A DNA stretch of 64,000 nucleotides, from IMG/VR virus record IMGVR_UViG_3300032288_005579, one strand, 5' to 3'. Of the stretch, positions 1 through 64,000 are shown piece after piece; the first letter of the stretch is position 1; every line of letters starts with the position of its first letter. Source of the DNA: a virus. The notes beneath the pieces were generated by a model, which was given only the letters and a program-made list of their open reading frames with translations, was not told the origin of the DNA and searched no databases. A program made the translations under genes and the position numbers.

Positions 1-1
1 T

Positions 2-1489
2 GAGAAGTTCGAGCGTTATATGGCTAAGGGCTACTATAGTCTAGCCACCCCAGTATGGATAAACTTCGGTAAAGACAAAGGCCTTCCCATCTCATGTTAC
101 GGTTCTTGGATAGACGACTCTCTTGAGAGCATGCTAACAACAGCAAGAGAAATAGGCATGATGTCGAAATACGGTGGTGGAACATCAGCGTACCTCGGCA
201 ACATCCGCCCTAGAGGATCAGATATCAGTACTGGAGGCAAAGCAGACGGACCTATACACTACGCTCGATTGTACGATACTGTAGTAGATGTTTGTAAACA
301 ATCAGAGGCTCGTCGCGGAGCTTGCGCAGTGTATCTGCCTATAGAGCACAGCGACATAATGGAATTTCTTGACATTGGCAGCGAAGGCAACCCCATACAG
401 AACCTACAGTACGGAGTTACAATCGGTGATCAATGGCTTTCTGAAATGAAAGCTGGTGACCCTGTTAAAAGAAAAGTTTGGGCTAAGGTTATCCAACGCC
501 GCTCGGAGTTCGGGTATCCTTACCTACTTTTCAGGGACAATGCAAATAAAAACACGCCGTACAAGGAACTAGGTTATAAAATCACCGCAAGCAACCTGTG
601 TTCGGAGATCATGTTACCCACAGACTCTGATAACTCTTTCGTTTGTTGCATAGGTTCAATAAACCTATTGCACTGGGAAGAGATAGAGAAAACGGATGCT
701 ATTGAGGTGTATACACAATTCCTCAATGCTGTGATGGACGAATTTATAATGAAGTCTCACAAACCCGGATTACAGCGCGCTTGGAATTTTGCGCTGAGTC
801 ACAGAGCCATCGGAGTGGGAGTATTAGGATACCATTCATTCCTACAGTCTAAACTAATTCCTTTCGAATCTATACAAGCAAAACAGTGGAATGATAGGAT
901 ATTCAAAGTGCTGAAGCAGAGAACAGAGGCCGCTTCCAAAGATCTCTATTTAAACGATCAAGAGAGATACGAGTGCATGAGACCGGGATTTGCTAACACC
1001 ACACTGATAGCTATTGCACCAACAAAGTCCTCTTCTTTTATCTTGGGTCAAGTAAGCATGGGTATCGAACCCATCAAATCTAATTACTTCGTGAAAGATC
1101 TTTCTAAGATCAAGACGGTGTACAAAAACCCGCACTTGCTAGAAGAACTGAAGAAGTATAATATGGATACTGAGGAAGTGTGGGATAGTATCATGAAGAA
1201 GGACGGATCCGTACAGCACTTGGATTTCCCCACCAAAGAGGTTTTCAAAACCTTCCTTGAGATATCACCAAAAGAGATAATTATTCAAACTGCTCAGCGT
1301 CAAAAATACATAGACCAATCCCAGTCTGTGAACCTGATGATTCACCCTACGATACCTGCAAAGGACATCAATCAACTTTATTTGTATGCTCATGAAGAGG
1401 GTGTAAAAACCCTTTATTATCAGTATTCACAGAATTCTGCCCAAGCATTTGCTAGAAACATATTAGAATGCGTAAACTGCGAGGCTTAA
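2..1489 (+). CDS. nrdA: Ribonucleotide reductase class Ia alpha subunit (5' end outside window)
   Basis: Frame is open from position 2 (EKFERYMAKG...). Motifs TPVW, SCY, GGGTS, ASNLCSEI, IAPTKSSS, KTLYY. Confidence 0.95.
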   Translation, partial: EKFERYMAKGYYSLATPVWINFGKDKGLPISCYGSWIDDSLESMLTTAREIGMMSKYGGGTSAYLGNIRPRGSDISTGGKADGPIHYARLYDTVVDVCKQSEARRGACAVYLPIEHSDIMEFLDIGSEGNPIQNLQYGVTIGDQWLSEMKAGDPVKRKVWAKVIQRRSEFGYPYLLFRDNANKNTPYKELGYKITASNLCSEIMLPTDSDNSFVCCIGSINLLHWEEIEKTDAIEVYTQFLNAVMDEFIMKSHKPGLQRAWNFALSHRAIGVGVLGYHSFLQSKLIPFESIQAKQWNDRIFKVLKQRTEAASKDLYLNDQERYECMRPGFANTTLIAIAPTKSSSFILGQVSMGIEPIKSNYFVKDLSKIKTVYKNPHLLEELKKYNMDTEEVWDSIMKKDGSVQHLDFPTKEVFKTFLEISPKEIIIQTAQRQKYIDQSQSVNLMIHPTIPAKDINQLYLYAHEEGVKTLYYQYSQNSAQAFARNILECVNCEA

Positions 1490-1550
1490 CACAAAAAACT
1501 AAATCTTTACAATTATAAGGGCAACGATTACATTCATCTAAACAAGCGTT

Positions 1551-2573
1551 ATGAAATTAGAAAAATACGAAAAACTAAAACAGCGGTTAGAGGTTCTCAA
1601 ACTAGAGAAAAACTTTTTCCCGCTTAACACAACCCTGTATTGGTTTTCCTTTCTTGGAAACATCTTCTTGATTTACTTTGGTTACTTCTTCATAAGAACG
1701 ATTACAGACACACTGCCTGACTTATTCCCATACCAGGATGAATTTTTTATGGTGTTTATTGCTCTATTCCTTTCTGGATACGAGCTCACTAAAAGATTTG
1801 TAATAGATCAGACCGCGAATTCTTTAGTGGGTCCTAAAAAATCTTTGAGTTTTGGAGTTGTATTCGGCGTATTAGCCTCATTGTTTCTAATAGGAGGATC
1901 TTTTTACATGTCCATAAAGGGCGCTCATAGACTTGTGGACAACAAGGATGTCATAACAGCGCAAATAGATTCAGTATCCACTAAAAAAATAGAAGACATC
2001 TCGGCTTATTACGATAAAGAAATAGCTTTCTATAGATCTCAACCTGCGCGCACACGCACTGATCGAATGTATAGAGATTCTATAGTCTCAAGTCTTCAGG
2101 TTCAAAAGGACACAAAAATAACCGAAGAAGAAAATAAACAGGAGTTTAAAGCTGGTGATTCTTTGGCAGAGAACGAAGAGAACGATTTTGCTTTCATGAT
2201 CATAACGGTGTTTTTAGAGGCGATAGTCATACTCGGTGTTGGATTTAATTCCTTCTATACGGTATCGACATACGAAGAGACGGGTAAGCTACTACAAACA
2301 CCAAAGTACCGTCAATACATGAACAACCTCCAACTCTTGAAGATGTATTACGCCAATGGTAAAAAAGAACCTGGGGAATTGACGCTATCATTCACAAAAC
2401 TTGCATCTCTCGTTAAGAATCAAAAGCTGGGAATATCAAATTCAGAGGTAAAAGATTTTATATCGATGTGCACAGAACTTGGAATATGCAAAGAAATGCA
2501 GAACAAGCGTAAGCAACTTGTGATGACCTACGAAGACGCGAAAAAAGCTCTTCAAAAGGACGACATATTTTAG
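1551..2573 (+). CDS. Hypothetical multi-pass membrane protein with soluble C-terminal domain
   Basis: 340 aa ORF with about four hydrophobic segments. Confidence 0.7.
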   Translation: MKLEKYEKLKQRLEVLKLEKNFFPLNTTLYWFSFLGNIFLIYFGYFFIRTITDTLPDLFPYQDEFFMVFIALFLSGYELTKRFVIDQTANSLVGPKKSLSFGVVFGVLASLFLIGGSFYMSIKGAHRLVDNKDVITAQIDSVSTKKIEDISAYYDKEIAFYRSQPARTRTDRMYRDSIVSSLQVQKDTKITEEENKQEFKAGDSLAENEENDFAFMIITVFLEAIVILGVGFNSFYTVSTYEETGKLLQTPKYRQYMNNLQLLKMYYANGKKEPGELTLSFTKLASLVKNQKLGISNSEVKDFISMCTELGICKEMQNKRKQLVMTYEDAKKALQKDDIF

Positions 2574-2585
2574 TAGATTACTCCC

Positions 2586-4895
2586 ATGATACAAAAAAGT
2601 TACGTAATGGTGGACACCATGGACAAGTTCCGTGCCATGGCAGACCACGTTAAAAATAACGACATAGTCGCTTTCGATACGGAAACAACGTCTCTCAATC
2701 CACGAAAAGGTAAGATCATCGGTTTCTCAGTCACTCCGGAAATAGGTTACGGTTATTACGTACCTACGATGGTTTTTAAGGATGGAAACTTACAGGATAC
2801 TTACATCGACGGCAAATTGACTCATGATCTCGCTAAGAAGTTCATGACTGCATTGACAACCAAGAAACTTGTGATGCACAACGGTTCATTCGACTGCCGC
2901 TTTGTCAAGTGCTTCTACGATGTTGATCTAATTCCCAGCTTATACGCGGATACTATACTGTTAGTTCATACTCTGATGGAAGAGGGCGCTGGATTCGGTT
3001 CAAAGTCTCCATTCGCTCTGAAGGAAATCGCTAAGACGATTCAGAACGAGATAGGACTTGACGTTGAGAAAGAAGCTAACGAGGAGCAAGTCGAACTTAA
3101 GAATTCTATTAAGAACAACGGAGGTTCAATAACTAAAGAGAATTACGAGATCTTTAAAGCAGACATTGAGATTCTCTCTAAGTATGCTGCGGCCGATACA
3201 GACTTAACACTTAGAGTGTTCAATTACTTCGAACCGCAACTAGAGTCTCAAGGTCTAAGAAAGTTTTATTACGAAGACGAAGTCATGCCTCTTTACAGGG
3301 AAGTTACGATTCCCATGGAAAGTCGAGGCGTCAGACTGAATATGCCGCTGATAACAGAGGCAAAGAACAGAATTAGTGAAGATCTAAAGAAGTACCAAGA
3401 ACTGGTAATAAAAGAGCTTCTTGCTCACATAGAAGTCAGAACGTGGGTCATATATAAAGCTACTGAAGCTTATCCTCCTAACCACAAGGGAGCTTACGCT
3501 CAAGAACTGGTTTCCATGTACAACATAGATATACCTAAGTCTGAAAAGACTGGAAAGTATAGCATAACTAACGCCAATGTATCTCAACTGCCAGATAACG
3601 AGATAAAAGAATTCTTGGTTACAGGCAACGCAGAGTCTCTACCTGAGGATGTAAGATTGAAGGTGAGCATGAAACTCTGGAAAGAGGATAACGCGGGTCA
3701 ATACTTCAACATACAGTCTAAGGATCACTTAGGAGAAATAGCATTTGGTGCCTTAGGCATCCAACCCATTTCAGAGACAAAAACAGGTAAACCTCAATTC
3801 GATGAAGACATGATACAAATCATCGCTGAGGATCACGATTGGGCCAAGAATTTGCGCATCTACAATAAGTTGATGAAGATCAGTTCTACTTACATGGATC
3901 GGTTCTTGGAAAGTCACGAAGATGGTAAGTACTATTTTTCCTATAAGCAACACGGTACAGTTTCAGGTAGATACGGCTCAGACGCTCAACAGTTGCCAAG
4001 GCCAAAAGAGGAGGGTGAAGACGAACAAGTCATCGTTGAATACAACAACCTTGTTAGGGCGTTCTTCATACCTTACGATGGGAACATATTCATAGATAAT
4101 GACTACGAATCTCTTGAACCCAAGACGTTCTCTCACGTGTCAGGAGATGAGGGACTTATGGACATCTTCAGAAACAATTGGGATTTCTATTCTACGATCG
4201 CTATAAAAACCGAGAAACTTAATCAGTATTCTCCTGACAAAAAAGCCCCTAACTACTTAAGAAAGCTTGCTCCACAATTGCGCAACAAGGCCAAAGCGTA
4301 TTCGTTGGGTATACCTTACGGTATGGGTGCATATGCATTGGGTAAAAATATTGGAGTAAAGACTAAAGAAGCTGAAGAACTTGTAAATGGATATCTGAAT
4401 GGATTTCCTAATCTTAAGAAGTGGATGGAGGAATCTAAAGCGTTCGCCAAAGAAAACGGTTTCATAAAAACGCAAGTAGGTCGAATAAGACACTTACCAA
4501 AAGTTCAAATACTGTATAGCAAGTACGGAGACAGGCTATTCGATTACAAGTTCAAACTGCAGTTGGAGAAACAAAAGGGAAAAGAATACGTAACGAACAT
4601 GTTCAGAGACTATAAGAACGGTCTGAACAACAGTCTAAACGTCCAGATACAGGGCTTAGCTGCATCAATCGTGAATAGGGCGGCGATCGCAATCAATCGT
4701 GAGTTCAAGAAACTTGGCATATCAGGTCAGGTCGTCGCCCAAATTCACGACCAGCTGATCATGGAGGTCGAAGAATCAAGATCTAAAGAAGCAGCAGAAG
4801 TCGTTCAGGATATGATGGAAAATACGACCAAGCTTAAGATACCTTTAGTAGCAATTCCTTCGATTGCCCATAATTGGAGAGATGGACATGGCTAA
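2586..4895 (+). CDS. polA: DNA polymerase family A (3'-5' exonuclease plus polymerase, no 5'-3' exonuclease)
   Basis: ExoI FDTETT, ExoII HNGSFD, ExoIII YAAAD; motif A DYESLEPK, motif B KAYSLGIPYG, motif C QIHDQL. Confidence 0.95.
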   Translation: MIQKSYVMVDTMDKFRAMADHVKNNDIVAFDTETTSLNPRKGKIIGFSVTPEIGYGYYVPTMVFKDGNLQDTYIDGKLTHDLAKKFMTALTTKKLVMHNGSFDCRFVKCFYDVDLIPSLYADTILLVHTLMEEGAGFGSKSPFALKEIAKTIQNEIGLDVEKEANEEQVELKNSIKNNGGSITKENYEIFKADIEILSKYAAADTDLTLRVFNYFEPQLESQGLRKFYYEDEVMPLYREVTIPMESRGVRLNMPLITEAKNRISEDLKKYQELVIKELLAHIEVRTWVIYKATEAYPPNHKGAYAQELVSMYNIDIPKSEKTGKYSITNANVSQLPDNEIKEFLVTGNAESLPEDVRLKVSMKLWKEDNAGQYFNIQSKDHLGEIAFGALGIQPISETKTGKPQFDEDMIQIIAEDHDWAKNLRIYNKLMKISSTYMDRFLESHEDGKYYFSYKQHGTVSGRYGSDAQQLPRPKEEGEDEQVIVEYNNLVRAFFIPYDGNIFIDNDYESLEPKTFSHVSGDEGLMDIFRNNWDFYSTIAIKTEKLNQYSPDKKAPNYLRKLAPQLRNKAKAYSLGIPYGMGAYALGKNIGVKTKEAEELVNGYLNGFPNLKKWMEESKAFAKENGFIKTQVGRIRHLPKVQILYSKYGDRLFDYKFKLQLEKQKGKEYVTNMFRDYKNGLNNSLNVQIQGLAASIVNRAAIAINREFKKLGISGQVVAQIHDQLIMEVEESRSKEAAEVVQDMMENTTKLKIPLVAIPSIAHNWRDGHG

Positions 4896-4980
4896 ATGCT
4901 ACATAAAATATCAGTAATTCTTGTAGGGGCTTATATAAACAAACTGGTGGATACACGTGGAAATACTCTAAGTAATTGCA

Positions 4981-4988
4981 TATTTATA
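4981..4988 (+). promoter_or_regulatory. TATTTATA motif (candidate phage late promoter)
   Basis: Exact octamer 26 nt upstream of ATG 5015; recurs before many gene blocks. Confidence 0.55.
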
Positions 4989-5014
4989 GAAAAACAAACA
5001 CAAACACAATAACT

Positions 5015-5191
5015 ATGATAGCGAACATCTTATTTTGGGTATTAGCAGCCGGAGTAATCGGATTCATCGGCTACAAATTCGTTCAAATGCAAAAAGACTC
5101 TAAAGGAGGAAACACTGGAAATACTTCTGGTGGTGGAGGCGGAACTGTTGGAGGCGGAGAAGGCGAACTGCCTAAGGATAACATTAAGTGA
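5015..5191 (+). CDS. Small single-pass membrane protein with Gly-rich tail
   Basis: MIANILFWVLAAGVIGFIGYKF transmembrane segment then GGNTGNTSGGGGG; ATG 5015 preferred over the track start at 4976. Confidence 0.65.
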   Translation: MIANILFWVLAAGVIGFIGYKFVQMQKDSKGGNTGNTSGGGGGTVGGGEGELPKDNIK

Positions 5192-5199
5192 TCCTACTC

Positions 5200-5236
5200 A
5201 AAAAAAAAATAGCCCCATTATTTGGGGCTTTTTTTT
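5200..5236. terminator. Bidirectional intrinsic terminator
   Basis: A-run, AGCCCC-attattt-GGGGCT hairpin (5211-5229), T-run. Confidence 0.85.
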
Positions 5237-5280
5237 GCTCACTGAAAATGAAAATTTTTATAAGAACTCAAGAATGTCTA

Positions 5281-5288
5281 TATTTATA
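5281..5288 (+). promoter_or_regulatory. TATTTATA motif upstream of hsp20
   Basis: Exact octamer directly before the left inverted-repeat arm. Confidence 0.55.
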
Positions 5289-5294
5289 GACAAA

Positions 5295-5322
5295 TAAACG
5301 ATAGAGGTACGACAGGCCTTTA
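5295..5322 (+). repeat. Left arm of long-range inverted repeat flanking hsp20
   Basis: TAAACGATAGAGGTACGACAGGCCTTTA pairs with 5823-5849: 26 Watson-Crick pairs, 1 G-U, 1 bulged A. Confidence 0.9.
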
Positions 5323-5382
5323 AGTTATGACAGAGTTAAATTATTCATTAACCAAAAAAACGTCACAGGAGGACGTAACATT

Positions 5383-5820
5383 ATGACACAGTTAACTAAA
5401 TTCGCAGGTTTTGATCTTGATCCATTCGATCTGTTGTGGAGGAATTTCATAGACCACGACTCAAGATTCAACACACTACTAGAAAAAGTAAACTATCCCA
5501 CGGATATTTACGAAACCGAAGAAGGTATCACCTTCGAACTGGCCGTTGTAGGCTTGGATTCCAAAGACATCTCTGTAGAAACACAAGGAGAAGTGCTGAG
5601 GATCAAATACACAAAAGAAAAACACGAGGACGAGGCAAAGTATATCTACAAGGGTATTGCTAAGCGTTCGTTCGATTTGGCTTGGAAGGTTTCTTCTAAG
5701 TTCGACCTCACCAAACTTGAGGCTCAACTTGAAAGGGGACTTTTGACCATCCGTGTTCCTTTCGCTGAGACCGCGAAAGCAAAAGCAATCCAAATCAAAG
5801 AAGTAAAACAAGTAGGATAA
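5383..5820 (+). CDS. hsp20: Small heat shock protein (Hsp20 / alpha-crystallin)
   Basis: YPTDIYET, ELAVVG, YIYKGIAKRSF, LERGLLTIRVP; AGGAGG upstream. Confidence 0.92.
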   Translation: MTQLTKFAGFDLDPFDLLWRNFIDHDSRFNTLLEKVNYPTDIYETEEGITFELAVVGLDSKDISVETQGEVLRIKYTKEKHEDEAKYIYKGIAKRSFDLAWKVSSKFDLTKLEAQLERGLLTIRVPFAETAKAKAIQIKEVKQVG

Positions 5821-5822
5821 GA

Positions 5823-5849
5823 TAAAGGCCTGTCGACCTTTATCGTTTA
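5823..5849 (+). repeat. Right arm of hsp20 inverted repeat; also folds locally as GATAAAGG/CCTTTATC hairpin (5821-5844)
   Basis: Reverse complement of 5295-5322; starts 3 nt after the hsp20 stop. Confidence 0.9.
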
Positions 5850-5852
5850 GTT

Positions 5853-6044
5853 ATGTTTTCCCTATGTACACAATTCATCACCGTCCAGGAAAGTCTCTAT
5901 AAAATAGAGAGAATATTTGATGAGCACAGAGTCCCTGACGTTGAGCTTTTTAAATACTGGCTCCGTGCTGAAACAGTGTTCAGAAAGGATGGAAAATTGT
6001 ACTTTTGTAACAAAATAGAAGAAGCAGAAATTGTAAACGAATAA
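5853..6044 (+). CDS. Small hypothetical protein
   Basis: 63 aa ORF filling the gap between hsp20 and groES. Confidence 0.6.
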   Translation: MFSLCTQFITVQESLYKIERIFDEHRVPDVELFKYWLRAETVFRKDGKLYFCNKIEEAEIVNE

Positions 6045-6050
6045 ACAACT

Positions 6051-6344
6051 ATGAGCAAATTAAAACCATTGAATGGAAATGTGATCCTTAAAAAGGTCGA
6101 AGAGTCCGAACAAACTTACGGACAGATAGTCATACCCGACATGGGTAAAGAAAAACCGGAACTTGGCGAAGTAGTCGCGGTCAGCGATACGTACAATTGG
6201 CACAAAGGTTCGGATGTTGCGTCTAATCTCAAACCCGGTCAACTGGTGTTGATTCCAAAAATGGGAGCTATGTCATTCTCTATAGACACTGAGGATTATA
6301 TCATCATTAAGGAAACTGAGGTACTATCAATCATCGAAAAATAA
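6051..6344 (+). CDS. groES: Co-chaperonin GroES
   Basis: LKPLNGNVILK, GQIVIPD, GEVVAV, IIKETEVL; adjacent to groEL. Confidence 0.93.
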   Translation: MSKLKPLNGNVILKKVEESEQTYGQIVIPDMGKEKPELGEVVAVSDTYNWHKGSDVASNLKPGQLVLIPKMGAMSFSIDTEDYIIIKETEVLSIIEK

Positions 6345-7960
6345 TGAGCACAACTAAAAACGTATTCGGCACAGAACTCAAGGAGAAGCTGTACGCCGGC
6401 ATATCAAAGCTTAACGAGTCCGTATCTTCTACGCTTGGACCGGGAGGTCGCACCGTACTGATTCGCGAACAGAACGGAGAGGTTAAAGTTACCAAAGACG
6501 GTGTATCAGTAGCAAAAGCATTTCACAAGTTGGAGGACGACATCGAGGACCTTGGCGCACAACTCGTCAAGCAAGTGGCGATCAAGTCCGCTAACGAAGC
6601 TGGTGATGGTACTACGACTTCTACGCTTCTCGCCGCCGAGATTGTAAATCAAGGCATCAAAGAGGTCCGTGGAGGTCGTAATGCTGTCGCTATCAAGCGT
6701 GAGCTAGATAAATTGACCGCTGAAGTGATCGAAGACATCAAGAAGATCGCCATTCCCGTAAATTCAGAAGATCAGATTAGGCAAGTAGCGACCATTTCAG
6801 GTAACAACGACGAAGAGGTCGGAAACCTTATTGCTACTGCTATTGAAAAAGTGGGTCGCGAAGGCGTTGTGACCATCGAAGAGTCCAAGACGGGTGAGAC
6901 CAGCTTAGAAGTTGTGGAAGGCATGCAGTTCGATCGCGGCTACAAGTCGCCTTACTTCGTGACCAACAACACCTCCATGCAGGCTGTTTTAGAAGACTGC
7001 TATGTGATGCTCTTCGATGGAAGAATATCTACGGCGCAAGAACTTCTCCAAGCATTGACCAAGTGTAACTCAGAAAACAAACCTCTCTTGGTGATCGCAG
7101 AAGATTTTGGAGATGAAGCTCTTGCTACTCTTATCGTAAATAAGATGAGAGGCATTGTACAAGTGTGCGCAGTAAAAGCGCCAGAGTTCGGAGAGAGAAA
7201 AACACTAGTGCTTGAGGACATCGCAATCCTCACAGGCGGTCAAGTACTGTCTAAGGACAAGGGTCACAAACTCGATAAGATTCCTTCAGCACAACTGTCT
7301 CAATACCTCGGTAAAGCTAGACTCGTAACCGTTTCCAAAGAGGATACGACAATCGTAGACGGAAAGGGTTCCTCAGAATCCATCGAAGCGCGCGCTAATG
7401 AGATCAAAGAGCAGATCGAAAAATCGCAATCGTTCTTCGAAAAAGAAAAACTACAAGAGCGACTGGGTAAAATGGTAGGCGGTGTGGCCATCATCAACGT
7501 AGGCGGTAACTCTGAGATCGAGATCAAGGAGAAGAAGGACCGATTGGAAGATGCGCTATACGCCACTAAAGCGGCACTCGCAGACGGTATCGTAGCAGGT
7601 GGTGGAGCCACCCTGTACAGGCTTTCGATAGCTCACAGAGGAACCACTACGGCGGAAGGCGACATCGCGTACATGATCCTTCAGGACGCTTTGCAAGCAC
7701 CGTTCGAAAAGATCCTCAGTAACGCTGGAATCGAGAACTGGTGGGACAACCTTCCAAGGGGCGAGAATGAAGTGTTTGACGCTAAGAATCGTAAGATCGT
7801 GGACGCGTTCGAAGCCGGCATCATCGATCCTGCAAAGGTTGTGATCACTGCCCTTAAGAACGCAGTCTCGGTCGCTGGTACAATTCTCACCACAGAAAGC
7901 GTGGTATTCGAGAAGAAGGACAAAGACGAGAAGGCGGATCCTATGGCGGGAATGATGTAA
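6344..7960 (+). CDS. groEL: Chaperonin GroEL
   Basis: [48 protein letters not shown]. Confidence 0.98.
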
Positions 7961-7969
7961 ATAAAGGTT

Positions 7970-8068
7970 AGTCAGGTAGCGGAATGTAGACGCAGGTCGT
8001 AGGTAGCACCGTTCACAAACAGCCTTATAACGTGGTGAACATTACAGGTTCGAATCCTGTCCTGACTA
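7970..8068 (+). ncRNA. tRNA-like RNA 1 (Leu-like D arm, non-canonical anticodon region, 99 nt)
   Basis: Acceptor AGTCAGG/CCTGACT, D arm GCG-gaatgtaga-CGC, T arm ACAGG-TTCGAAT-CCTGT; no 5-bp/7-nt anticodon arm. Confidence 0.6.
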
Positions 8069-8145
8069 CGATGTTGAGTAGCGCTCAAATGAACTTAGGG
8101 CGGTTTCGGGCTAGCCTAAGAGAGATCGACAAAAAGCCCGTACAT

Positions 8146-8269
8146 AGTCAGGTGGCAGAAAGTAATGCAGGTTACAGTACTCCACGGGGCAACACGGTCT
8201 AGAACGTGGGAAGTCTAAGACAAGCCAGCCCGTCTGAAAGTGGTGCAGGTTCGAATCCTGTCCTGACTA
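8146..8269 (+). ncRNA. tRNA-like RNA 2 (124 nt, expanded centre)
   Basis: Same acceptor AGTCAGG/CCTGACT, D arm GCA/TGC, T arm GCAGG-TTCGAAT-CCTGT; about 70 nt centre with CCACG/CGTGG stem. Confidence 0.6.
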
Positions 8270-8275
8270 CAAAAT

Positions 8276-8364
8276 AGTCGTGTGGCGCAAGTGTGAAGAA
8301 TAAGCACCTAGGGCAGCGAGCTGCGGAAACGCGGAGGTTGTGGGTTCGAATCCCATCACGACTA
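8276..8364 (+). ncRNA. tRNA-like RNA 3 (89 nt)
   Basis: Acceptor AGTCGTG/CACGACT, T arm GTGGG-TTCGAAT-CCCAT; centre has CTGCG-GAAA-CGCGG hairpin instead of an anticodon arm. Confidence 0.55.
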
Positions 8365-8420
8365 CAAAGTGGAGCAACATGTGCAGTAGCCACAGGGTCC
8401 TAGGTCCCACTGCACTCTAT

Positions 8421-8493
8421 CGCGGGTTATGGAAGTGGTCATCCGCCAGGTCTCATAAGCCAGGAATCGGGGGTTCGAATCCCTCACCCGCTA
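8421..8493 (+). tRNA. tRNA-Met (CAT), initiator-like
   Basis: Cloverleaf with loop CTCATAA, T arm GGGGG-TTCGAAT-CCCTC, C1-U72 mismatch, one A-A mismatch in the anticodon stem, no encoded CCA. Confidence 0.75.
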
Positions 8494-8498
8494 CTAAA

Positions 8499-8625
8499 GG
8501 GTTGATCGGGGAAGTGAGGTTCGTTAACCTGTCGGTGGAGGTGGAACCTTGTGAGTTGTAACCGACCGAGTAAAGCCGATCTTAAAAGCGGGTGTCCACG
8601 CAACCATCTCCCGCTTTCCTTTTTA
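8499..8625 (+). ncRNA. Candidate structured RNA ending in a terminator-like hairpin
   Basis: Stems GATCGG/CCGATC, AGGTT/AACCT, GTCGGT/ACCGAC, AAAGCGGG/CCCGCTTT plus T-run. Confidence 0.45.
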
Positions 8626-8686
8626 TTGTTACACGTAAAATGAATTTTTTTATGTTCTTAAAATATTGTTATATTACCAAAAAAGC

Positions 8687-9733
8687 ATGCAAAAATTCAT
8701 AATCAACAAAGACTTATTGGCTGCGCTTGACGATTACGATCGCAAGAGCAACCTCATGGAGAAACACTCCAACGTGGGGCTTCCCTACGAAGGAGACCTC
8801 AAAGCAGACGTCAACGACGATCTGATCTACCACGTACCAATCTACGATACATGTCAGCGGAGATTCGCGGCCTTCTGTTCTTTCACTGAGGCCATATGGC
8901 ACAAGCACGAGGATCCGCGCAAGATGGGAAAACACTTCGCAGATCACCATATACCCGAAGAGTTCGATTGGTTCATGCTGTGGTATTTGTTTCGACTGTG
9001 CGGCAGCGGCATCAACTATGTGCCTCGCTACTCTAAAGAAACCATTAAAGACATACTCGGTACCCACGGTTATGGCAACTTCTGGATCATCGACTCTATA
9101 TTGAAGGGTCGTTACACTTGGCAAGAGTGGAGAGAAGATCTGAGAAACCGCATCAGACCCTTCACAGACAATAAAGGATATCTGCTACCTCAATTCACGT
9201 TCGAAGGAGAGCGCAGCGGAAACCATCTGCGTAGGTTCATACTCGAACACTCAGAGAGATTGGTGAGACACATCTTCGATAAAGTAACTAAAGAGAGGAT
9301 GGACATCTATCAAGTAACCGATTACGGCAACGAGTACCTCAAAGAACAGGGATTCAAGAAGCAGAACTTCGTGCTCACAGCTTTTGCGGCAGACATAGCA
9401 GAATACATGCCACAGTACGTGAACCCTAAGGGATACGTGTACTGCGGAACCAACGCTGTGCGGTGCATCAACGCAATATTCCCAAAGGTGTCTAAGAAAG
9501 TAAAAGACTTCGAGTACCTCAACGAGGTGCTACAGTTTCTATCAGACAGATACAACTTGAACCCTATCGACTGCGAAGACGCGAGAGCGTGCGACGTTGT
9601 ACGATACTTCCAAGAATACCAGTCTCCAGATCATGTCATTAAGAATGATGGACGAAAGATGCTCAACAACTCTGTATTGAAGCAGATTTGGGGAGAAGAG
9701 AAGTATTACGACTTCGCAAACAAAATAAAGTAA
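8687..9733 (+). CDS. Hypothetical protein resembling the 5-hmdU DNA kinase helical domain (aGPT-Pplase1-like)
   Basis: FVLTAFAADIAEY...YCGTNAVRCINAIF resembles the F.ay.i..Dl...GPGa.rGl..lf pattern; WYLFR segment; next to a PLP enzyme. Remote, by-eye similarity only. Confidence 0.4.
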   Translation: MQKFIINKDLLAALDDYDRKSNLMEKHSNVGLPYEGDLKADVNDDLIYHVPIYDTCQRRFAAFCSFTEAIWHKHEDPRKMGKHFADHHIPEEFDWFMLWYLFRLCGSGINYVPRYSKETIKDILGTHGYGNFWIIDSILKGRYTWQEWREDLRNRIRPFTDNKGYLLPQFTFEGERSGNHLRRFILEHSERLVRHIFDKVTKERMDIYQVTDYGNEYLKEQGFKKQNFVLTAFAADIAEYMPQYVNPKGYVYCGTNAVRCINAIFPKVSKKVKDFEYLNEVLQFLSDRYNLNPIDCEDARACDVVRYFQEYQSPDHVIKNDGRKMLNNSVLKQIWGEEKYYDFANKIK

Positions 9734-9734
9734 C

Positions 9735-10616
9735 ATGTTCGAAAACAAGGCAACGGACCAATCCAACTTGGATTTGGAGGGAGGCAGGGATCTTAACTAC
9801 TACCTCGACATGACCAAAGACTACAAGTCGGATGCGGAGTTCAAGATAAAACAGCTTGAAGGTTTCAACGTCATCGACGATGGAGAATTCCAGTACGGAA
9901 CCAAAGCCAGAATGGGCGACTTCATGATCAGTCGAGTGAAGGAGGACACTTTAGTATACGTGGCACCTAGAACAGGCTACGCTCCTTACTCTCTCACGTA
10001 CCTAGCAAAGAAGTACAACAAGAAACTGGTGCTCTTCATGCCCGCTTCCAAAGAGGCATCCGAACACCAGCTCAGAGTGATAGAGGAAGGCGCCACACCC
10101 ATATTCCTTAGGACAGCAGCAATGCCGACTCTCAACGCTTGGGCCAAACAGTTCGCTCAAAAGACTGGCGCAAAGTACTTGCCATTCGGACTCAAGCACG
10201 AGGAGGTCGTGGCAGGTGGAGTGCGCATATTCCACGACGCACTCAAAGACCTGAACATACCCGAAATGTGGACAGTATTCTCAACCGGTGTGCTGTCCAG
10301 AACCCTTCAGATCGCTCTTCCCAATACGACGTTCAATGCTGTAGCTGTCGCAAGGAACGTGCAACCAGGCGAACTAGGCAGAGCCAGATTCTATACCTAC
10401 GATAAGGCATTCACAAGAGAATCAAAGGTCCATGTACCGTTCGATTGCATCAAGACCTACGACGCAAAGGGTTGGGAGTATATGAAGAAGTACGGTAAGG
10501 AGGGCGACTGGTTCTGGAACGTGGCAAGGAACATGCCGAAACCGACCATAAAACCAAGCGATGTTGACTCAGAACGGGCTTGGGGAGATAAGTCAGATAT
10601 GGACAAGTACCTATAA
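9735..10616 (+). CDS. PLP-dependent fold-type II (TrpB / ACC-deaminase-like) enzyme
   Basis: DD...GTKAR (PLP lysine), VYVAPRTGYAPYSL, FSTGVL, YDAKGW, WFWNVA. Confidence 0.7.
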   Translation: MFENKATDQSNLDLEGGRDLNYYLDMTKDYKSDAEFKIKQLEGFNVIDDGEFQYGTKARMGDFMISRVKEDTLVYVAPRTGYAPYSLTYLAKKYNKKLVLFMPASKEASEHQLRVIEEGATPIFLRTAAMPTLNAWAKQFAQKTGAKYLPFGLKHEEVVAGGVRIFHDALKDLNIPEMWTVFSTGVLSRTLQIALPNTTFNAVAVARNVQPGELGRARFYTYDKAFTRESKVHVPFDCIKTYDAKGWEYMKKYGKEGDWFWNVARNMPKPTIKPSDVDSERAWGDKSDMDKYL

Positions 10617-10658
10617 AATTTATTAGATTAGCTGAACAAATTAGTGTATATTAAAACT

Positions 10659-10943
10659 ATGAAAAACAAAAACATACTTGAAGAAGCAAATGAAATTGTC
10701 AACAGACGATCTCAAGAAAAGGAACGAATGTACGGTCCATTTTCTGAGGGAATGGAACGCGCTGCTATGATCATGCGTGGAATGACAGGCAAGAATTTTA
10801 CAGCCGAAGACGTATACGTTGCATTGGTTGCATTAAAACTTTCTAGGCATTCTTACAATTATCGCAGAGATAATCTACTTGATGCCACTGCATACTTAGG
10901 AGCTTTAGATAATTACATCTCAGATAAACAAAGCAAAAAATAA
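10659..10943 (+). CDS. DUF6378-like phage protein (possible nucleotide pyrophosphohydrolase)
   Basis: ILEEANEIV..R..ERMYG, ALKLSR, DNLLDATAY pattern. Confidence 0.6.
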   Translation: MKNKNILEEANEIVNRRSQEKERMYGPFSEGMERAAMIMRGMTGKNFTAEDVYVALVALKLSRHSYNYRRDNLLDATAYLGALDNYISDKQSKK

Positions 10944-10944
10944 T

Positions 10945-11109
10945 ATGAGTACTAAATCGCAGATCAATAGAATTAGGGATAAAATCAAAGAAGTAGTCAC
11001 TTCTCCGGCAAAAGATTGGTTTGATAGAACTGTAAACAAGTCAGCAAAACTTAGGATACTGAGAAGAAAGTTGCACAATTTAGAGGTCGCTAGAACAAAG
11101 GGACGATGA
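10945..11109 (+). CDS. Small basic hypothetical protein (54 aa)
   Basis: Read by hand: MSTKSQINRIRDK...KGR; ATGA overlap with the next gene. Confidence 0.5.
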   Translation: MSTKSQINRIRDKIKEVVTSPAKDWFDRTVNKSAKLRILRRKLHNLEVARTKGR

Positions 11110-11444
11110 ATTTATTTTATGGGATATTGACGGGCATTATAGCACAAGCTATAACATTTTGTCAATTACAGGGAAGCGCTAAGTGGGGATGGTATGAAAA
11201 ATATCCTATACTCATACTTCTTTTGGGAATCCCATCGTCTTATTTTTTTATAAAGTCTACTCACAGTATCATAGAGGTTTATAACGGAGAAATATGGCCT
11301 AGTAGATTGTTAGGATTTGGAACAGGTATCATAACTTTTTACGTAATGAGTTACCTATTATTTCACGAATCCATAACTCTGAAAACTATTATTTGTTTAA
11401 TACTGTCTTTCGCTATCGTAGCTATTCAATTGTATTGGAGATGA
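11106..11444 (+). CDS. Small multi-pass membrane protein
   Basis: Four hydrophobic segments in 112 aa. Confidence 0.7.
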   Translation: MNLFYGILTGIIAQAITFCQLQGSAKWGWYEKYPILILLLGIPSSYFFIKSTHSIIEVYNGEIWPSRLLGFGTGIITFYVMSYLLFHESITLKTIICLILSFAIVAIQLYWR

Positions 11445-11653
11445 TGCTAGAATTTCAAAGTCCTATACCGGTTATAGTAGAGAACGACAAAGAAGGTTAC
11501 GCTATATACGTTACAAACGGAGGGTCCTTTGAAAACGATATTTGGTGTGTTGTGCATTGCGATGGAGGGCATGTTAGACACTATACAAGCGATCAAATAA
11601 AAATACATGCGAATGCTACTTTAGGAATACAAAAAATCAATACACCAAAATGA
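11441..11653 (+). CDS. Hypothetical phage protein
   Basis: MMLEFQSPIPV...; ATGA overlap with the previous gene. Confidence 0.65.
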   Translation: MMLEFQSPIPVIVENDKEGYAIYVTNGGSFENDIWCVVHCDGGHVRHYTSDQIKIHANATLGIQKINTPK

Positions 11654-11770
11654 AGAGTTTTTTACTTGGCACAATAGGTGTTATAGTAGCTGCTATAATA
11701 CCATTTGGAATACTAAAATTAGCAGCGACCATGATGGATAGAAAAGAACGACTACAAAAACAAAAACAAT

Positions 11771-12208
11771 ATGAAGATCAAGAAAATAAGACAGGTAAAG
11801 ACACCAACTAGAGGCACACCTGATAGCGCAGGAATCGATCTGTACATTCCTAAGGACTACACTAATAAGCCAATAACCATCGAACCGGGAGAGTCACTAT
11901 TCATTCCCAGCGGCATAAAAGCACATGTTCCAAAAGGACACGCATGGGTCGCTATGAATAAGAGCGGAGTAGCTGTGAAACAGGGTCTATCGGTAGGAGC
12001 GCAAGTTGTGGATGCCGATTACGATGGAGAAATACATATTCACGTGTTCAATTTCTCCGATATACCCCAAGAGATTCAGCCCGAACAAAAGATAATTCAA
12101 ATGTTACTTTTGCCCGTAAACTTCGAAAACATTGAAGAGGTGGAAGAACTTCCTGATAGGAAGACAGAGCGGGGTAGCGGAGGATTCGGAAGCACAGGAT
12201 TACAATAG
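11771..12208 (+). CDS. dut: Trimeric dUTPase
   Basis: SAGIDL, NKSG, VVDADYDGEI, RGSGGFGSTG. Confidence 0.95.
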   Translation: MKIKKIRQVKTPTRGTPDSAGIDLYIPKDYTNKPITIEPGESLFIPSGIKAHVPKGHAWVAMNKSGVAVKQGLSVGAQVVDADYDGEIHIHVFNFSDIPQEIQPEQKIIQMLLLPVNFENIEEVEELPDRKTERGSGGFGSTGLQ

Positions 12209-12210
12209 TC

Positions 12211-12690
12211 ATGGGAAGAGAAGAGACCATACACATCTTAGAGGAAAGAACTAGGCAAAAATTGTCTAAGCTTGATGCTGTATACGTTAACATAGCAAAA
12301 GAAGTGGGATCTCTTTCTAATTGTGAAAGAAGTAAAGTCGGCGCCATACTTGTAAAAGACGGTAACATAATATCCATGGGGTATAATGGAACTCCCAAGG
12401 GTTTTGATAATTGCTGTGAAGACGTCGTAGTAGTCGATGGAGAGAGTAAACTTGTTACTAAAAAGGAAGTGCTGCATGCGGAAATGAATGCAGTTTTAAA
12501 AGCAGCGAGAACCGGAAATTCAGTCGAAGGATCTACGCTGTACATAACTCTTGCGCCTTGCATAGATTGCTCGAAATATCTATTGCAATCGGGAATACGA
12601 AGAGTTGTATATTTGGAAGAGTATAGGGACAATAGCGGAGTTACGCTGTTGGGTAATTACATAAAAGTAGAAAAGTATGATGTTAAGTAA
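12211..12690 (+). CDS. dCMP deaminase
   Basis: KVGAILV, GYNGTP, HAEMNA, PCIDC zinc motif. Confidence 0.93.
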   Translation: MGREETIHILEERTRQKLSKLDAVYVNIAKEVGSLSNCERSKVGAILVKDGNIISMGYNGTPKGFDNCCEDVVVVDGESKLVTKKEVLHAEMNAVLKAARTGNSVEGSTLYITLAPCIDCSKYLLQSGIRRVVYLEEYRDNSGVTLLGNYIKVEKYDVK

Positions 12691-13312
12691 TGCAACAGAG
12701 GCGTTTGAATATTTGTACCACGATTTGAATACTCGAGGGGAGGATTTTGCTGGAACGAAGGCAAGATTCAATGCTTCATTCACCGTGTCAAACGTAGAAG
12801 ATAACATCATTGAAACTCCACAACGAGCTTTCAAAAAGAGTTACGCTGAATACGAATGGAACTGGTATCTTACGGGGAATAGAGACGCGAAAGAAATAGC
12901 TGAGCGTGCCAAAATATGGCAAAACATGATGGTTCCTGGTACTACAGAGGTTAATTCCAACTACGGGTATTTTTGGAAGTACAATGATCAGTTAGATAGA
13001 GTCATAAACGAGTTAAAGAACAATCCAAATACCCGCCGCGCCATAGTGGTTCATTATGATATCAATGAACTCGATAGGTACAAATACGATACACCGTGTA
13101 ATGATGTATTGAACTTCTACGTTAAGGACGGAAAGTTAGAACTCACAGTCTTCGCTAGAAGCATAGATCTGTGGTTCGGATTCTGCAACGATTTCTATAT
13201 ATTTTCCAGACTCATGAAGATGGTATCTAAAGAAACAGGTTATGAGTTGGGAAACATGCATTGGTTCATTACGAATTTACATATATACGAAAGACACTAC
13301 AACAAACTATAA
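12677..13312 (+). CDS. Thymidylate-synthase-fold enzyme, dCMP hydroxymethylase/methylase type
   Basis: Catalytic PC (DTPCN), RSIDLWFGFCND with Asp at R+11, NLHIYERH; only 211 aa. Confidence 0.75.
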   Translation: MMLSNATEAFEYLYHDLNTRGEDFAGTKARFNASFTVSNVEDNIIETPQRAFKKSYAEYEWNWYLTGNRDAKEIAERAKIWQNMMVPGTTEVNSNYGYFWKYNDQLDRVINELKNNPNTRRAIVVHYDINELDRYKYDTPCNDVLNFYVKDGKLELTVFARSIDLWFGFCNDFYIFSRLMKMVSKETGYELGNMHWFITNLHIYERHYNKL

Positions 13313-13313
13313 C

Positions 13314-13640
13314 ATGCAATTTACAGAAGTTAAGTGCGTCATGGGCGCAGAAGATTACAACTTAAAATTGGGGCATCTATACTTGGCCGAGGTTACCAAA
13401 AACGGACACTATAAACTTTTAGAAACTTCACCACCGGAACCGTACAATTGTTTTCACAAGGAACGATTTGAACCCACTGGAAAGGTATATAGTTACGAAG
13501 AGATCTTCGGTACGTATGAAGAATATTATTATGATCACTCGAAAGGATTTTGCGAAGAATGCGAGGATTATTTCGTATATTTAAATAGTTTAAAAGCAAA
13601 ACACAAAGACAATGGAGACACCAATGAAAGCCAATCTTAA
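13314..13640 (+). CDS. Hypothetical protein
   Basis: ATG 13314 within the track ORF; CxxC near the C terminus. Confidence 0.55.
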   Translation: MQFTEVKCVMGAEDYNLKLGHLYLAEVTKNGHYKLLETSPPEPYNCFHKERFEPTGKVYSYEEIFGTYEEYYYDHSKGFCEECEDYFVYLNSLKAKHKDNGDTNESQS

Positions 13641-13851
13641 TATCACTCTGGACAAGACTACACCCATGTCTTGTGACGAGTGCGGCTCAAACGTATTTCA
13701 CGAGGTGGTTATGATTAGGAAAGCATCAAAGTTCCTTATCGGTTCTGCCCAAGATGCCCTTATCCCGATACCTATTTTCGCATGCGCTAAGTGTAACCAC
13801 GTAAACAACGATCTGTACCCTCCTGACATGAAGAAGGAGATGGAGGGTTGA
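13612..13851 (+). CDS. Small zinc-ribbon protein
   Basis: CDECG and CAKCNH. Confidence 0.7.
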   Translation: METPMKANLNITLDKTTPMSCDECGSNVFHEVVMIRKASKFLIGSAQDALIPIPIFACAKCNHVNNDLYPPDMKKEMEG

Positions 13852-13854
13852 GTT

Positions 13855-14760
13855 GTGGAAAAGAAGCCTATAGAGATTAATCACGCTTACCAAAAAAGCG
13901 TATCGTACAGTCAATTGTCCATGTATACGAATTGTCAGTATTCGTGGTACCTGGCTTACGTCAAGAAGAAAAAGGTATTCAAACCAGGAATTCACCTTCT
14001 TTACGGTACATCGTTACACGAGACTCTGCAAAATTACTTGCATGTCATGTACAACGAATCTATCAAGGCGGCCGACGAAATCGATTTAAGCGCATATTTA
14101 GAAGATAGGATGATAGCCAATTATAAGGCTGATCTGGAAAATAACGACAAACAACACTATTGTACCAAAGAGGAATTCAAGGAGTTTTTAGAGGACGGAG
14201 TTGCCTCTTTAGAGTGGTTCAAAAAGAATCGTGGCAAATACTTCTCTAGAAAAGACACAGAGCTCGTAGGCATAGAAATACCCATCTTACAATCCGTAAC
14301 CGACTATTCTCCCAATGTTCTCATTCAGGGTTATATCGACTTTATACTTTATCACAAGGATACCGATAGTTATACTATTTTTGATATCAAAACGTCTACG
14401 CGAGGCTGGAAGGACAAAGAGAAGAAGGACGCTACGAAGCTCAGTCAGATCCTCATCTACAAACACTTTTACTCTAAGGCCCTCAACATCCCAGAGGAAA
14501 AGATCGATGTCAAGTTTTTCATAGTCAAGAGAAAGATCTTCGAATCCACGGAGTTCAAGGTTTCAAGGATCCAAGAGTTTGTTCCTGCTAACAAGACTAA
14601 AAAAGTAAAGGAAGCTTACACGAGTTTGGAGAACTTTATCAAGGAGTGCTTCACTCCAGACGCTAAATACAACGAAGAGCGGGTGTATCCTAAAAATACA
14701 GACGCCTGTAAGTACTGCCCTTACAAAGATAAACCTGAGCTTTGCGATAGAAAGAACTAG
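13855..14760 (+). CDS. PD-(D/E)XK nuclease, AddB/Cas4-like
   Basis: SYSQLSMYTNC, GYID, DIKT, C-terminal CKYCPY..LC (four-Cys staple). Confidence 0.85.
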   Translation: MEKKPIEINHAYQKSVSYSQLSMYTNCQYSWYLAYVKKKKVFKPGIHLLYGTSLHETLQNYLHVMYNESIKAADEIDLSAYLEDRMIANYKADLENNDKQHYCTKEEFKEFLEDGVASLEWFKKNRGKYFSRKDTELVGIEIPILQSVTDYSPNVLIQGYIDFILYHKDTDSYTIFDIKTSTRGWKDKEKKDATKLSQILIYKHFYSKALNIPEEKIDVKFFIVKRKIFESTEFKVSRIQEFVPANKTKKVKEAYTSLENFIKECFTPDAKYNEERVYPKNTDACKYCPYKDKPELCDRKN

Positions 14761-14780
14761 TGTATTTCCACATTTACATA

Positions 14781-14788
14781 TATTTATA
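14781..14788 (+). promoter_or_regulatory. TATTTATA motif heading the glycan cluster
   Basis: Exact octamer 17 nt before ATG 14806. Confidence 0.55.
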
Positions 14789-14805
14789 ATAAAGATAATG
14801 TAAAT

Positions 14806-15027
14806 ATGGAAAAGAAGTTCTCTACAACGACGGTTAAGATACCTGAAAAAATGTATCAAGACTACAAGATCATGAACGTGAGAGCGGACATGAATTTACA
14901 AGATCTAGTTCATAGATCTATGTATCTATACTTGACTGATGCAGATTTTAGGTATAAAATACACCAAACCTATTCAACTTATTATACAGGAAGCGATATA
15001 ATGAATGCGATAACAAACTTCAAATAG
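14806..15027 (+). CDS. Small hypothetical protein (ribbon-helix-helix-like)
   Basis: TTVKIPEKMYQDYK...LQDLVHRSMYLYL strand-helix-helix pattern. Confidence 0.55.
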   Translation: MEKKFSTTTVKIPEKMYQDYKIMNVRADMNLQDLVHRSMYLYLTDADFRYKIHQTYSTYYTGSDIMNAITNFK

Positions 15028-15029
15028 TT

Positions 15030-16475
15030 ATGGAAAATATCAAAGAGGGTTATATTCCAAAAACCGACAGAAAGAAAATACTGTTGATGTGCGACGATAT
15101 TAGAATGCACTCAGGCATAGCCACAATGGCAAGAGAAATAGTTTTAGGTACTTCTCACAGATTCAATTGGGTAAATTTAGGCGCCGCAATAAATCATCCA
15201 GAGATGGGTAAGAAATTAGACCTTTGTGATGACACAAGCAAACACGCTGGAATACCCGATTCAAGTGTATACGTGTATCCCTCCAATGGATACGGAACTA
15301 TTGAGATCGTTAGGCAGCTTATCAACGATGAAAAGCCGGATGCAATAATGATATTCACCGATCCCAGGTATTGGGTGTGGTTTTTTCAGATGGAGAACGA
15401 AGTACGAAAACACATTCCAGTTTTTTACTTATCTATTTGGGACGATTATCCTGCTCCTAATTATAATAAATCATATTATGATTCTTGCGATCTTTTAATG
15501 TCCATTTCAAAACAAACAGAGAATATTCACAAGCTTGTTTTGGGGGATAGAGCTAAGGATAAGATTATAACTTATGTTCCTCACGGAATAAATCATAGGA
15601 GTTTTTACCCGATAACCGAAGACTCTCACGAAACACTGGCACTTCAAGAATTTAAGAAAAATGTTTTTGGTAAAGACACGCCAGAATTCGTGGTATTCTA
15701 TAACTCAAGAAATATCAGGCGGAAGTGTACTTCTGATTTGATATTTGCATACTCTGTGTTCTGTGATATGATAGGAAAAGAGAAAGCATCAAAATGCGCG
15801 CTTCTTCTACACACACAAAAAGCTGACGAAAACGGCACCAATCTTCAAGCCGTAGTAGATCTCGTATGCGATCCAGAGTATCAAAAAGTGTATTTCTCAG
15901 AGAGCGCTATAGGCGTAAATCTAATGAATATGCTTTACAACTTAGCAGATGTGACTGCGCTTATATCTTCTAACGAAGGTTGGGGGCTTTCTTTGACAGA
16001 GTCAATGATGGCCGGAAGAATGATCATCGCTAACGTAACTGGTGGTATGCAGGATCAAATGAGATTCGAAGATGAAAACGGGGATTGGATAAAGTTCGAT
16101 GACAACTTCCCCTCTAACCACACTGGAAAGTACAAGAATTGCGGAGAATGGGCTGTACCCGTATTCCCCTCCAACATCAGTGTAGTAGGATCTATACCCA
16201 CGCCGTATATATACGACGATCGCTGCGACTTTAGAGATGTTGCAAAAGCAATAAAAGAGGTTTATGACATGCCTAAAGAAGAGAGACTAGCAAGGGGAGA
16301 AAAGGGCAGGGAATGGGTTTTATCTGATGAGTCTATGATGAGCGCTGACAATATGTCTAAGAACGTAATAAACTCAATTGAAGAGTGCTTTAATAAGTTC
16401 GAACCTAAATCCTATGAACTTATAAAAATAGAAAAATTGCCTCGTAAGAAAATCACACATAAACTAATTTACTGA
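15030..16475 (+). CDS. Glycosyltransferase family 4
   Basis: SGIATMAREI, EGWGLSLTE (Ex7E). Confidence 0.88.
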   Translation: MENIKEGYIPKTDRKKILLMCDDIRMHSGIATMAREIVLGTSHRFNWVNLGAAINHPEMGKKLDLCDDTSKHAGIPDSSVYVYPSNGYGTIEIVRQLINDEKPDAIMIFTDPRYWVWFFQMENEVRKHIPVFYLSIWDDYPAPNYNKSYYDSCDLLMSISKQTENIHKLVLGDRAKDKIITYVPHGINHRSFYPITEDSHETLALQEFKKNVFGKDTPEFVVFYNSRNIRRKCTSDLIFAYSVFCDMIGKEKASKCALLLHTQKADENGTNLQAVVDLVCDPEYQKVYFSESAIGVNLMNMLYNLADVTALISSNEGWGLSLTESMMAGRMIIANVTGGMQDQMRFEDENGDWIKFDDNFPSNHTGKYKNCGEWAVPVFPSNISVVGSIPTPYIYDDRCDFRDVAKAIKEVYDMPKEERLARGEKGREWVLSDESMMSADNMSKNVINSIEECFNKFEPKSYELIKIEKLPRKKITHKLIY

Positions 16476-16479
16476 TAAT

Positions 16480-17790
16480 ATGAAACCGTTGTGCGTTATA
16501 TCGTGTCCAATAGACACATACTCAGGATACGGAAGCAGAAGCCGAGATTTCGTAAAAGCGCTTTACGAACTTAAGAAAGACGAATGGAACATTAAAGTCC
16601 TTTCACAGAGGTGGGGAAACACCCCATGGAATTACATAAAGAACGAACTAAAGAACGATCAATATTGGGCTTTCTTAAAAGATGTTATCATACCCGGAAA
16701 TCAATTGAATCAACAGCCTGATTATTGGTTTCAAATAACAGTGCCTAACGAATTTCAACCAATAGGCAAGTTATACAACGTCGGAGTTACTGCAGGAATA
16801 GAGTCAACCATGTGCCATCCTACTTGGATAGATGGTATAAATAAAATGCCTCTGACCTTAGTGTCCTCCAATCACGCTAAGAACGTCATAAAGAATTCTG
16901 TCTTCCAAGAAAAGGATACAAATAATCCTGACATTGTGAAACGTGAAGTACGATGCGAAAAACCCGTAGAAGTTTTATTCGAAGGTTTGGATACAAACAA
17001 GTATTTTTACATAGAGCCTAAAGACTATCCCAAAACAAAACTAACCGAATCTTTAAATTCTATAGAAGAGAGTTTCAATTATCTGTTTGTTGGACATTGG
17101 TTGCAAGGGGCTCATGGCCACGATAGAAAGAATGTGGCAAGCATGATAAGAATGTTCTTAGAGACGTTTAAGAACCAGAAAAAGAAACCTGGTTTGATTT
17201 TGAAAACTACTCGAGTATCTAATAGCGTAATGGACAGAGAAGACATATTGGAAAATATAGATCTTATAAGAAACTCTATAGACTCTAAAGATTTACCCAA
17301 TATATATCTTTTACACGGTGAGTTGAATGATGAAGACATGAATCTCATATACAACCACAATAAAGTAAAAGCCATGTTGTGTCTAACTCACGGAGAAGGC
17401 TACTGTCGTCCACTGTTAGAGTTCAGTATCACGAAGAAACCTATCATAGCCAGCGGATGGTCAGGTCATCTAGATTTCTTAAAACCCGAATTTAACTCTT
17501 TAATTCCCGGACAATTACAGAATTTGCATCCGAGTGTATTAGTGGATAACATTCTGATAAAGGAGTCGTCGTGGTTTTATCCAGATGAAACAGCAAGTAA
17601 AGCAGTTATGGAAGTTATGTTTGAGAAGTACGATAGATACCTAGAGAACGCTAAGAGACAGGCTTTTAGAAGTAAGACAGAATTTTCTATGGAAAATATG
17701 AAAGACAAACTTAGACAATTCGTAGATGCTTTTCCTAAACCTATACCTTTACAGTTACCTAAACTTAAAAAGATCAATGTATCAAATTAA
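16480..17790 (+). CDS. Glycosyltransferase family 4
   Basis: SGYGSRSR, GEGYCRPLLE (Ex7E), IIASGWSGH. Confidence 0.85.
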   Translation: MKPLCVISCPIDTYSGYGSRSRDFVKALYELKKDEWNIKVLSQRWGNTPWNYIKNELKNDQYWAFLKDVIIPGNQLNQQPDYWFQITVPNEFQPIGKLYNVGVTAGIESTMCHPTWIDGINKMPLTLVSSNHAKNVIKNSVFQEKDTNNPDIVKREVRCEKPVEVLFEGLDTNKYFYIEPKDYPKTKLTESLNSIEESFNYLFVGHWLQGAHGHDRKNVASMIRMFLETFKNQKKKPGLILKTTRVSNSVMDREDILENIDLIRNSIDSKDLPNIYLLHGELNDEDMNLIYNHNKVKAMLCLTHGEGYCRPLLEFSITKKPIIASGWSGHLDFLKPEFNSLIPGQLQNLHPSVLVDNILIKESSWFYPDETASKAVMEVMFEKYDRYLENAKRQAFRSKTEFSMENMKDKLRQFVDAFPKPIPLQLPKLKKINVSN

Positions 17791-17796
17791 TCGTTT

Positions 17797-18021
17797 ATGT
17801 TAGATAAGATAAAAGAAATAGTACAAGCTTACGCTATCGCAATAAATCCCACAGAGGAGCAAAAGCGAATAGCCGAAGAAAGATTAAAGATTTGCATGAC
17901 ATGTGAAAATTGGGAAGAATCTCCCATAGCTAGATGCAAACTTTGCGGATGTTTAACTAAGGGAAAAGTGTTTTCTCCTAATGGACCTGATGCTTGCCCC
18001 ATAAAAAAATGGACAGTATGA
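17797..18021 (+). CDS. Small Cys-rich protein
   Basis: RLKICMTC, CKLCGC, CPIKKW. Confidence 0.7.
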   Translation: MLDKIKEIVQAYAIAINPTEEQKRIAEERLKICMTCENWEESPIARCKLCGCLTKGKVFSPNGPDACPIKKWTV

Positions 18022-18230
18022 ATAAAGAAACTTTAGAGAATTGGTTATTGGGATTCGTTGCAGCATGCGGAGAAAATCCCCCCACAAAAGAACAGTGGAT
18101 GACCCTTGTAGAAGCAGTAAAGTCATTACATAAAAGGGACTCAGTGATCCATCCACCTTCGTGGACTTACACAGGAACTCACACGGTAAATCACGCGTCA
18201 AAAGAAGAAAAAAAAATATTGAATGACTAA
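18018..18230 (+). CDS. Hypothetical protein
   Basis: ATGA overlap with the previous gene. Confidence 0.6.
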   Translation: MNKETLENWLLGFVAACGENPPTKEQWMTLVEAVKSLHKRDSVIHPPSWTYTGTHTVNHASKEEKKILND

Positions 18231-18675
18231 GGATAACTTAATAGATTGCCCGCTTTGCTTAGAACAAGGTTCTTGTTATACTACAGCTATTAACGAGTTC
18301 AAAAATTCGTATATGTGTTTGGGATGCGGATTTCAAACCAATGATTTTTTACAGGAGGAAGATAGTGAAACTGTCAACATGTACGAATCTGAATTGCCAA
18401 ATCTGTATAAAGATTTAAAGAGGCAAGATAACATTGGTAGAGTTTGGTTTCCAAGCGCAGTCAACATAGAAGATAAAGGAACGGTGTTTGCAAACGGAAA
18501 GACTGCTGATGAATGGCAATGGAGTGCTATAAAAAACATTCCATTAACTGAAGAAGATAGGAAAAAAGTAATCTTTAGAAATTCTAATAAGAATTACAAA
18601 TCTGATTCTACTTCAATGAAACACTTCGGAAAAGATTTTTTGTCTGCGTTAGAATATATTGGAGTAGAATTTTAG
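18223..18675 (+). CDS. Hypothetical protein with zinc ribbon
   Basis: CPLC and CLGCG. Confidence 0.7.
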   Translation: MTKDNLIDCPLCLEQGSCYTTAINEFKNSYMCLGCGFQTNDFLQEEDSETVNMYESELPNLYKDLKRQDNIGRVWFPSAVNIEDKGTVFANGKTADEWQWSAIKNIPLTEEDRKKVIFRNSNKNYKSDSTSMKHFGKDFLSALEYIGVEF

Positions 18676-18679
18676 TAGC

Positions 18680-19297
18680 ATGAAAATAAGTTACGCCATT
18701 CCTGTATGTAACGAATTCGCGGAGTTAGATAGACTTTTGAATGGGATTATTTCTCACGCTGAAGGTCCCTACGAAATAGTGGTTCAATGCGATCAAGGCA
18801 ATACAACAGACGAAGTGCGTAACGTATTACAAAAATACGAAAATAAAATTAAGGTTGTTGAATTTCCTCTAAATCAAGACTTTGCCTCTTTTAAAAATAA
18901 CTTAAAGAAGAACTGTTCTGGGGATTGGATAATCCAAATTGATGCTGACGAGGAACTCACGCAAATGTTTCTAGAGAACGTGCACAACATATTAGACTCC
19001 AATCCAGAAGTAGAAGTGTTCTTTTTACCTAGAATAAATACAGTGGAAGGATTAACAGATCATCACATAGCTAAGTGGAGATGGCGTGTTGATGAATTGG
19101 GCAGAATAAATTTCCCTGATTGGCAAACCAGAATACTTAAGAACCTTCCCAAAATTCAATGGAAAAACAAGGTTCACGAAGTTTTAAGCGGTTATACCAA
19201 TTACACGCACTTCCCTACCGATGATGAGTTGTGCATCATACATCGAAAAACTATAGATAGACAGGAAAAACAAAATGAATCCTATTCAAAGATATGA
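18680..19297 (+). CDS. Glycosyltransferase family 2
   Basis: ISYAIPVCNE, IDADE. Confidence 0.88.
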   Translation: MKISYAIPVCNEFAELDRLLNGIISHAEGPYEIVVQCDQGNTTDEVRNVLQKYENKIKVVEFPLNQDFASFKNNLKKNCSGDWIIQIDADEELTQMFLENVHNILDSNPEVEVFFLPRINTVEGLTDHHIAKWRWRVDELGRINFPDWQTRILKNLPKIQWKNKVHEVLSGYTNYTHFPTDDELCIIHRKTIDRQEKQNESYSKI

Positions 19298-20259
19298 AAA
19301 CCGCTCTTATAACAGGAATAAACGGTCAGGACGGATCATATCTAGCTGAACATCTATTGGATTTGGGGTACGAAGTTCATGGTATACTCAAAAGAAATTC
19401 TGTAGCTGAGAATCAAACCGCAAGATTGGATTCTATTTACGATAGACTTAAACTCCAATACGCAGATCTAACTGACATATCTTCCCTTTATCGAGTAATC
19501 AATAAGGTTAAACCTCACGAAATATATAATCTAGCAGCCCAATCTCACGTGAGGATATCATTCGATCAACCCCTATATACGGCACATTCTACAGGATTGG
19601 GAGCTTTGAATCTTTTAGAGGCCGTAAAAGAGGCAGACACAAACATAAAAGTTTATCAAGCCTCTTCGTCAGAGATGTTTGGAAATAGCATAGATCCTGA
19701 CGGATACCAAAGAGAAACCACTGCCATGAACCCAGTGTCTCCTTACGGTTGCGCTAAGGTATTCGCTTACAACATATCTAGAAACTACAGGAACTCTTAC
19801 GGTATGTTTGTGTCTAACGGCATACTGTTCAATCACGAGTCTCCAAGAAGGGGAACTAACTTCGTTACAAACAAGATCTGCAAAGAGGCAGTAAAAATAA
19901 AATTACGCATTTCGGATAAACTTTCATTGGGTAATCTAGACGCATCCAGAGACTGGGGTCACGCCAAGGATTATGTCAAAGCAATGCATTTGATCCTGCA
20001 ATTGGATAAACCAGACGATTTTGTATGCGCAACAGGACAGTCCCACACAGTTAGAGATTTGTGCGAATTTGCCTTCTCTGAATTGGGATTGGACTATAGA
20101 AACTACGTTGTGCAGGAAGAGAAGTACCTTAGACCAGAAGAATTGAATTTCTTAAAGGGGGATTCCTCAAAATTAAAAGCTGCAACCGGTTGGACACTCG
20201 AGTATTCTTTTGAACAAATGATACGAGAAATGTTAAATTATTGGCTACGTAAAGTATGA
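19294..20259 (+). CDS. gmd: GDP-mannose 4,6-dehydratase
   Basis: LITGINGQDGSYL, AAQSHV, QASSSE, SPYGCAK, NHESPRRG, RDWGHAKDYV. Confidence 0.96.
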   Translation: MKTALITGINGQDGSYLAEHLLDLGYEVHGILKRNSVAENQTARLDSIYDRLKLQYADLTDISSLYRVINKVKPHEIYNLAAQSHVRISFDQPLYTAHSTGLGALNLLEAVKEADTNIKVYQASSSEMFGNSIDPDGYQRETTAMNPVSPYGCAKVFAYNISRNYRNSYGMFVSNGILFNHESPRRGTNFVTNKICKEAVKIKLRISDKLSLGNLDASRDWGHAKDYVKAMHLILQLDKPDDFVCATGQSHTVRDLCEFAFSELGLDYRNYVVQEEKYLRPEELNFLKGDSSKLKAATGWTLEYSFEQMIREMLNYWLRKV

Positions 20260-21164
20260 ATAAAGTTGTTATTACAGGAGGAAACGGATTAGTCGGAAAG
20301 TACCTTCAGCGTCATATGGATGGTGTGTTCTTGGGCTCAAAAGACTTTGATCTCACTATTGAGAGCGAAGTATCTAAAATGTATCAAGTGCACCGACCTG
20401 ATGTTGTTATACATCTAGCAGCTAGAGTCGGTGGTATAATGGATAACATAAATAAACCATTTCCATACTATGAAGATAACGTGTTAATGAACAGTTATGT
20501 AATGAAGTACGCGAGATTGAACGATGTAAAAAAGTTCATCGGCGTGTTATCCACTTGCGCTTATCCAGATATAGCACCATCTACTTATCCTATGGTAGAA
20601 GAGGATTTGCATCACGGAATACCTAACGAAAATAATTACGGATACGGATATTCAAAGAGAATGTTGGCGGTTCATATAGACATCGCTAGAAAACAGGGTT
20701 TGAATTATTCATACATATTGCCCTCAAATTTATATGGAGAATTTGAACACGGAGATTCTAATAGGCGTCACTTTGTTGGTGCGCTTTTAGAAAAAATACG
20801 AGAAGCAAAGAAGAACAACCATAATAAGATCACGTTGTTCGGAGATGGATCTCCATTAAGGCAGTTTACTTTTGCAGAAGATGTTGCTAAAATACTGAAA
20901 CTAATAGTAGAAAAGGACGTCAAAGAAAATATAAATGTGAGCACGGAAGAGAACATGACGATAGATGAAATGGCGAGAAAAGCTTTGATAGCGACAGATT
21001 CTAGGAACTTAAGTATAGAATACGATACAACTAAACCAAATGGACAGTATAGAAAAGATGTTTCCATAAAAAAGTTGAAACGCATTTTTCCAGAGTACGA
21101 ATTTACTTCGTATATTGATGGTATTAGAAAAACATACAAAGCAATAAATAAAAATCATGAATGA
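20256..21164 (+). CDS. fcl: GDP-L-fucose synthase
   Basis: TGGNGLVG, HLAARVGGI, YGYSKR, PSNLYG, GDGSPLRQF. Confidence 0.9.
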   Translation: MNKVVITGGNGLVGKYLQRHMDGVFLGSKDFDLTIESEVSKMYQVHRPDVVIHLAARVGGIMDNINKPFPYYEDNVLMNSYVMKYARLNDVKKFIGVLSTCAYPDIAPSTYPMVEEDLHHGIPNENNYGYGYSKRMLAVHIDIARKQGLNYSYILPSNLYGEFEHGDSNRRHFVGALLEKIREAKKNNHNKITLFGDGSPLRQFTFAEDVAKILKLIVEKDVKENINVSTEENMTIDEMARKALIATDSRNLSIEYDTTKPNGQYRKDVSIKKLKRIFPEYEFTSYIDGIRKTYKAINKNHE

Positions 21165-22506
21165 CAAAAAACAACAAATTCTCGATCTAATAAGCGAGTA
21201 CGTAAAGGAAAAGAAAACCAATAAAACATGGAAACCTGGAGAGGATTGGGTACAGTATTCGGGTCCCTACTTTGACGATAAGGAATTCACCAATGCAGTA
21301 GACGCTCTTTTGAAAGAGTGGTTTATATTAGGAGAAAAAGGTCGTGAATTTGAAAAACGCTTTGCTCCCCATTTGGGCAAGAAAGATGGCGTACTAGTTA
21401 ACTCAGGTAGCTCCGCGAACTTGTTGATGGTGTCTGTATTGAAGACAAAGCGAGGAGGAAAATTACCGGTAGGATCCAAGTTCATAACTCCTGTGGTTTG
21501 TTTCCCCACAACAATCAACCCTCTAATCCAAAACGGTTATAAACCCGTGTTTGTGGATGTTACTCTTCCAAACCTCAATCTAAATTTAGATAAGGTAGAA
21601 GACATTTTGGAGAAGGACACGAACAGAGAAATCAAGGGCATTATATTTGCCCACGTATTGGGAAATCCTCCTGATATGGATAGACTTATTTCCATAATCA
21701 AAAAGTACGAGCTCATCTACTTAGAAGACTGCTGCGATGCGCTAGGTTCTACATGGGAAGGTAAACCTCTAGGTTCATTCGGAGACATAGCTACATGCTC
21801 GTTCTTCCCAGCCCACCACATGACCATGGGAGAGGGAGGATTCGTAGCCATAAACAGTGCAAAAATGAGAATGGCATTGGCTTCTTTACGAGATTGGGGT
21901 CGTGCGTGCTATTGTAACACCGTGAAACCTGGAAATGTAATGGATGGTACAGGTTGTGGATGTAGATTCAACACGTGGTTTAAGGGACATGACGATATCG
22001 TTTTCGATCACAGATACGTGTTCGACGAAATTGGATACAATGTAAAGCCCACTGAAATGCAAGCGGCTATGGGATTGGCACAATTGGATAAACTGGAATT
22101 GATGCACAGCAGAAGAAAACATAACTTCAACAGACTCAAATCCATATTTAGTAAGTATGAAAACTACTTCTATATCCCGTATGCATCAGATAAGGCCGAC
22201 GTATCTTGGTTTGGATACTTAGTAACTTTAAAGGATAATGTACCCTTCAAAAAATCCGATCTTGTGGATTTTATGGAAGCTGCTAAAATACAAACCAGAT
22301 CTTATTTTACGGGTAATGCACTACTGCATCCCGCTTACGAAGAGCAAGCTAAAGAGTACGAAGATCCGAGAAATCAATTTCCAGTTGCTACTAAAACTAC
22401 CATCGATACCTTCTTTTTAGGTGTTTATCCAGGAATAACTGATGAACAGCTGGATTACATAGAAAATACATTGGATAATTTCATGAAGGATCACAATAAA
22501 AAGTAA
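21157..22506 (+). CDS. rfbH: CDP-4-keto-6-deoxyglucose 3-dehydrase (E1) family
   Basis: VNSGSSANL, SFFPAHHMTMGEGG (His in place of Lys), RDWGRACYC...C.C. Confidence 0.88.
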   Translation: MNDKKQQILDLISEYVKEKKTNKTWKPGEDWVQYSGPYFDDKEFTNAVDALLKEWFILGEKGREFEKRFAPHLGKKDGVLVNSGSSANLLMVSVLKTKRGGKLPVGSKFITPVVCFPTTINPLIQNGYKPVFVDVTLPNLNLNLDKVEDILEKDTNREIKGIIFAHVLGNPPDMDRLISIIKKYELIYLEDCCDALGSTWEGKPLGSFGDIATCSFFPAHHMTMGEGGFVAINSAKMRMALASLRDWGRACYCNTVKPGNVMDGTGCGCRFNTWFKGHDDIVFDHRYVFDEIGYNVKPTEMQAAMGLAQLDKLELMHSRRKHNFNRLKSIFSKYENYFYIPYASDKADVSWFGYLVTLKDNVPFKKSDLVDFMEAAKIQTRSYFTGNALLHPAYEEQAKEYEDPRNQFPVATKTTIDTFFLGVYPGITDEQLDYIENTLDNFMKDHNKK

Positions 22507-22512
22507 AATAGT

Positions 22513-23505
22513 GTGGGATACATATCATTTCCTCGAATAGGTTACTCAGGTAATTTAGGATCCCAGTTATCCCAATACTCTGCTCTTTATGCTGTGGCCA
22601 AGAATAATGGTTTAGATGTGGTATTTCCTGAGTCTAGCGTATACGATGGATGGGGACATAAGTTTGCTGCCGTATTCAATATGGAAACAAATTATATATC
22701 TGACAAGTGTTTCTCTAGTCTATCTCTTCCTTATTTAGGATTGGCCGAGTACAATAGACGGGCGAACGGTATACCTCAGTCACAAAACTTTTCTGAATCC
22801 GTTACCCTTAATTGGGAATTGTTGCCTGTCAATAGTAGACATGTGACTAAAGATAGATTATTGAACTTAGATAAAAATAAAAACTACTGGGTGGATGAGT
22901 TATTCCACATGTTTGAGGATTACCATCCCAATTACAGAGAGGAAATTCTATCTTGGAGATGGAATAAGGACAAGTACGCGGCTGCGAAAAAAGATTACGA
23001 TAAGATAAAAGTAGAAGGAAAAGAGTTGGTTTCTATCCATGTTAGAAGAGGCGATTATTTATCTCATGATCACTTCTGTAAATTGGATCAAGATTATTAT
23101 AATGAAGCGCTATCGTATTTTACTGAAGACATGGACAAATACCACTTTGTCGTATTCTCTAATGATATACCGTGGTGCAAAGAGAACCTTATAGAGGGCA
23201 ACAAAGTTACTTTCGTAGATCCGCCCGGACAGGATATAGTTCAAATAAAGAGATCAGATTACCCCATAGAAATGTCTGATGACGCTAGTGATCTTATCCT
23301 CATGAGTATGTGTGATCACAACATAATAGCTAATAGTAGTTTTAGTTGGTGGGCTGCGTATACAAACTCCAATCCCAATAAAAAAGTAATCTATCCGCAA
23401 AATTACGTCAAATGGAATAGTCCAGTCGCCATAGATTTAAATGACGGTAAATATGCTGTACAAGATTTGGGTTGGATACCTGTAAAAAACACTGATAAAG
23501 TATGA
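22513..23505 (+). CDS. Alpha-1,2-fucosyltransferase (GT11)
   Basis: GNLGSQLSQY, VSIHVRRGDY, IIANSSFSWWAAY. Confidence 0.88.
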   Translation: MGYISFPRIGYSGNLGSQLSQYSALYAVAKNNGLDVVFPESSVYDGWGHKFAAVFNMETNYISDKCFSSLSLPYLGLAEYNRRANGIPQSQNFSESVTLNWELLPVNSRHVTKDRLLNLDKNKNYWVDELFHMFEDYHPNYREEILSWRWNKDKYAAAKKDYDKIKVEGKELVSIHVRRGDYLSHDHFCKLDQDYYNEALSYFTEDMDKYHFVVFSNDIPWCKENLIEGNKVTFVDPPGQDIVQIKRSDYPIEMSDDASDLILMSMCDHNIIANSSFSWWAAYTNSNPNKKVIYPQNYVKWNSPVAIDLNDGKYAVQDLGWIPVKNTDKV

Positions 23506-24485
23506 GAATAGCGTTTCTAACTGAGATGAATTTTAAGGGAAAGGTTCCCGATACTCATACTAATATGAGAACAGAGTTTGCTTGGATGCATGCTCTAGAC
23601 GCTGATCACTATCACATAAGATCTTACGAAGGCGTTGTAAACTACGATCACGTATTCATCATATTCCCAAAAGGAATGGTCTATTTGAATGCTATTGCAG
23701 TTAAAATGTCAGAAGACAGGAATCCAGTGTCCGATTTATTAGATTCAAACCTCATAAATTCTTTAAAGTCTAACAACGGCAAAGTCCATTTCGTTCAAGA
23801 GGGTCCTCACTGGTTGTGGAACGATTACGAAATGATTGATCAAATAAATTTCTACAATCTTCTTGTACAGTGCGATTCTATCTTCTGTCACAACGAGTAC
23901 GATAGAGCTTACTACTTAGGATTTTTTCCTGAAAAGGAGGTTAATGTTATTCCGTCTCTGATGATAGAGACCCTATTGAAACCTATAGTTCCTAAAGCTG
24001 ATAATAAGACCATAATTGGAGGAAATTTTGCAAGATGGTATGGAGGGTTCGAATCGTACACAATAGCCAGTATTTTTGAAATTCCTATATGGGTTCAAGA
24101 TTCTCATGCCAAAAGATACCAAGAACCGATGATGGAAAATTTATTCCACTTGAATAGGGTGGTTTGGATAGATTGGATGAGAACTCTTTCTTCGTTTAAA
24201 TACGCAGTGCATCTTATGCCAACAGTCGCAGCTGGAACTTTCTCTTTGAACTGTGCCTACTTTGGAATTCCATGCATAGGTAACGAAAAGGTGGATACCC
24301 AAAGATTGTGCCACCCTGAATTATCGGTAGATGTCGCTGATTTGAATAAAGCGAGAACTTTGGCCAAACAACTCAAAGACGATATACATTTTTACGAAGA
24401 GTGTTCAAAGAGGTCGAAAGAGAATTACGAACGTTACTATTCTGTAAAAATATGGAATGAGACACTAACTAAAGCTTTGCAATGA
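23502..24485 (+). CDS. Putative glycosyltransferase (GT-B-like)
   Basis: Cluster context; FSLNCAYFGIPCIG resembles a GT-B C-terminal motif. Confidence 0.5.
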   Translation: MRIAFLTEMNFKGKVPDTHTNMRTEFAWMHALDADHYHIRSYEGVVNYDHVFIIFPKGMVYLNAIAVKMSEDRNPVSDLLDSNLINSLKSNNGKVHFVQEGPHWLWNDYEMIDQINFYNLLVQCDSIFCHNEYDRAYYLGFFPEKEVNVIPSLMIETLLKPIVPKADNKTIIGGNFARWYGGFESYTIASIFEIPIWVQDSHAKRYQEPMMENLFHLNRVVWIDWMRTLSSFKYAVHLMPTVAAGTFSLNCAYFGIPCIGNEKVDTQRLCHPELSVDVADLNKARTLAKQLKDDIHFYEECSKRSKENYERYYSVKIWNETLTKALQ

Positions 24486-26203
24486 AGAACAACAAATTCA
24501 TAATAATGGTCGCGTCTTATAACAATGAAGATTGGGTCGAATACAACATAGTCAGCATACTAAACCAAACATATGATAACTATCACGTGTATTACGTGGA
24601 CGATTGCTCTACCGACAAAACTAATCAGATCGTTACAGATCTAACTAAAGGAAATGATAAATTCACCATCATCAGAAACGATAAGAATTTAGGAGCAGAT
24701 GGCGGTGCGATATACAACCACATCAGGATGTTCGATTCACTAGAAGACGATGAGATTTGCGTGCAAATGTCAGGTGACGATTGGTTATTCGATGAAAACG
24801 TGTTGGAGAAATTGAACAACTTCTATAACGAAAAGGATGTATGGATGACATACGGCCAGTTTTATGTCTATAACGGAAGTTGGCAATTAGAAAAAGCAAA
24901 TCCACAGAATACGCGCTACGATGATTTTATTCATAGGCATAAACTGTATAGAAAAGATCTTTGGAGAGCGGGACATCTATTAACTACACGGGGATTTTTG
25001 GCTAAGAAGATAGATGTGAGGGACATTCAAACTTTGGAAGATGGAAAGTGGTACTATCATGCGCCTGATCTTGCTTTGACCTATCCATTCTTGGAGATGT
25101 GTCCTAAAGACAAGATAGGCGTAGTAGATTTTCCAACCTATGTGTGGAACGGCAGCGAGAAATGTCACGAAAGAACAGTCAAAAGACAAACAGCAGAAAA
25201 TCATAAATACGAAGTAGAGATACGCAATAGAAAACACTACAAAGAGGGTCTATCCGGGGAAAAACTCCCTCAGATAAACGTGTATTACGATTACATGGAA
25301 TTGACCAACATCCCAAAAGAGTTCACTTACTGCTATAAAGTAGAAGAACTTGGAGAGTACGATATGGTGTTGATCATGGATTGGGAGATTCCAAATTGGA
25401 TAGACGGAAAGATAAAAGTAAAAGAGGGCGTACCGATAGTAGCAAGATTGGCGGAACACAGCAGTTATTGGAAGTACGAGATATACGAAAAGGTATTAAA
25501 TAACTACGATAAGTTTGATGTCATATTCACCCACGACAAACGATTACTAGAACAACTGCCTAATGCGAGATTCATGCCAGCCGCAGATTGCATAGTGTTC
25601 AATAGGATCCCAAACCCAGTCAAAGGATACGAGCCCTTTAAGTGCGATCCTAAAAATGAGAACTACGAACTTCCCGATGACGTGTTCCAAATATACCAAA
25701 AATCAAAGCTCGTATCTGTTATGGCATCAGATAAAGCGTGGTTGCCTGGACACGTACAGAGATTGAAGTTTCTAGATAAGGTCAAGCACCGTGTTGACGT
25801 TTACGGAACCTGTCAAAAGGTTCTATTTGGTAAAGAGACTAGAAGGGAAACCAAGTTCCTCAGCCTAAGAGACTACGCCTTCAGCATAGCTATAGAAAAC
25901 CTCAGCCATGAAGTCGATGACTATTATTTCACAGAAAAGATCGTGGATTGCTTTACTACAGGAACAGTTCCCATTTATTACGGGTGTCCTAATATAGGAA
26001 AATTCTTTGATACCAAAGGCATATTGATATTTGAGAACGATCAACAGTTAAGTGACATCTTAGATAACTTGAGTATGGATCTGTACTATTCGATGATGGA
26101 TTCTATAAAGCACAACTACGAAGTGAGTATGAAGATGAACTTGACAAATGATTTGGCATACAAGCATTACTTTAAAGACGTAATAGACAATTATAAAAAA
26201 TGA
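24482..26203 (+). CDS. GT2 plus GT10-like fusion glycosyltransferase
   Basis: N-terminal ASYNNE..YVDDCSTD; C-terminal FSIAIEN..YFTEKIVDCF..GTVPIYYG. Confidence 0.8.
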   Translation: MKNNKFIIMVASYNNEDWVEYNIVSILNQTYDNYHVYYVDDCSTDKTNQIVTDLTKGNDKFTIIRNDKNLGADGGAIYNHIRMFDSLEDDEICVQMSGDDWLFDENVLEKLNNFYNEKDVWMTYGQFYVYNGSWQLEKANPQNTRYDDFIHRHKLYRKDLWRAGHLLTTRGFLAKKIDVRDIQTLEDGKWYYHAPDLALTYPFLEMCPKDKIGVVDFPTYVWNGSEKCHERTVKRQTAENHKYEVEIRNRKHYKEGLSGEKLPQINVYYDYMELTNIPKEFTYCYKVEELGEYDMVLIMDWEIPNWIDGKIKVKEGVPIVARLAEHSSYWKYEIYEKVLNNYDKFDVIFTHDKRLLEQLPNARFMPAADCIVFNRIPNPVKGYEPFKCDPKNENYELPDDVFQIYQKSKLVSVMASDKAWLPGHVQRLKFLDKVKHRVDVYGTCQKVLFGKETRRETKFLSLRDYAFSIAIENLSHEVDDYYFTEKIVDCFTTGTVPIYYGCPNIGKFFDTKGILIFENDQQLSDILDNLSMDLYYSMMDSIKHNYEVSMKMNLTNDLAYKHYFKDVIDNYKK

Positions 26204-27246
26204 AAACAATTATTGTAACAGGATCTGGCGGCCTAATAGGCAGAGAGACAACAGAATTCTTTCTGAAGAAGGGATTCAGGGTCATAGGTATTGACAACAA
26301 TATGAGACGATACTTTTTTGGAGAAGACGGATCAGTATCATCGAACATAGAGTCTATTTCAAAGATGTCTAACTATGTGCATAAAGCCATAGACATAAGA
26401 AATTACGAAGATTTGGAAAACCTGTTCTCTGAATATAATTCAGACATAGATTGCATAATACACGCAGCAGCTCAACCATCGCACGATTGGGCAGCTAAAG
26501 AGCCATTCACTGATTTTCATGTGAATGCAACTTCTACTATAAACTTGTTAGAACTGACTAGAAAGTATTGCGGCAATGCGACATTCATATTCATGTCAAC
26601 CAATAAAGTCTACGGTGATAATCCTAATTACTTATCCCTGTTAGAGACAGAGACACGATACGAACTTCCAGAAATTCACCCGTATTACGATGGTTTGAAC
26701 GAATCATTCTCTATAGATAATACTAAGCACAGTCTTTTTGGCTGTTCTAAACTATCTGCTGATGTATATGTGCAAGAATACGGTCGTTATTTTGGTATAA
26801 AGACTACAATTTTTAGAGGCGGGTGTTTAACAGGATCTAAACACAAAGGCGCAGAACTTCACGGATTCTTAAATTATCTAGTTAAGTGCAATCTAGAAGG
26901 TCGCACGTACAATCTATTCGGATACAAAGGAAAGCAAGTAAGGGATAATATCCACTCCTCGGATCTAGTGAACGCTTTTTGGCACGTATACAATAATCCC
27001 AAAGTCGGAGAGGTTTATAACATTGGAGGTTCTAGGCATTCAAACTGTTCTATATTAGAAGCGATTGAAAAGATAGAAGGCATGACTAGTAAAAAAATGT
27101 CTTTGAATTACGTTGATCAAAACAGATCAGGAGATCATATATGGTGGATATCAGACATAAGTAAATTTAAGAAGGATTACCCCGAATGGCATTTGACATA
27201 TACTATAGACGATATCATACAAGAGATAATCAAAAACATAGGCTGA
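26200..27246 (+). CDS. rfbE: CDP-paratose 2-epimerase-like SDR
   Basis: TGSGGLIG, AAQPSHDWA, STNKVYGD, SLFGCSK, GKQVRDNIH. Confidence 0.8.
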   Translation: MKTIIVTGSGGLIGRETTEFFLKKGFRVIGIDNNMRRYFFGEDGSVSSNIESISKMSNYVHKAIDIRNYEDLENLFSEYNSDIDCIIHAAAQPSHDWAAKEPFTDFHVNATSTINLLELTRKYCGNATFIFMSTNKVYGDNPNYLSLLETETRYELPEIHPYYDGLNESFSIDNTKHSLFGCSKLSADVYVQEYGRYFGIKTTIFRGGCLTGSKHKGAELHGFLNYLVKCNLEGRTYNLFGYKGKQVRDNIHSSDLVNAFWHVYNNPKVGEVYNIGGSRHSNCSILEAIEKIEGMTSKKMSLNYVDQNRSGDHIWWISDISKFKKDYPEWHLTYTIDDIIQEIIKNIG

Positions 27247-27247
27247 T

Positions 27248-27874
27248 ATGTACTATTCTCAATTTCAACAGGATCAATTTCTAAATGAAAATGTGTTTCA
27301 AAATTTCTCAAATGGATTTTTTGTTGACATAGGCGCATATGACGGAATTACGCAAGGCAGCAACTCTCTCTTCTTTGAAGAATTGGGTTGGAGTGGAGTA
27401 TGCATAGAGCCCAATCCAACACTATTCAAGAGACTGAAGGAGAATAGAAAATGCGCTTGTCTAAACTATGCTGTGTCAGATGTTGTGGGAGAAGAGGAAT
27501 TTATGCTTATAAACGGGCCTAATACTTTAGGAGGTCTTACTAAAAATTACGACTCTTCGAATCTCAAAGCTTTTGAGAATGATTTGAAACATAATAATTA
27601 CACTTACGAATACATAAAAGTAAAGACCGAAAAGTTCAATAACATAATAAATCAAAAAAGGATAGATTATCTTTCTATAGACGTGGAAGGAAACGAATTG
27701 AACATTCTGAAAACTATAGACTTTGATAGTTATGATATTAGAGTTATGACTATAGAAAGCAATAATTTTGGTGATAGAATACTAGAATTCTTTTCTGATA
27801 AGCCGTATACACTAATTAATAGACTAGGATGCGATGATGTTTACGTAAAGAACACTATAATACTCACTGTGTAA
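27248..27874 (+). CDS. FkbM-family methyltransferase
   Basis: YYSQFQQD, FVDIGAYDG, IEPNP, LSIDVEGNE. Confidence 0.9.
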   Translation: MYYSQFQQDQFLNENVFQNFSNGFFVDIGAYDGITQGSNSLFFEELGWSGVCIEPNPTLFKRLKENRKCACLNYAVSDVVGEEEFMLINGPNTLGGLTKNYDSSNLKAFENDLKHNNYTYEYIKVKTEKFNNIINQKRIDYLSIDVEGNELNILKTIDFDSYDIRVMTIESNNFGDRILEFFSDKPYTLINRLGCDDVYVKNTIILTV

Positions 27875-27894
27875 CAATTAAATAAAAGAAAGAT

Positions 27895-28869
27895 ATGAAA
27901 AAAGTAGTATATGTAACAGGTTGTTTTGGTTTCATAGGATCCTATGTTACTAGAGCGTGTTTAGAAAAAGGATGGTACGTTATAGGTGTAGATAAATGCA
28001 CTTATGCCTCCAACGAAGAATTGGCTTGGGAGTGGGCATCAAAATACACTGACAACTTCATGTTTCTGAGAGAAGACATCAACGATTTAAAGTTCTTGTA
28101 CGAATGTGACTACGTCATAAATACCGCAGCTGAAACCCATGTTGGCAATTCTATTGTTAAGAGTGAAGAGTTTGTGAAATCAAACATACAAGGCGTTCAC
28201 AACTTACTAGAGCTAATTAGGAATTATAGAGCCGAATCCAACCATGTTCCTACATTACTTCACTTTTCAACTGATGAAGTGTATGGAGATATAGATGAAG
28301 GTTCACACACAGAAAAAGATCTGTTAAAACCCTCCAATCCCTACTCAGCTACAAAAGCCGCAGCTGACATGTTGATATTGGCTTGGGCAAGAACGTATGA
28401 ATTACCCTACGTGATAGTTAGGCCCACAAATAACTACGGTGCTGGACAGTACGTGGAGAAGTTAATACCAAAAACTTGTAAACATTTGGGTTTAGAAAGA
28501 AGAATACCTCTTCACAATGGAGGAAAACCTGTCAGAACTTGGTTGAATGTTAAAGACACTGCTAGCGCAATAATAAAAATAATAGAGAGCAAAGCAGTTA
28601 ACCAGATATACAACATATCTGGAGGATTTGAACAAACCAATCTGGAAACAGTTAGACAGGTAATAAAAGCATATAACGGGGACGATCTAAAATCCAGTAC
28701 GTCTAATGTAGAAAAGTATTTAGACCTATCTTATAAGAGACCCGGTATGGATGTTAGATATTCCTTGGATGACTCTAAAATCAGATCACTAGGTTGGGAA
28801 CCCAAAGCCATTTTCGAGGAAGAACTTAAAGAGATCGTCGCTTATTATAAGGGTAAATTCATATGGTAA
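27895..28869 (+). CDS. rfbB: dTDP-glucose 4,6-dehydratase family
   Basis: TGCFGFIGS, AAETHV, STDEVYGD, PYSATKAAAD, NNYG. Confidence 0.88.
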   Translation: MKKVVYVTGCFGFIGSYVTRACLEKGWYVIGVDKCTYASNEELAWEWASKYTDNFMFLREDINDLKFLYECDYVINTAAETHVGNSIVKSEEFVKSNIQGVHNLLELIRNYRAESNHVPTLLHFSTDEVYGDIDEGSHTEKDLLKPSNPYSATKAAADMLILAWARTYELPYVIVRPTNNYGAGQYVEKLIPKTCKHLGLERRIPLHNGGKPVRTWLNVKDTASAIIKIIESKAVNQIYNISGGFEQTNLETVRQVIKAYNGDDLKSSTSNVEKYLDLSYKRPGMDVRYSLDDSKIRSLGWEPKAIFEEELKEIVAYYKGKFIW

Positions 28870-29822
28870 AACCCAAATTAGTCATATCGAACATGTATAG
28901 AGCGAAGAACAAATACGCCTTCTTCGCCATGCACCAAGCCATAACGAAACTACCAGAGTTGGATATTGAATTCCACATTTTGTGGGATGATTACGCGTAT
29001 GAAGATTCTTGGACCAAAAAGATAAATGAACTTGGATGTAAGATAGTTCCTTATACTAAAAAACAATTAGACGAATACTGTATAGGTCTTGGAGTGCCTC
29101 AATCTAAAATAGATCAATTCAAGAATTTTGGAGCCATCTATTTCATAATACATGCCCACTATTTGTACAGCCATAAAATCACAGATTACTATTTGATCTA
29201 TGACGATGACATATACTTCAAAGACGATTTGCAAGAACTGAAGCACTGCCTAATCAATAAAATACCCTGCTTAATCGCAGAACCCATGAACAGTTATTGC
29301 GACAAAGTAATGGCGAACACGCTTTTTGATTTGTATCCGGGAGCCAAAGATTATTATATTGCAATAAATCCCCAGATTCTGGGATTCAATGCTGGTTTTC
29401 AAGGAATAAGCTTAGATATGTACGAAGACTTCCTTGATCCTCAGTATTTTAATTACTTACTGGGAATTTTTAACTATAACGGCATATACGACGAAAATGG
29501 AAAAGAGATAACGGGTCCGAAAAGAACAATGATAGATACTCAGCAACAGTCTTTTTTCGGGATTATGAATATCATAAGGTCTAAAACCACTCCCCACATA
29601 TTGAATCCCAGTGAATACTTTGTGTGTCCTAATTGGGGCACTCATCCAATTTATGGACAATTGGATCCCACAAATGAATACGAGGGCTGGGATATAAATA
29701 TGAAATCAAAGGTGGTTCACTTCATAGGGCACACCAAATTTAACGGAGTGTATTACGGTAAACCGAAAGTCTTTTATAAATTAGTTGACGAATACTTAAA
29801 CGCCCATGGAATATACGAATAA
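28863..29822 (+). CDS. Putative GT-A fold glycosyltransferase
   Basis: YLIYDDDIYF (DxD), GFNAGF, VVHFIGH; cluster context. Confidence 0.5.
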   Translation: MVKPKLVISNMYRAKNKYAFFAMHQAITKLPELDIEFHILWDDYAYEDSWTKKINELGCKIVPYTKKQLDEYCIGLGVPQSKIDQFKNFGAIYFIIHAHYLYSHKITDYYLIYDDDIYFKDDLQELKHCLINKIPCLIAEPMNSYCDKVMANTLFDLYPGAKDYYIAINPQILGFNAGFQGISLDMYEDFLDPQYFNYLLGIFNYNGIYDENGKEITGPKRTMIDTQQQSFFGIMNIIRSKTTPHILNPSEYFVCPNWGTHPIYGQLDPTNEYEGWDINMKSKVVHFIGHTKFNGVYYGKPKVFYKLVDEYLNAHGIYE

Positions 29823-31599
29823 GAAGCTTAGCGATATTATAGCAGAATTTCTAAAACATTTGGAGATTGATACGGTTTTTGGAATCATAGGATCAGCTAA
29901 TTCCCACATATTTGACTCTATACAAAAACTTGGTTATACAAGAATCATAAACACGCACCACGAACAATCAGCAGTGATGGCGATGGGTGCATACTATAGA
30001 GCATCAGGAAAATTATCTGCGGCTATAGTAACAGCTGGCGGAGGATCTACTAACGCCGTAACAGGAGTCGTAAGTAACTGGGCCGATTCCATACCAGGAT
30101 TGATCATATCAGGTCAAGAAGCAAGTAATTACGTAAGAGATTATAGTAAGCTTAGAATGTATGGAACCCAAGGCCTGAACATGGTTAAAATGGTTTCAGA
30201 CGTTACTAAGTACGCGGTTCAAATAGACGAACACAGTTCTATCCAAGACGAGCTTGAAAAGGCTTTAAAAATATCTGTATCAGATAGACCTGGACCCTGT
30301 TGGATAGACGTACCCTTTAACATGCAATCCAAGATCGTACAAACTAGAGATTGGAAGAATGATATCTCCAGAAGAAAGCTGGTTTTCGTGCAAGATATAT
30401 TAGACGAAATAAGAAAGAGCGAAAGACCCGTTGTATTAGGGGGAAACGGAGTCAGGTTGTCCAACTCAAAAGGCATATTCAATAGGTTTGTAAAGGCGGC
30501 AAAAATCCCCACCTTCCTATCATGGTCAGGCATCGATCTATTGAGTCACGATAATCCCTACTTTTACGGAAGATTCGGTCTATACGGTCAACGAGCTGCT
30601 AACTTCATAGTTCAGAACGCGGACTTAGTTCTTGTGTTAGGTAGTCGATTGGCTCTTCCCCACGTGGGATACGACTTCTCTCAGTTCGCAAGAGGTGCTA
30701 AGATCATCGTAGTAGACATTGACGAATTGGAGGCTAAGAAACATGACAGAGTGTACCACGTTTACGAAGATTGCAAAGATGTTTTGCAGACTTTGATGGA
30801 AGAACCGTGGAAAATTTTTGGAGAAAAACCCAACTGGATTCAGTACTGTAATTCCATTAGATCGAAATACCCACTAGTTGATGATTATCACAAAGATAAC
30901 GGATATATAAATTCCTATAAGTTCATAGACAGAATGTCCGATTATTTGAAGGACGATCACATCGTTGTTACAGATATGGGTACAGCTCTGCTAAGCGGAC
31001 ACCAAACTATAAAACTTAAAGAGAACCAAACAATGTTCACTTCTTTGGGACTCGGAGAAATGGGATACGGATTACCTGGTGCATTAGGCGCCGCACTAGC
31101 TTGTCCAAACAAACCAGTTCTTTGTATGAATTGTGATGGAGGTATGATGATGAATTTACAAGAGGCTCATACAATCATAGAGAACAATCTACCGGTGAAG
31201 ATCATTATCTTCAACAATGACGGGTATCTCATGATCAAGCATACGCAAAAGATGTTGTTCAAGAACAATTACGTTAGCGTAGATAAGAGAACGGGTTTGG
31301 GATTACCGGACTTTAGTAAAGTCATGCCGGCTTTCGGATATGAATACGCAGACTTAAGGTCGTGGGAAGATTTTGATGATAAGATGAAATGGTTCATAGA
31401 CAATCCCAATGCGGCCGTCCTAGAAGTGTTCATGGACCCAGAACAGGATTTTATACCCAAAGTAAAAGGAGTATTGAAAGAGGATTTGACCATACTTGCT
31501 CCACCGATAGAAGAGATGTCTCCGCTTCTGTCTATCGAACAAGTGAAGGACAGCATGATTGTACCTCTAAGTGAAAAGTCAAAACAGATAAAGAGATGA
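29806..31599 (+). CDS. TPP-dependent acetolactate-synthase-like enzyme (YerE-like)
   Basis: HHEQSAVMAMGAY, GGGSTNAVTG, RPGPCWIDVP, GEMGYGLPGALG, CDGG...NNDGY; embedded among deoxysugar genes. Confidence 0.88.
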   Translation: MEYTNKKLSDIIAEFLKHLEIDTVFGIIGSANSHIFDSIQKLGYTRIINTHHEQSAVMAMGAYYRASGKLSAAIVTAGGGSTNAVTGVVSNWADSIPGLIISGQEASNYVRDYSKLRMYGTQGLNMVKMVSDVTKYAVQIDEHSSIQDELEKALKISVSDRPGPCWIDVPFNMQSKIVQTRDWKNDISRRKLVFVQDILDEIRKSERPVVLGGNGVRLSNSKGIFNRFVKAAKIPTFLSWSGIDLLSHDNPYFYGRFGLYGQRAANFIVQNADLVLVLGSRLALPHVGYDFSQFARGAKIIVVDIDELEAKKHDRVYHVYEDCKDVLQTLMEEPWKIFGEKPNWIQYCNSIRSKYPLVDDYHKDNGYINSYKFIDRMSDYLKDDHIVVTDMGTALLSGHQTIKLKENQTMFTSLGLGEMGYGLPGALGAALACPNKPVLCMNCDGGMMMNLQEAHTIIENNLPVKIIIFNNDGYLMIKHTQKMLFKNNYVSVDKRTGLGLPDFSKVMPAFGYEYADLRSWEDFDDKMKWFIDNPNAAVLEVFMDPEQDFIPKVKGVLKEDLTILAPPIEEMSPLLSIEQVKDSMIVPLSEKSKQIKR

Positions 31600-32462
31600 T
31601 CAGAGTAGGAATAATAGGGACTGGAAATATAGGAGCGGATCTTTTGTTGAAGGTACTAAAGACTGACTACATAAAGCCTGTCATATTTGCAGGAAGGCGC
31701 TTAGACTCCGATGGTATGAGAATAGCCAAAGAGCGCGGAGTTCCAGTAACTGATAAGGGCATACAGTACTTCATAGACAACCCAAAGTGTTGCGATGTCG
31801 TGTATGATTGTACGAACGCTGATGACGCAAGAGAACACGCTAATGTATTCTCAGAACAGGGGATAAAAGTCATAGACCTTACGCCTTCTAAGGTAGGAGT
31901 CATGTGTTCGCCAAGCATAAATCCCAGTGCAGTACAGTTGAACGAGAATGTCAACATGATAACTTGCGGAGGACAGTCTGCAGTGCCCATGTTGAATCTG
32001 ATTTCTAAGTATTGTAAAGATTTAAGATATGTGGAGATGGTATCCCAGATCTCATCCAATAGTGCAGGGATGGCGACAAGGATAAACATTGATTCTTACA
32101 TACACACAACAGAGAGCGCGATCAGGCAGTTTACAGGATGCGAAAACTGCAAGGTCATATTGAACCTGAACCCAGCAGAACCCTGCGTGGACATGCAAAC
32201 CACCATGTTTCTACAGTTTAAAGATATTGATTTCAACAAACTGGTGGAGGAGATCTATAAGAAAGTTAAGGAGTTGCAGCGATACATTCCGCATTACGAA
32301 TTAGTACTTCCTCCAGTTATAAACGACGACGTATTAGTGTTGAGCATAAAAGTTAGGGGATCAGGTGACTATTTGCCAGAATACGCAGGAAACCTTGACG
32401 TTATAAATTGCGCAGCTATAGAATTAACTAGAATACTAAATGAAACAGATAATCATAACTGA
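31596..32462 (+). CDS. mhpF: Acetaldehyde dehydrogenase (acylating)
   Basis: GIIGTGNIG, IDLTP, NMITCGGQ (catalytic Cys), TRINID, GSGDYLPEYAGNLD. Confidence 0.93.
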   Translation: MIRVGIIGTGNIGADLLLKVLKTDYIKPVIFAGRRLDSDGMRIAKERGVPVTDKGIQYFIDNPKCCDVVYDCTNADDAREHANVFSEQGIKVIDLTPSKVGVMCSPSINPSAVQLNENVNMITCGGQSAVPMLNLISKYCKDLRYVEMVSQISSNSAGMATRINIDSYIHTTESAIRQFTGCENCKVILNLNPAEPCVDMQTTMFLQFKDIDFNKLVEEIYKKVKELQRYIPHYELVLPPVINDDVLVLSIKVRGSGDYLPEYAGNLDVINCAAIELTRILNETDNHN

Positions 32463-33438
32463 CTCGTCTTTGAGGGACGGTAATCACGCCGTTAAACACA
32501 GTCTAGACTTCCACAGCGTAAAAAGATACTGTAAAGCCGCAGAGGAGTGCGGTATACCCATTGTAGAAGTCGGTCATGGAAACGGATTAGGAGCATCTTC
32601 CTTACTAATAGGAAAATCAAAGTATGCAGATAGAGAACTCCTAAGTTCTGCAAGAGAGATTTTAGTGAATAGTAAATTGGGAATACACATCATTCCCGGT
32701 ATTGCTACTATAAAGAAAGACATAGAACCCGCCATAGAGATAGGAGTAGATGTGTACAGAGTCGCCACTCATTGCACTGAAGCCACGTTGTCGAAGTCTC
32801 ACATAGAATATCTCAAGTCAAAAAATAAAACTGTTTTTGGTGTTCTCATGATGTCTGCATTAGCAGACACTAAGACTCTATTAGATAACGCGAAGATCAT
32901 GGAAGAATACGGAGCCGAAGCCGTCATAATCATGGATTCTACTGGAACTTATTTACCGCACGATGTGAAGGAGAGGATTTCGGCTCTCAAGAATGGATTG
33001 AATATTGATATTGGATTTCATGCGCATGATAACTTGGGATTGGCAACAGCAAATTCCCTTGTAGCGGCAGAAGAAGGAGCTAAATACATAGACGCCTGCA
33101 TAAGAGGATTCGGTGCGGGAGCGGGCAATGCTCATCTTGAAATGATAGTACCGGTATTGGAAAAGAGCGGATTCAAACTCAACGTGGATTTTAAGAGGAT
33201 CATAATAGAAGCAGACAGCGTTATGGAATATCTGATACCCTCAGCTCCCGTATCCACTCCTGTGAATGTATTGACCGGCTTAAATCGATTGTTCTCAGGT
33301 TTCGAAAAACCCATAATCAAAGCATCTAAACTTTATGGAGTTGAATACTCTTCGTTGATATTTGAATTGGGAAATAGAAAGCTGGTTGCAGGACAAGAGG
33401 ATCTGATATTAGAGGTTGCGCAAAAATTAAAGAAATGA
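32440..33438 (+). CDS. mhpE: 4-hydroxy-2-oxovalerate aldolase
   Basis: LRDGNH, EVGHGNGLG, ATHCTEA, GFHAHDNLG, GFGAGAGN, LVAGQED. Confidence 0.93.
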   Translation: MKQIIITDSSLRDGNHAVKHSLDFHSVKRYCKAAEECGIPIVEVGHGNGLGASSLLIGKSKYADRELLSSAREILVNSKLGIHIIPGIATIKKDIEPAIEIGVDVYRVATHCTEATLSKSHIEYLKSKNKTVFGVLMMSALADTKTLLDNAKIMEEYGAEAVIIMDSTGTYLPHDVKERISALKNGLNIDIGFHAHDNLGLATANSLVAAEEGAKYIDACIRGFGAGAGNAHLEMIVPVLEKSGFKLNVDFKRIIIEADSVMEYLIPSAPVSTPVNVLTGLNRLFSGFEKPIIKASKLYGVEYSSLIFELGNRKLVAGQEDLILEVAQKLKK

Positions 33439-34349
33439 ACATACTCATTACAGGCGGCAACGGATTTCTTGGATCTAATTTAGTTAGAAGATTTTTGTTT
33501 GAGAATCACAGTGTATACGTTGTATCGAACAATACCAATAACATAACTGATGTATTAGATCGTGTTAAGTATAGTAAAGGTCACACCAAAGATTTACCCG
33601 ATCTTAAAGACGAGATAAGAGAATTCTCGCCTGACGCAGTGCTCCACCTCGGTTGGTCAGGAGGCAATAGGCATATAGACGTAAACGATCTAAAACAATT
33701 TCAAGAGAATATCGAACCGGGAATTCATTTTCTAAAGATACTAGGAGATCTTCCTATTCCTCCAAATTTCTATGGATTCGGAAGCTTTTCTGAATACGGT
33801 AATTACAATCGTAAAATATCAGAGACGGATCAAGAGGATCCGATAAATCTATATGGATTGTCCAAGTACACGTTCAAAAACTATAGTAAGTTGATATGTA
33901 GCATGTATGATATGGACTGGTCTTGGATCAGACCATGTTACACCTATGGTCCTTATGATGTGGATACAAGATTGATTCCTTTACTTATCAAAAAGTTTTC
34001 TAATCACGAACACGTAATCTTAGACGATTGCGAAAAGAGACTAGACTATTTGTATGTAGACGATTTTGTAAACTACGTGTATACACTAGTGGTCAAAAAG
34101 AAGGTAGGAACATTCAACGTGTGTTCTGGAAAAGAATACTCTCTAAAAGATGTTATACTCAAAATCAAGAAGCTTACTAATTCCAAAAGCGAAATTACAT
34201 TTGATCCTAGTTTGAATAGAACATACGTCTCTAAATATATCTGTGGAAACAATAGTAAGATAGTAAAAGCAACTAGCACTTCACCTAAAGTAAGTATAGA
34301 AGAAGGACTCATGAATACCATAAATCACTATAAACAAAAAATAAAATGA
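33435..34349 (+). CDS. NAD-dependent epimerase/reductase (extended SDR)
   Basis: TGGNGFLGS, YGLSK, YTYGP. Confidence 0.88.
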   Translation: MNILITGGNGFLGSNLVRRFLFENHSVYVVSNNTNNITDVLDRVKYSKGHTKDLPDLKDEIREFSPDAVLHLGWSGGNRHIDVNDLKQFQENIEPGIHFLKILGDLPIPPNFYGFGSFSEYGNYNRKISETDQEDPINLYGLSKYTFKNYSKLICSMYDMDWSWIRPCYTYGPYDVDTRLIPLLIKKFSNHEHVILDDCEKRLDYLYVDDFVNYVYTLVVKKKVGTFNVCSGKEYSLKDVILKIKKLTNSKSEITFDPSLNRTYVSKYICGNNSKIVKATSTSPKVSIEEGLMNTINHYKQKIK

Positions 34350-34984
34350 AAAACTTAGTAGTTGAAAAAGAGGGCGGTTGGATATGGCCGGCTTTGGATC
34401 AAATTAGTTGGGAATACCAGAACGAATTTCAAGATTTGGCTCAACATGTTTTGCCTCACGTAAAAGACAGAAGAGTGATGATTCAAGCGGGAGGAAACTG
34501 CGGATTCATGCTAAGTAAGTTTGTTGGAGAGTTTGAGCACGTGTATACGTTTGAACCAGATCCTGTCAATTTCTACTGTCTGAATCAAAATTTGCAAAAC
34601 GAGAATGTTATAAAATTACAAGCGTGCTTAGGAAAAGACAGAAATCCTGTGAGAACTCAACAACTATTTAGAGAAGGAAAACCGAATGATACGGGGGGAG
34701 TGCACGTATCAGGAGCAGGATATGTTCCATCTATTCTAATAGACGATTTGAATTTACCTTACTGCGATTTGATACAGTTAGACGTTGAGGGATACGAATA
34801 CAACGCTATTCTAGGCGGTCTTCATACCATTAAAACCCATAAACCAGTTTTGTGCGTAGAGTTCTGTGAAAAGTGGTTAAATAAATACGATTCAGACTCA
34901 AACAAACTCCTTGATTTGCTTAATTCGATGGGATACTCTATGGTAGAAGAACACGGAGTCGATAAGATCTTTACTTATAAATAG
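34346..34984 (+). CDS. FkbM-family methyltransferase
   Basis: IQAGGNCG, TFEPDP, IQLDVEGYE. Confidence 0.87.
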   Translation: MKNLVVEKEGGWIWPALDQISWEYQNEFQDLAQHVLPHVKDRRVMIQAGGNCGFMLSKFVGEFEHVYTFEPDPVNFYCLNQNLQNENVIKLQACLGKDRNPVRTQQLFREGKPNDTGGVHVSGAGYVPSILIDDLNLPYCDLIQLDVEGYEYNAILGGLHTIKTHKPVLCVEFCEKWLNKYDSDSNKLLDLLNSMGYSMVEEHGVDKIFTYK

Positions 34985-34992
34985 TCCAATCT

Positions 34993-35781
34993 ATGAAAGT
35001 ACTTGTGACTGGAGCTAATGGATACATAGGGAAAAGCCTGTGTATAAATTTGTCTTCGAAATATGAGATAACTGCTATAACCAGAAAAGAGGTAGATCTT
35101 ACGGATTTTCAAGCTGTGAGTGAATACTTCAAAGACAAGTATTTTGATGTGGTTATTCACTGTGCTATAAGCGGTGGACGTAGATTGCAAGAAGACGGAA
35201 TATCGGTTTTAGATGATAACATAAAGATGTTCTACAATCTAGAACACAACAAAAATCACTTCGGAAGGTTCATAAACTTCGGATCGGGCGCAGAGATATA
35301 TCATAAGAACAAGTATTATGGCCTTAGTAAGAGTGTTATAAACCAATCAATAAGAACAAAGGAAAAATTCTACAACGTTAGGATATTCGCGGTGTTCGAT
35401 CAAAACGAATTAGACACCAGATTCATAAAGACTTGCATAACGAATTATCTTAATAGACAGGCCATAGTCATACACGCAGATAAGCACATGGATTTTTTCT
35501 ATATGAAAGATCTAATAACTGTTGTAGATTACTACATAAGCAATGAAGATCCTCCATTTAAAGAGTTCAACTGCAGTTATGGAAAACCTATAACCCTTAA
35601 ACAAATTGCGTATCTCATAAATCACCTAGAAAATCATAAAGTACCAGTGATAGTAGAGTCCCAATCCATGGAAGTAGATTACATATCGCTGACAACCCAA
35701 AGAATTCTTGGATTAGATTACATAGGATTAGAGAGCGGCATAATAGAGACATATAACAATCTTACAAATGAAAAAAATTAG
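34993..35781 (+). CDS. NAD-dependent epimerase/reductase (extended SDR)
   Basis: TGANGYIG, FGSGAE, YGLSK. Confidence 0.85.
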   Translation: MKVLVTGANGYIGKSLCINLSSKYEITAITRKEVDLTDFQAVSEYFKDKYFDVVIHCAISGGRRLQEDGISVLDDNIKMFYNLEHNKNHFGRFINFGSGAEIYHKNKYYGLSKSVINQSIRTKEKFYNVRIFAVFDQNELDTRFIKTCITNYLNRQAIVIHADKHMDFFYMKDLITVVDYYISNEDPPFKEFNCSYGKPITLKQIAYLINHLENHKVPVIVESQSMEVDYISLTTQRILGLDYIGLESGIIETYNNLTNEKN

Positions 35782-37054
35782 TTTCATAATAAACGCATCA
35801 GTCAATACACTGAGTTATCTCAAGCTACTTCTGAATTCTCTTAAGACCAATCTGAGGTATTACGAACACGAGATCATAGTATTTGTCGATTCTGATAATG
35901 AGGGCACAACAGAGTATTTGAAATCTATAAAATCTGATTATTACGATTTGAAGGTTATAACCCACTCATTAAAACCCTGCGTAGGATACTCTAGAAATAG
36001 CAATCTATTGGTAGAACTAGCATCACACGATATAGTGAGTTATCTTCAATCAGACATGGTCGTCTGCAAAGATTACGATGTGGGTATATTAGAGGACATA
36101 GAAGACAATTGCATACTTAGTTCTACTAGAATAGAACCTCCGTTACACGGACCCTCCGAAGTAACATTTACAGCAAACTTTGGGTTATATCCTAATACAT
36201 TCAAAAACGAAGAGTTTCTTCAGTACTCAGAATCTGTAAAGAGTACTAAGATAGTATCTCATTTCTTTGCGCCCTTTACTTTCTATAAAAAGGTGTGGTT
36301 GGATTGTGGAGGTTACGATACACTATTTAGAAAATCAAGAGAAGACTCAGATCTTTTACAGAGATTTGTACATAGCGGTGTTAAGATAAAGCAAACATAC
36401 AAATCGAATGTTTATCATTTCACGTGTGTTGCATCAAGAGGTTTGAACTGGTTCGATAGATCTAATAAAGAAGCACAAGAAAAGCTGCAAATGCAGAACA
36501 TAGCAGACACTATTGAAATGAAGAAATTCATAAGAAAGTGGGGAGGATTCTCACACGGGGAGGAACAACTGTACAAATACGATATAGATCTTGTATTGTT
36601 AAATTCAAATGAACACAATACGGATATGTCTATAATACCAAACATCGAGCCATACTTCTCTAGAGTTTGGCTACAGTCTGAAGAGATAGTACAAAAGATA
36701 ACATCATTCTCTCAAAATGGAGAACACCTATACGCGAACACGCTTCTTAAGTTTACCGAAGAAGATTGGCAAAAATTCAGCAAGTACTACAATAGTACAG
36801 ACTATTCAAAGATTTATAAATTCGGTGCACCAGAAGAGTGGAACATAAAGATAGAAGTGCCTGTTGAAGGGTTGGTCAGAGACAATTTCATAGTCTCCAA
36901 TCCAGCGATCCTCAAGAGCATGATAAATGTTGAACCTGGTAGATACGAAACGGATTTTAATACAGTAATAGACATAAGGAACCATAAGCTTATTGATACC
37001 CCTGTAAAAGTGGAAAACCCCGTGTTTGATATGGAGCTCATACAAATACATTGA
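35768..37054 (+). CDS. Glycosyltransferase family 2
   Basis: ISFIINAS, VFVDSD, YLQSDM, GGYDTLF..SREDSD. Confidence 0.8.
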   Translation: MKKISFIINASVNTLSYLKLLLNSLKTNLRYYEHEIIVFVDSDNEGTTEYLKSIKSDYYDLKVITHSLKPCVGYSRNSNLLVELASHDIVSYLQSDMVVCKDYDVGILEDIEDNCILSSTRIEPPLHGPSEVTFTANFGLYPNTFKNEEFLQYSESVKSTKIVSHFFAPFTFYKKVWLDCGGYDTLFRKSREDSDLLQRFVHSGVKIKQTYKSNVYHFTCVASRGLNWFDRSNKEAQEKLQMQNIADTIEMKKFIRKWGGFSHGEEQLYKYDIDLVLLNSNEHNTDMSIIPNIEPYFSRVWLQSEEIVQKITSFSQNGEHLYANTLLKFTEEDWQKFSKYYNSTDYSKIYKFGAPEEWNIKIEVPVEGLVRDNFIVSNPAILKSMINVEPGRYETDFNTVIDIRNHKLIDTPVKVENPVFDMELIQIH

Positions 37055-37071
37055 TATTGCACCCAAATCCA

Positions 37072-37079
37072 TATTTATA
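37072..37079 (+). promoter_or_regulatory. TATTTATA motif
   Basis: Exact octamer 10 nt before ATG 37090. Confidence 0.55.
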
Positions 37080-37089
37080 ATAAAGAACA

Positions 37090-37398
37090 ATGGAACCAGC
37101 TACCCATCCCAGATACACCATTACCCTAGAGGGGCAGAAGTATACTCTTCAATTTGACACTGAGGATTCGCCCACCAAGAGAGGCATCAATATGCAGATC
37201 GTTTTACCTGAAGGCGAGATGGATCCTAGGAAAGTCCAAGAACTAGCCAGTAAAATAACTGTAGCACTCCAGAAAAAGTTAGCGAACTCAAATATCGCCG
37301 TTGACTATAATGAAAGAAATCCCTACAAAAATGTTATAAGCTATATCATTCCGTTAAACTCTATATCAAAACTGATAATAAATTCTCTGAAGTCATAA
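37090..37398 (+). CDS. Hypothetical protein
   Basis: 102 aa ORF after the motif. Confidence 0.7.
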   Translation: MEPATHPRYTITLEGQKYTLQFDTEDSPTKRGINMQIVLPEGEMDPRKVQELASKITVALQKKLANSNIAVDYNERNPYKNVISYIIPLNSISKLIINSLKS

Positions 37399-37413
37399 AC
37401 ATGAAAAACAGTT

Positions 37414-37755
37414 ATGGAAAAAAGAAGAAAGGTTCGTGCTACCATATTGGGCATTGATAGCGTAGAGGAGGAGGATTTAAAAAAATCCTTGATACTAAAA
37501 GATCTGGTTATCAAAGAAACTCCTGAGGCAGTAGAAGAAGCGATAAGTAGCAGAAGTAACTTTGCCACTATATTTGAAGTAAACGATTCTGGAAATTATG
37601 TAGAGATACATAAGAGAGATTGGATACCTGCTTTGCAAGCGTGTCTTATGTACTGTGTACAAAAAGAAAATTACGAAGCTTGTACAAAAATAAACAAGCT
37701 TATTGATAAATTGAAATTGGTGAACAGCGCAATAAAAGTAAAGAAAAAGTCATGA
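37414..37755 (+). CDS. Hypothetical protein (UVR-like C-terminal helices)
   Basis: ENYEACTKI pattern; co-oriented. Confidence 0.65.
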   Translation: MEKRRKVRATILGIDSVEEEDLKKSLILKDLVIKETPEAVEEAISSRSNFATIFEVNDSGNYVEIHKRDWIPALQACLMYCVQKENYEACTKINKLIDKLKLVNSAIKVKKKS

Positions 37756-38159
37756 ATGAACCTTATAAAAATCTTAAGATCACTATAGACGAGATACTAA
37801 ATACAAACTGCATAGTAAGAAGAAAGCGTAAATCTGAATCGGATAAGAACACAGAGATCTTCAAACAAGTCATAAATACTATAGAGTTCATAAACAATAG
37901 ATCTTACTTAGCAATGCACGAATTTGGCATGGATATGAATGCCTACGATGAAAAATTTCTTGAGGTTATAGATGCACTTTTATACACGATGTACGGAAAA
38001 GATTGTTACGAACTAATAAGCTTCTATCTATTCCACAGGATAAACGAAGATGGCACCATAAACCCAGTCATTGTCGAAGAGACGGGTCAAAAGATAGTGT
38101 TAGAAAACCCTTACCAACTGTATGATCTCATAAAAGAGATCAATCCCAAAATAAAGTAA
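37752..38159 (+). CDS. Hypothetical protein
   Basis: ATGA overlap with the previous gene. Confidence 0.7.
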   Translation: MNEPYKNLKITIDEILNTNCIVRRKRKSESDKNTEIFKQVINTIEFINNRSYLAMHEFGMDMNAYDEKFLEVIDALLYTMYGKDCYELISFYLFHRINEDGTINPVIVEETGQKIVLENPYQLYDLIKEINPKIK

Positions 38160-38890
38160 TGTCAGAGGATCCCATAAAATACGGAGAACGCAAAGATTGG
38201 TACACTAACGGTCTGCAAATACCTGAGGAGAGGATCAGAGAGGCGATGTCAAAAACGCCTAGTAATAAAAAGGCGGCGCAATACTTAGAGGTGTCCTATC
38301 CGACCTATAAGAAATATGCAAAAGCATACGTGGATATGGAAACAGGAAAAACCCTATTCGATCTTCACCAAAACCAGGCAGGAAGGGGAATAGTAGGTAG
38401 GACCTGGGTTGGAGGAAAAATGAGATTGAACTGGGACAATATACTCAGACCAAATCAACGCGCCACTCCAGAGAGGATAGAAAAACTCAAACATAATCTA
38501 AAGCAACACCAAAAACTTGAAGAAAAATGTTATCGGTGTAATTTCAATGAGAGGCGAGTAGAAGATAATAAGATACCGCTAATACTCAATTTTAAGAATG
38601 GAGATAAGACAGATTGGACTGTACAGAACCTAGAATTTGTTTGTTACAATTGTGCGTATCTTCATTGTTTAGATTTCTATGAAGATTCCGTGGTGGATAA
38701 GGTAGAAAAGCTCAGCATTTTGGCCCCCCAAGGAAGGAAAGACAGGCAAAAGTTTTTGGAGCTGGATGATTTTTACATGGACCACGTAAACAAACTGGGC
38801 ATTAGTATAGAAGACTTACCAAGCCAAGAAAAAAATATTACAAATTCTGATATCAAGGACGATTTTTCAGACTTCATTGATTATGTATAA
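38159..38890 (+). CDS. HTH plus degenerate HNH zinc-finger protein
   Basis: AAQYLEVSYPTYKKY helix-turn-helix; CYRC...LNFKNGDKTDWTVQNLEFVCYNC. Confidence 0.65.
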   Translation: MSEDPIKYGERKDWYTNGLQIPEERIREAMSKTPSNKKAAQYLEVSYPTYKKYAKAYVDMETGKTLFDLHQNQAGRGIVGRTWVGGKMRLNWDNILRPNQRATPERIEKLKHNLKQHQKLEEKCYRCNFNERRVEDNKIPLILNFKNGDKTDWTVQNLEFVCYNCAYLHCLDFYEDSVVDKVEKLSILAPQGRKDRQKFLELDDFYMDHVNKLGISIEDLPSQEKNITNSDIKDDFSDFIDYV

Positions 38891-39083
38891 TAAACGCATC
38901 ATGAAAAATCAAAGTTGCCTCAAAAGAAGTATGAGGATTTTAGGATTGGGAATAAGGAAGGCGACTTCCTACAAAATGGTCAAAGGCCGATTGTCAAGAG
39001 GCATGTACAGCGACGAGCTGTTACAATACAGATTAGATAGCTATAAAATTAAGGAAGAGCAGGTAAAGGAAGCTGAGGTTTGA
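38877..39083 (+). CDS. Small basic hypothetical protein
   Basis: 68 aa; overlaps the convergent gene by 35 nt. Confidence 0.4.
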   Translation: MIMYNKRIMKNQSCLKRSMRILGLGIRKATSYKMVKGRLSRGMYSDELLQYRLDSYKIKEEQVKEAEV

Positions 39084-39711
39084 AGGGGTTTTTTATATTC
39101 ACTTTCCAAACCACCCCTCCCCCTAAGAAAGGCTGCATACCCATTCCATTGTTTGCGACTCCTATGTTTGCTATGTATATTCTATCCTTCTTAGTTTTAT
39201 ACAGCAACGCTCCTGAAATAGCCGAAAGTATCTGTACGCGATTAACGTTCGCCATTGCTCCCACGTAGAATTCCGCTTTGGGCTTAGGGTGAATTGTGAT
39301 GGTGTGAGTCACAGTGGGGATGCTATAGTTCCACACCACACTACGAGAAGAAATAGTGTTTCGAGTTACTACGTCCGTGATTATTCCGTAACCAAAGGAT
39401 CTATTGATACTATCTGGATATGGAATATTTAGAGTATCTATTGTCTGGTAATGCGCATAGTAATCCGCTAATATGGCGATAGTATCCACGGGTTCAGACT
39501 TTATAGAATCGTGAACCTCTATCGTATCAATCTTTGTTCTCCATTTAGGTATATATTTTGGCACTTCAACCTTGACCTCTTGAAACACCGTGTCTATCTT
39601 ATGCTCTATTACTGGAGGTTGAGGTCCTTCGCAGCTATATATCGCGTAACCTAATACGGTTAAGAATAGTGTTATGCCTACGATGTTCTTTACGCTAATC
39701 AAAGCTTTCAT
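39049..39711 (-). CDS. Putative lipoprotein (o-spanin-like)
   Basis: Hydrophobic signal ending YAIYSC followed by a Pro-rich segment; last gene of the minus-strand cassette. Confidence 0.5.
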   Translation of the reverse strand: MKALISVKNIVGITLFLTVLGYAIYSCEGPQPPVIEHKIDTVFQEVKVEVPKYIPKWRTKIDTIEVHDSIKSEPVDTIAILADYYAHYQTIDTLNIPYPDSINRSFGYGIITDVVTRNTISSRSVVWNYSIPTVTHTITIHPKPKAEFYVGAMANVNRVQILSAISGALLYKTKKDRIYIANIGVANNGMGMQPFLGGGVVWKVNIKNPFKPQLPLPALP

Positions 39712-40001
39712 TACTCTGGATTTTTAATCTTCTTGAGCTCTTCGTGAATTCTGTATATCTGATAGTCGTGATACTGCAATCTATTCTTTAAATTCGAATC
39801 CTCAGTCTTTATATATTGTTCTAAAGTAGAATCCTTCTTTCTCAAGTGTATTTGCTCCTGTAGTATCAATGAATCAAAGTACATGTCTCGCTTGATGACT
39901 TGAACCTCCTCAGAACGGAGATAGTAATCGAACATGAATCCTGTGAATATCAATACCGCTAAAGTTCCTACAACAACCATTATAATCTCTCTTATTTTCA
40001 T
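39711..40001 (-). CDS. Single-pass membrane coiled-coil protein (i-spanin-like)
   Basis: N-terminal transmembrane segment then amphipathic helix; overlaps both neighbours. Confidence 0.45.
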   Translation of the reverse strand: MKIREIIMVVVGTLAVLIFTGFMFDYYLRSEEVQVIKRDMYFDSLILQEQIHLRKKDSTLEQYIKTEDSNLKNRLQYHDYQIYRIHEELKKIKNPE

Positions 40002-40267
40002 TGTTGGTTTGTTAGATCTTTTATGCGTTGCTCTAACGCCTGATTTTTCTGTTCAAGATCTTTTAACAGTTGCGCAGAATCGTCGTCGCCTGTGATCTTC
40101 TTAATAGAACCCGCCATTGCGCCGAAGAGCACGGATACAAAAGCTATCAACAATTCTCTGTTGCTAGCTGGCATCTCGGTCGTCATCAACATGAAGAAGA
40201 TGCTAATGGCTATAGCCATAACTAATAGTGATCCCAAAAAGCTGGTTATGTTTTTAGAGCTGTTCAT
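39998..40267 (-). CDS. Two-TM holin-like protein
   Basis: 89 aa, two hydrophobic helices, charged C terminus. Confidence 0.5.
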   Translation of the reverse strand: MNSSKNITSFLGSLLVMAIAISIFFMLMTTEMPASNRELLIAFVSVLFGAMAGSIKKITGDDDSAQLLKDLEQKNQALEQRIKDLTNQQ

Positions 40268-40845
40268 ACGATGTCTTTGCTTTCTATGAGTGTATAAGTG
40301 AAGTCCTTTTGTTTGCAGGATTTGGCTAAGATCATGAAATCATTAAACTCCTTCTCCCTCTTGAATACTTGGCATCCTTCCGACCAATTTTCCACAACAG
40401 TGCTATCCACACCAGCTTTGTGAATATTGATTCCAAAAACTCCCTCTTGAATCTTCTTTTCGTCATATTTAAGATCTTTATTAGCGTCCCTAAAAACTTT
40501 GACAGGCTTGTTTTGGCCCAATGCTTCGTATTTACCCTTGTGCAATCTGATTATGTGAGAATCAATGTATTGGCCAGGGACCAATCTTGCTACTCCATTC
40601 GGATTGCTGTGTTCGAGTACTGCTTTTCTTCCCGGATCTGTGGTGGCCATCCATTCGTAGTATTTCCAAACTCCGTTTTCTTTCAAAGAAACTGTTATTG
40701 TATCATCGAAAGCATTTGTTACAGCATCACCGGGAACAGAATTTCTAACCCCGACGATGTTTATTTTATCTTCGAACCACTTGTAACCCTTCGCCTTCAC
40801 AACCTTCTCAATCTTTTCTTTGGTGTATTTGAATGTTTGTGACAT
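40264..40845 (-). CDS. Putative endolysin with L,D-transpeptidase (YkuD)-like catalytic motif
   Basis: GINIHKAG...WSEGCQV (His...Cys); start MSQTF at 40845; TATTTATG upstream on the minus strand. Confidence 0.6.
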   Translation of the reverse strand: MSQTFKYTKEKIEKVVKAKGYKWFEDKINIVGVRNSVPGDAVTNAFDDTITVSLKENGVWKYYEWMATTDPGRKAVLEHSNPNGVARLVPGQYIDSHIIRLHKGKYEALGQNKPVKVFRDANKDLKYDEKKIQEGVFGINIHKAGVDSTVVENWSEGCQVFKREKEFNDFMILAKSCKQKDFTYTLIESKDIV

Positions 40846-40911
40846 AGTGGTATTGTTTTTTAACATAAATATGTGACCTAAATTTTAGAATGGGGTGAAA
40901 CGGCTGATATT

Positions 40912-41601
40912 ATGACACTAGAGCTAATTATTTTAAAACTAGGCCTAGATTCATCATATTTAGATAAGAACACCTATGATATGGCAAAATTCATGCAAGG
41001 GTTATCTGACACCGAAAAGAATTTCGTTAAATTCGTGCGTTCCGAGTGTAAAAAATACGGAGTAAAACTTAAATTAGTACATAGGGAAAAGATTCGAGTG
41101 GGAAAAAGAATGTGGGGATCGGGATATTTTGACGAATCCGTTCCATCTTTAGCAGTTGCTGTTATGAAACCAGACTGGTTGTCTACACTAGTGCATGAAT
41201 ACTGTCACTTGACACAGTGGGTGGATCAATGTAAAGAGTGGAAAAAGGCTGACAGACACGAGTCTTGTTGGAATATGGAAGTGTGGTTGATGGGAGAATC
41301 TGTTAAAAACCCGTATTTCCACATTAATAACATGAGAGATGTTGAACTCGATAACGAGAAACGCGCGGTACAATTAATAAAAGAACACGGATTAGAAATA
41401 AACACAGAAAAGTATATTCAACAAGCAAATGCGTATGTTAGTCTATACAACTACATGAAGTACACACGAAAATGGCCAGACATAAATAACAACCCGTGTT
41501 CAAATAAACTATTGATAAAAGGTATGCCTAAAACTTTTAGAATGAATCATTCGAAAATGAGTAGAAGAGTTTATAACCTATTTACAAAGTCAGCGAAATG
41601 A
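40912..41601 (+). CDS. Hypothetical zincin-like protein (start may be 40981)
   Basis: LVHEYCH (HExxH) and downstream E.D.EKRA. Confidence 0.6.
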   Translation: MTLELIILKLGLDSSYLDKNTYDMAKFMQGLSDTEKNFVKFVRSECKKYGVKLKLVHREKIRVGKRMWGSGYFDESVPSLAVAVMKPDWLSTLVHEYCHLTQWVDQCKEWKKADRHESCWNMEVWLMGESVKNPYFHINNMRDVELDNEKRAVQLIKEHGLEINTEKYIQQANAYVSLYNYMKYTRKWPDINNNPCSNKLLIKGMPKTFRMNHSKMSRRVYNLFTKSAK

Positions 41602-41996
41602 AAAAACAAAAGTTAACCAGAGGCCACGCTCTTAAAATACTGGAGTGGTGCAAGAACAGGTACGGAATGTCTAAATACAAGAAGAGTTATCCTCTGTTGG
41701 AATTTAGAAAAATGAGATACGCTGACGAAGAGGGGCAATTCGGATACTACGATGACATTGTCAATTTGATATTCATAAATAGAGAATTTCATAAACACGT
41801 GAATGATTTGGCAAAGACCATCATAGAAGAGTATGTTCACTTTACGCAATCTGATAGAGAGTATCAAAGAGCAGCAAGAATGTATTCATATAGTAAAAAT
41901 CCTCTTGAAATAAAAGCAAAATACAGAGCAAACATGGATTATAAAAAATGCGTAAAGGAGCTTAAAAAAATACATAAAACCTTCCAAACACTATAA
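41598..41996 (+). CDS. Hypothetical protein (zincin-like variant)
   Basis: TIIEEYVHFTQ...NPLEIKA. Confidence 0.55.
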   Translation: MKKQKLTRGHALKILEWCKNRYGMSKYKKSYPLLEFRKMRYADEEGQFGYYDDIVNLIFINREFHKHVNDLAKTIIEEYVHFTQSDREYQRAARMYSYSKNPLEIKAKYRANMDYKKCVKELKKIHKTFQTL

Positions 41997-42014
41997 TAGT
42001 ACCCACAGAAAACA

Positions 42015-42022
42015 TATTTATA
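42015..42022 (+). promoter_or_regulatory. TATTTATA motif
   Basis: Exact octamer 3 nt before ATG 42026. Confidence 0.5.
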
Positions 42023-42025
42023 ACC

Positions 42026-42241
42026 ATGAATACCATCATAGATTCTTTGGACCGTTTAGCAGAGACACATATTCCCGAAGGGGTTTCAAATCTGTATCAC
42101 GTCCATTGTAGGACTGCGTGGGTAGAAGCTGTATACGAGTTAGTAGAAGCAGGACACTTGTATCCTACGCGGGAGAATTTGTTGTTCATCGCAAAAAATT
42201 GGCAATTAGTTTTGGAAAAAAAATTTTCAATGCTAAATTGA
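42026..42241 (+). CDS. Hypothetical protein
   Basis: 71 aa. Confidence 0.6.
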   Translation: MNTIIDSLDRLAETHIPEGVSNLYHVHCRTAWVEAVYELVEAGHLYPTRENLLFIAKNWQLVLEKKFSMLN

Positions 42242-42247
42242 CCCATA

Positions 42248-42529
42248 ATGGACGGAGAAATAGACATCTTATCACTATTTGTTGGAACAATGCAATACGG
42301 GATACTCGGAGTGGTAGCTTTAACTTTGGCCTATTTTGCCAAAAATCAATGGAAAAGATTGGAACAAAAAAACAAAGAACTCGAAGAGAAGGTCGATAAA
42401 CTCCAAGAGGACATGCGAACTCTTTTGACAGAGGACAGATCGCGAATGGCGATACTCGTACAGGACAACACTAAAGCCATGCAAGAGCTATCTAGAATAG
42501 TGTTGGAATACATAGTCAATAAGGAGTAA
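42248..42529 (+). CDS. Small membrane protein with coiled coil (holin-like)
   Basis: QYGILGVVALTLAYF transmembrane segment then heptad repeats. Confidence 0.65.
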   Translation: MDGEIDILSLFVGTMQYGILGVVALTLAYFAKNQWKRLEQKNKELEEKVDKLQEDMRTLLTEDRSRMAILVQDNTKAMQELSRIVLEYIVNKE

Positions 42530-42543
42530 AATAACCTGTTGAT

Positions 42544-42636
42544 AACCAACGGGTTGTGCAACCGCTTGGTTGCCAATAGGAATAATTTTAGGGGGCCTAT
42601 GTCCGGATTCTGGCCTTTCGCGTACATTTACACTGT
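42544..42636 (+). promoter_or_regulatory. Conserved regulatory module, copy A (palindrome plus promoter-like boxes)
   Basis: AACCAA-N16-TTGGTT palindrome, then CTATGTCC and TACATTTACACTGT; aligns without gaps to 48888-48980. Confidence 0.65.
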
Positions 42637-42654
42637 TATCAATCAATAAAGGTT

Positions 42655-42882
42655 ATGATACAGACGACAACCCCCCAAATGGACGCCCTCAAAGTGCTAG
42701 ACTACTTCAGATCTCGCGGTCTGAACGCCACCGCCAATACCTTCCTCTGGAGGGTGGGGGCTGCACCGGAACTGGAAGGTAATCTGGTTCCCTGCTGGTT
42801 GGTCAAAGACTTCTGCAGCGCACTCTCACCATATTTGTACGAGGAGCTGGAATGCGAAGTACCCGCTTACAATAAATTCTGA
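42655..42882 (+). CDS. Hypothetical early-type protein
   Basis: Leader ATCAATCAATAAAGGTT-ATG. Confidence 0.65.
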   Translation: MIQTTTPQMDALKVLDYFRSRGLNATANTFLWRVGAAPELEGNLVPCWLVKDFCSALSPYLYEELECEVPAYNKF

Positions 42883-42902
42883 TCAATCAACTAATAAAAG
42901 TT

Positions 42903-43202
42903 ATGAAAAACATAGGCATCGAACTCACAGCACTGGAACAGCAAGTTTTAGAAGCATACATCAGCGGACTGTACGCAGAACCCGGTTTCTCGGACGTAGA
43001 CGTAAACGATCTCGCAGCCATGACCAAGATCAGCACTAAAACCATCAGAGGTGCGCTCTCTTCCCTGGTCAAAAAAGGCATTGTGACTGTCAACGATAAC
43101 GGTGCAGGCTACCAAATCATCGATCTCAACGTCCAGCATTGGCACTTGGTCAACGAGAGTTGGGCACAAGAAGCCGAGTTTTTCCTTAACCGTAACAAAT
43201 AA
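42903..43202 (+). CDS. Winged helix-turn-helix protein
   Basis: VNDLAAMTKISTKTIRGALSSLVKKGIV. Confidence 0.75.
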   Translation: MKNIGIELTALEQQVLEAYISGLYAEPGFSDVDVNDLAAMTKISTKTIRGALSSLVKKGIVTVNDNGAGYQIIDLNVQHWHLVNESWAQEAEFFLNRNK

Positions 43203-43312
43203 TCCATGATCTTAGCATTCATCTTCATCGCCGCAGCATACGTGCTCAGCAAGACTACACCTCCCCCACATCACGATACGTGGGAGCAAATTCAAACCAA
43301 AATCGACCGCAA

Positions 43313-43525
43313 ATGAACCCATACTTAGATACCAACTACGTAGATCGCACCGAACAGATCGAGTCCGACTTCGAACCCACACTGCACGACGTTAAAGTGG
43401 ATCCCGAGTTCTATGCAGAGCTAGTCAACGACCTACTCTACCACTGGGTGTACGGCACTAATGAGACAGCGTTAATGTTTATGGCAAAGCAAGTATTGTT
43501 AGACAGACACCACCAAAACCAATAA
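43313..43525 (+). CDS. Hypothetical protein
   Basis: ATG 43313 (MNPYLD) preferred over the track start. Confidence 0.6.
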   Translation: MNPYLDTNYVDRTEQIESDFEPTLHDVKVDPEFYAELVNDLLYHWVYGTNETALMFMAKQVLLDRHHQNQ

Positions 43526-43529
43526 CGCT

Positions 43530-43745
43530 ATGGAATTCACACCGCAAGGATACCTTACGCTCAGCAACTCGCACGCTCTCCTGATCCAGATCAACGACAC
43601 CACCGAAGAGGTCTACTATCGGTACTCTGACGAAGACGGTGTTGCAACCACTTCGGAGATCGGCTGCGACGAGGAGGGAGAACCCTGGTTCAGGGTCGAG
43701 AACGGCAACCAATACTACTTGTCCGAATTCATGAAAATAGTTTAA
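43530..43745 (+). CDS. Hypothetical acidic protein
   Basis: 71 aa. Confidence 0.65.
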   Translation: MEFTPQGYLTLSNSHALLIQINDTTEEVYYRYSDEDGVATTSEIGCDEEGEPWFRVENGNQYYLSEFMKIV

Positions 43746-43760
43746 TCAAAAATAAAAGTT

Positions 43761-44213
43761 ATGGCAAAACAAACACTCAAAAGTCGTCTACTCGATCGCA
43801 TTCGTAAGGAAGGTAAAGAGGAAGGCGTTACGTACAAAGAGATCGTCACACACATTCTCAAACTCAAGAACGGAGAAGACTACCAAGTCGATTGGAAATC
43901 TAACGACCGTGGATACTTCGCAGATGCTCTTAGAAAGGGATCCGGAATTCAACGTCGAACCTATTGGCAGAGTTTCACAGCGATTATGGGAGGCTATCTT
44001 GTAAACGGTGGAGGCACAGAAGGTTTTGTAAGAACGTACAACAAGAAGTACGTGGCTAGAACTTTCACAAAGCGAGAAAGACTTGAATACCAGCGTCGTA
44101 AACTCGCTACTCAAATTATGTACACACAAAACGCAAACGAAATACGTGACATAGTTAACAGGTACGAGAGAACTTTGCAGAGGATAGAGAAAGAGTTTGA
44201 ACAATCCAAATAA
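43761..44213 (+). CDS. Hypothetical protein, paralogue of 44216-44566
   Basis: Shared K.TLK..L.DR, W..DRG, GGYLVNG.GT, NKK..A..FT. Confidence 0.75.
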   Translation: MAKQTLKSRLLDRIRKEGKEEGVTYKEIVTHILKLKNGEDYQVDWKSNDRGYFADALRKGSGIQRRTYWQSFTAIMGGYLVNGGGTEGFVRTYNKKYVARTFTKRERLEYQRRKLATQIMYTQNANEIRDIVNRYERTLQRIEKEFEQSK

Positions 44214-44215
44214 TC

Positions 44216-44566
44216 ATGAGCAAAAAAACTTTAAAACAGTCTCTCGTTGATCGCATGATCGCGGAAGGCAACAAAGGAATACGTTATACTGACGTGATCA
44301 TTCACATCAAAAAAATATGGACTGGCGACGAGAAAGTCGAGTACAACTGGAAAAAAGACCGTGGAATTTCGGGTACAAACTTGTCGAGGTCTCATTTCGC
44401 TGGAATAGGCGGCGGATACTTGGTCAACGGTAGCGGAACTTGCGGACTTTACTGCGAAAACAAGAAGTGGTACGCCAAGTATTTCACTCAAGAAGAGATG
44501 GAAGAGCGCAAACAATTTTTGAAGGCCCGTAGGGATAGGTATAAAACCTTATCACCCAAGATTTAA
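44216..44566 (+). CDS. Hypothetical protein, paralogue of 43761-44213
   Basis: See the previous entry. Confidence 0.75.
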   Translation: MSKKTLKQSLVDRMIAEGNKGIRYTDVIIHIKKIWTGDEKVEYNWKKDRGISGTNLSRSHFAGIGGGYLVNGSGTCGLYCENKKWYAKYFTQEEMEERKQFLKARRDRYKTLSPKI

Positions 44567-44605
44567 ATTGTTGCATTAGTCCAAAATCCTGTACATTAGC
44601 ACCGT
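44567..44605 (+). promoter_or_regulatory. Promoter-like element (Bacteroidota -33/-7 type)
   Basis: ATTGTTG about 18-21 nt upstream of TACATTAG (44592-44599), followed by the ATCAATCAATAAAAGTT leader. Confidence 0.45.
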
Positions 44606-44622
44606 ATCAATCAATAAAAGTT

Positions 44623-44967
44623 ATGACAAACGCATTTGAAACCGCACGCGAAAACGTTCGCAACTCAGTCTCCTCAATTTTCTCCAAGTCAGACGTACTG
44701 CAATTGCTGCACGACACAGAGACCTCCGCGGAGACCAGCAAACCGAATTTATCAACTTACACCGTAGATGAGGTGCACCAATTGGTTCACAGTATCATGA
44801 CGCGAGTCGTGGATGCCGTGGAAGGATTCGACTTTGCCAACGATGTGGGTTTGGACCTGGTTGGGAACGAGATCTTCGTTGAAATCACACCGCATAGACT
44901 CGTCGCATTGCTTGAGAACGAAATCGTAGATGCTGCAGGAACACTCGGTGTCGGCACAAAAGAATGA
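44623..44967 (+). CDS. Hypothetical protein
   Basis: 114 aa after the repeated leader. Confidence 0.7.
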   Translation: MTNAFETARENVRNSVSSIFSKSDVLQLLHDTETSAETSKPNLSTYTVDEVHQLVHSIMTRVVDAVEGFDFANDVGLDLVGNEIFVEITPHRLVALLENEIVDAAGTLGVGTKE

Positions 44968-44970
44968 TGT

Positions 44971-45168
44971 ATGCACAAAAAATTATATAAAACTGCAGAC
45001 GTGATTAGGTTTTTGTATAACTACGATTGCATTTCCACAGCAGACAGCATCAAAAAAATCGCAGACTCGGCAGAGTTCATCGATTCAAAAACTGTGGAGA
45101 AGAACCTGATCAAGGATCTATACCAACATTTGAAAGAGACTTTAAATCAATACACTTACGCAAAATAA
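44971..45168 (+). CDS. Hypothetical protein
   Basis: 65 aa. Confidence 0.55.
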   Translation: MHKKLYKTADVIRFLYNYDCISTADSIKKIADSAEFIDSKTVEKNLIKDLYQHLKETLNQYTYAK

Positions 45169-45173
45169 AAGTT

Positions 45174-45632
45174 ATGGGATTAGACATGTATTTTTACAAG
45201 AAGACCTACATATCCAACGAAGAGTGGATCAAACCGGAATTCAGAACAAAGGTAACGATCGAACGCAACGGGCAAGAGGTTGACTCTACAAACATTCGTT
45301 ACATTGTGGAAGAGGCTGGTTACTGGCGTAAAGCCAACGCCATTCACAGGTGGTTCGTCGAAAACATCCAAGACGGACAAGACGATTGCGACGAGTACGT
45401 AGTATCTATAGAAAAGCTGAAACAGCTGAAGAAGGATTGCGAATTGGCCCTTAGCAGTAAAGTGGTGGCCGAAAACGTCATGCCCACCCAATCTGGTTTC
45501 TTCTTCGGTAGCACAGATTACGATGAGTACTACGAGGAGGATCTGAGGAACACCATAGCCATTGTCGATAAGGCGCTGGCAGATTACGATAAGGAATTTG
45601 CAGTCAGTTTCCACTACTCGTCTAGCTGGTGA
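45174..45632 (+). CDS. Phage-type hypothetical protein (MGLDMY / YWRKANAIH)
   Basis: MGLDMYF, YWRKANAIHRWF, DDC, GFFFGSTDYDEYY; start after the AATAAAAGTT leader. Confidence 0.8.
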   Translation: MGLDMYFYKKTYISNEEWIKPEFRTKVTIERNGQEVDSTNIRYIVEEAGYWRKANAIHRWFVENIQDGQDDCDEYVVSIEKLKQLKKDCELALSSKVVAENVMPTQSGFFFGSTDYDEYYEEDLRNTIAIVDKALADYDKEFAVSFHYSSSW

Positions 45633-45868
45633 AAAAGTTTATACTTTTGGCGTGCATGATCATGGTATCGTGCGCGTCTTCCAATAAAGTCAGGAAGAAA
45701 AAGACTTACATAAACGACCTCACTGAAAAGTATAGGTTGTACGGAGTTAAGGACAATTCGTACTTTTACTTCATGATCGACAGCTCGGGAGGACCACACT
45801 TAGTAAAGACTCACTCATTCAATCCCAGTAAAGTTATTTGGATAGAAAAGTTGCAGAAAAAAAATTGA
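45629..45868 (+). CDS. Putative small lipoprotein
   Basis: MKKFILLACMIMVSC lipobox-like signal. Confidence 0.55.
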   Translation: MKKFILLACMIMVSCASSNKVRKKKTYINDLTEKYRLYGVKDNSYFYFMIDSSGGPHLVKTHSFNPSKVIWIEKLQKKN

Positions 45869-45871
45869 TAT

Positions 45872-46228
45872 ATGAAAGAACAACCATTCGACGTTCAACC
45901 CTCTCAGTTGAGCATAAATCTAGCCATAATAACATTGACATCTTTTGTGATGTTCGTAATACTCAAAGTTGGAGACGTCATAGATTGGAGTTGGTGGTGG
46001 ATTACTAGTCCACTGTGGATAGCCGTGATCATAAATATATTCGCTGTCATCGGCATGTATCTGTCGTTGTTCATGCTTAAAAGAAGTTTAAAAAATCTCG
46101 CACGATTAGTGCAAGAAGAGAAATTGAAACATACTTATTATGGTAAAAACCAAAAAGATGAAAACCAAGAAATCAAAACCGGCCAAGAAAGCCGCCAAGA
46201 TAGTAGCAAAACCCAAGAAGCAAGTTAA
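45872..46228 (+). CDS. Small membrane protein
   Basis: LKVGDVIDWSWWWITSPLWI transmembrane motif. Confidence 0.7.
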   Translation: MKEQPFDVQPSQLSINLAIITLTSFVMFVILKVGDVIDWSWWWITSPLWIAVIINIFAVIGMYLSLFMLKRSLKNLARLVQEEKLKHTYYGKNQKDENQEIKTGQESRQDSSKTQEAS

Positions 46229-46490
46229 GGTTAAAAATAAATCTACGCCTAAACAGAATGAGGAACCTTCACAACCTATGAGAACCTGTAAAGTTTGCGG
46301 AGAAGTCATAAACCCTAAACGGGTGCAACTGGGATACCAAGAAACATGCGTGAAGCATTCCACGGCGGAGAGGTTTGTAGCGGCCATATCAACAGTAAAC
46401 ATGGAAGGGGATACAGAGATATCCATAATTAGGGATCCTAAAGTGGCAGAAGAATTGGAGCAATTACACTATATTTATCAGTATAGGTAA
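46158..46490 (+). CDS. Lys-rich protein with TraR/DksA-like zinc finger
   Basis: CKVCGEVINPKR...TCVKH. Confidence 0.6.
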   Translation: MKTKKSKPAKKAAKIVAKPKKQVKVKNKSTPKQNEEPSQPMRTCKVCGEVINPKRVQLGYQETCVKHSTAERFVAAISTVNMEGDTEISIIRDPKVAEELEQLHYIYQYR

Positions 46491-46501
46491 ACCAATACAC
46501 C

Positions 46502-46696
46502 ATGCCAAAACTAGACAAACTATCCCCAGATAAGAGACAACAGTTGAAGGAGTATTTCGATTCTCTAAAAGAGATACACCGAGAGATTTCAGAGATACTG
46601 TCCGAAGTCAACATAAGTTTGAGAGAGACTTCATCGGGTGGTAATAATTCCAAAGATCTGACTCTTAAGACTGAACGTCGTAACAAGAAGGCATGA
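46502..46696 (+). CDS. Hypothetical coiled-coil protein
   Basis: 64 aa. Confidence 0.55.
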   Translation: MPKLDKLSPDKRQQLKEYFDSLKEIHREISEILSEVNISLRETSSGGNNSKDLTLKTERRNKKA

Positions 46697-46911
46697 ATAT
46701 GATTACACAAAAATACTTTCTGGCTAAGGTGCAATTCATTACTGAAGATGAAAGGAGCGGTAAATTGAAAAAGGTCATGGTCCAATACTTGGTAGACGCC
46801 ATGAGCTGCACTGAAGCAGAAGCACGAGTGGTTAAATACCTAGACGGGGTATCCAACTACGAAGTGAAATCCGTGGCGGAATCTCCGGTTTCGGCCGTGA
46901 TAAACGCATAA
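46693..46911 (+). CDS. DUF4494-like protein (family typical of Bacteroidota)
   Basis: YFLAKVQF..EDERSGKLKKV..QYLVDAMSCTEAEARV. Confidence 0.75.
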   Translation: MNMITQKYFLAKVQFITEDERSGKLKKVMVQYLVDAMSCTEAEARVVKYLDGVSNYEVKSVAESPVSAVINA

Positions 46912-46916
46912 CACAC

Positions 46917-47311
46917 GGGGGCGACTGGAATTGACAGGTGATGTCGATTGCTACTTGCAAGCCGAGTTAGATGGAAACTCGAAAATCCCCTATCATCGAA
47001 TAAACGCAGAGGAAATCTCAGCATTCACCTTCGAGGACGCAATGGCCTTCGTTGGTGCAGAGGAATACGCACTAGCGGCGTGACCTTACCCCGGTCCGGC
47101 ATCGGGGAGTTAAAAAGCCGGAAAAAGGTTTTCTTGGTAGTCGTAAAACCAAGTGGTGGACCATGGAGAAATCCGGAGCCCAGTATGGCGTAGCGGCCAA
47201 GTCGAACCGTTACCACCGTCAGTTCGAGCGGTGTGAGAATTCGAACTAAGCTTGTGAACGATAGTAGGGATTGGATTATTCTGGACGTGGGTTCGAATCC
47301 CACCGCCTCCA
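46917..47311 (+). ncRNA. ssrA: tmRNA
   Basis: 5' GGGGGCGACTGGAATTGAC; 3' GACGTGGGTTCGAATCCCACCGCCTCCA; G3-U70 pair; tag ORF 47006-47083 ending YALAA-stop. Confidence 0.95.
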
Positions 47312-47322
47312 CTAGGTCATTA

Positions 47323-47491
47323 TAAAGTGGGATGTGTGAGAAAAACCACGCCAAGTCTATCCCTTTCCGCCGAACAGGTGAGGGGTCAGGCAACCGTTGC
47401 AACGGAGAACGATCCAAGTGTGAGTTCTCGCTAGACGGCGGAGGTATAATAAAGCACTTAGGGGCTGGGACGCTGGCCCTACCCACCTTTA
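47323..47491 (+). ncRNA. Candidate multi-stem ncRNA
   Basis: Closing stem TAAAGTGGG/CCCACCTTTA, TCCGCCG/CGGCGGA, CCGT/ACGG, GAGAAC/GTTCTC; no credible ORF. Confidence 0.4.
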
Positions 47492-47549
47492 CTAAAAACT
47501 TGGATTTTATAGTTTGTAAATAATTTGTTTAATTCATAGAAAAAACACA

Positions 47550-47813
47550 ATGCTAATACTATACTTTACTGCTACGTGGTGCGGACCGTGCAAAATGTTC
47601 GGACCTATCGTTAATCAAGTCCAGTCTGAATTACCTAATGTCAATATATCCAAAGTGGATGTAGACGCAGCCGTAAATCAGCAGATCGTGTCAACGTATA
47701 GAGTAAATTCGGTACCGACCATGGTCTTTGTTAAAGACGGAGTGGAACTGTTCAGAAAAAGTGGAGCGATGAGCAAACAGGAGTTAGTTACAACAATTCA
47801 ACGGTATGCTTGA
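47550..47813 (+). CDS. trxA: Thioredoxin
   Basis: FTATWCGPCK, VNSVPT. Confidence 0.93.
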   Translation: MLILYFTATWCGPCKMFGPIVNQVQSELPNVNISKVDVDAAVNQQIVSTYRVNSVPTMVFVKDGVELFRKSGAMSKQELVTTIQRYA

Positions 47814-48237
47814 AACAATCTATTATCTGAAATACAAGATCGGTGACTTCATGCGATCAGTTCCTTACGGCTTAAGAAATCTAATAAAGTGGAGGAAGAC
47901 CATTTGGAACGATAGAGACTACGATTATTATTACATTTACGAGATCCTAAAAAAGAAACTGGAATTTGTAGCAGAACACACCGAAAAGCATTCTATGCTT
48001 GAGAACTCTGAACAACATGCTAAAGACATACGAGAGTGCATAAGATTGATCCACGCCTTGCAACACGAAGAGTTTGAAACTCAGGCTGCGGAGAAGTGCA
48101 TATCAACATCGCTCTATGATAACATGTCTAACGAAGAGTTCAAACAGGTTTTTGAAGAAGCACAAAAGAAAACAGACGAAGCAAAATCAAAACTTTTTGA
48201 TACACTCAAAAATAAAATAGAACACTGGTGGGACTGA
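47806..48237 (+). CDS. Hypothetical phage protein
   Basis: NLIKWRKTIWNDRDYDY...EHWWD. Confidence 0.75.
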   Translation: MLETIYYLKYKIGDFMRSVPYGLRNLIKWRKTIWNDRDYDYYYIYEILKKKLEFVAEHTEKHSMLENSEQHAKDIRECIRLIHALQHEEFETQAAEKCISTSLYDNMSNEEFKQVFEEAQKKTDEAKSKLFDTLKNKIEHWWD

Positions 48238-48461
48238 ATAGTTATAATAAAGTCGTGGACGACATAATAAACGAGATACGTTACATACAAAGTACACCGT
48301 ATTCGAATTGGATTTCGGCTATGGGTAAGAAGTTAAGAGTAGACAAATTACACAGAAAATTAGATGACATCGGATACAGAGGAGAAAGACCACCAAGAAA
48401 CTGGAACCAACTATCAAACACAGAAAAAGACAACGACTATGAAAGCCATATTGGAATTTGA
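48228..48461 (+). CDS. Hypothetical protein
   Basis: 77 aa, overlapping both neighbours. Confidence 0.5.
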   Translation: MGLNSYNKVVDDIINEIRYIQSTPYSNWISAMGKKLRVDKLHRKLDDIGYRGERPPRNWNQLSNTEKDNDYESHIGI

Positions 48462-48672
48462 ACTGCCGGACGATGAACAGTATTTCGAAGTTGCCGCTAA
48501 AGGAAAAGATCTGTACCTAGTTTTGTGGGAAATGGACCAATACCTTCGCGCTAAGTTGAAATACGGAGACGATACCATGAGCGATGAAACTTACAAAGCT
48601 TTAGAGGATGCAAGGGATCACTTGCGTAATTTGATGGATGAGCACGGTGTCAACTACGAAATGTTGAGATAG
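48439..48672 (+). CDS. Hypothetical phage protein
   Basis: MKAILEFELPDD start at 48439. Confidence 0.7.
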   Translation: MKAILEFELPDDEQYFEVAAKGKDLYLVLWEMDQYLRAKLKYGDDTMSDETYKALEDARDHLRNLMDEHGVNYEMLR

Positions 48673-48676
48673 TAGC

Positions 48677-48865
48677 ATGAGAAGCAAAGCACTCAAACGC
48701 AAAACCCTAACTGATCTGGAATGCCTGGACGGAAAATATAACGTAGGCAGTTTGGTAACATTAGATTGGCCGTGGGTCAGCAGGGAAGAGGCAGAAGAGA
48801 TCTTGGACATATCTAATGCTGAGGTCGATGCCATATTGGAATACGTCCTCGAGATGAGAGACTGA
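48677..48865 (+). CDS. Hypothetical protein
   Basis: 62 aa. Confidence 0.55.
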   Translation: MRSKALKRKTLTDLECLDGKYNVGSLVTLDWPWVSREEAEEILDISNAEVDAILEYVLEMRD

Positions 48866-48887
48866 AATCGAAATTAATCTTACTGGA

Positions 48888-48980
48888 AACCAAGCAGTTA
48901 CATAACTCGTTGGTTGTCAACGCGAAAGATTTAGGGGCCCCTATGTCCCGTATCGTGGATTTTGCGGATATTTACCCTGT
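48888..48980 (+). promoter_or_regulatory. Conserved regulatory module, copy B
   Basis: AACCAA-N16-TTGGTT, CTATGTCC, GATATTTACCCTGT at the same spacing as copy A. Confidence 0.65.
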
Positions 48981-49010
48981 AATTGAATGACTAACCAACC
49001 AAAATCCAAT

Positions 49011-49970
49011 ATGGCAAAGAAAAGCCTCACTTACGCCCAGCAGTACTACATCAAGATGAAAGCCAAAAAGGCCGGTATGTCCGTCGAGGACTACATGTCC
49101 TCAGATATGTACAACGGGGGTAAGCGCACTGTACGCGAAAAATCCGTAGGCTTCTCACCGAGGAACCTGATCACTGAACGCAACATCGTTTTCGACCGAG
49201 TGCGTTCGCTGAGCGAGCTCAACGTCAACGACGATATGCTCCGACTCAACAAGACTGGCCTCGCTCTCGACTCAATGTTCTCACACGAGGGCGGCATACC
49301 TGTAGGCACCAATATCATGTGCACAGGCGACCCCGGTGTAGGTAAAACTACGGTGCTCATGCACGCACTGTCCAATCTGCAGTCCAAAAATCCCGACCTC
49401 AAGTGTCTGTTCATCAGCGCCGAGATGTCCAAAATCCAGGTGTTCAAGTACATGAAGCGTTTCCCAGCATTCGCTAACCTCGAGACGCTGTTCACCAGCG
49501 ATTACCTCGACTGCAACATGAAGGACGTCATCGAACAGCTGCTAGACAAAGGCTACGACTACATACTCATGGACTCCATCGTCGAAGTGCTCGACTCAGT
49601 CAAAGAGGATTGCCATTGGTCACAGGGCCAGGCAGAAAAGTGGCTCATCGAGCTCTGCGTCAAGCACAACGAAGCACGCAACAAAGCGAGTAAGTATACT
49701 ACCTTCCTCCTCATCCAACAGGTGACCAAAGCGGGTGTGTTCGTGGGCTCTAACAAGATGAAGCACATCACCGACGCCCACCTCGAGATCAAGCGCGAGA
49801 GCGAGCGAGACGGCGGTGGCACTTACCTCTTCTTTGCTAAGAACAGGAACGGCCGTGCAGGTGTTAGGTACCCCTTCCAACTGGCATCTTCAGCGATCTA
49901 CTACGATCAGGAAATCCCATCAGAGGTTTTGCAAGGTGATCGCATTCTTGTATTGGAAAACCAAATCTAA
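49011..49970 (+). CDS. RadA/Sms-like RecA-fold ATPase (no N-terminal zinc finger, no Lon-like domain)
   Basis: GDPGVGKTT, ISAEMS, LMDSI, QVTKAG.FVGSNKMKH..DA, KNRNG. Confidence 0.8.
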   Translation: MAKKSLTYAQQYYIKMKAKKAGMSVEDYMSSDMYNGGKRTVREKSVGFSPRNLITERNIVFDRVRSLSELNVNDDMLRLNKTGLALDSMFSHEGGIPVGTNIMCTGDPGVGKTTVLMHALSNLQSKNPDLKCLFISAEMSKIQVFKYMKRFPAFANLETLFTSDYLDCNMKDVIEQLLDKGYDYILMDSIVEVLDSVKEDCHWSQGQAEKWLIELCVKHNEARNKASKYTTFLLIQQVTKAGVFVGSNKMKHITDAHLEIKRESERDGGGTYLFFAKNRNGRAGVRYPFQLASSAIYYDQEIPSEVLQGDRILVLENQI

Positions 49971-49975
49971 TAGGC

Positions 49976-50308
49976 ATGAACACGATAGTCACCATAGAGT
50001 CTCACCTGCCAGCAGCAAGCTTCGAATTAGACGGTAAGTATTGGCTGGCATGCGGAGCACAGTGGATAGAAGTGGACCACGTATACACACCAGAGGAGTT
50101 GAAGCAAGCGTGGAAGCATAAGCCACAAGTATTCGATCAACCGATCAAGAAACAAAAGACAGAGGAGAAAATCCACAAAGTAATGGGTAGCACAGGCAAA
50201 GTGTACACTGTCAAACTCAAAGAAGGTAAGTGGAGCTGTAACTGCCCAGCTTCCGAGTTCCACAGGCACACTGAATGTAAGCACATCAAACAAATAAAAA
50301 GCATATGA
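49976..50308 (+). CDS. SWIM zinc-finger protein
   Basis: GSTGKVYTV..WSCNCP..ECKHI. Confidence 0.8.
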   Translation: MNTIVTIESHLPAASFELDGKYWLACGAQWIEVDHVYTPEELKQAWKHKPQVFDQPIKKQKTEEKIHKVMGSTGKVYTVKLKEGKWSCNCPASEFHRHTECKHIKQIKSI

Positions 50309-50613
50309 AAAGGTTATTAGGCAACGTGAACTTCGCAAACGAAAACTGCAATGTATACATTTACCGAGGATCTGCGGGATTCGATGATAACTTCCGCATC
50401 ATACTCGAGTCAGCCGAAGATGGTATGCCTGTAGCAACAGCTTCCACTTGGACAGACAAGTTGGAACGCGGAGAGTTCGCCATAAAGGACTACAGCGAGA
50501 ACGAGGGAATGCTCGACTGTCTCGTAGAGGCACAGATCGTTGAGCGTCCTCACAGACGAGTGCAATCGGGTTTCGTAGAGTTACCCATAGTAAAGTTAAA
50601 TACAAAAAAATAA
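50305..50613 (+). CDS. Hypothetical phage protein
   Basis: FAIKDYSENEGML..LVEAQIV..SGFV. Confidence 0.7.
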   Translation: MKRLLGNVNFANENCNVYIYRGSAGFDDNFRIILESAEDGMPVATASTWTDKLERGEFAIKDYSENEGMLDCLVEAQIVERPHRRVQSGFVELPIVKLNTKK

Positions 50614-50616
50614 AAT

Positions 50617-50910
50617 ATGAACAGATCAGGAATTTGTCCAATCTGCAACGGCACAGGCCGAACCCCAGCGTGCGTAGAATCAAGAAAATACGGATGGTAC
50701 GGATACAATAAAGAGACCGATACCAAGCGGTGTAACAACTGTGGTACCCACGGCATGTATTCTCCTCCGCCCGATGGTCGAGTAGAACTTCGTAAGGACA
50801 ACGGACAACCGTGCGTACACGAGTTCTTAAGCGAACAAATAGGCAGATGTTACCATCGATACACGTGTAAAAATTGTGAAGCTTCCTATACGATAGACTC
50901 AGGAGACTAG
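50617..50910 (+). CDS. Cys-rich zinc-binding protein
   Basis: CPICNGTG, CNNCG, CVH, CKNC. Confidence 0.7.
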   Translation: MNRSGICPICNGTGRTPACVESRKYGWYGYNKETDTKRCNNCGTHGMYSPPPDGRVELRKDNGQPCVHEFLSEQIGRCYHRYTCKNCEASYTIDSGD

Positions 50911-50919
50911 AACAATTTT

Positions 50920-50996
50920 GGGCCCTTAGCTCAGCAGGTTAGAGCAAATGACTCATAATCATTAGGTCGATGGTTCGAACCCATCAGGGCCCACCA
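50920..50996 (+). tRNA. tRNA-Ile2 (CAT, lysidine type)
   Basis: GGGCCCT/AGGGCCC acceptor, TTAGCTCAG..GGTTAGAGC D arm, AATGA-CTCATAA-TCATT, encoded CCA; resembles bacterial Ile2 rather than Met. Confidence 0.85.
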
Positions 50997-51059
50997 AAAA
51001 TTAAAATTTTCAAACGCCATTCTAATTCAGTATATTTACAGAGTAAACAAACAAAGGTT

Positions 51060-51500
51060 ATGTCACAAGAAACAACAATCATCTCCGACGTAAAGTCAAA
51101 AGGTCCTCACGCGAAATTGAAGGGCGACAGATTGAATTGTGCGGTATTGGCGCTGAGTTCCGCCTTTGATCTGCCTTACGATAAGGCAGACGAACACGCC
51201 ACACGCGCATGGAAACGTAAGCGCCGTCACACGACCAAGACAAGAGCCATACTGGAAACGCTTGAATCAAAGGAGCCAGTGTTCGGTAAAACAGTCAAAA
51301 AAATCGATTGCGTCAACGAATATCAGACGCCTAAAAAGCTTGTAAAGTGTAGGAGTAAGCTATACACGTTCCTCAACAAACACACCGAGGGTACATACTA
51401 CGTGTTGGTCAGGAACCACTGCACGGTCATTAAGAACGGAAAGTTGTTGGACAACACCAAACTCGGTATGACGATAGAACGTGCATTCAAAATCGATTGA
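51060..51500 (+). CDS. Hypothetical phage protein
   Basis: Start 51060 after TATATTTAC and the AAAGGTT leader; NCAVLALS, YVLVRNH. Confidence 0.7.
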   Translation: MSQETTIISDVKSKGPHAKLKGDRLNCAVLALSSAFDLPYDKADEHATRAWKRKRRHTTKTRAILETLESKEPVFGKTVKKIDCVNEYQTPKKLVKCRSKLYTFLNKHTEGTYYVLVRNHCTVIKNGKLLDNTKLGMTIERAFKID

Positions 51501-51501
51501 T

Positions 51502-51726
51502 ATGGACGTAGTGCTGTGCAACAAGTGCGAGGGTCGAGGATCCTTCCTTCTTAGAGAACACGACGGTTGTGAAGAGCGTATGTGTAAGAAGTGCTCAGGT
51601 ACCGGTAGGCTTCTCACCAAGCAATACACGGTAGAGATACCCTTCGGCAGTAAACCTCAGCAGTACATTCACGCAGACAAAACTATCATAGAAACAATAA
51701 TGGAATTAAACATTTTGACACGATGA
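51502..51726 (+). CDS. Small protein with DnaJ-like CxxCxGxG repeats
   Basis: CNKCEGRG and CKKCSGTG. Confidence 0.7.
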   Translation: MDVVLCNKCEGRGSFLLREHDGCEERMCKKCSGTGRLLTKQYTVEIPFGSKPQQYIHADKTIIETIMELNILTR

Positions 51727-52028
51727 AAAAATCACAATTTAAATACTGCACAAGGCCCGGCTTTCAAATGACGTTCGAAAACGGATGGACCGTATCGGTG
51801 CAGTGGCACAGCGGAGCATATTGCGATCGCAGAGGTTTAGATTACGCTCCAGGTAGCGAAGAGTTTGGAGATTCTTATACTGCTGAGATCGCAGCGTGGG
51901 ACTCAGAAGGCAATTGGTACGACTTCGGATCAGATCAAGTGCTGGGTTACCAAACTCCAGAACAGGTCGTAACATTCATGCAATACGTAAAACAATTTTC
52001 TAAAAACCAAATAAACACACAATCATGA
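51723..52028 (+). CDS. Hypothetical phage protein
   Basis: GFQMTFENGWTVSVQW..YC, AEIAAWD. Confidence 0.75.
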   Translation: MKKSQFKYCTRPGFQMTFENGWTVSVQWHSGAYCDRRGLDYAPGSEEFGDSYTAEIAAWDSEGNWYDFGSDQVLGYQTPEQVVTFMQYVKQFSKNQINTQS

Positions 52029-52137
52029 ATTCAGAATCAATCATCATGTTCGTATTTGTAGGTATCATCGTAATTTCTACGCCGATCATTATCTACTTTG
52101 CAGACAAAGAGAATCGTCGATAATGTTTTATCGCGTA

Positions 52138-52145
52138 TATTTATA
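52138..52145 (+). promoter_or_regulatory. TATTTATA motif
   Basis: Exact octamer 16 nt before ATG 52162. Confidence 0.55.
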
Positions 52146-52161
52146 AATAAATAAGTTTCAT

Positions 52162-52512
52162 ATGGAAGATAAAGATAAGACAGTTTTTGACGCTTTGACA
52201 AGTTGGATCTCGGAATTGCAAGAGTCCAAAAAGAAAAAAACGATCAACAAACAGGAAGTCATCGATAAGATCAACTCGGTCTTTAACGATAAACAGACTG
52301 TCGAGGTAAATATACTCGTAGACGCGCCTACTAAATTTGAAGGTCTAAGTAAGGACCAAGTAAGCGTATTTCTTAAGATATTCGATGGATATAAGGCGGA
52401 TTTGGATAGGAAATCCGGTGGCTCTGCGACCGTGATAAAGACTACACCCCACCCTGAAGGGTTTGAAGAGATAACTCCGATTCCCAATTTAAGACCCACA
52501 CCTCCAATCTGA
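52162..52512 (+). CDS. Hypothetical protein
   Basis: 116 aa, Pro-rich end. Confidence 0.65.
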   Translation: MEDKDKTVFDALTSWISELQESKKKKTINKQEVIDKINSVFNDKQTVEVNILVDAPTKFEGLSKDQVSVFLKIFDGYKADLDRKSGGSATVIKTTPHPEGFEEITPIPNLRPTPPI

Positions 52513-52514
52513 GT

Positions 52515-53351
52515 ATGCCAATAAACTACGATAAAAATATAGAAGGTTGGTTTAACTTCAGCGAGATTTATCAAGAAGCGGTGGAAGCAGCTCCCCAAGA
52601 AGGAGCCCATTTCGTGGAACTGGGCGTTTTGAAAGGCGCATCTACTTCGTATATGGCGAGTTTGATATATGATTCCAAAAAGAATATTCGCTTCGATGCA
52701 GTAGATTGGTTCAAGGGTTCTGAAGAACACAAGACAATGTCTGGAGTTTTTCCAGCTGGATTAGATGATGAAACTACACGCACGGCTTGGCTCTACGAAT
52801 TAGCGAAAAGCAATTTAAAACCCGCCATAGATTTAGGCATAGTGAACCTGGTAAAGAAATCAGTTAAAGAAGCCATAGTAGAATACCCTGACCAGAGTTT
52901 GGATTTTGTGTATCACGATGCGGGTCACGAGTACGAAGATCTCATGGAAGAACTTCCTGTGATATGGAAGAAGATTAAGCCTGGCGGTTACTTAGCCGGC
53001 CACGATTATTCAAATTGGGGATTTATTGGTGTTTCCCGAGCCGTGAATCTTTTCGCAGAGAGAGCAGGCCGATTACATGTAACATTTAGATCAGGAGAAG
53101 ATACATGGATCATAAGGAAACCATTAACAGATAACGAAAATTCTAAACTAGAAACAATTCCTCAAACCGATTCCAAGGAAATCATACTTAATAATTTAAA
53201 AGCTTGCATAAAAATGTTAGAGCAGTTCACTGTTCAACAATCCTCTCCGCACCAACAAGACGAGATTCAAGAAATACAGTCCCAAGAAATTCTTGAACCT
53301 AAAACAAAGCCTATATCCGAAGATGCGCAAGAGTTTTCATATTTGATCTAG
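52515..53351 (+). CDS. Class I SAM-dependent methyltransferase (Methyltransf_24-like)
   Basis: VELGVLKGAS, VDWFKG, YHDAGHEYE, GGYLAGHDY. Confidence 0.88.
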   Translation: MPINYDKNIEGWFNFSEIYQEAVEAAPQEGAHFVELGVLKGASTSYMASLIYDSKKNIRFDAVDWFKGSEEHKTMSGVFPAGLDDETTRTAWLYELAKSNLKPAIDLGIVNLVKKSVKEAIVEYPDQSLDFVYHDAGHEYEDLMEELPVIWKKIKPGGYLAGHDYSNWGFIGVSRAVNLFAERAGRLHVTFRSGEDTWIIRKPLTDNENSKLETIPQTDSKEIILNNLKACIKMLEQFTVQQSSPHQQDEIQEIQSQEILEPKTKPISEDAQEFSYLI

Positions 53352-53496
53352 TATCAAATTGAGAAATCAAGTGTACCATAATGGTACTATAAAAAGTATA
53401 ACGTTTATTTTTGCGCACTAATAACGACTTTTTAAGATTGGAACGGTTTTTCTATATATTTAATTAGCGTAAAACAACATAACAACACATCAACAA

Positions 53497-54459
53497 ATGA
53501 AAAAATTAATCTCGTTATTCGTATTGGCCATTGCGGCCATTTCCTGTCAAGAGGATACATCCCTCTTTGAAAAGCAAACCCCTAAGTTCGATCAGATCAA
53601 TGCAGCCAGCGGTGCACCAGTTACCAACTACACCACTGCAGCATCCTACGTAAACTCTTACAGCTTCAGCTCGGACTTCAAGACAGTGACCATCACAGTC
53701 GACAAGAGCTCAGCCAGTGCCAAAGCCATCAGTCACATGGTGTTCAAGTTCAACGGTGTCCTTAGCGGCACCGGTTGTACGAGCGGTCCTCTCACTCTGT
53801 CCAACATCACTGCTTTCACCGCAAACGGTGTGGACATGATGGGATTCCTCGGCACCACCGAAGGTCAGAACGATTGCTACGGCATGTTGGCGGATCCGAT
53901 CGTTAAACTCGGTCAAGGATTCTCTGATCCGATTGTGGTATTTGTAATCACGTTCGACGTACCTGTATTGGACGGCACATTCCTCATCAAAGCAGGATCT
54001 GCAAACTCCCCGACCGGTGGAGGCTGTTTCGGTCTCAACAACACTAACTACAGCTTCTCACGCACTTGCGTAGTTGATCTTCCTAAGTGTTACCAAGAAG
54101 ATACTGGTTGGGCAGCAGGATCTCGCTACGTTACTCGAGGCAATTGGGCCACATATACCACTTATACATCAGGCGCAACAGTTAACATCTACGCAGGTCA
54201 GAACAAATGGGCTGGCACTGCAACCATGTCAGCTGTGACAAACGGCAATGTGACAATAACTATTGCTCTTAACGAAGGCTGGAGCCTACAAGAAGTGAGC
54301 AATCCCGTTAAAGTGCAGGGATACAGTGTAGCACCCACCGGTAATCCTTCACCAGGTAGATTCTCATCGAAAGGCGCGTCTCTCACTGTGACAGTTCCCT
54401 TTGCAAATTACTACGGCATCCACCTCGATGTTAAGCAATTAGTTGAATGTCCTCAATAA
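53497..54459 (+). CDS. Putative surface lipoprotein, beta-rich
   Basis: MKKLISLFVLAIAAISC-QED signal II; Thr/Ser/Gly-rich; several Cys. Confidence 0.7.
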   Translation: MKKLISLFVLAIAAISCQEDTSLFEKQTPKFDQINAASGAPVTNYTTAASYVNSYSFSSDFKTVTITVDKSSASAKAISHMVFKFNGVLSGTGCTSGPLTLSNITAFTANGVDMMGFLGTTEGQNDCYGMLADPIVKLGQGFSDPIVVFVITFDVPVLDGTFLIKAGSANSPTGGGCFGLNNTNYSFSRTCVVDLPKCYQEDTGWAAGSRYVTRGNWATYTTYTSGATVNIYAGQNKWAGTATMSAVTNGNVTITIALNEGWSLQEVSNPVKVQGYSVAPTGNPSPGRFSSKGASLTVTVPFANYYGIHLDVKQLVECPQ

Positions 54460-54552
54460 ACGAAGAAAGAGAGAAGGAGCTACTCAAGATTTTAGAAAAC
54501 ATAGTTTTCATGGTCTTAGTGGTAGAGCCTAAAGTTGAACAACGCTAAAGCG

Positions 54553-54582
54553 AGAGGAGCCAAAAAGCTCCTCTTTCTTTTT
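54553..54582 (+). terminator. Intrinsic terminator
   Basis: AGAGGAGC-caaaaa-GCTCCTCT followed by TTCTTTTT. Confidence 0.85.
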
Positions 54583-54611
54583 GTCTGATATTTATTTGTA
54601 TACAAGACGCC

Positions 54612-54971
54612 ATGATAAAATTAATGTCTCTATTAAATGAATTGGATTTTGGATTCGGTATGGGTACAACAGAACCGGACTACGAAGATAAGACAATAGA
54701 GGTGACTATCAATGATGGTCTTCAAATAAGAAAACCTGTGAAGGTTAAGGGCCAAGCGCACGTAGGGAAATTACCCGGAACAGATCTTCCTATAATATCA
54801 ATGATGGTACACAAATTGGGAGATAAGCTGGAGTACAAAATAGTTTGGAATTCAAAACAGAAGACATATAATCTATTAGGAAATGATAGGGCTGTATTTG
54901 AACCAGAGAATGATGAAGCATTGAATATGTTCTTAAAATTAAGAAAGAAGAGAGAAAAAACTTCTGCGTAA
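54612..54971 (+). CDS. MIKL-leader protein
   Basis: Starts MIKLMSLLNE; TATTTATT variant at 54589. Confidence 0.7.
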   Translation: MIKLMSLLNELDFGFGMGTTEPDYEDKTIEVTINDGLQIRKPVKVKGQAHVGKLPGTDLPIISMMVHKLGDKLEYKIVWNSKQKTYNLLGNDRAVFEPENDEALNMFLKLRKKREKTSA

Positions 54972-54975
54972 AAAC

Positions 54976-55266
54976 ATGAAAGCTTTTATTTTTGTAGTAT
55001 TAATAACCTTGTTTTCTGGATGCGCTGCATTCGTTGGTGTGTACGACGAAGACGGTATGTATTCCACCATGAATCGCAGAGTACAGATCAGACCCAGATA
55101 TTCTCCCTTTTACTATCCGTCTTATTATTATGATCCGTATAGATTCTATTATCCATACAGTATAAATGCGCCCAACGTGATCATAATAAAACCCAATGAG
55201 AGCCACAATAGCGGAGTTCAGAGGCATAATTATTCAGGACCAAGAAGAGGATCAAGAAATAAATGA
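54976..55266 (+). CDS. Putative small lipoprotein, Tyr/Pro-rich
   Basis: MKAFIFVVLITLFSGC lipobox. Confidence 0.6.
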   Translation: MKAFIFVVLITLFSGCAAFVGVYDEDGMYSTMNRRVQIRPRYSPFYYPSYYYDPYRFYYPYSINAPNVIIIKPNESHNSGVQRHNYSGPRRGSRNK

Positions 55267-55278
55267 TTAATTTAAAAT

Positions 55279-56139
55279 ATGAAAGATTTCTTCTTTGCGT
55301 ATACGGTTATAGGCCCGAAAAGAATTAGACGCATACAAAATACACTAACAAATTTTCCAAAGAATTCTAACATACTGATTGTAACGAATACGCCTGAGAT
55401 GTTCGATGGTGTTTCGACAGATTGCAACTTATACGTCGTAAACATAGAGGATTTAAGAACAGACAAGAATCGAGAGCAAGAACCTTTGATCTGTTCCACA
55501 AACGATGAGGAGTACGATGCAATATACAATTCTCGTATACACACTCGCGAGAGATTTCCAGGTCCAGTCATCAGACACGCTATGTTTTGGTTACTTAAAA
55601 ACAATGCAACCAAATTTGCACTCATAGATCCGGGTTGTGCGCCTTTACGGGCAACAGAGGTGATCAATGATCTATCGAACACCACTTCCCACCAAAACAT
55701 AATACTATTAAATCCGCTGGGAAACATTCAAAGTGGAACAAATTTAAAATACATGATAGAGAGCGCGAACTGTTTAGACATCGTAGAGTCTTGCGGTGTA
55801 GACCTCAGTGAACCTAAAACCGCTTCTTTTAGATGGAGATTGGATAATCAAACAGACGACGTAAAATTAGAGAAAACAGTGGGGAGCGAGGGTTACATGT
55901 ACGGATATTGGTTCAACAACAAAGAGAGATTGGATCTCTACTATCATCTATGGAATTCGATATCAGAGAGGATCGTAGAAACAGGCAAATCTCACGGGTG
56001 TTTGGAAGGAACGGGTTGGTCTATAGAGCAAGCAGCGGATATGGTCAATAATGTATTCGCATTTCATTTCGATACGCTTTTAGCAGGTCACAACGATATT
56101 ATAAAACACGTATACACAAGTCTTTGGCCGAAGACATAA
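55279..56139 (+). CDS. Hypothetical protein (possible GT-A fold)
   Basis: 286 aa ahead of the second sugar block; no clear motif. Confidence 0.6.
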   Translation: MKDFFFAYTVIGPKRIRRIQNTLTNFPKNSNILIVTNTPEMFDGVSTDCNLYVVNIEDLRTDKNREQEPLICSTNDEEYDAIYNSRIHTRERFPGPVIRHAMFWLLKNNATKFALIDPGCAPLRATEVINDLSNTTSHQNIILLNPLGNIQSGTNLKYMIESANCLDIVESCGVDLSEPKTASFRWRLDNQTDDVKLEKTVGSEGYMYGYWFNNKERLDLYYHLWNSISERIVETGKSHGCLEGTGWSIEQAADMVNNVFAFHFDTLLAGHNDIIKHVYTSLWPKT

Positions 56140-56155
56140 TAAATGCTGAAACACA

Positions 56156-56163
56156 TATTTATA
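56156..56163 (+). promoter_or_regulatory. TATTTATA motif
   Basis: Exact octamer 29 nt before ATG 56193. Confidence 0.55.
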
Positions 56164-56192
56164 GCCAGATAGGTCAAAAACACTAAAACGTT

Positions 56193-57476
56193 ATGATAGA
56201 TCCACAAAACATAAACAATCTTGTAGGCAATCACGTCGCTCCCTACATATACAACAGCAAGAGCTTCGTTCCAGGGAAAACTACCGTATATTATTCCGGC
56301 CCTTATTGGGACAACAGAGAGGTTTCTGCCGCGATAGACACTTTTTTAAACGGAAAATGGATAACTGCAGGAAGTTCTGTTCACAAATTCGAACACAGTT
56401 TTGGAAAACGATTCAATTCTAAATACAATCTAATGGTAAACTCAGGTTCCTCAGCGAACCTGGTTTTAATAGCAGCGTTAAAAAAGAGATTCGGTTGGGA
56501 AGACGATGATGAGATCATCGTATCGCCCGTTGGATTCGCTACAACTATATCTGTCATATATCAAAACAGACTAAAACCGATGTTCGTCGACATAGAGTGG
56601 GACACTCTTAACTTTGATCTTGATGCAGTAGAGAAGAAGATAACGAAGAGAACAAAAGCCATATTCATTTCTCCAGTTTTGGGAAACCCTCCAGATTTTG
56701 ATAGACTCTTACAGATGGCAGAGAAATACGGGATACTGTTGGTCGGGGACAATTGTGATAGTTTGGGTTCTAAGTGGAGAGGCAAATACCTCAACGAATA
56801 CTACGTAGCATTTTCCAACTCATTTTATCCGGCCCATCACATATCTACTGGAGAGGGTGGCATGGTTTGTACCAACGACGAACAACTTCATAAGACGATG
56901 ATGAGCATCGCATGGTGGGGAAGGGATTGCTACTGCGTTGGATCTGCCAATCTATTGGCTTGCGGAACTTGCGGTAAAAGGTTCGATAAGTGGTTGGATA
57001 CCTACGAAGGCGTGATAGATCATAAGTATGTGTTCTCAAACATGGGATACAACTTGAAACCTCTAGATTTGCAGGGCGCCATAGGTTCTGTGCAGTTAGA
57101 AAAGTTGGACGAGATAGAACATAACAGAAAGAATTCAAAAAACACCATAGAGAGGATATTCACAGAGAACATAGAAGGCATATCCACGCCCAAAACCCTT
57201 GAGCACGCCGATCCTTGCTGGTTCGGAACTCCGTTCATTTGCGAAAAGCCCGGTCTTAAGCATCGGTTGGTGGAATACTTAGAAGAAAATAAAATACAGA
57301 CAAGGAACTACTTCGCTGGAAACATACTGCTCCACCCTGGATACAGCTTCCTCGACAACAGTTCAGAATATCCAGAGGCCAACAAAGTGTTGGATAAGGT
57401 GTTTTTCATCGGCGCTGCGCCGCACTATAACGAGAACGTATTCTCATACATCGAAGAGGTAATAAAGAAATTTTAG
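56193..57476 (+). CDS. rfbH: Second E1-type 3-dehydrase
   Basis: VNSGSSANL, SFYPAHHISTGEGG, WGRDCYC...C..C. Confidence 0.88.
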   Translation: MIDPQNINNLVGNHVAPYIYNSKSFVPGKTTVYYSGPYWDNREVSAAIDTFLNGKWITAGSSVHKFEHSFGKRFNSKYNLMVNSGSSANLVLIAALKKRFGWEDDDEIIVSPVGFATTISVIYQNRLKPMFVDIEWDTLNFDLDAVEKKITKRTKAIFISPVLGNPPDFDRLLQMAEKYGILLVGDNCDSLGSKWRGKYLNEYYVAFSNSFYPAHHISTGEGGMVCTNDEQLHKTMMSIAWWGRDCYCVGSANLLACGTCGKRFDKWLDTYEGVIDHKYVFSNMGYNLKPLDLQGAIGSVQLEKLDEIEHNRKNSKNTIERIFTENIEGISTPKTLEHADPCWFGTPFICEKPGLKHRLVEYLEENKIQTRNYFAGNILLHPGYSFLDNSSEYPEANKVLDKVFFIGAAPHYNENVFSYIEEVIKKF

Positions 57477-57477
57477 A

Positions 57478-58176
57478 TTGGATCCTATCATCATCTTAGG
57501 GGACGGCATGTTGGGAACTTGCCTACACGAGAGGAGCGGTTGGGAGTTGCTATCCAGAAAGCGCGATGGTTTCGATTTACAAAATATAGAAGCGCACGCG
57601 AACCGATTCGAGGGTAAAATCGCAGTGGTGAATTGCATAGCTCACACTAAAACTTACTCCAACGACGACAACCACATGAAGGTGAATTACGAGTTTGTGA
57701 TAAAATTGGTGGATCTGTGTCTAAGTAAGAACATCAAACTGGTACACATCAGCACGGGTTACGTATACACAAACAATCGAAACAATCCAACAGAAGAAGA
57801 CACACCAATTCCTCAAGACACTGAATATGCAAGAACTAAACTCATGACCGACGAATATGTAAGAAGGAATATGGAGAATTATGTTATAATAAGATCAGTG
57901 CATAAGATGAAACCTTTTCCCTACGATAACGCTTTTGTGGATCACACGGGTAATTTCTGCTACGTTGACGAAGTGGCTGATTTTATTATAGAGTGTGTTG
58001 AAAGGGATTTTAAAGGGGTATATAATGTGGGTAAGAACACAATGTCCATGTATGAATTTGCAAAGACAACGAAACCGGACGTGAAACCATCAATTAGACC
58101 ACCAGAAATGCCTGAGACGGTTACGTTCGATTGTTCAAAGTATACTAACAAAACAAATGCGATATGGAAAGGATAA
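57478..58176 (+). CDS. dTDP-4-dehydrorhamnose reductase-like SDR
   Basis: LGDGMLG, NCIAHT, HISTGYVY, YARTK; TTG start. Confidence 0.75.
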   Translation: MDPIIILGDGMLGTCLHERSGWELLSRKRDGFDLQNIEAHANRFEGKIAVVNCIAHTKTYSNDDNHMKVNYEFVIKLVDLCLSKNIKLVHISTGYVYTNNRNNPTEEDTPIPQDTEYARTKLMTDEYVRRNMENYVIIRSVHKMKPFPYDNAFVDHTGNFCYVDEVADFIIECVERDFKGVYNVGKNTMSMYEFAKTTKPDVKPSIRPPEMPETVTFDCSKYTNKTNAIWKG

Positions 58177-59138
58177 CAATATATCACAACAGCGACGGAT
58201 CAAGAGATTTCCACTTCCTGTTGAATCAGATAGCTACGCACATGGAAAAAAATATGGGTGCCACTTGGTTGAGGACTTACGATACAGACATAGAGTGGTT
58301 GTCTCACAACGCTGGAGATAGAATGGCTTTTTTACGGGTGTTGGACTGCGAAATACTTATACACTACCACGACAGGGACTCTTACGTGGGAATGACATTT
58401 GGTGATTACCACACAGAAATGACTTCGTTCTTTATAATGAGGAACAGTTCTAAAGATCTATTACTTTGCTCGCAGTATTCGAACACGGCTCTTGCGCAAG
58501 AGGACGTAAAGAATTACGTAAAGTTTCGTTGGTTCCCGTCTCTGTATGTGAAATCAAACTACAAAGTGCCGAAAGGATCAGAATTGGTGGATCACGACGA
58601 GTACTATAAGAAGCGGCAGTCGACACAGGAATACATAGATAAGTTCATATTCCGAGGTAACGTGCACTCAATGGGAAGGGGATCTGCAATTGCCCTTGAA
58701 GGGAACCGATGGTTCGAGGGTCCTCATTCGATGGGAGCGTACCACTTCGAAGAACTCACCAAATACAAAGTCGGTCTCTGCATACCCGGTATGGGAGAGC
58801 TGTGTTACAGGGATATAGAATACATGGCCATAGGAATACCGATGATGAAGTTTGAGTACGTTACACAACTGAACCCACCCCTTGTACCCAATCACCACTA
58901 CATCAGCATAGATCGCATAGATACTGAACAGGATTGGCAAGTATCCGGTGGAATAATAGCGGCGGAAAGAAACGGGGGAGAGCGCCAAGTTTCTGCCTAT
59001 TTGAAAAGGTTTCTCGAAGTAAAGGACGATAAAGAATTCCTGGACAAGATTTCTAACAACGCGAGGGAATACTACGAAACTTACCTGCACCCCGATACCA
59101 GGCTTCAACACGCTCTTCGGTTGATGGAGATAATCTGA
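58164..59138 (+). CDS. Putative glycosyltransferase (GT-B / GT90-like C terminus)
   Basis: FIFRG, LCIPGMGELCYRDIEYMAIG, PNHHYISI, ISNNAREYY. Confidence 0.5.
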   Translation: MERITIYHNSDGSRDFHFLLNQIATHMEKNMGATWLRTYDTDIEWLSHNAGDRMAFLRVLDCEILIHYHDRDSYVGMTFGDYHTEMTSFFIMRNSSKDLLLCSQYSNTALAQEDVKNYVKFRWFPSLYVKSNYKVPKGSELVDHDEYYKKRQSTQEYIDKFIFRGNVHSMGRGSAIALEGNRWFEGPHSMGAYHFEELTKYKVGLCIPGMGELCYRDIEYMAIGIPMMKFEYVTQLNPPLVPNHHYISIDRIDTEQDWQVSGGIIAAERNGGERQVSAYLKRFLEVKDDKEFLDKISNNAREYYETYLHPDTRLQHALRLMEII

Positions 59139-59156
59139 TTATCCAAACCGAGGACG

Positions 59157-59164
59157 TATTTATA
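59157..59164 (+). promoter_or_regulatory. TATTTATA motif heading the MIKL-leader array
   Basis: Exact octamer 23 nt before GTG 59188. Confidence 0.55.
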
Positions 59165-59187
59165 AGAGTATTCAATAGAGAAAGATA

Positions 59188-59748
59188 GTGATAAGACTAA
59201 TAGATTTACTAAAGGAGATGTCTCTGCACAGGTCAAACGCCTGGGAAGAATACGATCTGAAATCCATAGATCCCCAAACCCTTGAAAACATGTTCGCCTA
59301 CTACAAATCCTCTTACGAGGCTGAGGGATTGGACCTGTCTGTCAATTCGCCGCAAGAACTGCAAGCGGATTACAAGGCTGTGGCTATGATAGACGTGGAC
59401 AGGGATAAACAACCCGATTCGTTCATAATATACAAACCCACCCCGTACGGAAACAAGATATCGTTACTGTTCACCAACAGGGCTCCCGGTGCGGCGAAGG
59501 CCGTCATACTCAAGATGATAGAACTCGTGAACACATCAGGTTGGTTCTTAGAAGCCTCTAAGAAAACAGAGGACATACTTTCTAAATCGGGCGCACCAGT
59601 TATAGACGACGAAGACACTATCAAAGGAATCATAGGACCAAAGAAAGCAGCAACAGTCAGATTCAAGAAAGACGGATACTACGAGAGGGAGCTTGGCGCT
59701 GTGCCTGGTAAGTTCATAACAAAGAGACTGTACGGAATATCTAAGTAA
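59188..59748 (+). CDS. MIKL-leader protein (possible GNAT-like fold)
   Basis: Starts MIRLIDLLKE (GTG start). Confidence 0.7.
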   Translation: MIRLIDLLKEMSLHRSNAWEEYDLKSIDPQTLENMFAYYKSSYEAEGLDLSVNSPQELQADYKAVAMIDVDRDKQPDSFIIYKPTPYGNKISLLFTNRAPGAAKAVILKMIELVNTSGWFLEASKKTEDILSKSGAPVIDDEDTIKGIIGPKKAATVRFKKDGYYERELGAVPGKFITKRLYGISK

Positions 59749-59762
59749 AACCAAATCGAACC

Positions 59763-60062
59763 ATGATAAAATTAATCGATCTATTGAAGGAGCAAGAGCC
59801 CAACGACCAAATGTGGAACAGAAACTTTCCCGACGATAAGGGCGAAGAGAGACGGCAACTCGTCAAGACTCTGCAACCCCTGATAGGTCAATACGGGATC
59901 AAGCCAAACGAGGTACGTACGCTATCGTTCGTTGGCAACAAAGCCAAAGTAATGAAAGTAAAGAAGGCACTCATGGCCATGGGAGTGTACGATAAGTTCA
60001 GCGTACCGATGGCCGTTGAACCCGGAACTTGGATAACCGAGTACGAACCGCAATCCTATTGA
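59763..60062 (+). CDS. MIKL-leader protein
   Basis: Starts MIKLIDLLKE. Confidence 0.7.
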   Translation: MIKLIDLLKEQEPNDQMWNRNFPDDKGEERRQLVKTLQPLIGQYGIKPNEVRTLSFVGNKAKVMKVKKALMAMGVYDKFSVPMAVEPGTWITEYEPQSY

Positions 60063-60066
60063 TCGA

Positions 60067-60711
60067 GTGATCAAGCTGGAGAACATACTGAGAAGGAAAC
60101 TTGTGAAAGAGAGCCGCATAGTAGAAGCGGACTCGTTCAAAGGCAAGGACATAATCAGTGTGGACATACAGCAGGAATACCAAAGCTATTTCACTTTCAA
60201 GCCCTCGGATTGGGGCAGGTTCCTCACCAAAAACTGGGAGGGCAACAACATCGTGTTCCTCTACAACGGCGAATCTATGGGCATGACAGACGAGGGAGGA
60301 TACAAAGACTGGTTGCTCAACTACATAGACTACGAACTGCTTGACGACGCAACCTATTACGACAAGGGTTATGCGTACTTCAGGTTCTGCATGGACGAGG
60401 GCATAGACGACGAGTTGACCGTAAAGTTCGTGAGGTTCATGCTGGCCAACGGCATCAACGATTCCAGGGATTTGGACAAAGAGGCGTGGAACAGGTTCGT
60501 GAAAGAGACAGGAGCAAACGCACAGGACATAAGGGACCTTTTAGAGACAGCCGACGACATGATCAATATACCCGATCTGATGGAGGAACTGAAGCGTTAC
60601 TCAAACCCTCTACTCATGGGCGGAGGCATAAACGAGTGCCTAAAAGAGGTGGAATTGGCGATGATGGCGCTGAACAAGCCCTACACGATATATAAGAGAT
60701 TCACTTACTGA
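60067..60711 (+). CDS. MIKL-leader protein, cysteine-hydrolase (isochorismatase)-like
   Basis: Starts MIKLENILRR (GTG start); IISVDIQ and LMGGGINECL. Confidence 0.6.
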   Translation: MIKLENILRRKLVKESRIVEADSFKGKDIISVDIQQEYQSYFTFKPSDWGRFLTKNWEGNNIVFLYNGESMGMTDEGGYKDWLLNYIDYELLDDATYYDKGYAYFRFCMDEGIDDELTVKFVRFMLANGINDSRDLDKEAWNRFVKETGANAQDIRDLLETADDMINIPDLMEELKRYSNPLLMGGGINECLKEVELAMMALNKPYTIYKRFTY

Positions 60712-60712
60712 T

Positions 60713-61315
60713 ATGATAAAGCTAGAGAACATCGCAAAATCGATCAAGGAGGACAAAGAAGACATATCCTTCGAGATAGACACACAGAAAGTACCTGTAA
60801 AACCTGGAGTGCTTTCGCACGAGATCATAACCATAGGAACTTTCGAGATACCCGAAGTGGGAACGGTACAGTTCCAACCGTACCGCCTGATATTCGGAGC
60901 GAACAGCTTGGCGATATTCGACGCGTTCAAAACGAACGAGGTGGCGGGTCTAACAAGACAGGAGTGCGAAGAGCACATAAAGAACCTACCGAACGGGGAC
61001 GAGACCAACAACGCTTACATAGCGGGACTCAGCAACTGGGCCGGTGATCAGGCGTTCCAGTTCTTCAACGTGGCAAGGATCAAGAAACCGGGAATGGCCA
61101 ACAGAGTGCTGTCCCACGAGTCGCTCCACGTAGCACGGATGCTTATCAGCCTGTTCAAGAACGATTTCCTCAGACAGAACCAAGGCAAACCCGATTGGTG
61201 GAAGGACGAGAGAGCGGCATTCACAAACATGCAGGACGAGAACGAAGAGTTCTTCGCAGAGACGCTAGAGCGAGTTACAGGAGTGGCGTACAGCCGCTGG
61301 CAGAAGGTATCATGA
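60713..61315 (+). CDS. MIKL-leader protein with HExxH motif
   Basis: Starts MIKLENIAKSIKE; LSHESLH and a downstream EEFFAE. Confidence 0.6.
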   Translation: MIKLENIAKSIKEDKEDISFEIDTQKVPVKPGVLSHEIITIGTFEIPEVGTVQFQPYRLIFGANSLAIFDAFKTNEVAGLTRQECEEHIKNLPNGDETNNAYIAGLSNWAGDQAFQFFNVARIKKPGMANRVLSHESLHVARMLISLFKNDFLRQNQGKPDWWKDERAAFTNMQDENEEFFAETLERVTGVAYSRWQKVS

Positions 61316-61797
61316 TAAAACTGGTAGACTTACTCAACGAGCTCAACGTTCCCAAATCGGAGGACGCGTATCCACTGACTCCGCTGCCGGGATCTACAGA
61401 TTATCCGTCTCTGTTGATCAACAAGTACAGGTTCACCAATAGGAAGGGCGACGATATGACAGTGGCCGTCAACTTCGATACAAGAGACGAGGAATTGTAT
61501 GTCGTGTTTTATAAGACAAGCGAGGAGGAGAGCGATGACGATGATAAGTATGCTGGAGAAACGGGCTCAGGAGATATGTTGAAAGTATTGGCCACCGTAG
61601 TCGAAGCCGTGAAGAGAACAGTAGAAAAACTTGGAGGAATGGATAAGGTGCGCAAGATCCACATAGAACCCGCGGACGAGAGAAGGTTCAACATATACAT
61701 GCACTACGCTCAGACCCTGTTCCCCGACTTCGTGGTTAAAAGGGTTGGAAAGTGGATGAGTATGCTCAACAGAAACTACAAACCCATAGAAGCATGA
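61312..61797 (+). CDS. MIKL-leader protein
   Basis: Starts MIKLVDLLNE at 61312 (ATGA overlap). Confidence 0.7.
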   Translation: MIKLVDLLNELNVPKSEDAYPLTPLPGSTDYPSLLINKYRFTNRKGDDMTVAVNFDTRDEELYVVFYKTSEEESDDDDKYAGETGSGDMLKVLATVVEAVKRTVEKLGGMDKVRKIHIEPADERRFNIYMHYAQTLFPDFVVKRVGKWMSMLNRNYKPIEA

Positions 61798-62000
61798 TCA
61801 AACTTACAACCATACTCAAAGAGGTGTCCGAGCAGCAGAGCAGGGACATGGTAACGGGAATAGCCGACATACTGCGCGACGTGAAGGACAAAGAGAACAG
61901 GAAGGCGATCGCTAAAAGGATGGTCAAGAAGTTCGATAGGGAAGGAGTCAAGTACGACGAGCAGGAGTTCATGAAGATGTGCGATATCCCGAAGGAATAG
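61794..62000 (+). CDS. MIKL-leader protein
   Basis: Starts MIKLTTILKE at 61794 (ATGA overlap). Confidence 0.7.
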   Translation: MIKLTTILKEVSEQQSRDMVTGIADILRDVKDKENRKAIAKRMVKKFDREGVKYDEQEFMKMCDIPKE

Positions 62001-62033
62001 ATATTTATTAATACAGATTTAAAAATCAGAACG

Positions 62034-62942
62034 ATGAAGAAGGAATTCAACTACAATAGGTACCTCAAGAACAACAGACTGCTGAAGGAGAACGCAGACA
62101 TGGAAGAGGGTAACTACGGCAGCTACGGCGGTGCTTACGCAAGCAGGTACGACGGCGACATAGACAGTTCTCCACGACCCAAGTCGAACATGACTGCCAA
62201 AAAATTGAACAAGCTAAACTTGGTCAAGACGCTCTTAGCAGCCACAAAGACCAAATCAGAGTACGGTTATCCTATTCTCAACAAGGGTTGGGCTTCCGGA
62301 TTCATGAAGTATATACAGATCGTAGAAGATATAGTAAAAGCGGGAGAAGACAAATTCAATCCTGAAAAGGTGATGAGACTTTCCGATAGGGTTGAAAACC
62401 TGCCCGGTGGTTGGGAATCCGCTAGGTCTGCAGGAAAGGAATGGACCAAAATGGAGATCGCAACGTCTGCACTGGCCGGAGCCCTGTACGAAGGAGAGTG
62501 GATAGAACTGATCAAGTATTGGAACAACCTGTGTACAAGCGTTGATGCCTTTAAAGCGCCTGCTCCCAAGGGCATGAAAGAGGGATGGAGAGAGGACGCA
62601 GGCATATACCCTACCAAGAGTTGGAAGGACATAGACGCGGACATGGACGCAGAGCGAGAGGAACTCAGGAATTCAGACGTAGTAAAGAACGCGGCCGCAA
62701 AAATAGGGAGCTTGGTATCCAACGAAGAGGGATTCTCCGCAGAAGACCTTACGTCCGTGCTCAGCACAGCGAACCTGACCCCACTGGAGTTCGAACAAGC
62801 CGCCCAAATAGGAGGATTGGAACTCGATACGATACAGTACATGGACGACGAGTTCGCGGACTACGAGGTATTGAACCAGAACTACATCGATCAAGGTGCA
62901 GCGATAGCCTTCGAAGGTGGTAAATTCCACAGCATAGGTTAA
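62034..62942 (+). CDS. Hypothetical protein with related leader (MKKEFNY...LLKE)
   Basis: TATTTATT variant at 62002; internal MKEG repeat of the [LM]KE motif. Confidence 0.7.
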   Translation: MKKEFNYNRYLKNNRLLKENADMEEGNYGSYGGAYASRYDGDIDSSPRPKSNMTAKKLNKLNLVKTLLAATKTKSEYGYPILNKGWASGFMKYIQIVEDIVKAGEDKFNPEKVMRLSDRVENLPGGWESARSAGKEWTKMEIATSALAGALYEGEWIELIKYWNNLCTSVDAFKAPAPKGMKEGWREDAGIYPTKSWKDIDADMDAEREELRNSDVVKNAAAKIGSLVSNEEGFSAEDLTSVLSTANLTPLEFEQAAQIGGLELDTIQYMDDEFADYEVLNQNYIDQGAAIAFEGGKFHSIG

Positions 62943-62962
62943 TCACAACCCACCAAAAAGAT

Positions 62963-62994
62963 AAAGAGGGATCCCGCAAAGGTCCCTTTTTTTA
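62963..62994 (+). terminator. Intrinsic terminator
   Basis: AAAGAGGGATCC-cgcaaa-GGTCCCTTTTTTT. Confidence 0.75.
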
Positions 62995-63034
62995 TTACCA
63001 AATTGTTAACGCACGACCGCCCATAATTCCCCCA

Positions 63035-63042
63035 TATTTATA
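63035..63042 (+). promoter_or_regulatory. TATTTATA motif
   Basis: Exact octamer 5 nt before ATG 63048. Confidence 0.5.
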
Positions 63043-63047
63043 GGAGA

Positions 63048-63716
63048 ATGAGAATAGAAGCGTTGTTCCTGTCCGACATCCACTTGGGATCTAAGGGTTG
63101 TAAGGCCGAGGAAGTCCTATCGATACTGAAGAAGTACGACCCCGAGTACCTGTTCCTGGTCGGAGACATAGTGGACGGATGGTTACTAAAGAAGCGGTTC
63201 TACTGGCCGCAGTCCCACACGAACGTACTGAGGAAGATACTGTCCCACTCGAAACACGAAACGAAAGTCATCTACATTCCGGGCAATCACGACGAGTTCA
63301 TGAGGGACTACTGCGACACCCACTTCGGCAACATTGAGGTGCACAGGGAGTACGTGTGGAAAGGTACATTGATAACCCACGGCGACCTGTACGACGGAGT
63401 GGTAGGGATGAAGTGGATAGGGATAATAGGAAGTTTGGGTTACGACGCGGCGATCGCCTTCGACAACACCTTCAAGACGAAGGTGTCCAAGTTCCTGAAG
63501 AGGTCTGTGAAGGAGGCAGTGAAGTTCGTAACAGGGTTCGAGGAGGAGTTGGCAAGGCAGGCGAAGAAGAGGGGCTGCCACACCGTCATATGCGGGCACA
63601 TACACCAGCCCGAGGACAGGGACATCAACGGCACCAGGTACATAAACACAGGGGATTGGATAGAGAACAAATCTTACGTAACATATGACAAAGGAAAGTA
63701 CAAAGTCCACAGGTGA
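63048..63716 (+). CDS. UDP-2,3-diacylglucosamine hydrolase-like metallophosphoesterase (LpxH2-like)
   Basis: SDIHLG, GDIVDGW, PGNHDE, HGD, CGHIH, NTGDWIE. Confidence 0.85.
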   Translation: MRIEALFLSDIHLGSKGCKAEEVLSILKKYDPEYLFLVGDIVDGWLLKKRFYWPQSHTNVLRKILSHSKHETKVIYIPGNHDEFMRDYCDTHFGNIEVHREYVWKGTLITHGDLYDGVVGMKWIGIIGSLGYDAAIAFDNTFKTKVSKFLKRSVKEAVKFVTGFEEELARQAKKRGCHTVICGHIHQPEDRDINGTRYINTGDWIENKSYVTYDKGKYKVHR

Positions 63717-64000
63717 ACTGCTCACAGTAGTAATACCGTCAAAGAACGAGGGAGATACATTATACGAGTGCCTGTACCACCTACAGAACCAGACGGACAT
63801 AGAGGGGACCAAGGTAGTAGTAGCAGACTCATCCACCGAAAACGAATCCAAACAGTGGATAGAGCGGGCGAGGAAGGAGTTCAAAGGGAGGATACGAATA
63901 GAAACAACAGAAGGAGGGTACCCAGCCCAAGCAAGACTCACAGGGAGCCTACGAGTAAGGACAGAACACGTACTGTTCATGGACGCGGATACAATGCTAC
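63685..64000 (+). CDS. Glycosyltransferase family 2 (runs off the window)
   Basis: Read by hand: MTKESTKSTGELLTVVIPSKNEG...VVVADSS...VLFMDADT. Confidence 0.85.
   Translation, partial: MTKESTKSTGELLTVVIPSKNEGDTLYECLYHLQNQTDIEGTKVVVADSSTENESKQWIERARKEFKGRIRIETTEGGYPAQARLTGSLRVRTEHVLFMDADTML

Follow-up and report, generated by a model that had tools for sequence, protein, structure and literature searches.

Pairing between the ends of a single bacterial message is known from few cases (icaR, hbs, and yabJ-spoVG), all of them found by experiment and each in one species. In Staphylococcus aureus, pairing between the 5'UTR and 3'UTR of icaR makes a double-stranded RNase III substrate (PMC3868564), while a cis duplex between the 5'UTR and the intercistronic region of yabJ-spoVG is an RNase III substrate that sets downstream output apart from that of the first gene (bioRxiv 10.64898/2026.09.18.752551). 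In Bacillus subtilis, a 14-bp interaction between the 5'UTR and 3'UTR of hbs modulates ribonuclease access and mRNA stability (PMC5737220). The same topology is described here with comparative evidence of unusual depth: some 70 different sequences were compared, in which the arms fall into at least 15 types and have undergone dozens of compensated switches. The phages concerned form a large, uncultured aquatic lineage with relatives among the Flavobacterium phages, and in them a stress-protein gene heads a phage-borne groES-groEL operon. Bacteroidota lack Shine-Dalgarno-based initiation and the RNA biology of the phylum has been little studied; the locus is a natural, well-defined system in which to study how a helix between distant arms can persist while ribosomes pass, and how a single cistron of an operon is set apart post-transcriptionally.

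The window is a stretch of 64,000 nucleotides from IMG/VR virus record IMGVR_UViG_3300032288_005579, and all features given below are on its plus strand. The hsp20 gene (5383..5820) encodes a small heat-shock protein of 145 aa (Pfam HSP20, E = 8.6e-15; PHROG 432) and is followed by orf63 (5853..6044), a conserved small ORF of unknown function, and then by groES (6051-6344) and groEL (6344-7960), downstream cistrons of the same predicted operon (together 6051..7960). The preceding polA/orf71 unit ends in a terminator-like hairpin with a T run (5211..5236), of the intrinsic type, and transcription of hsp20 is therefore expected to begin from a promoter of its own. The promoter-like motif ATATTTATA (5280..5288) is a variant of the Bacteroidota -7 element, the positions of which were taken from PMC6847099, and predicts a transcription start at about 5290-5292, some 2-3 nt past the motif. 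Across the genome ATATTTATA occurs 24 times on the plus strand and 5 times on the minus strand, mostly just 5' of start codons and in gene orientation, with several copies 2-5 nt ahead of an ATG, and it is kept upstream of hsp20 in relatives. The initial annotation had guessed a promoter at this site, a guess that the genome-wide motif backs and that puts the left arm of the repeat described below essentially at the predicted 5' end of the transcript (1-4 nt from the predicted start).

Eighty related hsp20 loci were retrieved from IMG/VR, 71 of them distinct. The order promoter - hsp20 - (orf63) - groES - groEL, and the strand, are constant in 80/80. Because the promoter motif precedes the predicted start, a terminator lies upstream, and no promoter motif or conserved terminator was found between the arms, both arms are inferred to lie on one polycistronic hsp20 - orf63 - groES - groEL transcript. 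The nearest isolates (Immutovirus) have the order polA - promoter - groES without hsp20, which points to gain or loss of a whole hsp20 module at this position; the element is therefore not represented in any cultured system. A pattern search of 185,579 representative bacterial genomes returned no close homologue of this hsp20 (best match 25% identity). In three cyanophages and the Methylophilales phage Melnitz the flanks of hsp20 pair no better than shuffles, and such pairing as a general property of phage hsp20 genes was therefore not seen in those four.

The initial annotation described the hsp20 message as enclosed by a 27-bp panhandle, and its description is exact in coordinates and pair counts: the left (5') arm at 5295-5322 and the right (3') arm at 5823-5849 form 26 Watson-Crick pairs and one G-U pair, with one bulged A. 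When the left arm is set against the reverse complement of the right, the sole differences are G5304, opposite U5840 (G-U in plus-strand RNA), and the extra A5309; a repeat search returns the two halves of 5295-5322 / 5823-5849 as separate inverted repeats. With weaker extensions the duplex occupies 5289-5327 on the left side and 5818-5852 on the right, the latter running from the stop codon to 1 nt short of the next ATG. The placement of the arms, 7 nt past TATTTATA and 3 nt past the stop codon, also agrees with the sequence, since the left arm starts at the seventh base past TATTTATA (5281-5288) and the right arm starts at the third base beyond the TAA (5818-5820) and ends 3 nt before the ATG at 5853. 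The right arm fills the hsp20-orf63 spacer, and the hsp20 ORF is the loop that the helix encloses.

Chance is excluded as an explanation of this repeat. The duplex has an energy of -44.5 kcal/mol, against -15.7 +/- 2.8 kcal/mol and a minimum of -26.2 kcal/mol in 500 shuffles of the same flanks, and both the minimum free energy (MFE) and centroid folds of 5290-5860 include the long helix (z = -5.2). A 12-nt core of the repeat occurs at only two sites in the whole 183,411-nt genome, namely the two arms, while no other inverted repeat with arms 100-4000 nt apart exceeds 12-14 exact bases genome-wide, as in shuffles. A dispersed repeat or regulatory cassette was rejected, the core being present at just two sites in this genome and no other long inverted repeat flanking a gene. 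Rfam 15 gave no match at gathering score, and hits under E 0.1 fell only on the upstream terminator.

A repeat neither conserved nor covarying in related phages had been named in advance as the outcome that would count against a functional structure; strong conservation and covariation were found instead. A 5'/3' duplex is present in 71/71 distinct relatives, as 62 distinct duplexes with a median of 22 bp, and from clade to clade the two arms change in concert, at least 15 arm types being represented. The helix measures 14-34 bp and -25 to -45 kcal/mol across relatives (27-33 bp in this phage); the longest stretch free of interruptions is 13 bp at the median, and interior loops occur in many relatives. 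Left arms pair with their own partner at -28.7 kcal/mol compared with -16.7 kcal/mol for right arms less than 70% identical, the own arm being the best in 56/71 loci. In the anchored core, positions -7 to +3 each show 2-4 Watson-Crick pair types, and pairing is 82% compared with 67 +/- 1.6% when partners are permuted (0/500). By a pairing count on an alignment (A2), 80.9% of cells are paired, against 24-54% when the partner is slid, and 72 cells are changed on both sides against 25.5 +/- 4.1 expected (0/500). On a tree built from hsp20 coding DNA alone, at least 48 switches between Watson-Crick pair types were counted. Since pairing has been kept by matching changes on both sides, the repeat is very probably a real, selected RNA helix. 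Three loop-core positions are invariant across relatives, which lies outside a helix model and hints at an additional sequence-specific partner.

The initial annotation took the single G-U as a sign of selection at the RNA level, and the relatives lend this weak support: isolated internal mismatches comprise 6 G-U and 0 A-C, all of the G-U being on the sense strand. When all core positions including helix ends are counted, the numbers are 16 G-U and 13 A-C, and duplex energies of the plus and minus strands are only -0.8 kcal/mol apart (38 vs 31 loci), which is uninformative as a strand test, so that evidence for strand and for action as RNA is moderate. These tests, together with the three invariant core positions, the modular gain or loss of hsp20, and an AGTTAT direct repeat just after both arms, are the features that would suit a DNA-level element, whether two regulator-binding sites joined by looping, sites of recombination or inversion, or scars left by insertion of an hsp20 cassette and kept alike by gene conversion. 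Such an element is nevertheless highly improbable. The arms are not a dispersed repeat, and they have variable ends and a conserved centre. Unpaired extra bases lie on the left strand in 29/41 duplexes (the reverse is found in 4), and this strand-specific bulge persists across clades, whereas neither gene conversion nor a protein site common to both arms would have preserved it. A scar would not outlast about 50% protein divergence with so many compensated switches. For an invertible DNA switch or mobile cassette, hsp20 would be expected in either orientation, but it is inverted relative to polA, groES, and groEL in 0/80 loci and co-oriented with them in 80/80; no recombinase ORF was found within 3500-9500.

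The first reading of this locus had also proposed that each arm can fold locally, and both local folds are present in this phage, the left at 5297-5326 and the right, GATAAAGG/CCTTTATC, at 5821-5844. The idea of two competing folds stands for the left arm and falls for the right. The left-arm hairpin, P1 (5297..5326), has -7.4 kcal/mol on its own and is mutually exclusive with the long helix. P1 of at least 4 bp is found in 71/71 loci, with 41 distinct covarying stems; it was scored per sequence, because differences in loop length shift it out of register in MAFFT alignments, so that RNAalifold missed it. The right-arm hairpin (5821..5844; 8 bp, 3 of them G-C, -9.0 kcal/mol) is peculiar to this phage, having a mean of -2.4 kcal/mol in the 71 loci and often 0. 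In 69/71 loci the duplex is favoured over the two local folds combined by a margin above 10 kcal/mol, and the helix is part of the MFE fold of the whole transcript of about 600 nt in 20/20 representative loci.

In bacterial chaperone operons the CIRCE/HrcA operator is an inverted repeat whose arms are the conserved, protein-contacted part. P1 resembles CIRCE in being an inverted repeat, its arms separated by a spacer of some 9 nt, just past the promoter of a chaperone operon containing groES-groEL, but its arms vary by compensation while the spacer is conserved, a second complementary copy lies 530 nt downstream, and there is no sequence similarity. A CIRCE-like operator was rejected on this conservation pattern, since variable stems around a conserved loop mark an RNA hairpin rather than a site for protein binding. 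Further into the leader is a second conserved hairpin, P2 (5360..5376; 4 bp, a bulged A, 1-2 bp, and a tetraloop), which has compensatory changes at 5/6 pairs (RNAalifold, 53 leaders). In this phage its loop carries AGGAGG; P2 with GNRA or UUCG loops shows that the leader is under RNA-structure selection. The leader also has a 19-codon uORF (5327..5386) whose stop overlaps the hsp20 ATG. Coupling through this uORF was rejected as a conserved feature, given that its ATG is present in 22/71 loci and its length varies from 2 to 21 codons; the uORF is probably incidental, the conserved feature being the nucleotide motif AGTTAYR.

The universality of P1 and its covariation by itself raise the question of whether the long helix is needed. 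Stem-loops at the 5' terminus are recognised stabilisers of mRNA, for example that of E. coli ompA, and with about 530 nt between the arms, co-transcriptional folding and ribosome traffic could make the long helix rare in vivo, P1 alone acting as a 5'-terminal stabiliser and the right arm being selected for some other reason. This is quite improbable, however, because only pairing with the P1 loop and 5' strand explains why the spacer follows their sequence at every base in 15 or more arm types, and the right arm taken alone neither has a coding role nor forms a conserved structure.

It had also been suggested that the long helix and the terminator-like right-arm hairpin form a switch controlling read-through into groES-groEL, possibly by temperature. 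In this phage both arms do fold locally, a T-rich stretch follows the right hairpin, a consensus terminator scan picks that hairpin up, and the conservation of P1 means that two mutually exclusive folds exist. Antitermination is nonetheless without comparative support, since the right hairpin is not conserved (0 kcal/mol in some loci), has only three G-C pairs and an interrupted, poor U tract, and terminator-like hits are not enriched (6 found, 3.9 +/- 1.9 expected). In 69/71 loci a difference of 20-35 kcal/mol favours the long helix over the local folds, a gap that leaves no balanced equilibrium. The right hairpin, neither conserved nor G+C-rich and followed by an interrupted T run, was accordingly not placed among intrinsic terminators or antiterminators. 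RNA thermometers are weak imperfect hairpins that sequester the SD/AUG of a heat-shock gene and melt at 37-45 C. The proposed temperature dependence fails on this comparison, as a helix of -25 to -45 kcal/mol would stay paired at physiological temperature and leaves the hsp20 initiation region untouched; the helix, P1, and P2 all exclude the hsp20 AUG, in contrast to thermometers of the ROSE, fourU, or cyanobacterial hsp17 type. An RNA thermometer is unlikely, and the switch as a whole is highly improbable.

The explanation that best accommodates these observations, and that is moderately probable overall, is a cis-acting long-range helix from the 5'UTR to the intercistronic region. The complementarity, and the selection acting on it, are shown by the comparison of relatives; we infer that the helix folds in vivo. 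Transcription would start some 2-3 nt past ATATTTATA, and the first 35 nt or so would fold as P1, for which covariation is shown. About 530 nt later the spacer after the hsp20 stop would emerge as an anti-P1, complementary to the 5' strand and loop of P1. As the P1 loop is exposed, the spacer could nucleate on it and displace P1 (-6 kcal/mol), which would be replaced by the helix of 14-34 bp. The extreme 5' end would then be tied to the junction of hsp20 and the next gene with the whole hsp20 ORF looped out, and the hsp20 initiation region would remain free. One objection to this model is that the hsp20 stop codon lies 0-20 nt from the right arm, so that ribosomes finishing there would briefly open the helix.

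Once formed, the helix would present a double-stranded site of roughly two turns that may be handled by dsRNA-specific machinery of the host (RNase III), or may shield the 5' end, or both. These two functions, each of which the initial annotation had listed, are the leading candidates. By analogy with the described systems, a role in processing or stability is slightly better than an even prospect, and RNase III specifically is a candidate agent at somewhat less than even chances. The most likely consequence, by the same analogy, would be that the amount and lifetime of hsp20 mRNA are uncoupled from those of the downstream chaperonin cistrons. No RNase III gene was found in the phage genome, while a control Bacteroidota genome has one. 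If the helix serves as no more than an RNase III site, it extends the known cases neatly but as expected; should it close the mRNA for timing or translation, that would be new biology.

Complementarity between the leader and the post-stop region, which defines the icaR, hbs, and yabJ-spoVG class, is beyond chance and unique in the genome here, and compensatory changes are found in relatives. The closest likeness is to yabJ-spoVG, with the same topology from 5'UTR to intercistronic region. Organism and genes differ, however, with no sequence relation: the phage element is in a chaperone operon with a Bacteroidota-type host, its 5' arm is at the very 5' end and competes with the conserved P1, the helix is supported by deep covariation, and the next start is uncovered in one clade. 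In icaR, as here, both ends of the message pair intramolecularly, but a short UCCCCUG pairs with the Shine-Dalgarno region of icaR itself and blocks translation, whereas the phage helix is 14-34 bp, leaves the hsp20 initiation region free, and has its 3' arm between cistrons and not in a terminal 3'UTR. The hbs helix is of similar size and likewise joins the leader to the post-stop region of a small, highly expressed gene; hbs is, however, monocistronic, and what its helix masks is an RNase Y site within a structured leader; the phage host lineage and its RNases also differ. The flanks of 16S and 23S rRNA, hundreds to thousands of nt apart, form processing stems that loop out a functional RNA and make an RNase III site. 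These share with the phage element the complementary flanks enclosing a segment, and the phage helix too has a strand-specific bulge, but the rRNA loop is non-coding and untranslated, whereas in the phage the looped-out segment is an ORF that ribosomes translate, and the 5' arm lies at a predicted primary 5' end instead of being internal. The length of the phage helix (median 22 bp) is compatible with RNase III without being diagnostic, and its longest run (median 13 bp) is shorter than in classical substrates of that enzyme.

The effect of the helix on start codons was examined in MFE folds of 20 representative loci. Accessibility of the hsp20 start is unchanged (0.66 vs 0.66), while that of the next start falls from 0.50 to 0.40 with the left arm present. 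The latter bears on the possibility that the helix is a translational gate, burying the orf63 initiation region (and groES and groEL by coupling) until ribosomes finishing hsp20, or cleavage, open the right arm. In most clades the helix abuts the start of the next gene, the right arm ending 1-7 nt before the AGUUAUG at the orf63 start, a context whose UUAU is paired with the AUAA at the 5' terminus. The host lineage lacks Shine-Dalgarno sequences and tunes initiation by local structure (PMC6847099), and the yabJ-spoVG duplex represses its downstream gene likewise (bioRxiv 10.64898/2026.09.18.752551). The accessibility effect is small and inconsistent between loci, however, and the clade without orf63 keeps the helix 20-30 nt upstream of a groES start that is left open (unpaired 0.97-1.0 in loci L033 and L040), so start occlusion is not a universal function of the helix. 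A gate of this kind is unlikely, though it has more in its favour than the other alternatives.

A bolder version of the long-range helix, improbable at present, would make the exchange of P1 for the panhandle a timer of transcript completion or a bacterial closed-loop device. P1 would occupy the 5' end while RNA polymerase is inside hsp20, until the emerging spacer captures its exposed, partly invariant loop and closes the message. With the stop codon then lying beside the 5' end, terminating ribosomes might be handed back to the hsp20 start. The constant core of the P1 loop might also be offered to a particular protein, or freed from one. Such a device, if real, would amount to a phage or prokaryotic counterpart of mRNA circularisation, with control of a stress protein independent of RNases. 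The element is compact and portable, consisting of about 35 nt plus about 30 nt.

The hsp20 gene is enclosed by two complementary segments of the + strand, a left arm at 5295-5322 (TAAACGATAGAGGTACGACAGGCCTTTA) and a right arm at 5823-5849 in the spacer after the stop codon. The two arms are reverse complements but for two differences: G5304 lies opposite U5840, a G-U pair in + strand RNA, and A5309 is unpaired. Direct reading thus confirms the paired arms described in the initial annotation, and an inverted-repeat search recovers them as two halves (I3 and I4). With weaker extensions included, RNAduplex gives 33 pairs and -44.5 kcal/mol for 5289-5327 with 5818-5852, a duplex whose 3' strand spans the hsp20 stop codon and the spacer up to one base short of the next ATG; 500 shuffles of the flanks gave -15.7 +/- 2.8 kcal/mol, with a best value of -26.2. 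The helix is present in both the minimum free energy (MFE) and centroid folds of 5290-5860 (z = -5.2), the 12-nt core has only two sites in the 183,411-nt virus record, the two arms themselves, and no other inverted repeat with halves 100-4000 nt apart exceeds 12-14 exact bases anywhere in the genome, which is the shuffle level. Because of these results, the long 5'/3' repeat is considered real, far above chance, and specific to hsp20.

The virus record containing the window is rated complete, and its nearest isolates by DNA polymerase (54% identity) are the Flavobacterium phages vB_FspM_immuto (Immutovirus). The local order on the + strand is polA, a small ORF, a terminator (5211-5236), hsp20, a 63-codon ORF (orf63, 5853-6044), groES, and groEL; these nearest cultured phages lack hsp20, and in Immutovirus just a similar promoter-like motif separates polA from groES-groEL. 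In the window phage the promoter-like motif is ATATTTATA, which contains TATTTATA and is similar to TAHHTTTG, the Bacteroidota -7 element, which ends at position -5 (PMC6847099). The + strand of the genome carries 24 copies and the - strand 5, nearly all immediately 5' of start codons and oriented with the gene; examples in the window are at 4980-4988, 5280-5288, 14780, 37071, 42014, 52137, 56155, and 63034. About ten genes have the ATG 2-5 nt downstream of the motif, the spacing expected for leaderless mRNAs that would start approximately 2-3 nt past it. By this spacing, transcription of hsp20 is predicted to start at approximately 5290-5292, 1-4 nt 5' of the left arm, in agreement with the earlier placement of the transcript start near that arm. 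The hsp20 leader would be approximately 94 nt, compared with 2-29 nt for other leaders behind the motif.

A profile of four hsp20 proteins found 80 loci in IMG/VR, 71 of them with distinct flanks. Hsp20 is co-oriented with groES/groEL in all 80, and with polA wherever polA is present. Orf63, which has no Pfam or PHROG match and may encode a chaperone accessory protein, is conserved except in one clade, where groES comes directly next at +53 to +62 after hsp20. In this clade (L014, L016, L033, L038-L040, L044, L050, L052-L054, and L060), GUUUUGAAA lies right after the hsp20 stop and is complementary to the conserved CAAAAC immediately 5' of the hsp20 AUG, possibly a second 5'/3' contact touching the initiation region. 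A duplex between leader and post-stop spacer was found in every related locus; the 62 distinct duplexes have 14-34 pairs (median 22) and a median longest unbroken run of 13, and the longest version belongs to the window phage and the two relatives closest to it. The arms differ in sequence from clade to clade (for example CGAGATACAGGTAGGTCTCG, AGCAATACGGTAGGTTGCT, TGGCACTGTAGGTAGGCCA, AAGATACTTGACAGGTCTT, and GAGGTACTGTGAGTAGGCCTC), and each is paired with a matching spacer.

Lack of conservation or covariation in relatives had been named beforehand as a possible refutation; the comparisons do not bear it out. Duplexes with the own spacer average -28.7 kcal/mol and those with spacers of under 70% identity -16.7, and the own spacer is better than all distant spacers in 56 of 71 loci. 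When the ungapped core is anchored on an invariant AGG, positions -7 to +3 each show 2-4 Watson-Crick pair types; position -4, for example, has C-G 18, A-U 9, U-A 13, and G-C 5 (45 of 48 Watson-Crick). Core pairing is 82%, compared with 67 +/- 1.6% for permuted partners (0 of 500 permutations as high). Across the 11 core pairs scored in a MAFFT alignment (A2), 80.9% of cells are paired, a figure that falls to 24-54% with the partner shifted by 1-3 columns, and 72 cells are doubly changed, compared with 25.5 +/- 4.1 in shuffles (0 of 500 as high), with double changes in 9 of the 11. On a tree built from hsp20 coding DNA alone, the minimum number of switches of Watson-Crick pair type, summed over core positions, is 48. 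These comparisons show that two complementary segments co-evolve, one at the predicted 5' end of the chaperone operon and the other in its first intercistronic spacer.

Selection could act on the arms as RNA or as DNA. The initial annotation took the single G-U as favoring RNA, an argument that holds weakly: it is borne out by isolated mismatches with at least three Watson-Crick pairs on either side (6 G-U, the G always in the left arm, in different clades, and 0 A-C) but hardly by all core positions, helix ends included (16 G-U vs 13 A-C), and a gap of only 0.8 kcal/mol separates the duplex energies of the two strands. Where an interior loop adjoins the core, the surplus base(s), the A/C of a conserved UAC, are on the left in 29 duplexes and on the right in 4, with the strands equal in 8, and gene conversion or a common protein site would not preserve this asymmetry. 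The left arm is conserved at its center and varies by compensation at its ends, a pattern opposite to that of CIRCE, a protein operator. No inverted hsp20 was found among the 80 loci. A second leader hairpin, P2 (5360-5376, + strand; columns 85-103 of alignment A3), lies just 5' of the hsp20 start. Its stem has 4 bp and, beyond a bulged A, another 1-2 bp; its tetraloop is GNRA, UUCG, or UUAG, and a conserved CACAAAAC comes after the hairpin. All 53 aligned leaders have P2, and 5 of its 6 pairs show compensatory changes. In the window phage its loop carries AGGAGG, and the hsp20 AUG is outside it. The G-U bias, left-strand bulge, compensating ends, lack of inversion, and P2 together make selection on the sense-strand RNA likely.

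The left arm alone can form a local hairpin, P1, which excludes the long helix. P1 was formed in 71 of 71 loci (at least 4 bp, mean -5.8 kcal/mol) with 41 distinct stem pairs, such as TGGC/GCCA, CAAGA/TCTTG, GAGG/CCTC, and TAGGA/TCCTA, and is thus under selection of its own. Of the two competing local folds proposed earlier, this one is conserved; the terminator-like right-arm hairpin (5821-5844, + strand; 8 bp, -9.0 kcal/mol) is peculiar to the window phage, right arms of relatives averaging -2.4 kcal/mol with several loci at 0. Three of that hairpin's pairs are G-C, its T run is interrupted, and the region shows no enrichment of terminator-like matches (6 vs 3.9 +/- 1.9), which argues against the suggested antitermination switch. 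Temperature dependence is likewise disfavored, since the long helix beats both local folds combined by more than 10 kcal/mol in 69 of 71 loci and predicted accessibility of the hsp20 start is 0.66 with or without it; the helix is also in the MFE fold of the full transcript of approximately 600 nt in 20 of 20 representative loci. Occlusion of the next start is disfavored as a universal function because predicted accessibility of that start drops only slightly, from 0.50 to 0.40, and in the clade lacking orf63 is unchanged. Comparison thus shows a conserved 5' hairpin in predicted competition with a long helix, and the conserved design that is left is an exchange from P1 to the helix, which would be nucleated on the exposed P1 loop. 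Three loop positions never vary, a hint of an additional sequence-specific partner.

Both arms probably lie on a single transcript; the helix would then form after the spacer is transcribed, and the resulting two-turn double-stranded segment could be cut by host RNase III, protect the triphosphate 5' end, or both, decoupling hsp20 mRNA from orf63-groES-groEL. This role in processing or shielding is drawn from three experimentally studied analogues. The duplex of the Staphylococcus aureus yabJ 5'UTR with the yabJ-spoVG intercistronic region is a substrate of RNase III and controls the downstream gene; its topology is that of the phage helix (bioRxiv 10.64898/2026.09.18.752551). Pairing of the icaR 5' and 3'UTRs creates an RNase III substrate (PMC3868564), and a 14-bp 5'/3'UTR helix of hbs tunes RNase Y access (PMC5737220). 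No RNase III gene was found in the phage genome; a Bacteroidota control genome has one. The element has no Rfam family match; found throughout its lineage, it is a new addition to the few known mRNA helices that pair in cis over a long range. Since the hsp20 flanks of three cyanophages and of Methylophilales phage Melnitz pair at shuffle level, the helix is not a general trait of phage hsp20 genes.

No close bacterial homologue of the window-phage hsp20 was found. An apparent empty site in Flavobacterium phage vB_FspM_immuto_2-6A (MW353175; L086, 7330-7395) reads polA stop, AGATATTTATT, AGTTATTAACC, groES; its AGTTA...TTAACC is also in the hsp20 leader of the window's lineage, interrupted by inserts, and AGTTAT is repeated 3' of the right arm, which suggests that an ancestral groES leader received hsp20 by insertion. 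The leader of the window phage also has a 26-nt direct repeat (5314-5339 and 5370-5395, 77% identity) that doubles the hsp20 start context (TTATGACAGAGTTAA and TTATGACACAGTTAA), the first copy opening a non-conserved uORF at 5327-5386. Five loci (L012, L029, L053, L067, and L070) have a canonical ACAGGAGGTTTAAAATG Shine-Dalgarno context 10-20 nt 5' of the hsp20 ATG, unlike the lineage's other genes and relatives, which lack such sequences. Elsewhere in the window, ARAGORN predicts two tRNA-Met genes (8421-8494 and 50920-50996) and a tmRNA gene (46917-47312) with a 25-residue tag, unusually long, in a phage genome.

Follow-up and report, generated by a model that had tools for sequence, protein, structure and literature searches.

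A ten-residue N-terminal leader on unrelated proteins of a Far-T4 phage, a probable counterpart of the T4 capsid-targeting sequence

Short transferable address labels borne at one end of a protein, for which the fold of the cargo is irrelevant, include Sec signal peptides and encapsulin cargo-loading peptides, the latter being C-terminal and uncleaved. In bacteriophage T4, such a label, the capsid-targeting sequence (CTS), is found on IPI, IPII, IPIII and Alt and is removed by gp21 (PMC9026906, PMC3012670). It corresponds to residues 1-10 of IPIII (sequence printed in PMC8442874), residues 4 and 7 serving targeting and residues 8 and 10 processing, and gp21 cleaves behind L/I-X-E (PMC9026906). 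In the giant phages phiKZ, 201phi2-1 and SPN3US, propeptide-bearing inner-body or ejection proteins are cut by the gp21-related gp175/gp245 (PMC9026906, PMC5694885, PMC10052503).

In the present study, we focused on a leader, MIKLxDLL(K/N)E, borne by a series of proteins of a large, uncultured, T4-related aquatic phage (IMG/VR record IMGVR_UViG_3300032288_005579), whose 183-kb genome belongs to the Far-T4 lineage and is kin to that of Flavobacterium phage immuto. The window, i.e. the whole stretch of 64,000 nucleotides analysed here, holds most of the genes concerned. By analogy with T4, this tag is probably the counterpart of the CTS in the Far-T4 lineage, through which cargo would enter the capsid and be delivered together with the DNA. 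Our literature search retrieved no paper mentioning the tag motif and nothing on Microcystis phage Mel-JY01, a relative considered below, and the Far-T4 paper makes no reference to leaders.

The first tagged gene, ORF A (54612..54971, plus strand as for all ORFs and motifs described in the window; 119 aa), carries a class-1 leader with L-L-N-E at residues 7-10 and a body to which no assignment could be given. It starts 16 nt downstream of a late-promoter-like motif, ATATTTAT (54588..54595), itself located just behind a terminator-like hairpin (about 54552-54582). The other tagged genes form a block preceded by a variant promoter-like motif, TATTTATA (59157..59164), and comprise ORF B (59188..59748, 186 aa, GTG start), in which a class-1 leader precedes a GNAT-acetyltransferase-like body; ORF C (59763..60062, 99 aa), with a class-1 leader, L-L-K-E at residues 7-10 and no body assignment; ORF D (60067..60711, 214 aa, GTG start), whose body has look-alikes among viruses only; ORF E (60713..61315, 200 aa), with an HExxH body; ORF F (61312..61797, 161 aa), with a class-1 leader, L-L-N-E at residues 7-10 and a sub-threshold match to DUF6934; and ORF G (61794..62000, 68 aa), with a class-1 leader and I-L-K-E at residues 7-10. 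ORFs D and E share a MIKLENI-type leader that is devoid of L-x-E at residues 8-10, the first hydrophobic-x-E sites ending at residue 15 in ORF D and at residue 13 (I-K-E) in ORF E. Motif ATATTTAT recurs at 62001..62008, 25 nt upstream of ORF H (62034..62942, 302 aa), which bears a class-2a leader of 19 residues ending in L-L-K-E; among ORF H homologues, this leader is almost invariant while full-length identity is just 38-57%.

These data agree with the sequence-only reading of this DNA, which had listed the same seven MI(K/R)L starts, the (L/I)-L-(K/N)-E ending at residues 7-10 in five of them, the longer LLKE-ending leader of ORF H, and the persistence of the leader despite GTG starts (ORFs B and D) and overlaps with the preceding gene (4 nt for both E/F and F/G). 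The genome-wide leader scan that it had proposed further revealed an eighth class-1 gene, at genome position 119451 on the minus strand, also ending in L-x-E at residues 8-10, and no other protein of the proteome starts with MI(K/R)L; in the window, the sole additional match (57697) falls within a larger ORF. About 0.4 such N-termini were expected from positional composition against the eight genes found. A chance origin of the tag was rejected. Within the 58,892 aa of the whole proteome, we counted six copies of the extended motif I(K/R)L..(L/I)(L/I/A).(E/K/R), all directly behind the start Met. As for the processing-like end, 19 of the 232 proteins have (L/I)L.E among their 30 N-terminal residues (4.4 expected, P 1e-7), the capsid protein and one head-module gene product being among them. 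L-x-E is a short motif that becomes meaningful through position and conservation only. The tag itself has three or four charged residues out of ten and is amphipathic, and the features of a Sec or lipoprotein signal peptide (basic N-terminus followed by a hydrophobic core of at least 10 residues) are absent from it.

The blocks had also been described as following TATTTATA-type motifs, and this association is real: 31 of the 51 ATATTTAT sites lie in sense at most 45 nt upstream of a start, versus 1 of 51 in the antisense control. Genes preceded by the motif include those for sheath, tube, TerL and head proteins, along with six leader-bearing genes, i.e. two of class 1 (window position 54612 and genome position 119451) and four of class 2. 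Tagged genes thus appear to use a late-promoter-like motif common to virion genes. The source genome further encodes a Peptidase_S77 prohead protease (genome 165361-165792; Pfam E 1.9e-23), which aligns to T4 gp21 (PDB 5jbl) and has His and Ser present in two motifs; we take these to be the catalytic motifs of gp21. A gp23-type capsid protein is encoded as well, and the search for L-x-E sites in it, another check put forward by the sequence-only reading, yielded sites ending at E11, E38 and E53, whilst a V-V-E62 is aligned where the N-terminus of mature T4 gp23 falls. A candidate scaffold gene was named from its position and acidic composition only.

Beyond the leader, the bodies had been described as unrelated, and BLASTP among them returned no similarity below E 0.03. 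Searches of Pfam and PHROGs with the eight window proteins gave nothing beyond sub-threshold matches, megablast found no cultured phage matching the region, and two look-ups in the ESM Atlas led to unnamed viral clusters only. For ORF B (30 homologues, E10 invariant), every top Foldseek match of the AF2 model (pLDDT 84) was a GNAT, residues 4-7 being modelled as a short helix and residues 8-20 as coil. For ORF E (33 homologues), HExxH is invariant and is accompanied by a second acidic motif; with its AF2 model (pLDDT 92, residues 1-10 below 50), Foldseek found no match and VIA-align no Z above 4.1, leaving no clear solved relative in these fold searches, and the best structural matches, weak hits to M3 zincins (Z about 4), are a lead only. 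The two proteins are thus predicted to differ in fold (GNAT-like versus HExxH protein), and in both models residues 1-10 (pLDDT 42 and 66) stand outside the confidently folded body.

Among viral contigs, of which at least 120 matched the strict tag pattern, we retrieved at least 122 tagged ORFs forming at least 48 body clusters, with P-loop and HAD-type folds, among others, represented; the survey of relatives recommended at the outset thus finds the tag heading at least 48 unrelated families. A reversed-pattern control gave 0 matches versus 48 for the tag (18 phage records), and in 596 Gb of cellular genomes the pattern matched 45 times, mostly at positions that are not ORF starts or on phage-looking contigs. 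E10 is present in 152 of 172 tagged ORFs of relatives and positions 11-14 are diverse, i.e. conservation stops at E10. The cargo set appears changeable from sequence comparison: it includes here a GNAT-like enzyme, an HExxH protein and several unassigned proteins, and in relatives P-loop kinases, deoxyribonucleotidases and others. In the relative G003, the protease and scaffold genes flank five tagged genes, of which one is an ORF G homologue (53% identity). Flavobacterium phage vB_FspM_immuto, a cultured relative whose capsid protein is 53% identical to that of the source phage, has a prohead protease (gp070), a class-1 tag on gp231 and class-2a-type leaders on gp069, gp076 and gp077. The protease gene is present in all six other tagged records at least 90% complete, which is weak evidence because many large aquatic contigs come from T4-type phages. 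On the 120 short tagged loci, protease, portal and TerL genes were each found on 21-22. Head genes are only modestly enriched in the vicinity of tagged genes.

Homologues of tagged proteins exchange the leader for other leaders ending in L-x-E. The leader classes are MIKLxDLL(K/N)E, a ...NRLLKE type, a T4-like type and a ...LAGIL-x-E type, the last of which is borne by a head-core gene as well. Distant members of the ORF B family bear the T4-like leader instead, and on one contig (L179) the same leader is also found on five further unrelated genes in tandem; the protease was not seen on contigs with this other-lineage leader, which are just 15-24% complete. In the ORF E family, a single body comes with class-1, class-2a, class-2b or T4-like leaders, and its bacterial homologues have a predicted signal peptide (hydrophobic N-terminus) in place of the tag. 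This is a natural case of address-label swap, putative capsid leader versus predicted signal peptide, within one protein family.

If the tag works like the T4 CTS, tagged proteins would be synthesised late, alongside virion proteins, and the short amphipathic N-terminal peptide would dock them onto the scaffolding core during prohead assembly. The gp21-type prohead protease would then cleave behind Glu10 (L-x-E), leaving the mature protein free inside the head, from which it would exit together with the DNA when the next cell is infected. Core binding, Glu10 cleavage, packaging and ejection are all steps that we infer.

Three other explanations were weighed against this one. The seven proteins, encoded by adjacent genes and similar in size, might be diverged paralogues, the leader being the best-conserved N-terminal helix of one family. 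This we regard as hardly credible: the single homologous family that would speak against an address tag is not what was found, as no sequence similarity is shared past the leader, ORFs B and E differ in predicted fold, neither model places the leader within the confident part of the fold, and the tag heads at least 48 clusters across viral contigs, P-loop and HAD-type folds included. Paralogy was rejected accordingly. The leader could also be the by-product of a nucleotide-level element, either a recombination linker for cassette swapping or a translation-initiation signal. Shared gene starts could help cassette exchange, and both the tandem, variable arrays of tagged genes and their A/T-rich first codons fit such an element; however, synonymous codons differ among the leaders of the source genome, Leu codon usage of the tag tracks that of the body in tagged ORFs of relatives, and one body accepts very different leaders that share just the L-x-E end. 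We consider this explanation very unlikely and rejected a purely nucleotide-level signal, given the codon variation and the leader swaps that keep only L-x-E; the leader may have a secondary recombination role.

A less improbable alternative, although still an unlikely one, is that the tag addresses a partner other than the prohead core, such as a modifying enzyme, the phage's own GroEL/GroES/Hsp20 chaperones, some enzyme complex, or a pathway of degradation or activation. It would accommodate the nucleotide-metabolism enzymes found among the cargo families, as well as the GroEL and other chaperones (a GroEL/GroES/Hsp20 set) encoded in the source genome. Yet among the 1,222 ORFs lying within about 5 kb either side of the tagged gene at the 120 loci, no modifying enzyme (RiPP-like or radical-SAM) recurs, the recurrent neighbours being primase, PD-(D/E)XK nuclease, DUF5856, portal, TerL, protease, scaffold and unassigned proteins; moreover, the tag ends in a protease motif at which its conservation stops, and the tagged genes of G003 lie inside the head module.

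The capsid-targeting reading, which the sequence-only reading had proposed in the form of a T4-like address tag, is supported in silico by the protease and capsid genes, the L-x-E ends of most leaders, the late-type motifs, the head-module synteny of relatives, the unrelated folds and the leader swaps, and all its predictions open to examination at the sequence level were borne out. Several observations were counted against it, namely the displaced candidate cut sites of ORFs D and E, the modest local excess of head genes, the head module of Mel-JY01, in which no class-1 tag was found, and the nucleotide-metabolism enzymes among the cargo of relatives; to our knowledge, T4 does not package enzymes of this kind.

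A broader proposal, which we put forward as rather speculative, is that Far-T4 phages practise multi-address loading, interchangeable leader classes ending in L-x-E marking an 'injectome' that could be read from sequence and would number dozens to hundreds of cargo families. Such cargo would include acetyltransferase-like, HExxH, kinase and nucleotidase enzymes, the leader class might determine how many copies are loaded or where in the head they lie, and multi-domain fusions may be cleaved into separate proteins where leader remnants lie inside them. Should the tag work as in T4, the proteins injected by abundant, mostly uncultured aquatic phages would become readable from sequence, which would provide a catalogue of candidate first-strike effectors, e.g. 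anti-defence or host-takeover enzymes, and a portable loading tag for Bacteroidota phages.

Compared with known systems, the tag resembles the T4 CTS as a 10-residue N-terminal propeptide on otherwise unrelated proteins, hydrophobic at positions 4, 7 and 8 (L4, L7 and L8 in the tag), acidic at position 6 and with Glu at position 10; being hydrophobic at 8 with Glu at 10, it therefore ends in L/I-x-E. Both systems also have a protease of the gp21 family, a capsid protein of the gp23 family and a cargo locus that is variable and arranged in tandem. In T4, Asp as residue 10 of the CTS prevents processing, whereas targeting persists. In sequence, by contrast, the tag shares with the CTS about Met1 and Glu10 only, and the leaders on distant ORF B and ORF E homologues are much closer to the CTS than the source tag is. 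The Far-T4 phages further differ from T4 in host range, in a far wider putative cargo (at least 48 families, enzymes included) and in having several interchangeable leader classes. With phiKZ, 201phi2-1 and SPN3US, they would share a diverged gp21 homologue that processes many head-internal proteins behind the Glu of a three-residue motif, as well as the presence of enzymes among packaged proteins; the giant phages differ in their S/A-x-E sites and in their long and varied propeptides, as opposed to one stereotyped 10-residue tag, and the evidence for them is proteomic whereas that for Far-T4 is genomic. Unlike Sec signal peptides, the tag is amphipathic and charged, without a hydrophobic core. 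What was already known is thus the CTS/internal-protein system of T4, and what is new here is a probable sequence variant of it together with a far wider cargo.

Seven plus-strand ORFs of the window start with MI(K/R)L (54612, 59188, 59763, 60067, 60713, 61312 and 61794), all at the positions listed in the sequence-only reading, which was also right that (L/I)-L-(K/N)-E occupies residues 7-10 in five of them, that some starts are GTG (two ORFs) and that some ORFs overlap (two pairs, by 4 nt). The ORFs at 60067 and 60713 have a slightly different start in common, and their first hydrophobic-x-E ends at residue 15 and 13, respectively. The proposed scan of the whole genome and of relatives revealed an eighth MI(K/R)L gene on the minus strand (genome 119451) and many tagged genes in relatives. 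Positional composition predicts about 0.4 MI(K/R)L starts; the extended motif occurred six times in 58,892 residues, each time immediately after the start Met. The longer leader ending in LLKE reported at 62034 was also found, and leaders of this second class, ending in (L/I)-L-(K/N)-E-N, are carried by four genes (window 62034; genome 108946, 113297 and 116729). The phage genome, a record of 183,411 bp in which the window spans 31495-95494, further encodes a ribonucleotide reductase, a family-A DNA polymerase, GroEL and many sugar enzymes.

The tagged blocks do follow a common upstream motif, as had been proposed: ATATTTAT precedes 54612 and 62034, and a variant, TATTTATA (59157-59164), precedes the block starting at 59188. 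The 8-mer ATATTTAT occurs 51 times, 31 of them in sense orientation no more than 45 nt ahead of a start (antisense control, 1/51). Genome-wide, 31 gene starts have ATATTTAT(A/T) at an upstream distance of 4-30 nt; in the window, the motif stands at 14780, 37071, 52137, 54588, 56155 and 62001. ATATTTAT stands ahead of sheath, tube, TerL and head genes, of some sugar-enzyme genes and of six leader-bearing genes, i.e. those with the 10-residue (class-1) tag at window 54612 and genome 119451 and those with class-2 leaders at window 62034 and genome 108946, 113297 and 116729. Judged by this placement, it is probably the late promoter of the phage.

Between the tagged ORF at 54612 and the block from 59188 lies a sugar-modification cassette (55279-59138) with ORFs of 286, 427 (DegT-type aminotransferase-like by sequence), 232 (reductase/epimerase-like) and 324 aa, the aminotransferase-like gene having its own ATATTTAT motif. 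The N-termini of two nearby ORFs (53497-54459 and 54976-55266) are of lipoprotein type: a hydrophobic stretch is followed by a Cys, the arrangement seen in Bacteroidota, which fits a host from this phylum.

Behind the tag, the bodies had been described as unrelated, and our comparisons agree. The single homologous family named beforehand as the contrary outcome was not found, since BLASTP between bodies gave no similarity below E 0.03 and the predicted architectures of the ORFs at 59188 and 60713 differ; Pfam and PHROGs searches of the tagged window proteins returned nothing usable. The 59188 protein (30 homologues) was modelled with a pLDDT of 84, with a short helix at residues 4-7 and coil at 8-20, and its top solved matches were all GNAT acetyltransferases. 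In the 60713-61315 product (33 homologues), HExxH is invariant and is accompanied by a second acidic motif; the model of this protein (pLDDT 92 overall, <50 for residues 1-10) had no clear relative among solved structures, and the family may represent an undescribed metalloprotease-like one.

Across homologues, one body family can also stand behind different leaders. In the 59188 family, E10 is invariant and the class-1 tag is retained in close homologues; distant ones have a leader resembling the T4 capsid-targeting sequence (CTS), which on one contig (L179) is shared by such a homologue and five other unrelated tandem genes. The 60713-type body occurs behind the class-1 tag, the class-2a leader of window 62034, or class-2b-like or T4-like leaders. 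Four of its homologues, one on a 744-kb contig taken to be bacterial, have hydrophobic N-termini that we read as signal peptides. Secretion seems likely for the bacterial members of the family, and those from phages bear capsid-type leaders. The 62034 leader is near-invariant among homologues only 38-57% identical over their whole length. Of 172 distinct tagged ORFs, 152 have E at position 10, and residues 11-14 vary from ORF to ORF. The Leu codons of the tag follow body codon usage, which indicates selection on the peptide. In a 181-kb relative, a 969-residue ORF (L182 8927-11836) combines a cytidylyltransferase/NMNAT-like module, the GNAT-like domain of the 59188 family and a third module; its junctions resemble leader remnants (with the ends M-K-E and L-L-K-E) and could be places where a protease cuts within the protein.

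The back-translated pattern MIKLxDLL(K/N)E, with an estimated chance expectation of <1 match per 2e11 positions, matched at least 120 IMG/VR contigs, and the matches listed hold at least 122 tagged ORFs of ≥40 aa in at least 48 body clusters. Among them are P-loop kinase-like proteins, in some cases with a fused deoxyribonucleotidase, as well as separate deoxyribonucleotidases and numerous unknowns. In Flavobacterium phage immuto, gp087 (L006 9856-10455), annotated as a 5'-3' deoxyribonucleotidase of a family that bears the class-1 tag in other phages, is extended at its N-terminus by 15 residues, which end L-L-L-E-E and precede its HAD motif. In 596 Gb of cellular genomes the pattern gave only 45 sites, mostly internal or non-ORF; the remaining ones fall into the body families already seen in viruses, and their low-GC contigs resemble phage sequence that was mis-binned. 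With a looser pattern, each phage record yielded 1-6 tagged genes (reversed control, 0).

A Peptidase_S77 (T4 gp21) gene lies at genome 165361-165792 (E 1.9e-23), adjoined by a gp23-type capsid gene and portal, TerL and scaffold-like genes. Aligned to gp21, its product has His and Ser in the two motifs that are catalytic in gp21. By capsid protein, the closest cultured relatives are immuto (53%), Microcystis phage Mel-JY01 (47%) and Rhodothermus phage RM378 (35%), the last named in the paper on uncultivated Far-T4 phages. L-x-E sites, suggested as a check on scaffold, core and capsid proteins, are present in the capsid protein (E11, E38, E53), whose V-V-E62 aligns at the mature T4 gp23 N-terminus, in the scaffold of a 195-kb relative (G003), which starts with K-L-L-K-E, and in a small gene at genome 163689, between the portal and protease genes, whose leader ends G-I-L-S-E. 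Overall, (L/I)L.E falls within the first 30 residues of 19/232 proteins against 4.4 expected (P 1e-7).

In G003, five tandem tagged genes, including a homologue of window ORF 61794, lie between the protease and the scaffold and capsid genes; in another relative, G005, six are found directly upstream of the TerL and portal genes. Genes for portal, TerL and protease were each seen in 21-22 of 120 tagged loci. The protease was present in the other tagged records at least 90% complete (5/5 and 1/1), counts with no base rate to set beside them. The Mel-JY01 head module holds a gene annotated as ribosomal protein S21 (RpsU; L132 6336-6563), and an 80-aa gene in the same place in G003 (L127; 123063-123305) may be its counterpart, by matching position.

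We regard it as very probable that the tag serves as some kind of modular N-terminal signal, for addressing or for processing. That the tagged proteins are packaged and the leader cleaved is a less firm claim, which we nevertheless favour. The main rival, recognition of the tag by another partner, is retained in view of the metabolic enzymes among the cargo families; it has no candidate partner gene, and no modifying enzyme recurred near tagged genes among the 120 loci. On the best reading, the Far-T4 phages have their own form of the system by which T4 targets proteins to the capsid and processes them. In T4, the CTS comprises residues 1-10 of IPIII; targeting depends mainly on residues 4 and 7 and processing on 8 and 10, and gp21 cleaves after L/I-X-E (PMC9026906). 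CTS-like sequences have been noted in close T4 relatives in the T-even literature, and our literature search found no paper that names the present tag. With L4, an acidic residue 6, L7, L8 and E10, the tag has the same layout as the T4 CTS, but its sequence is new and its putative cargo much wider.
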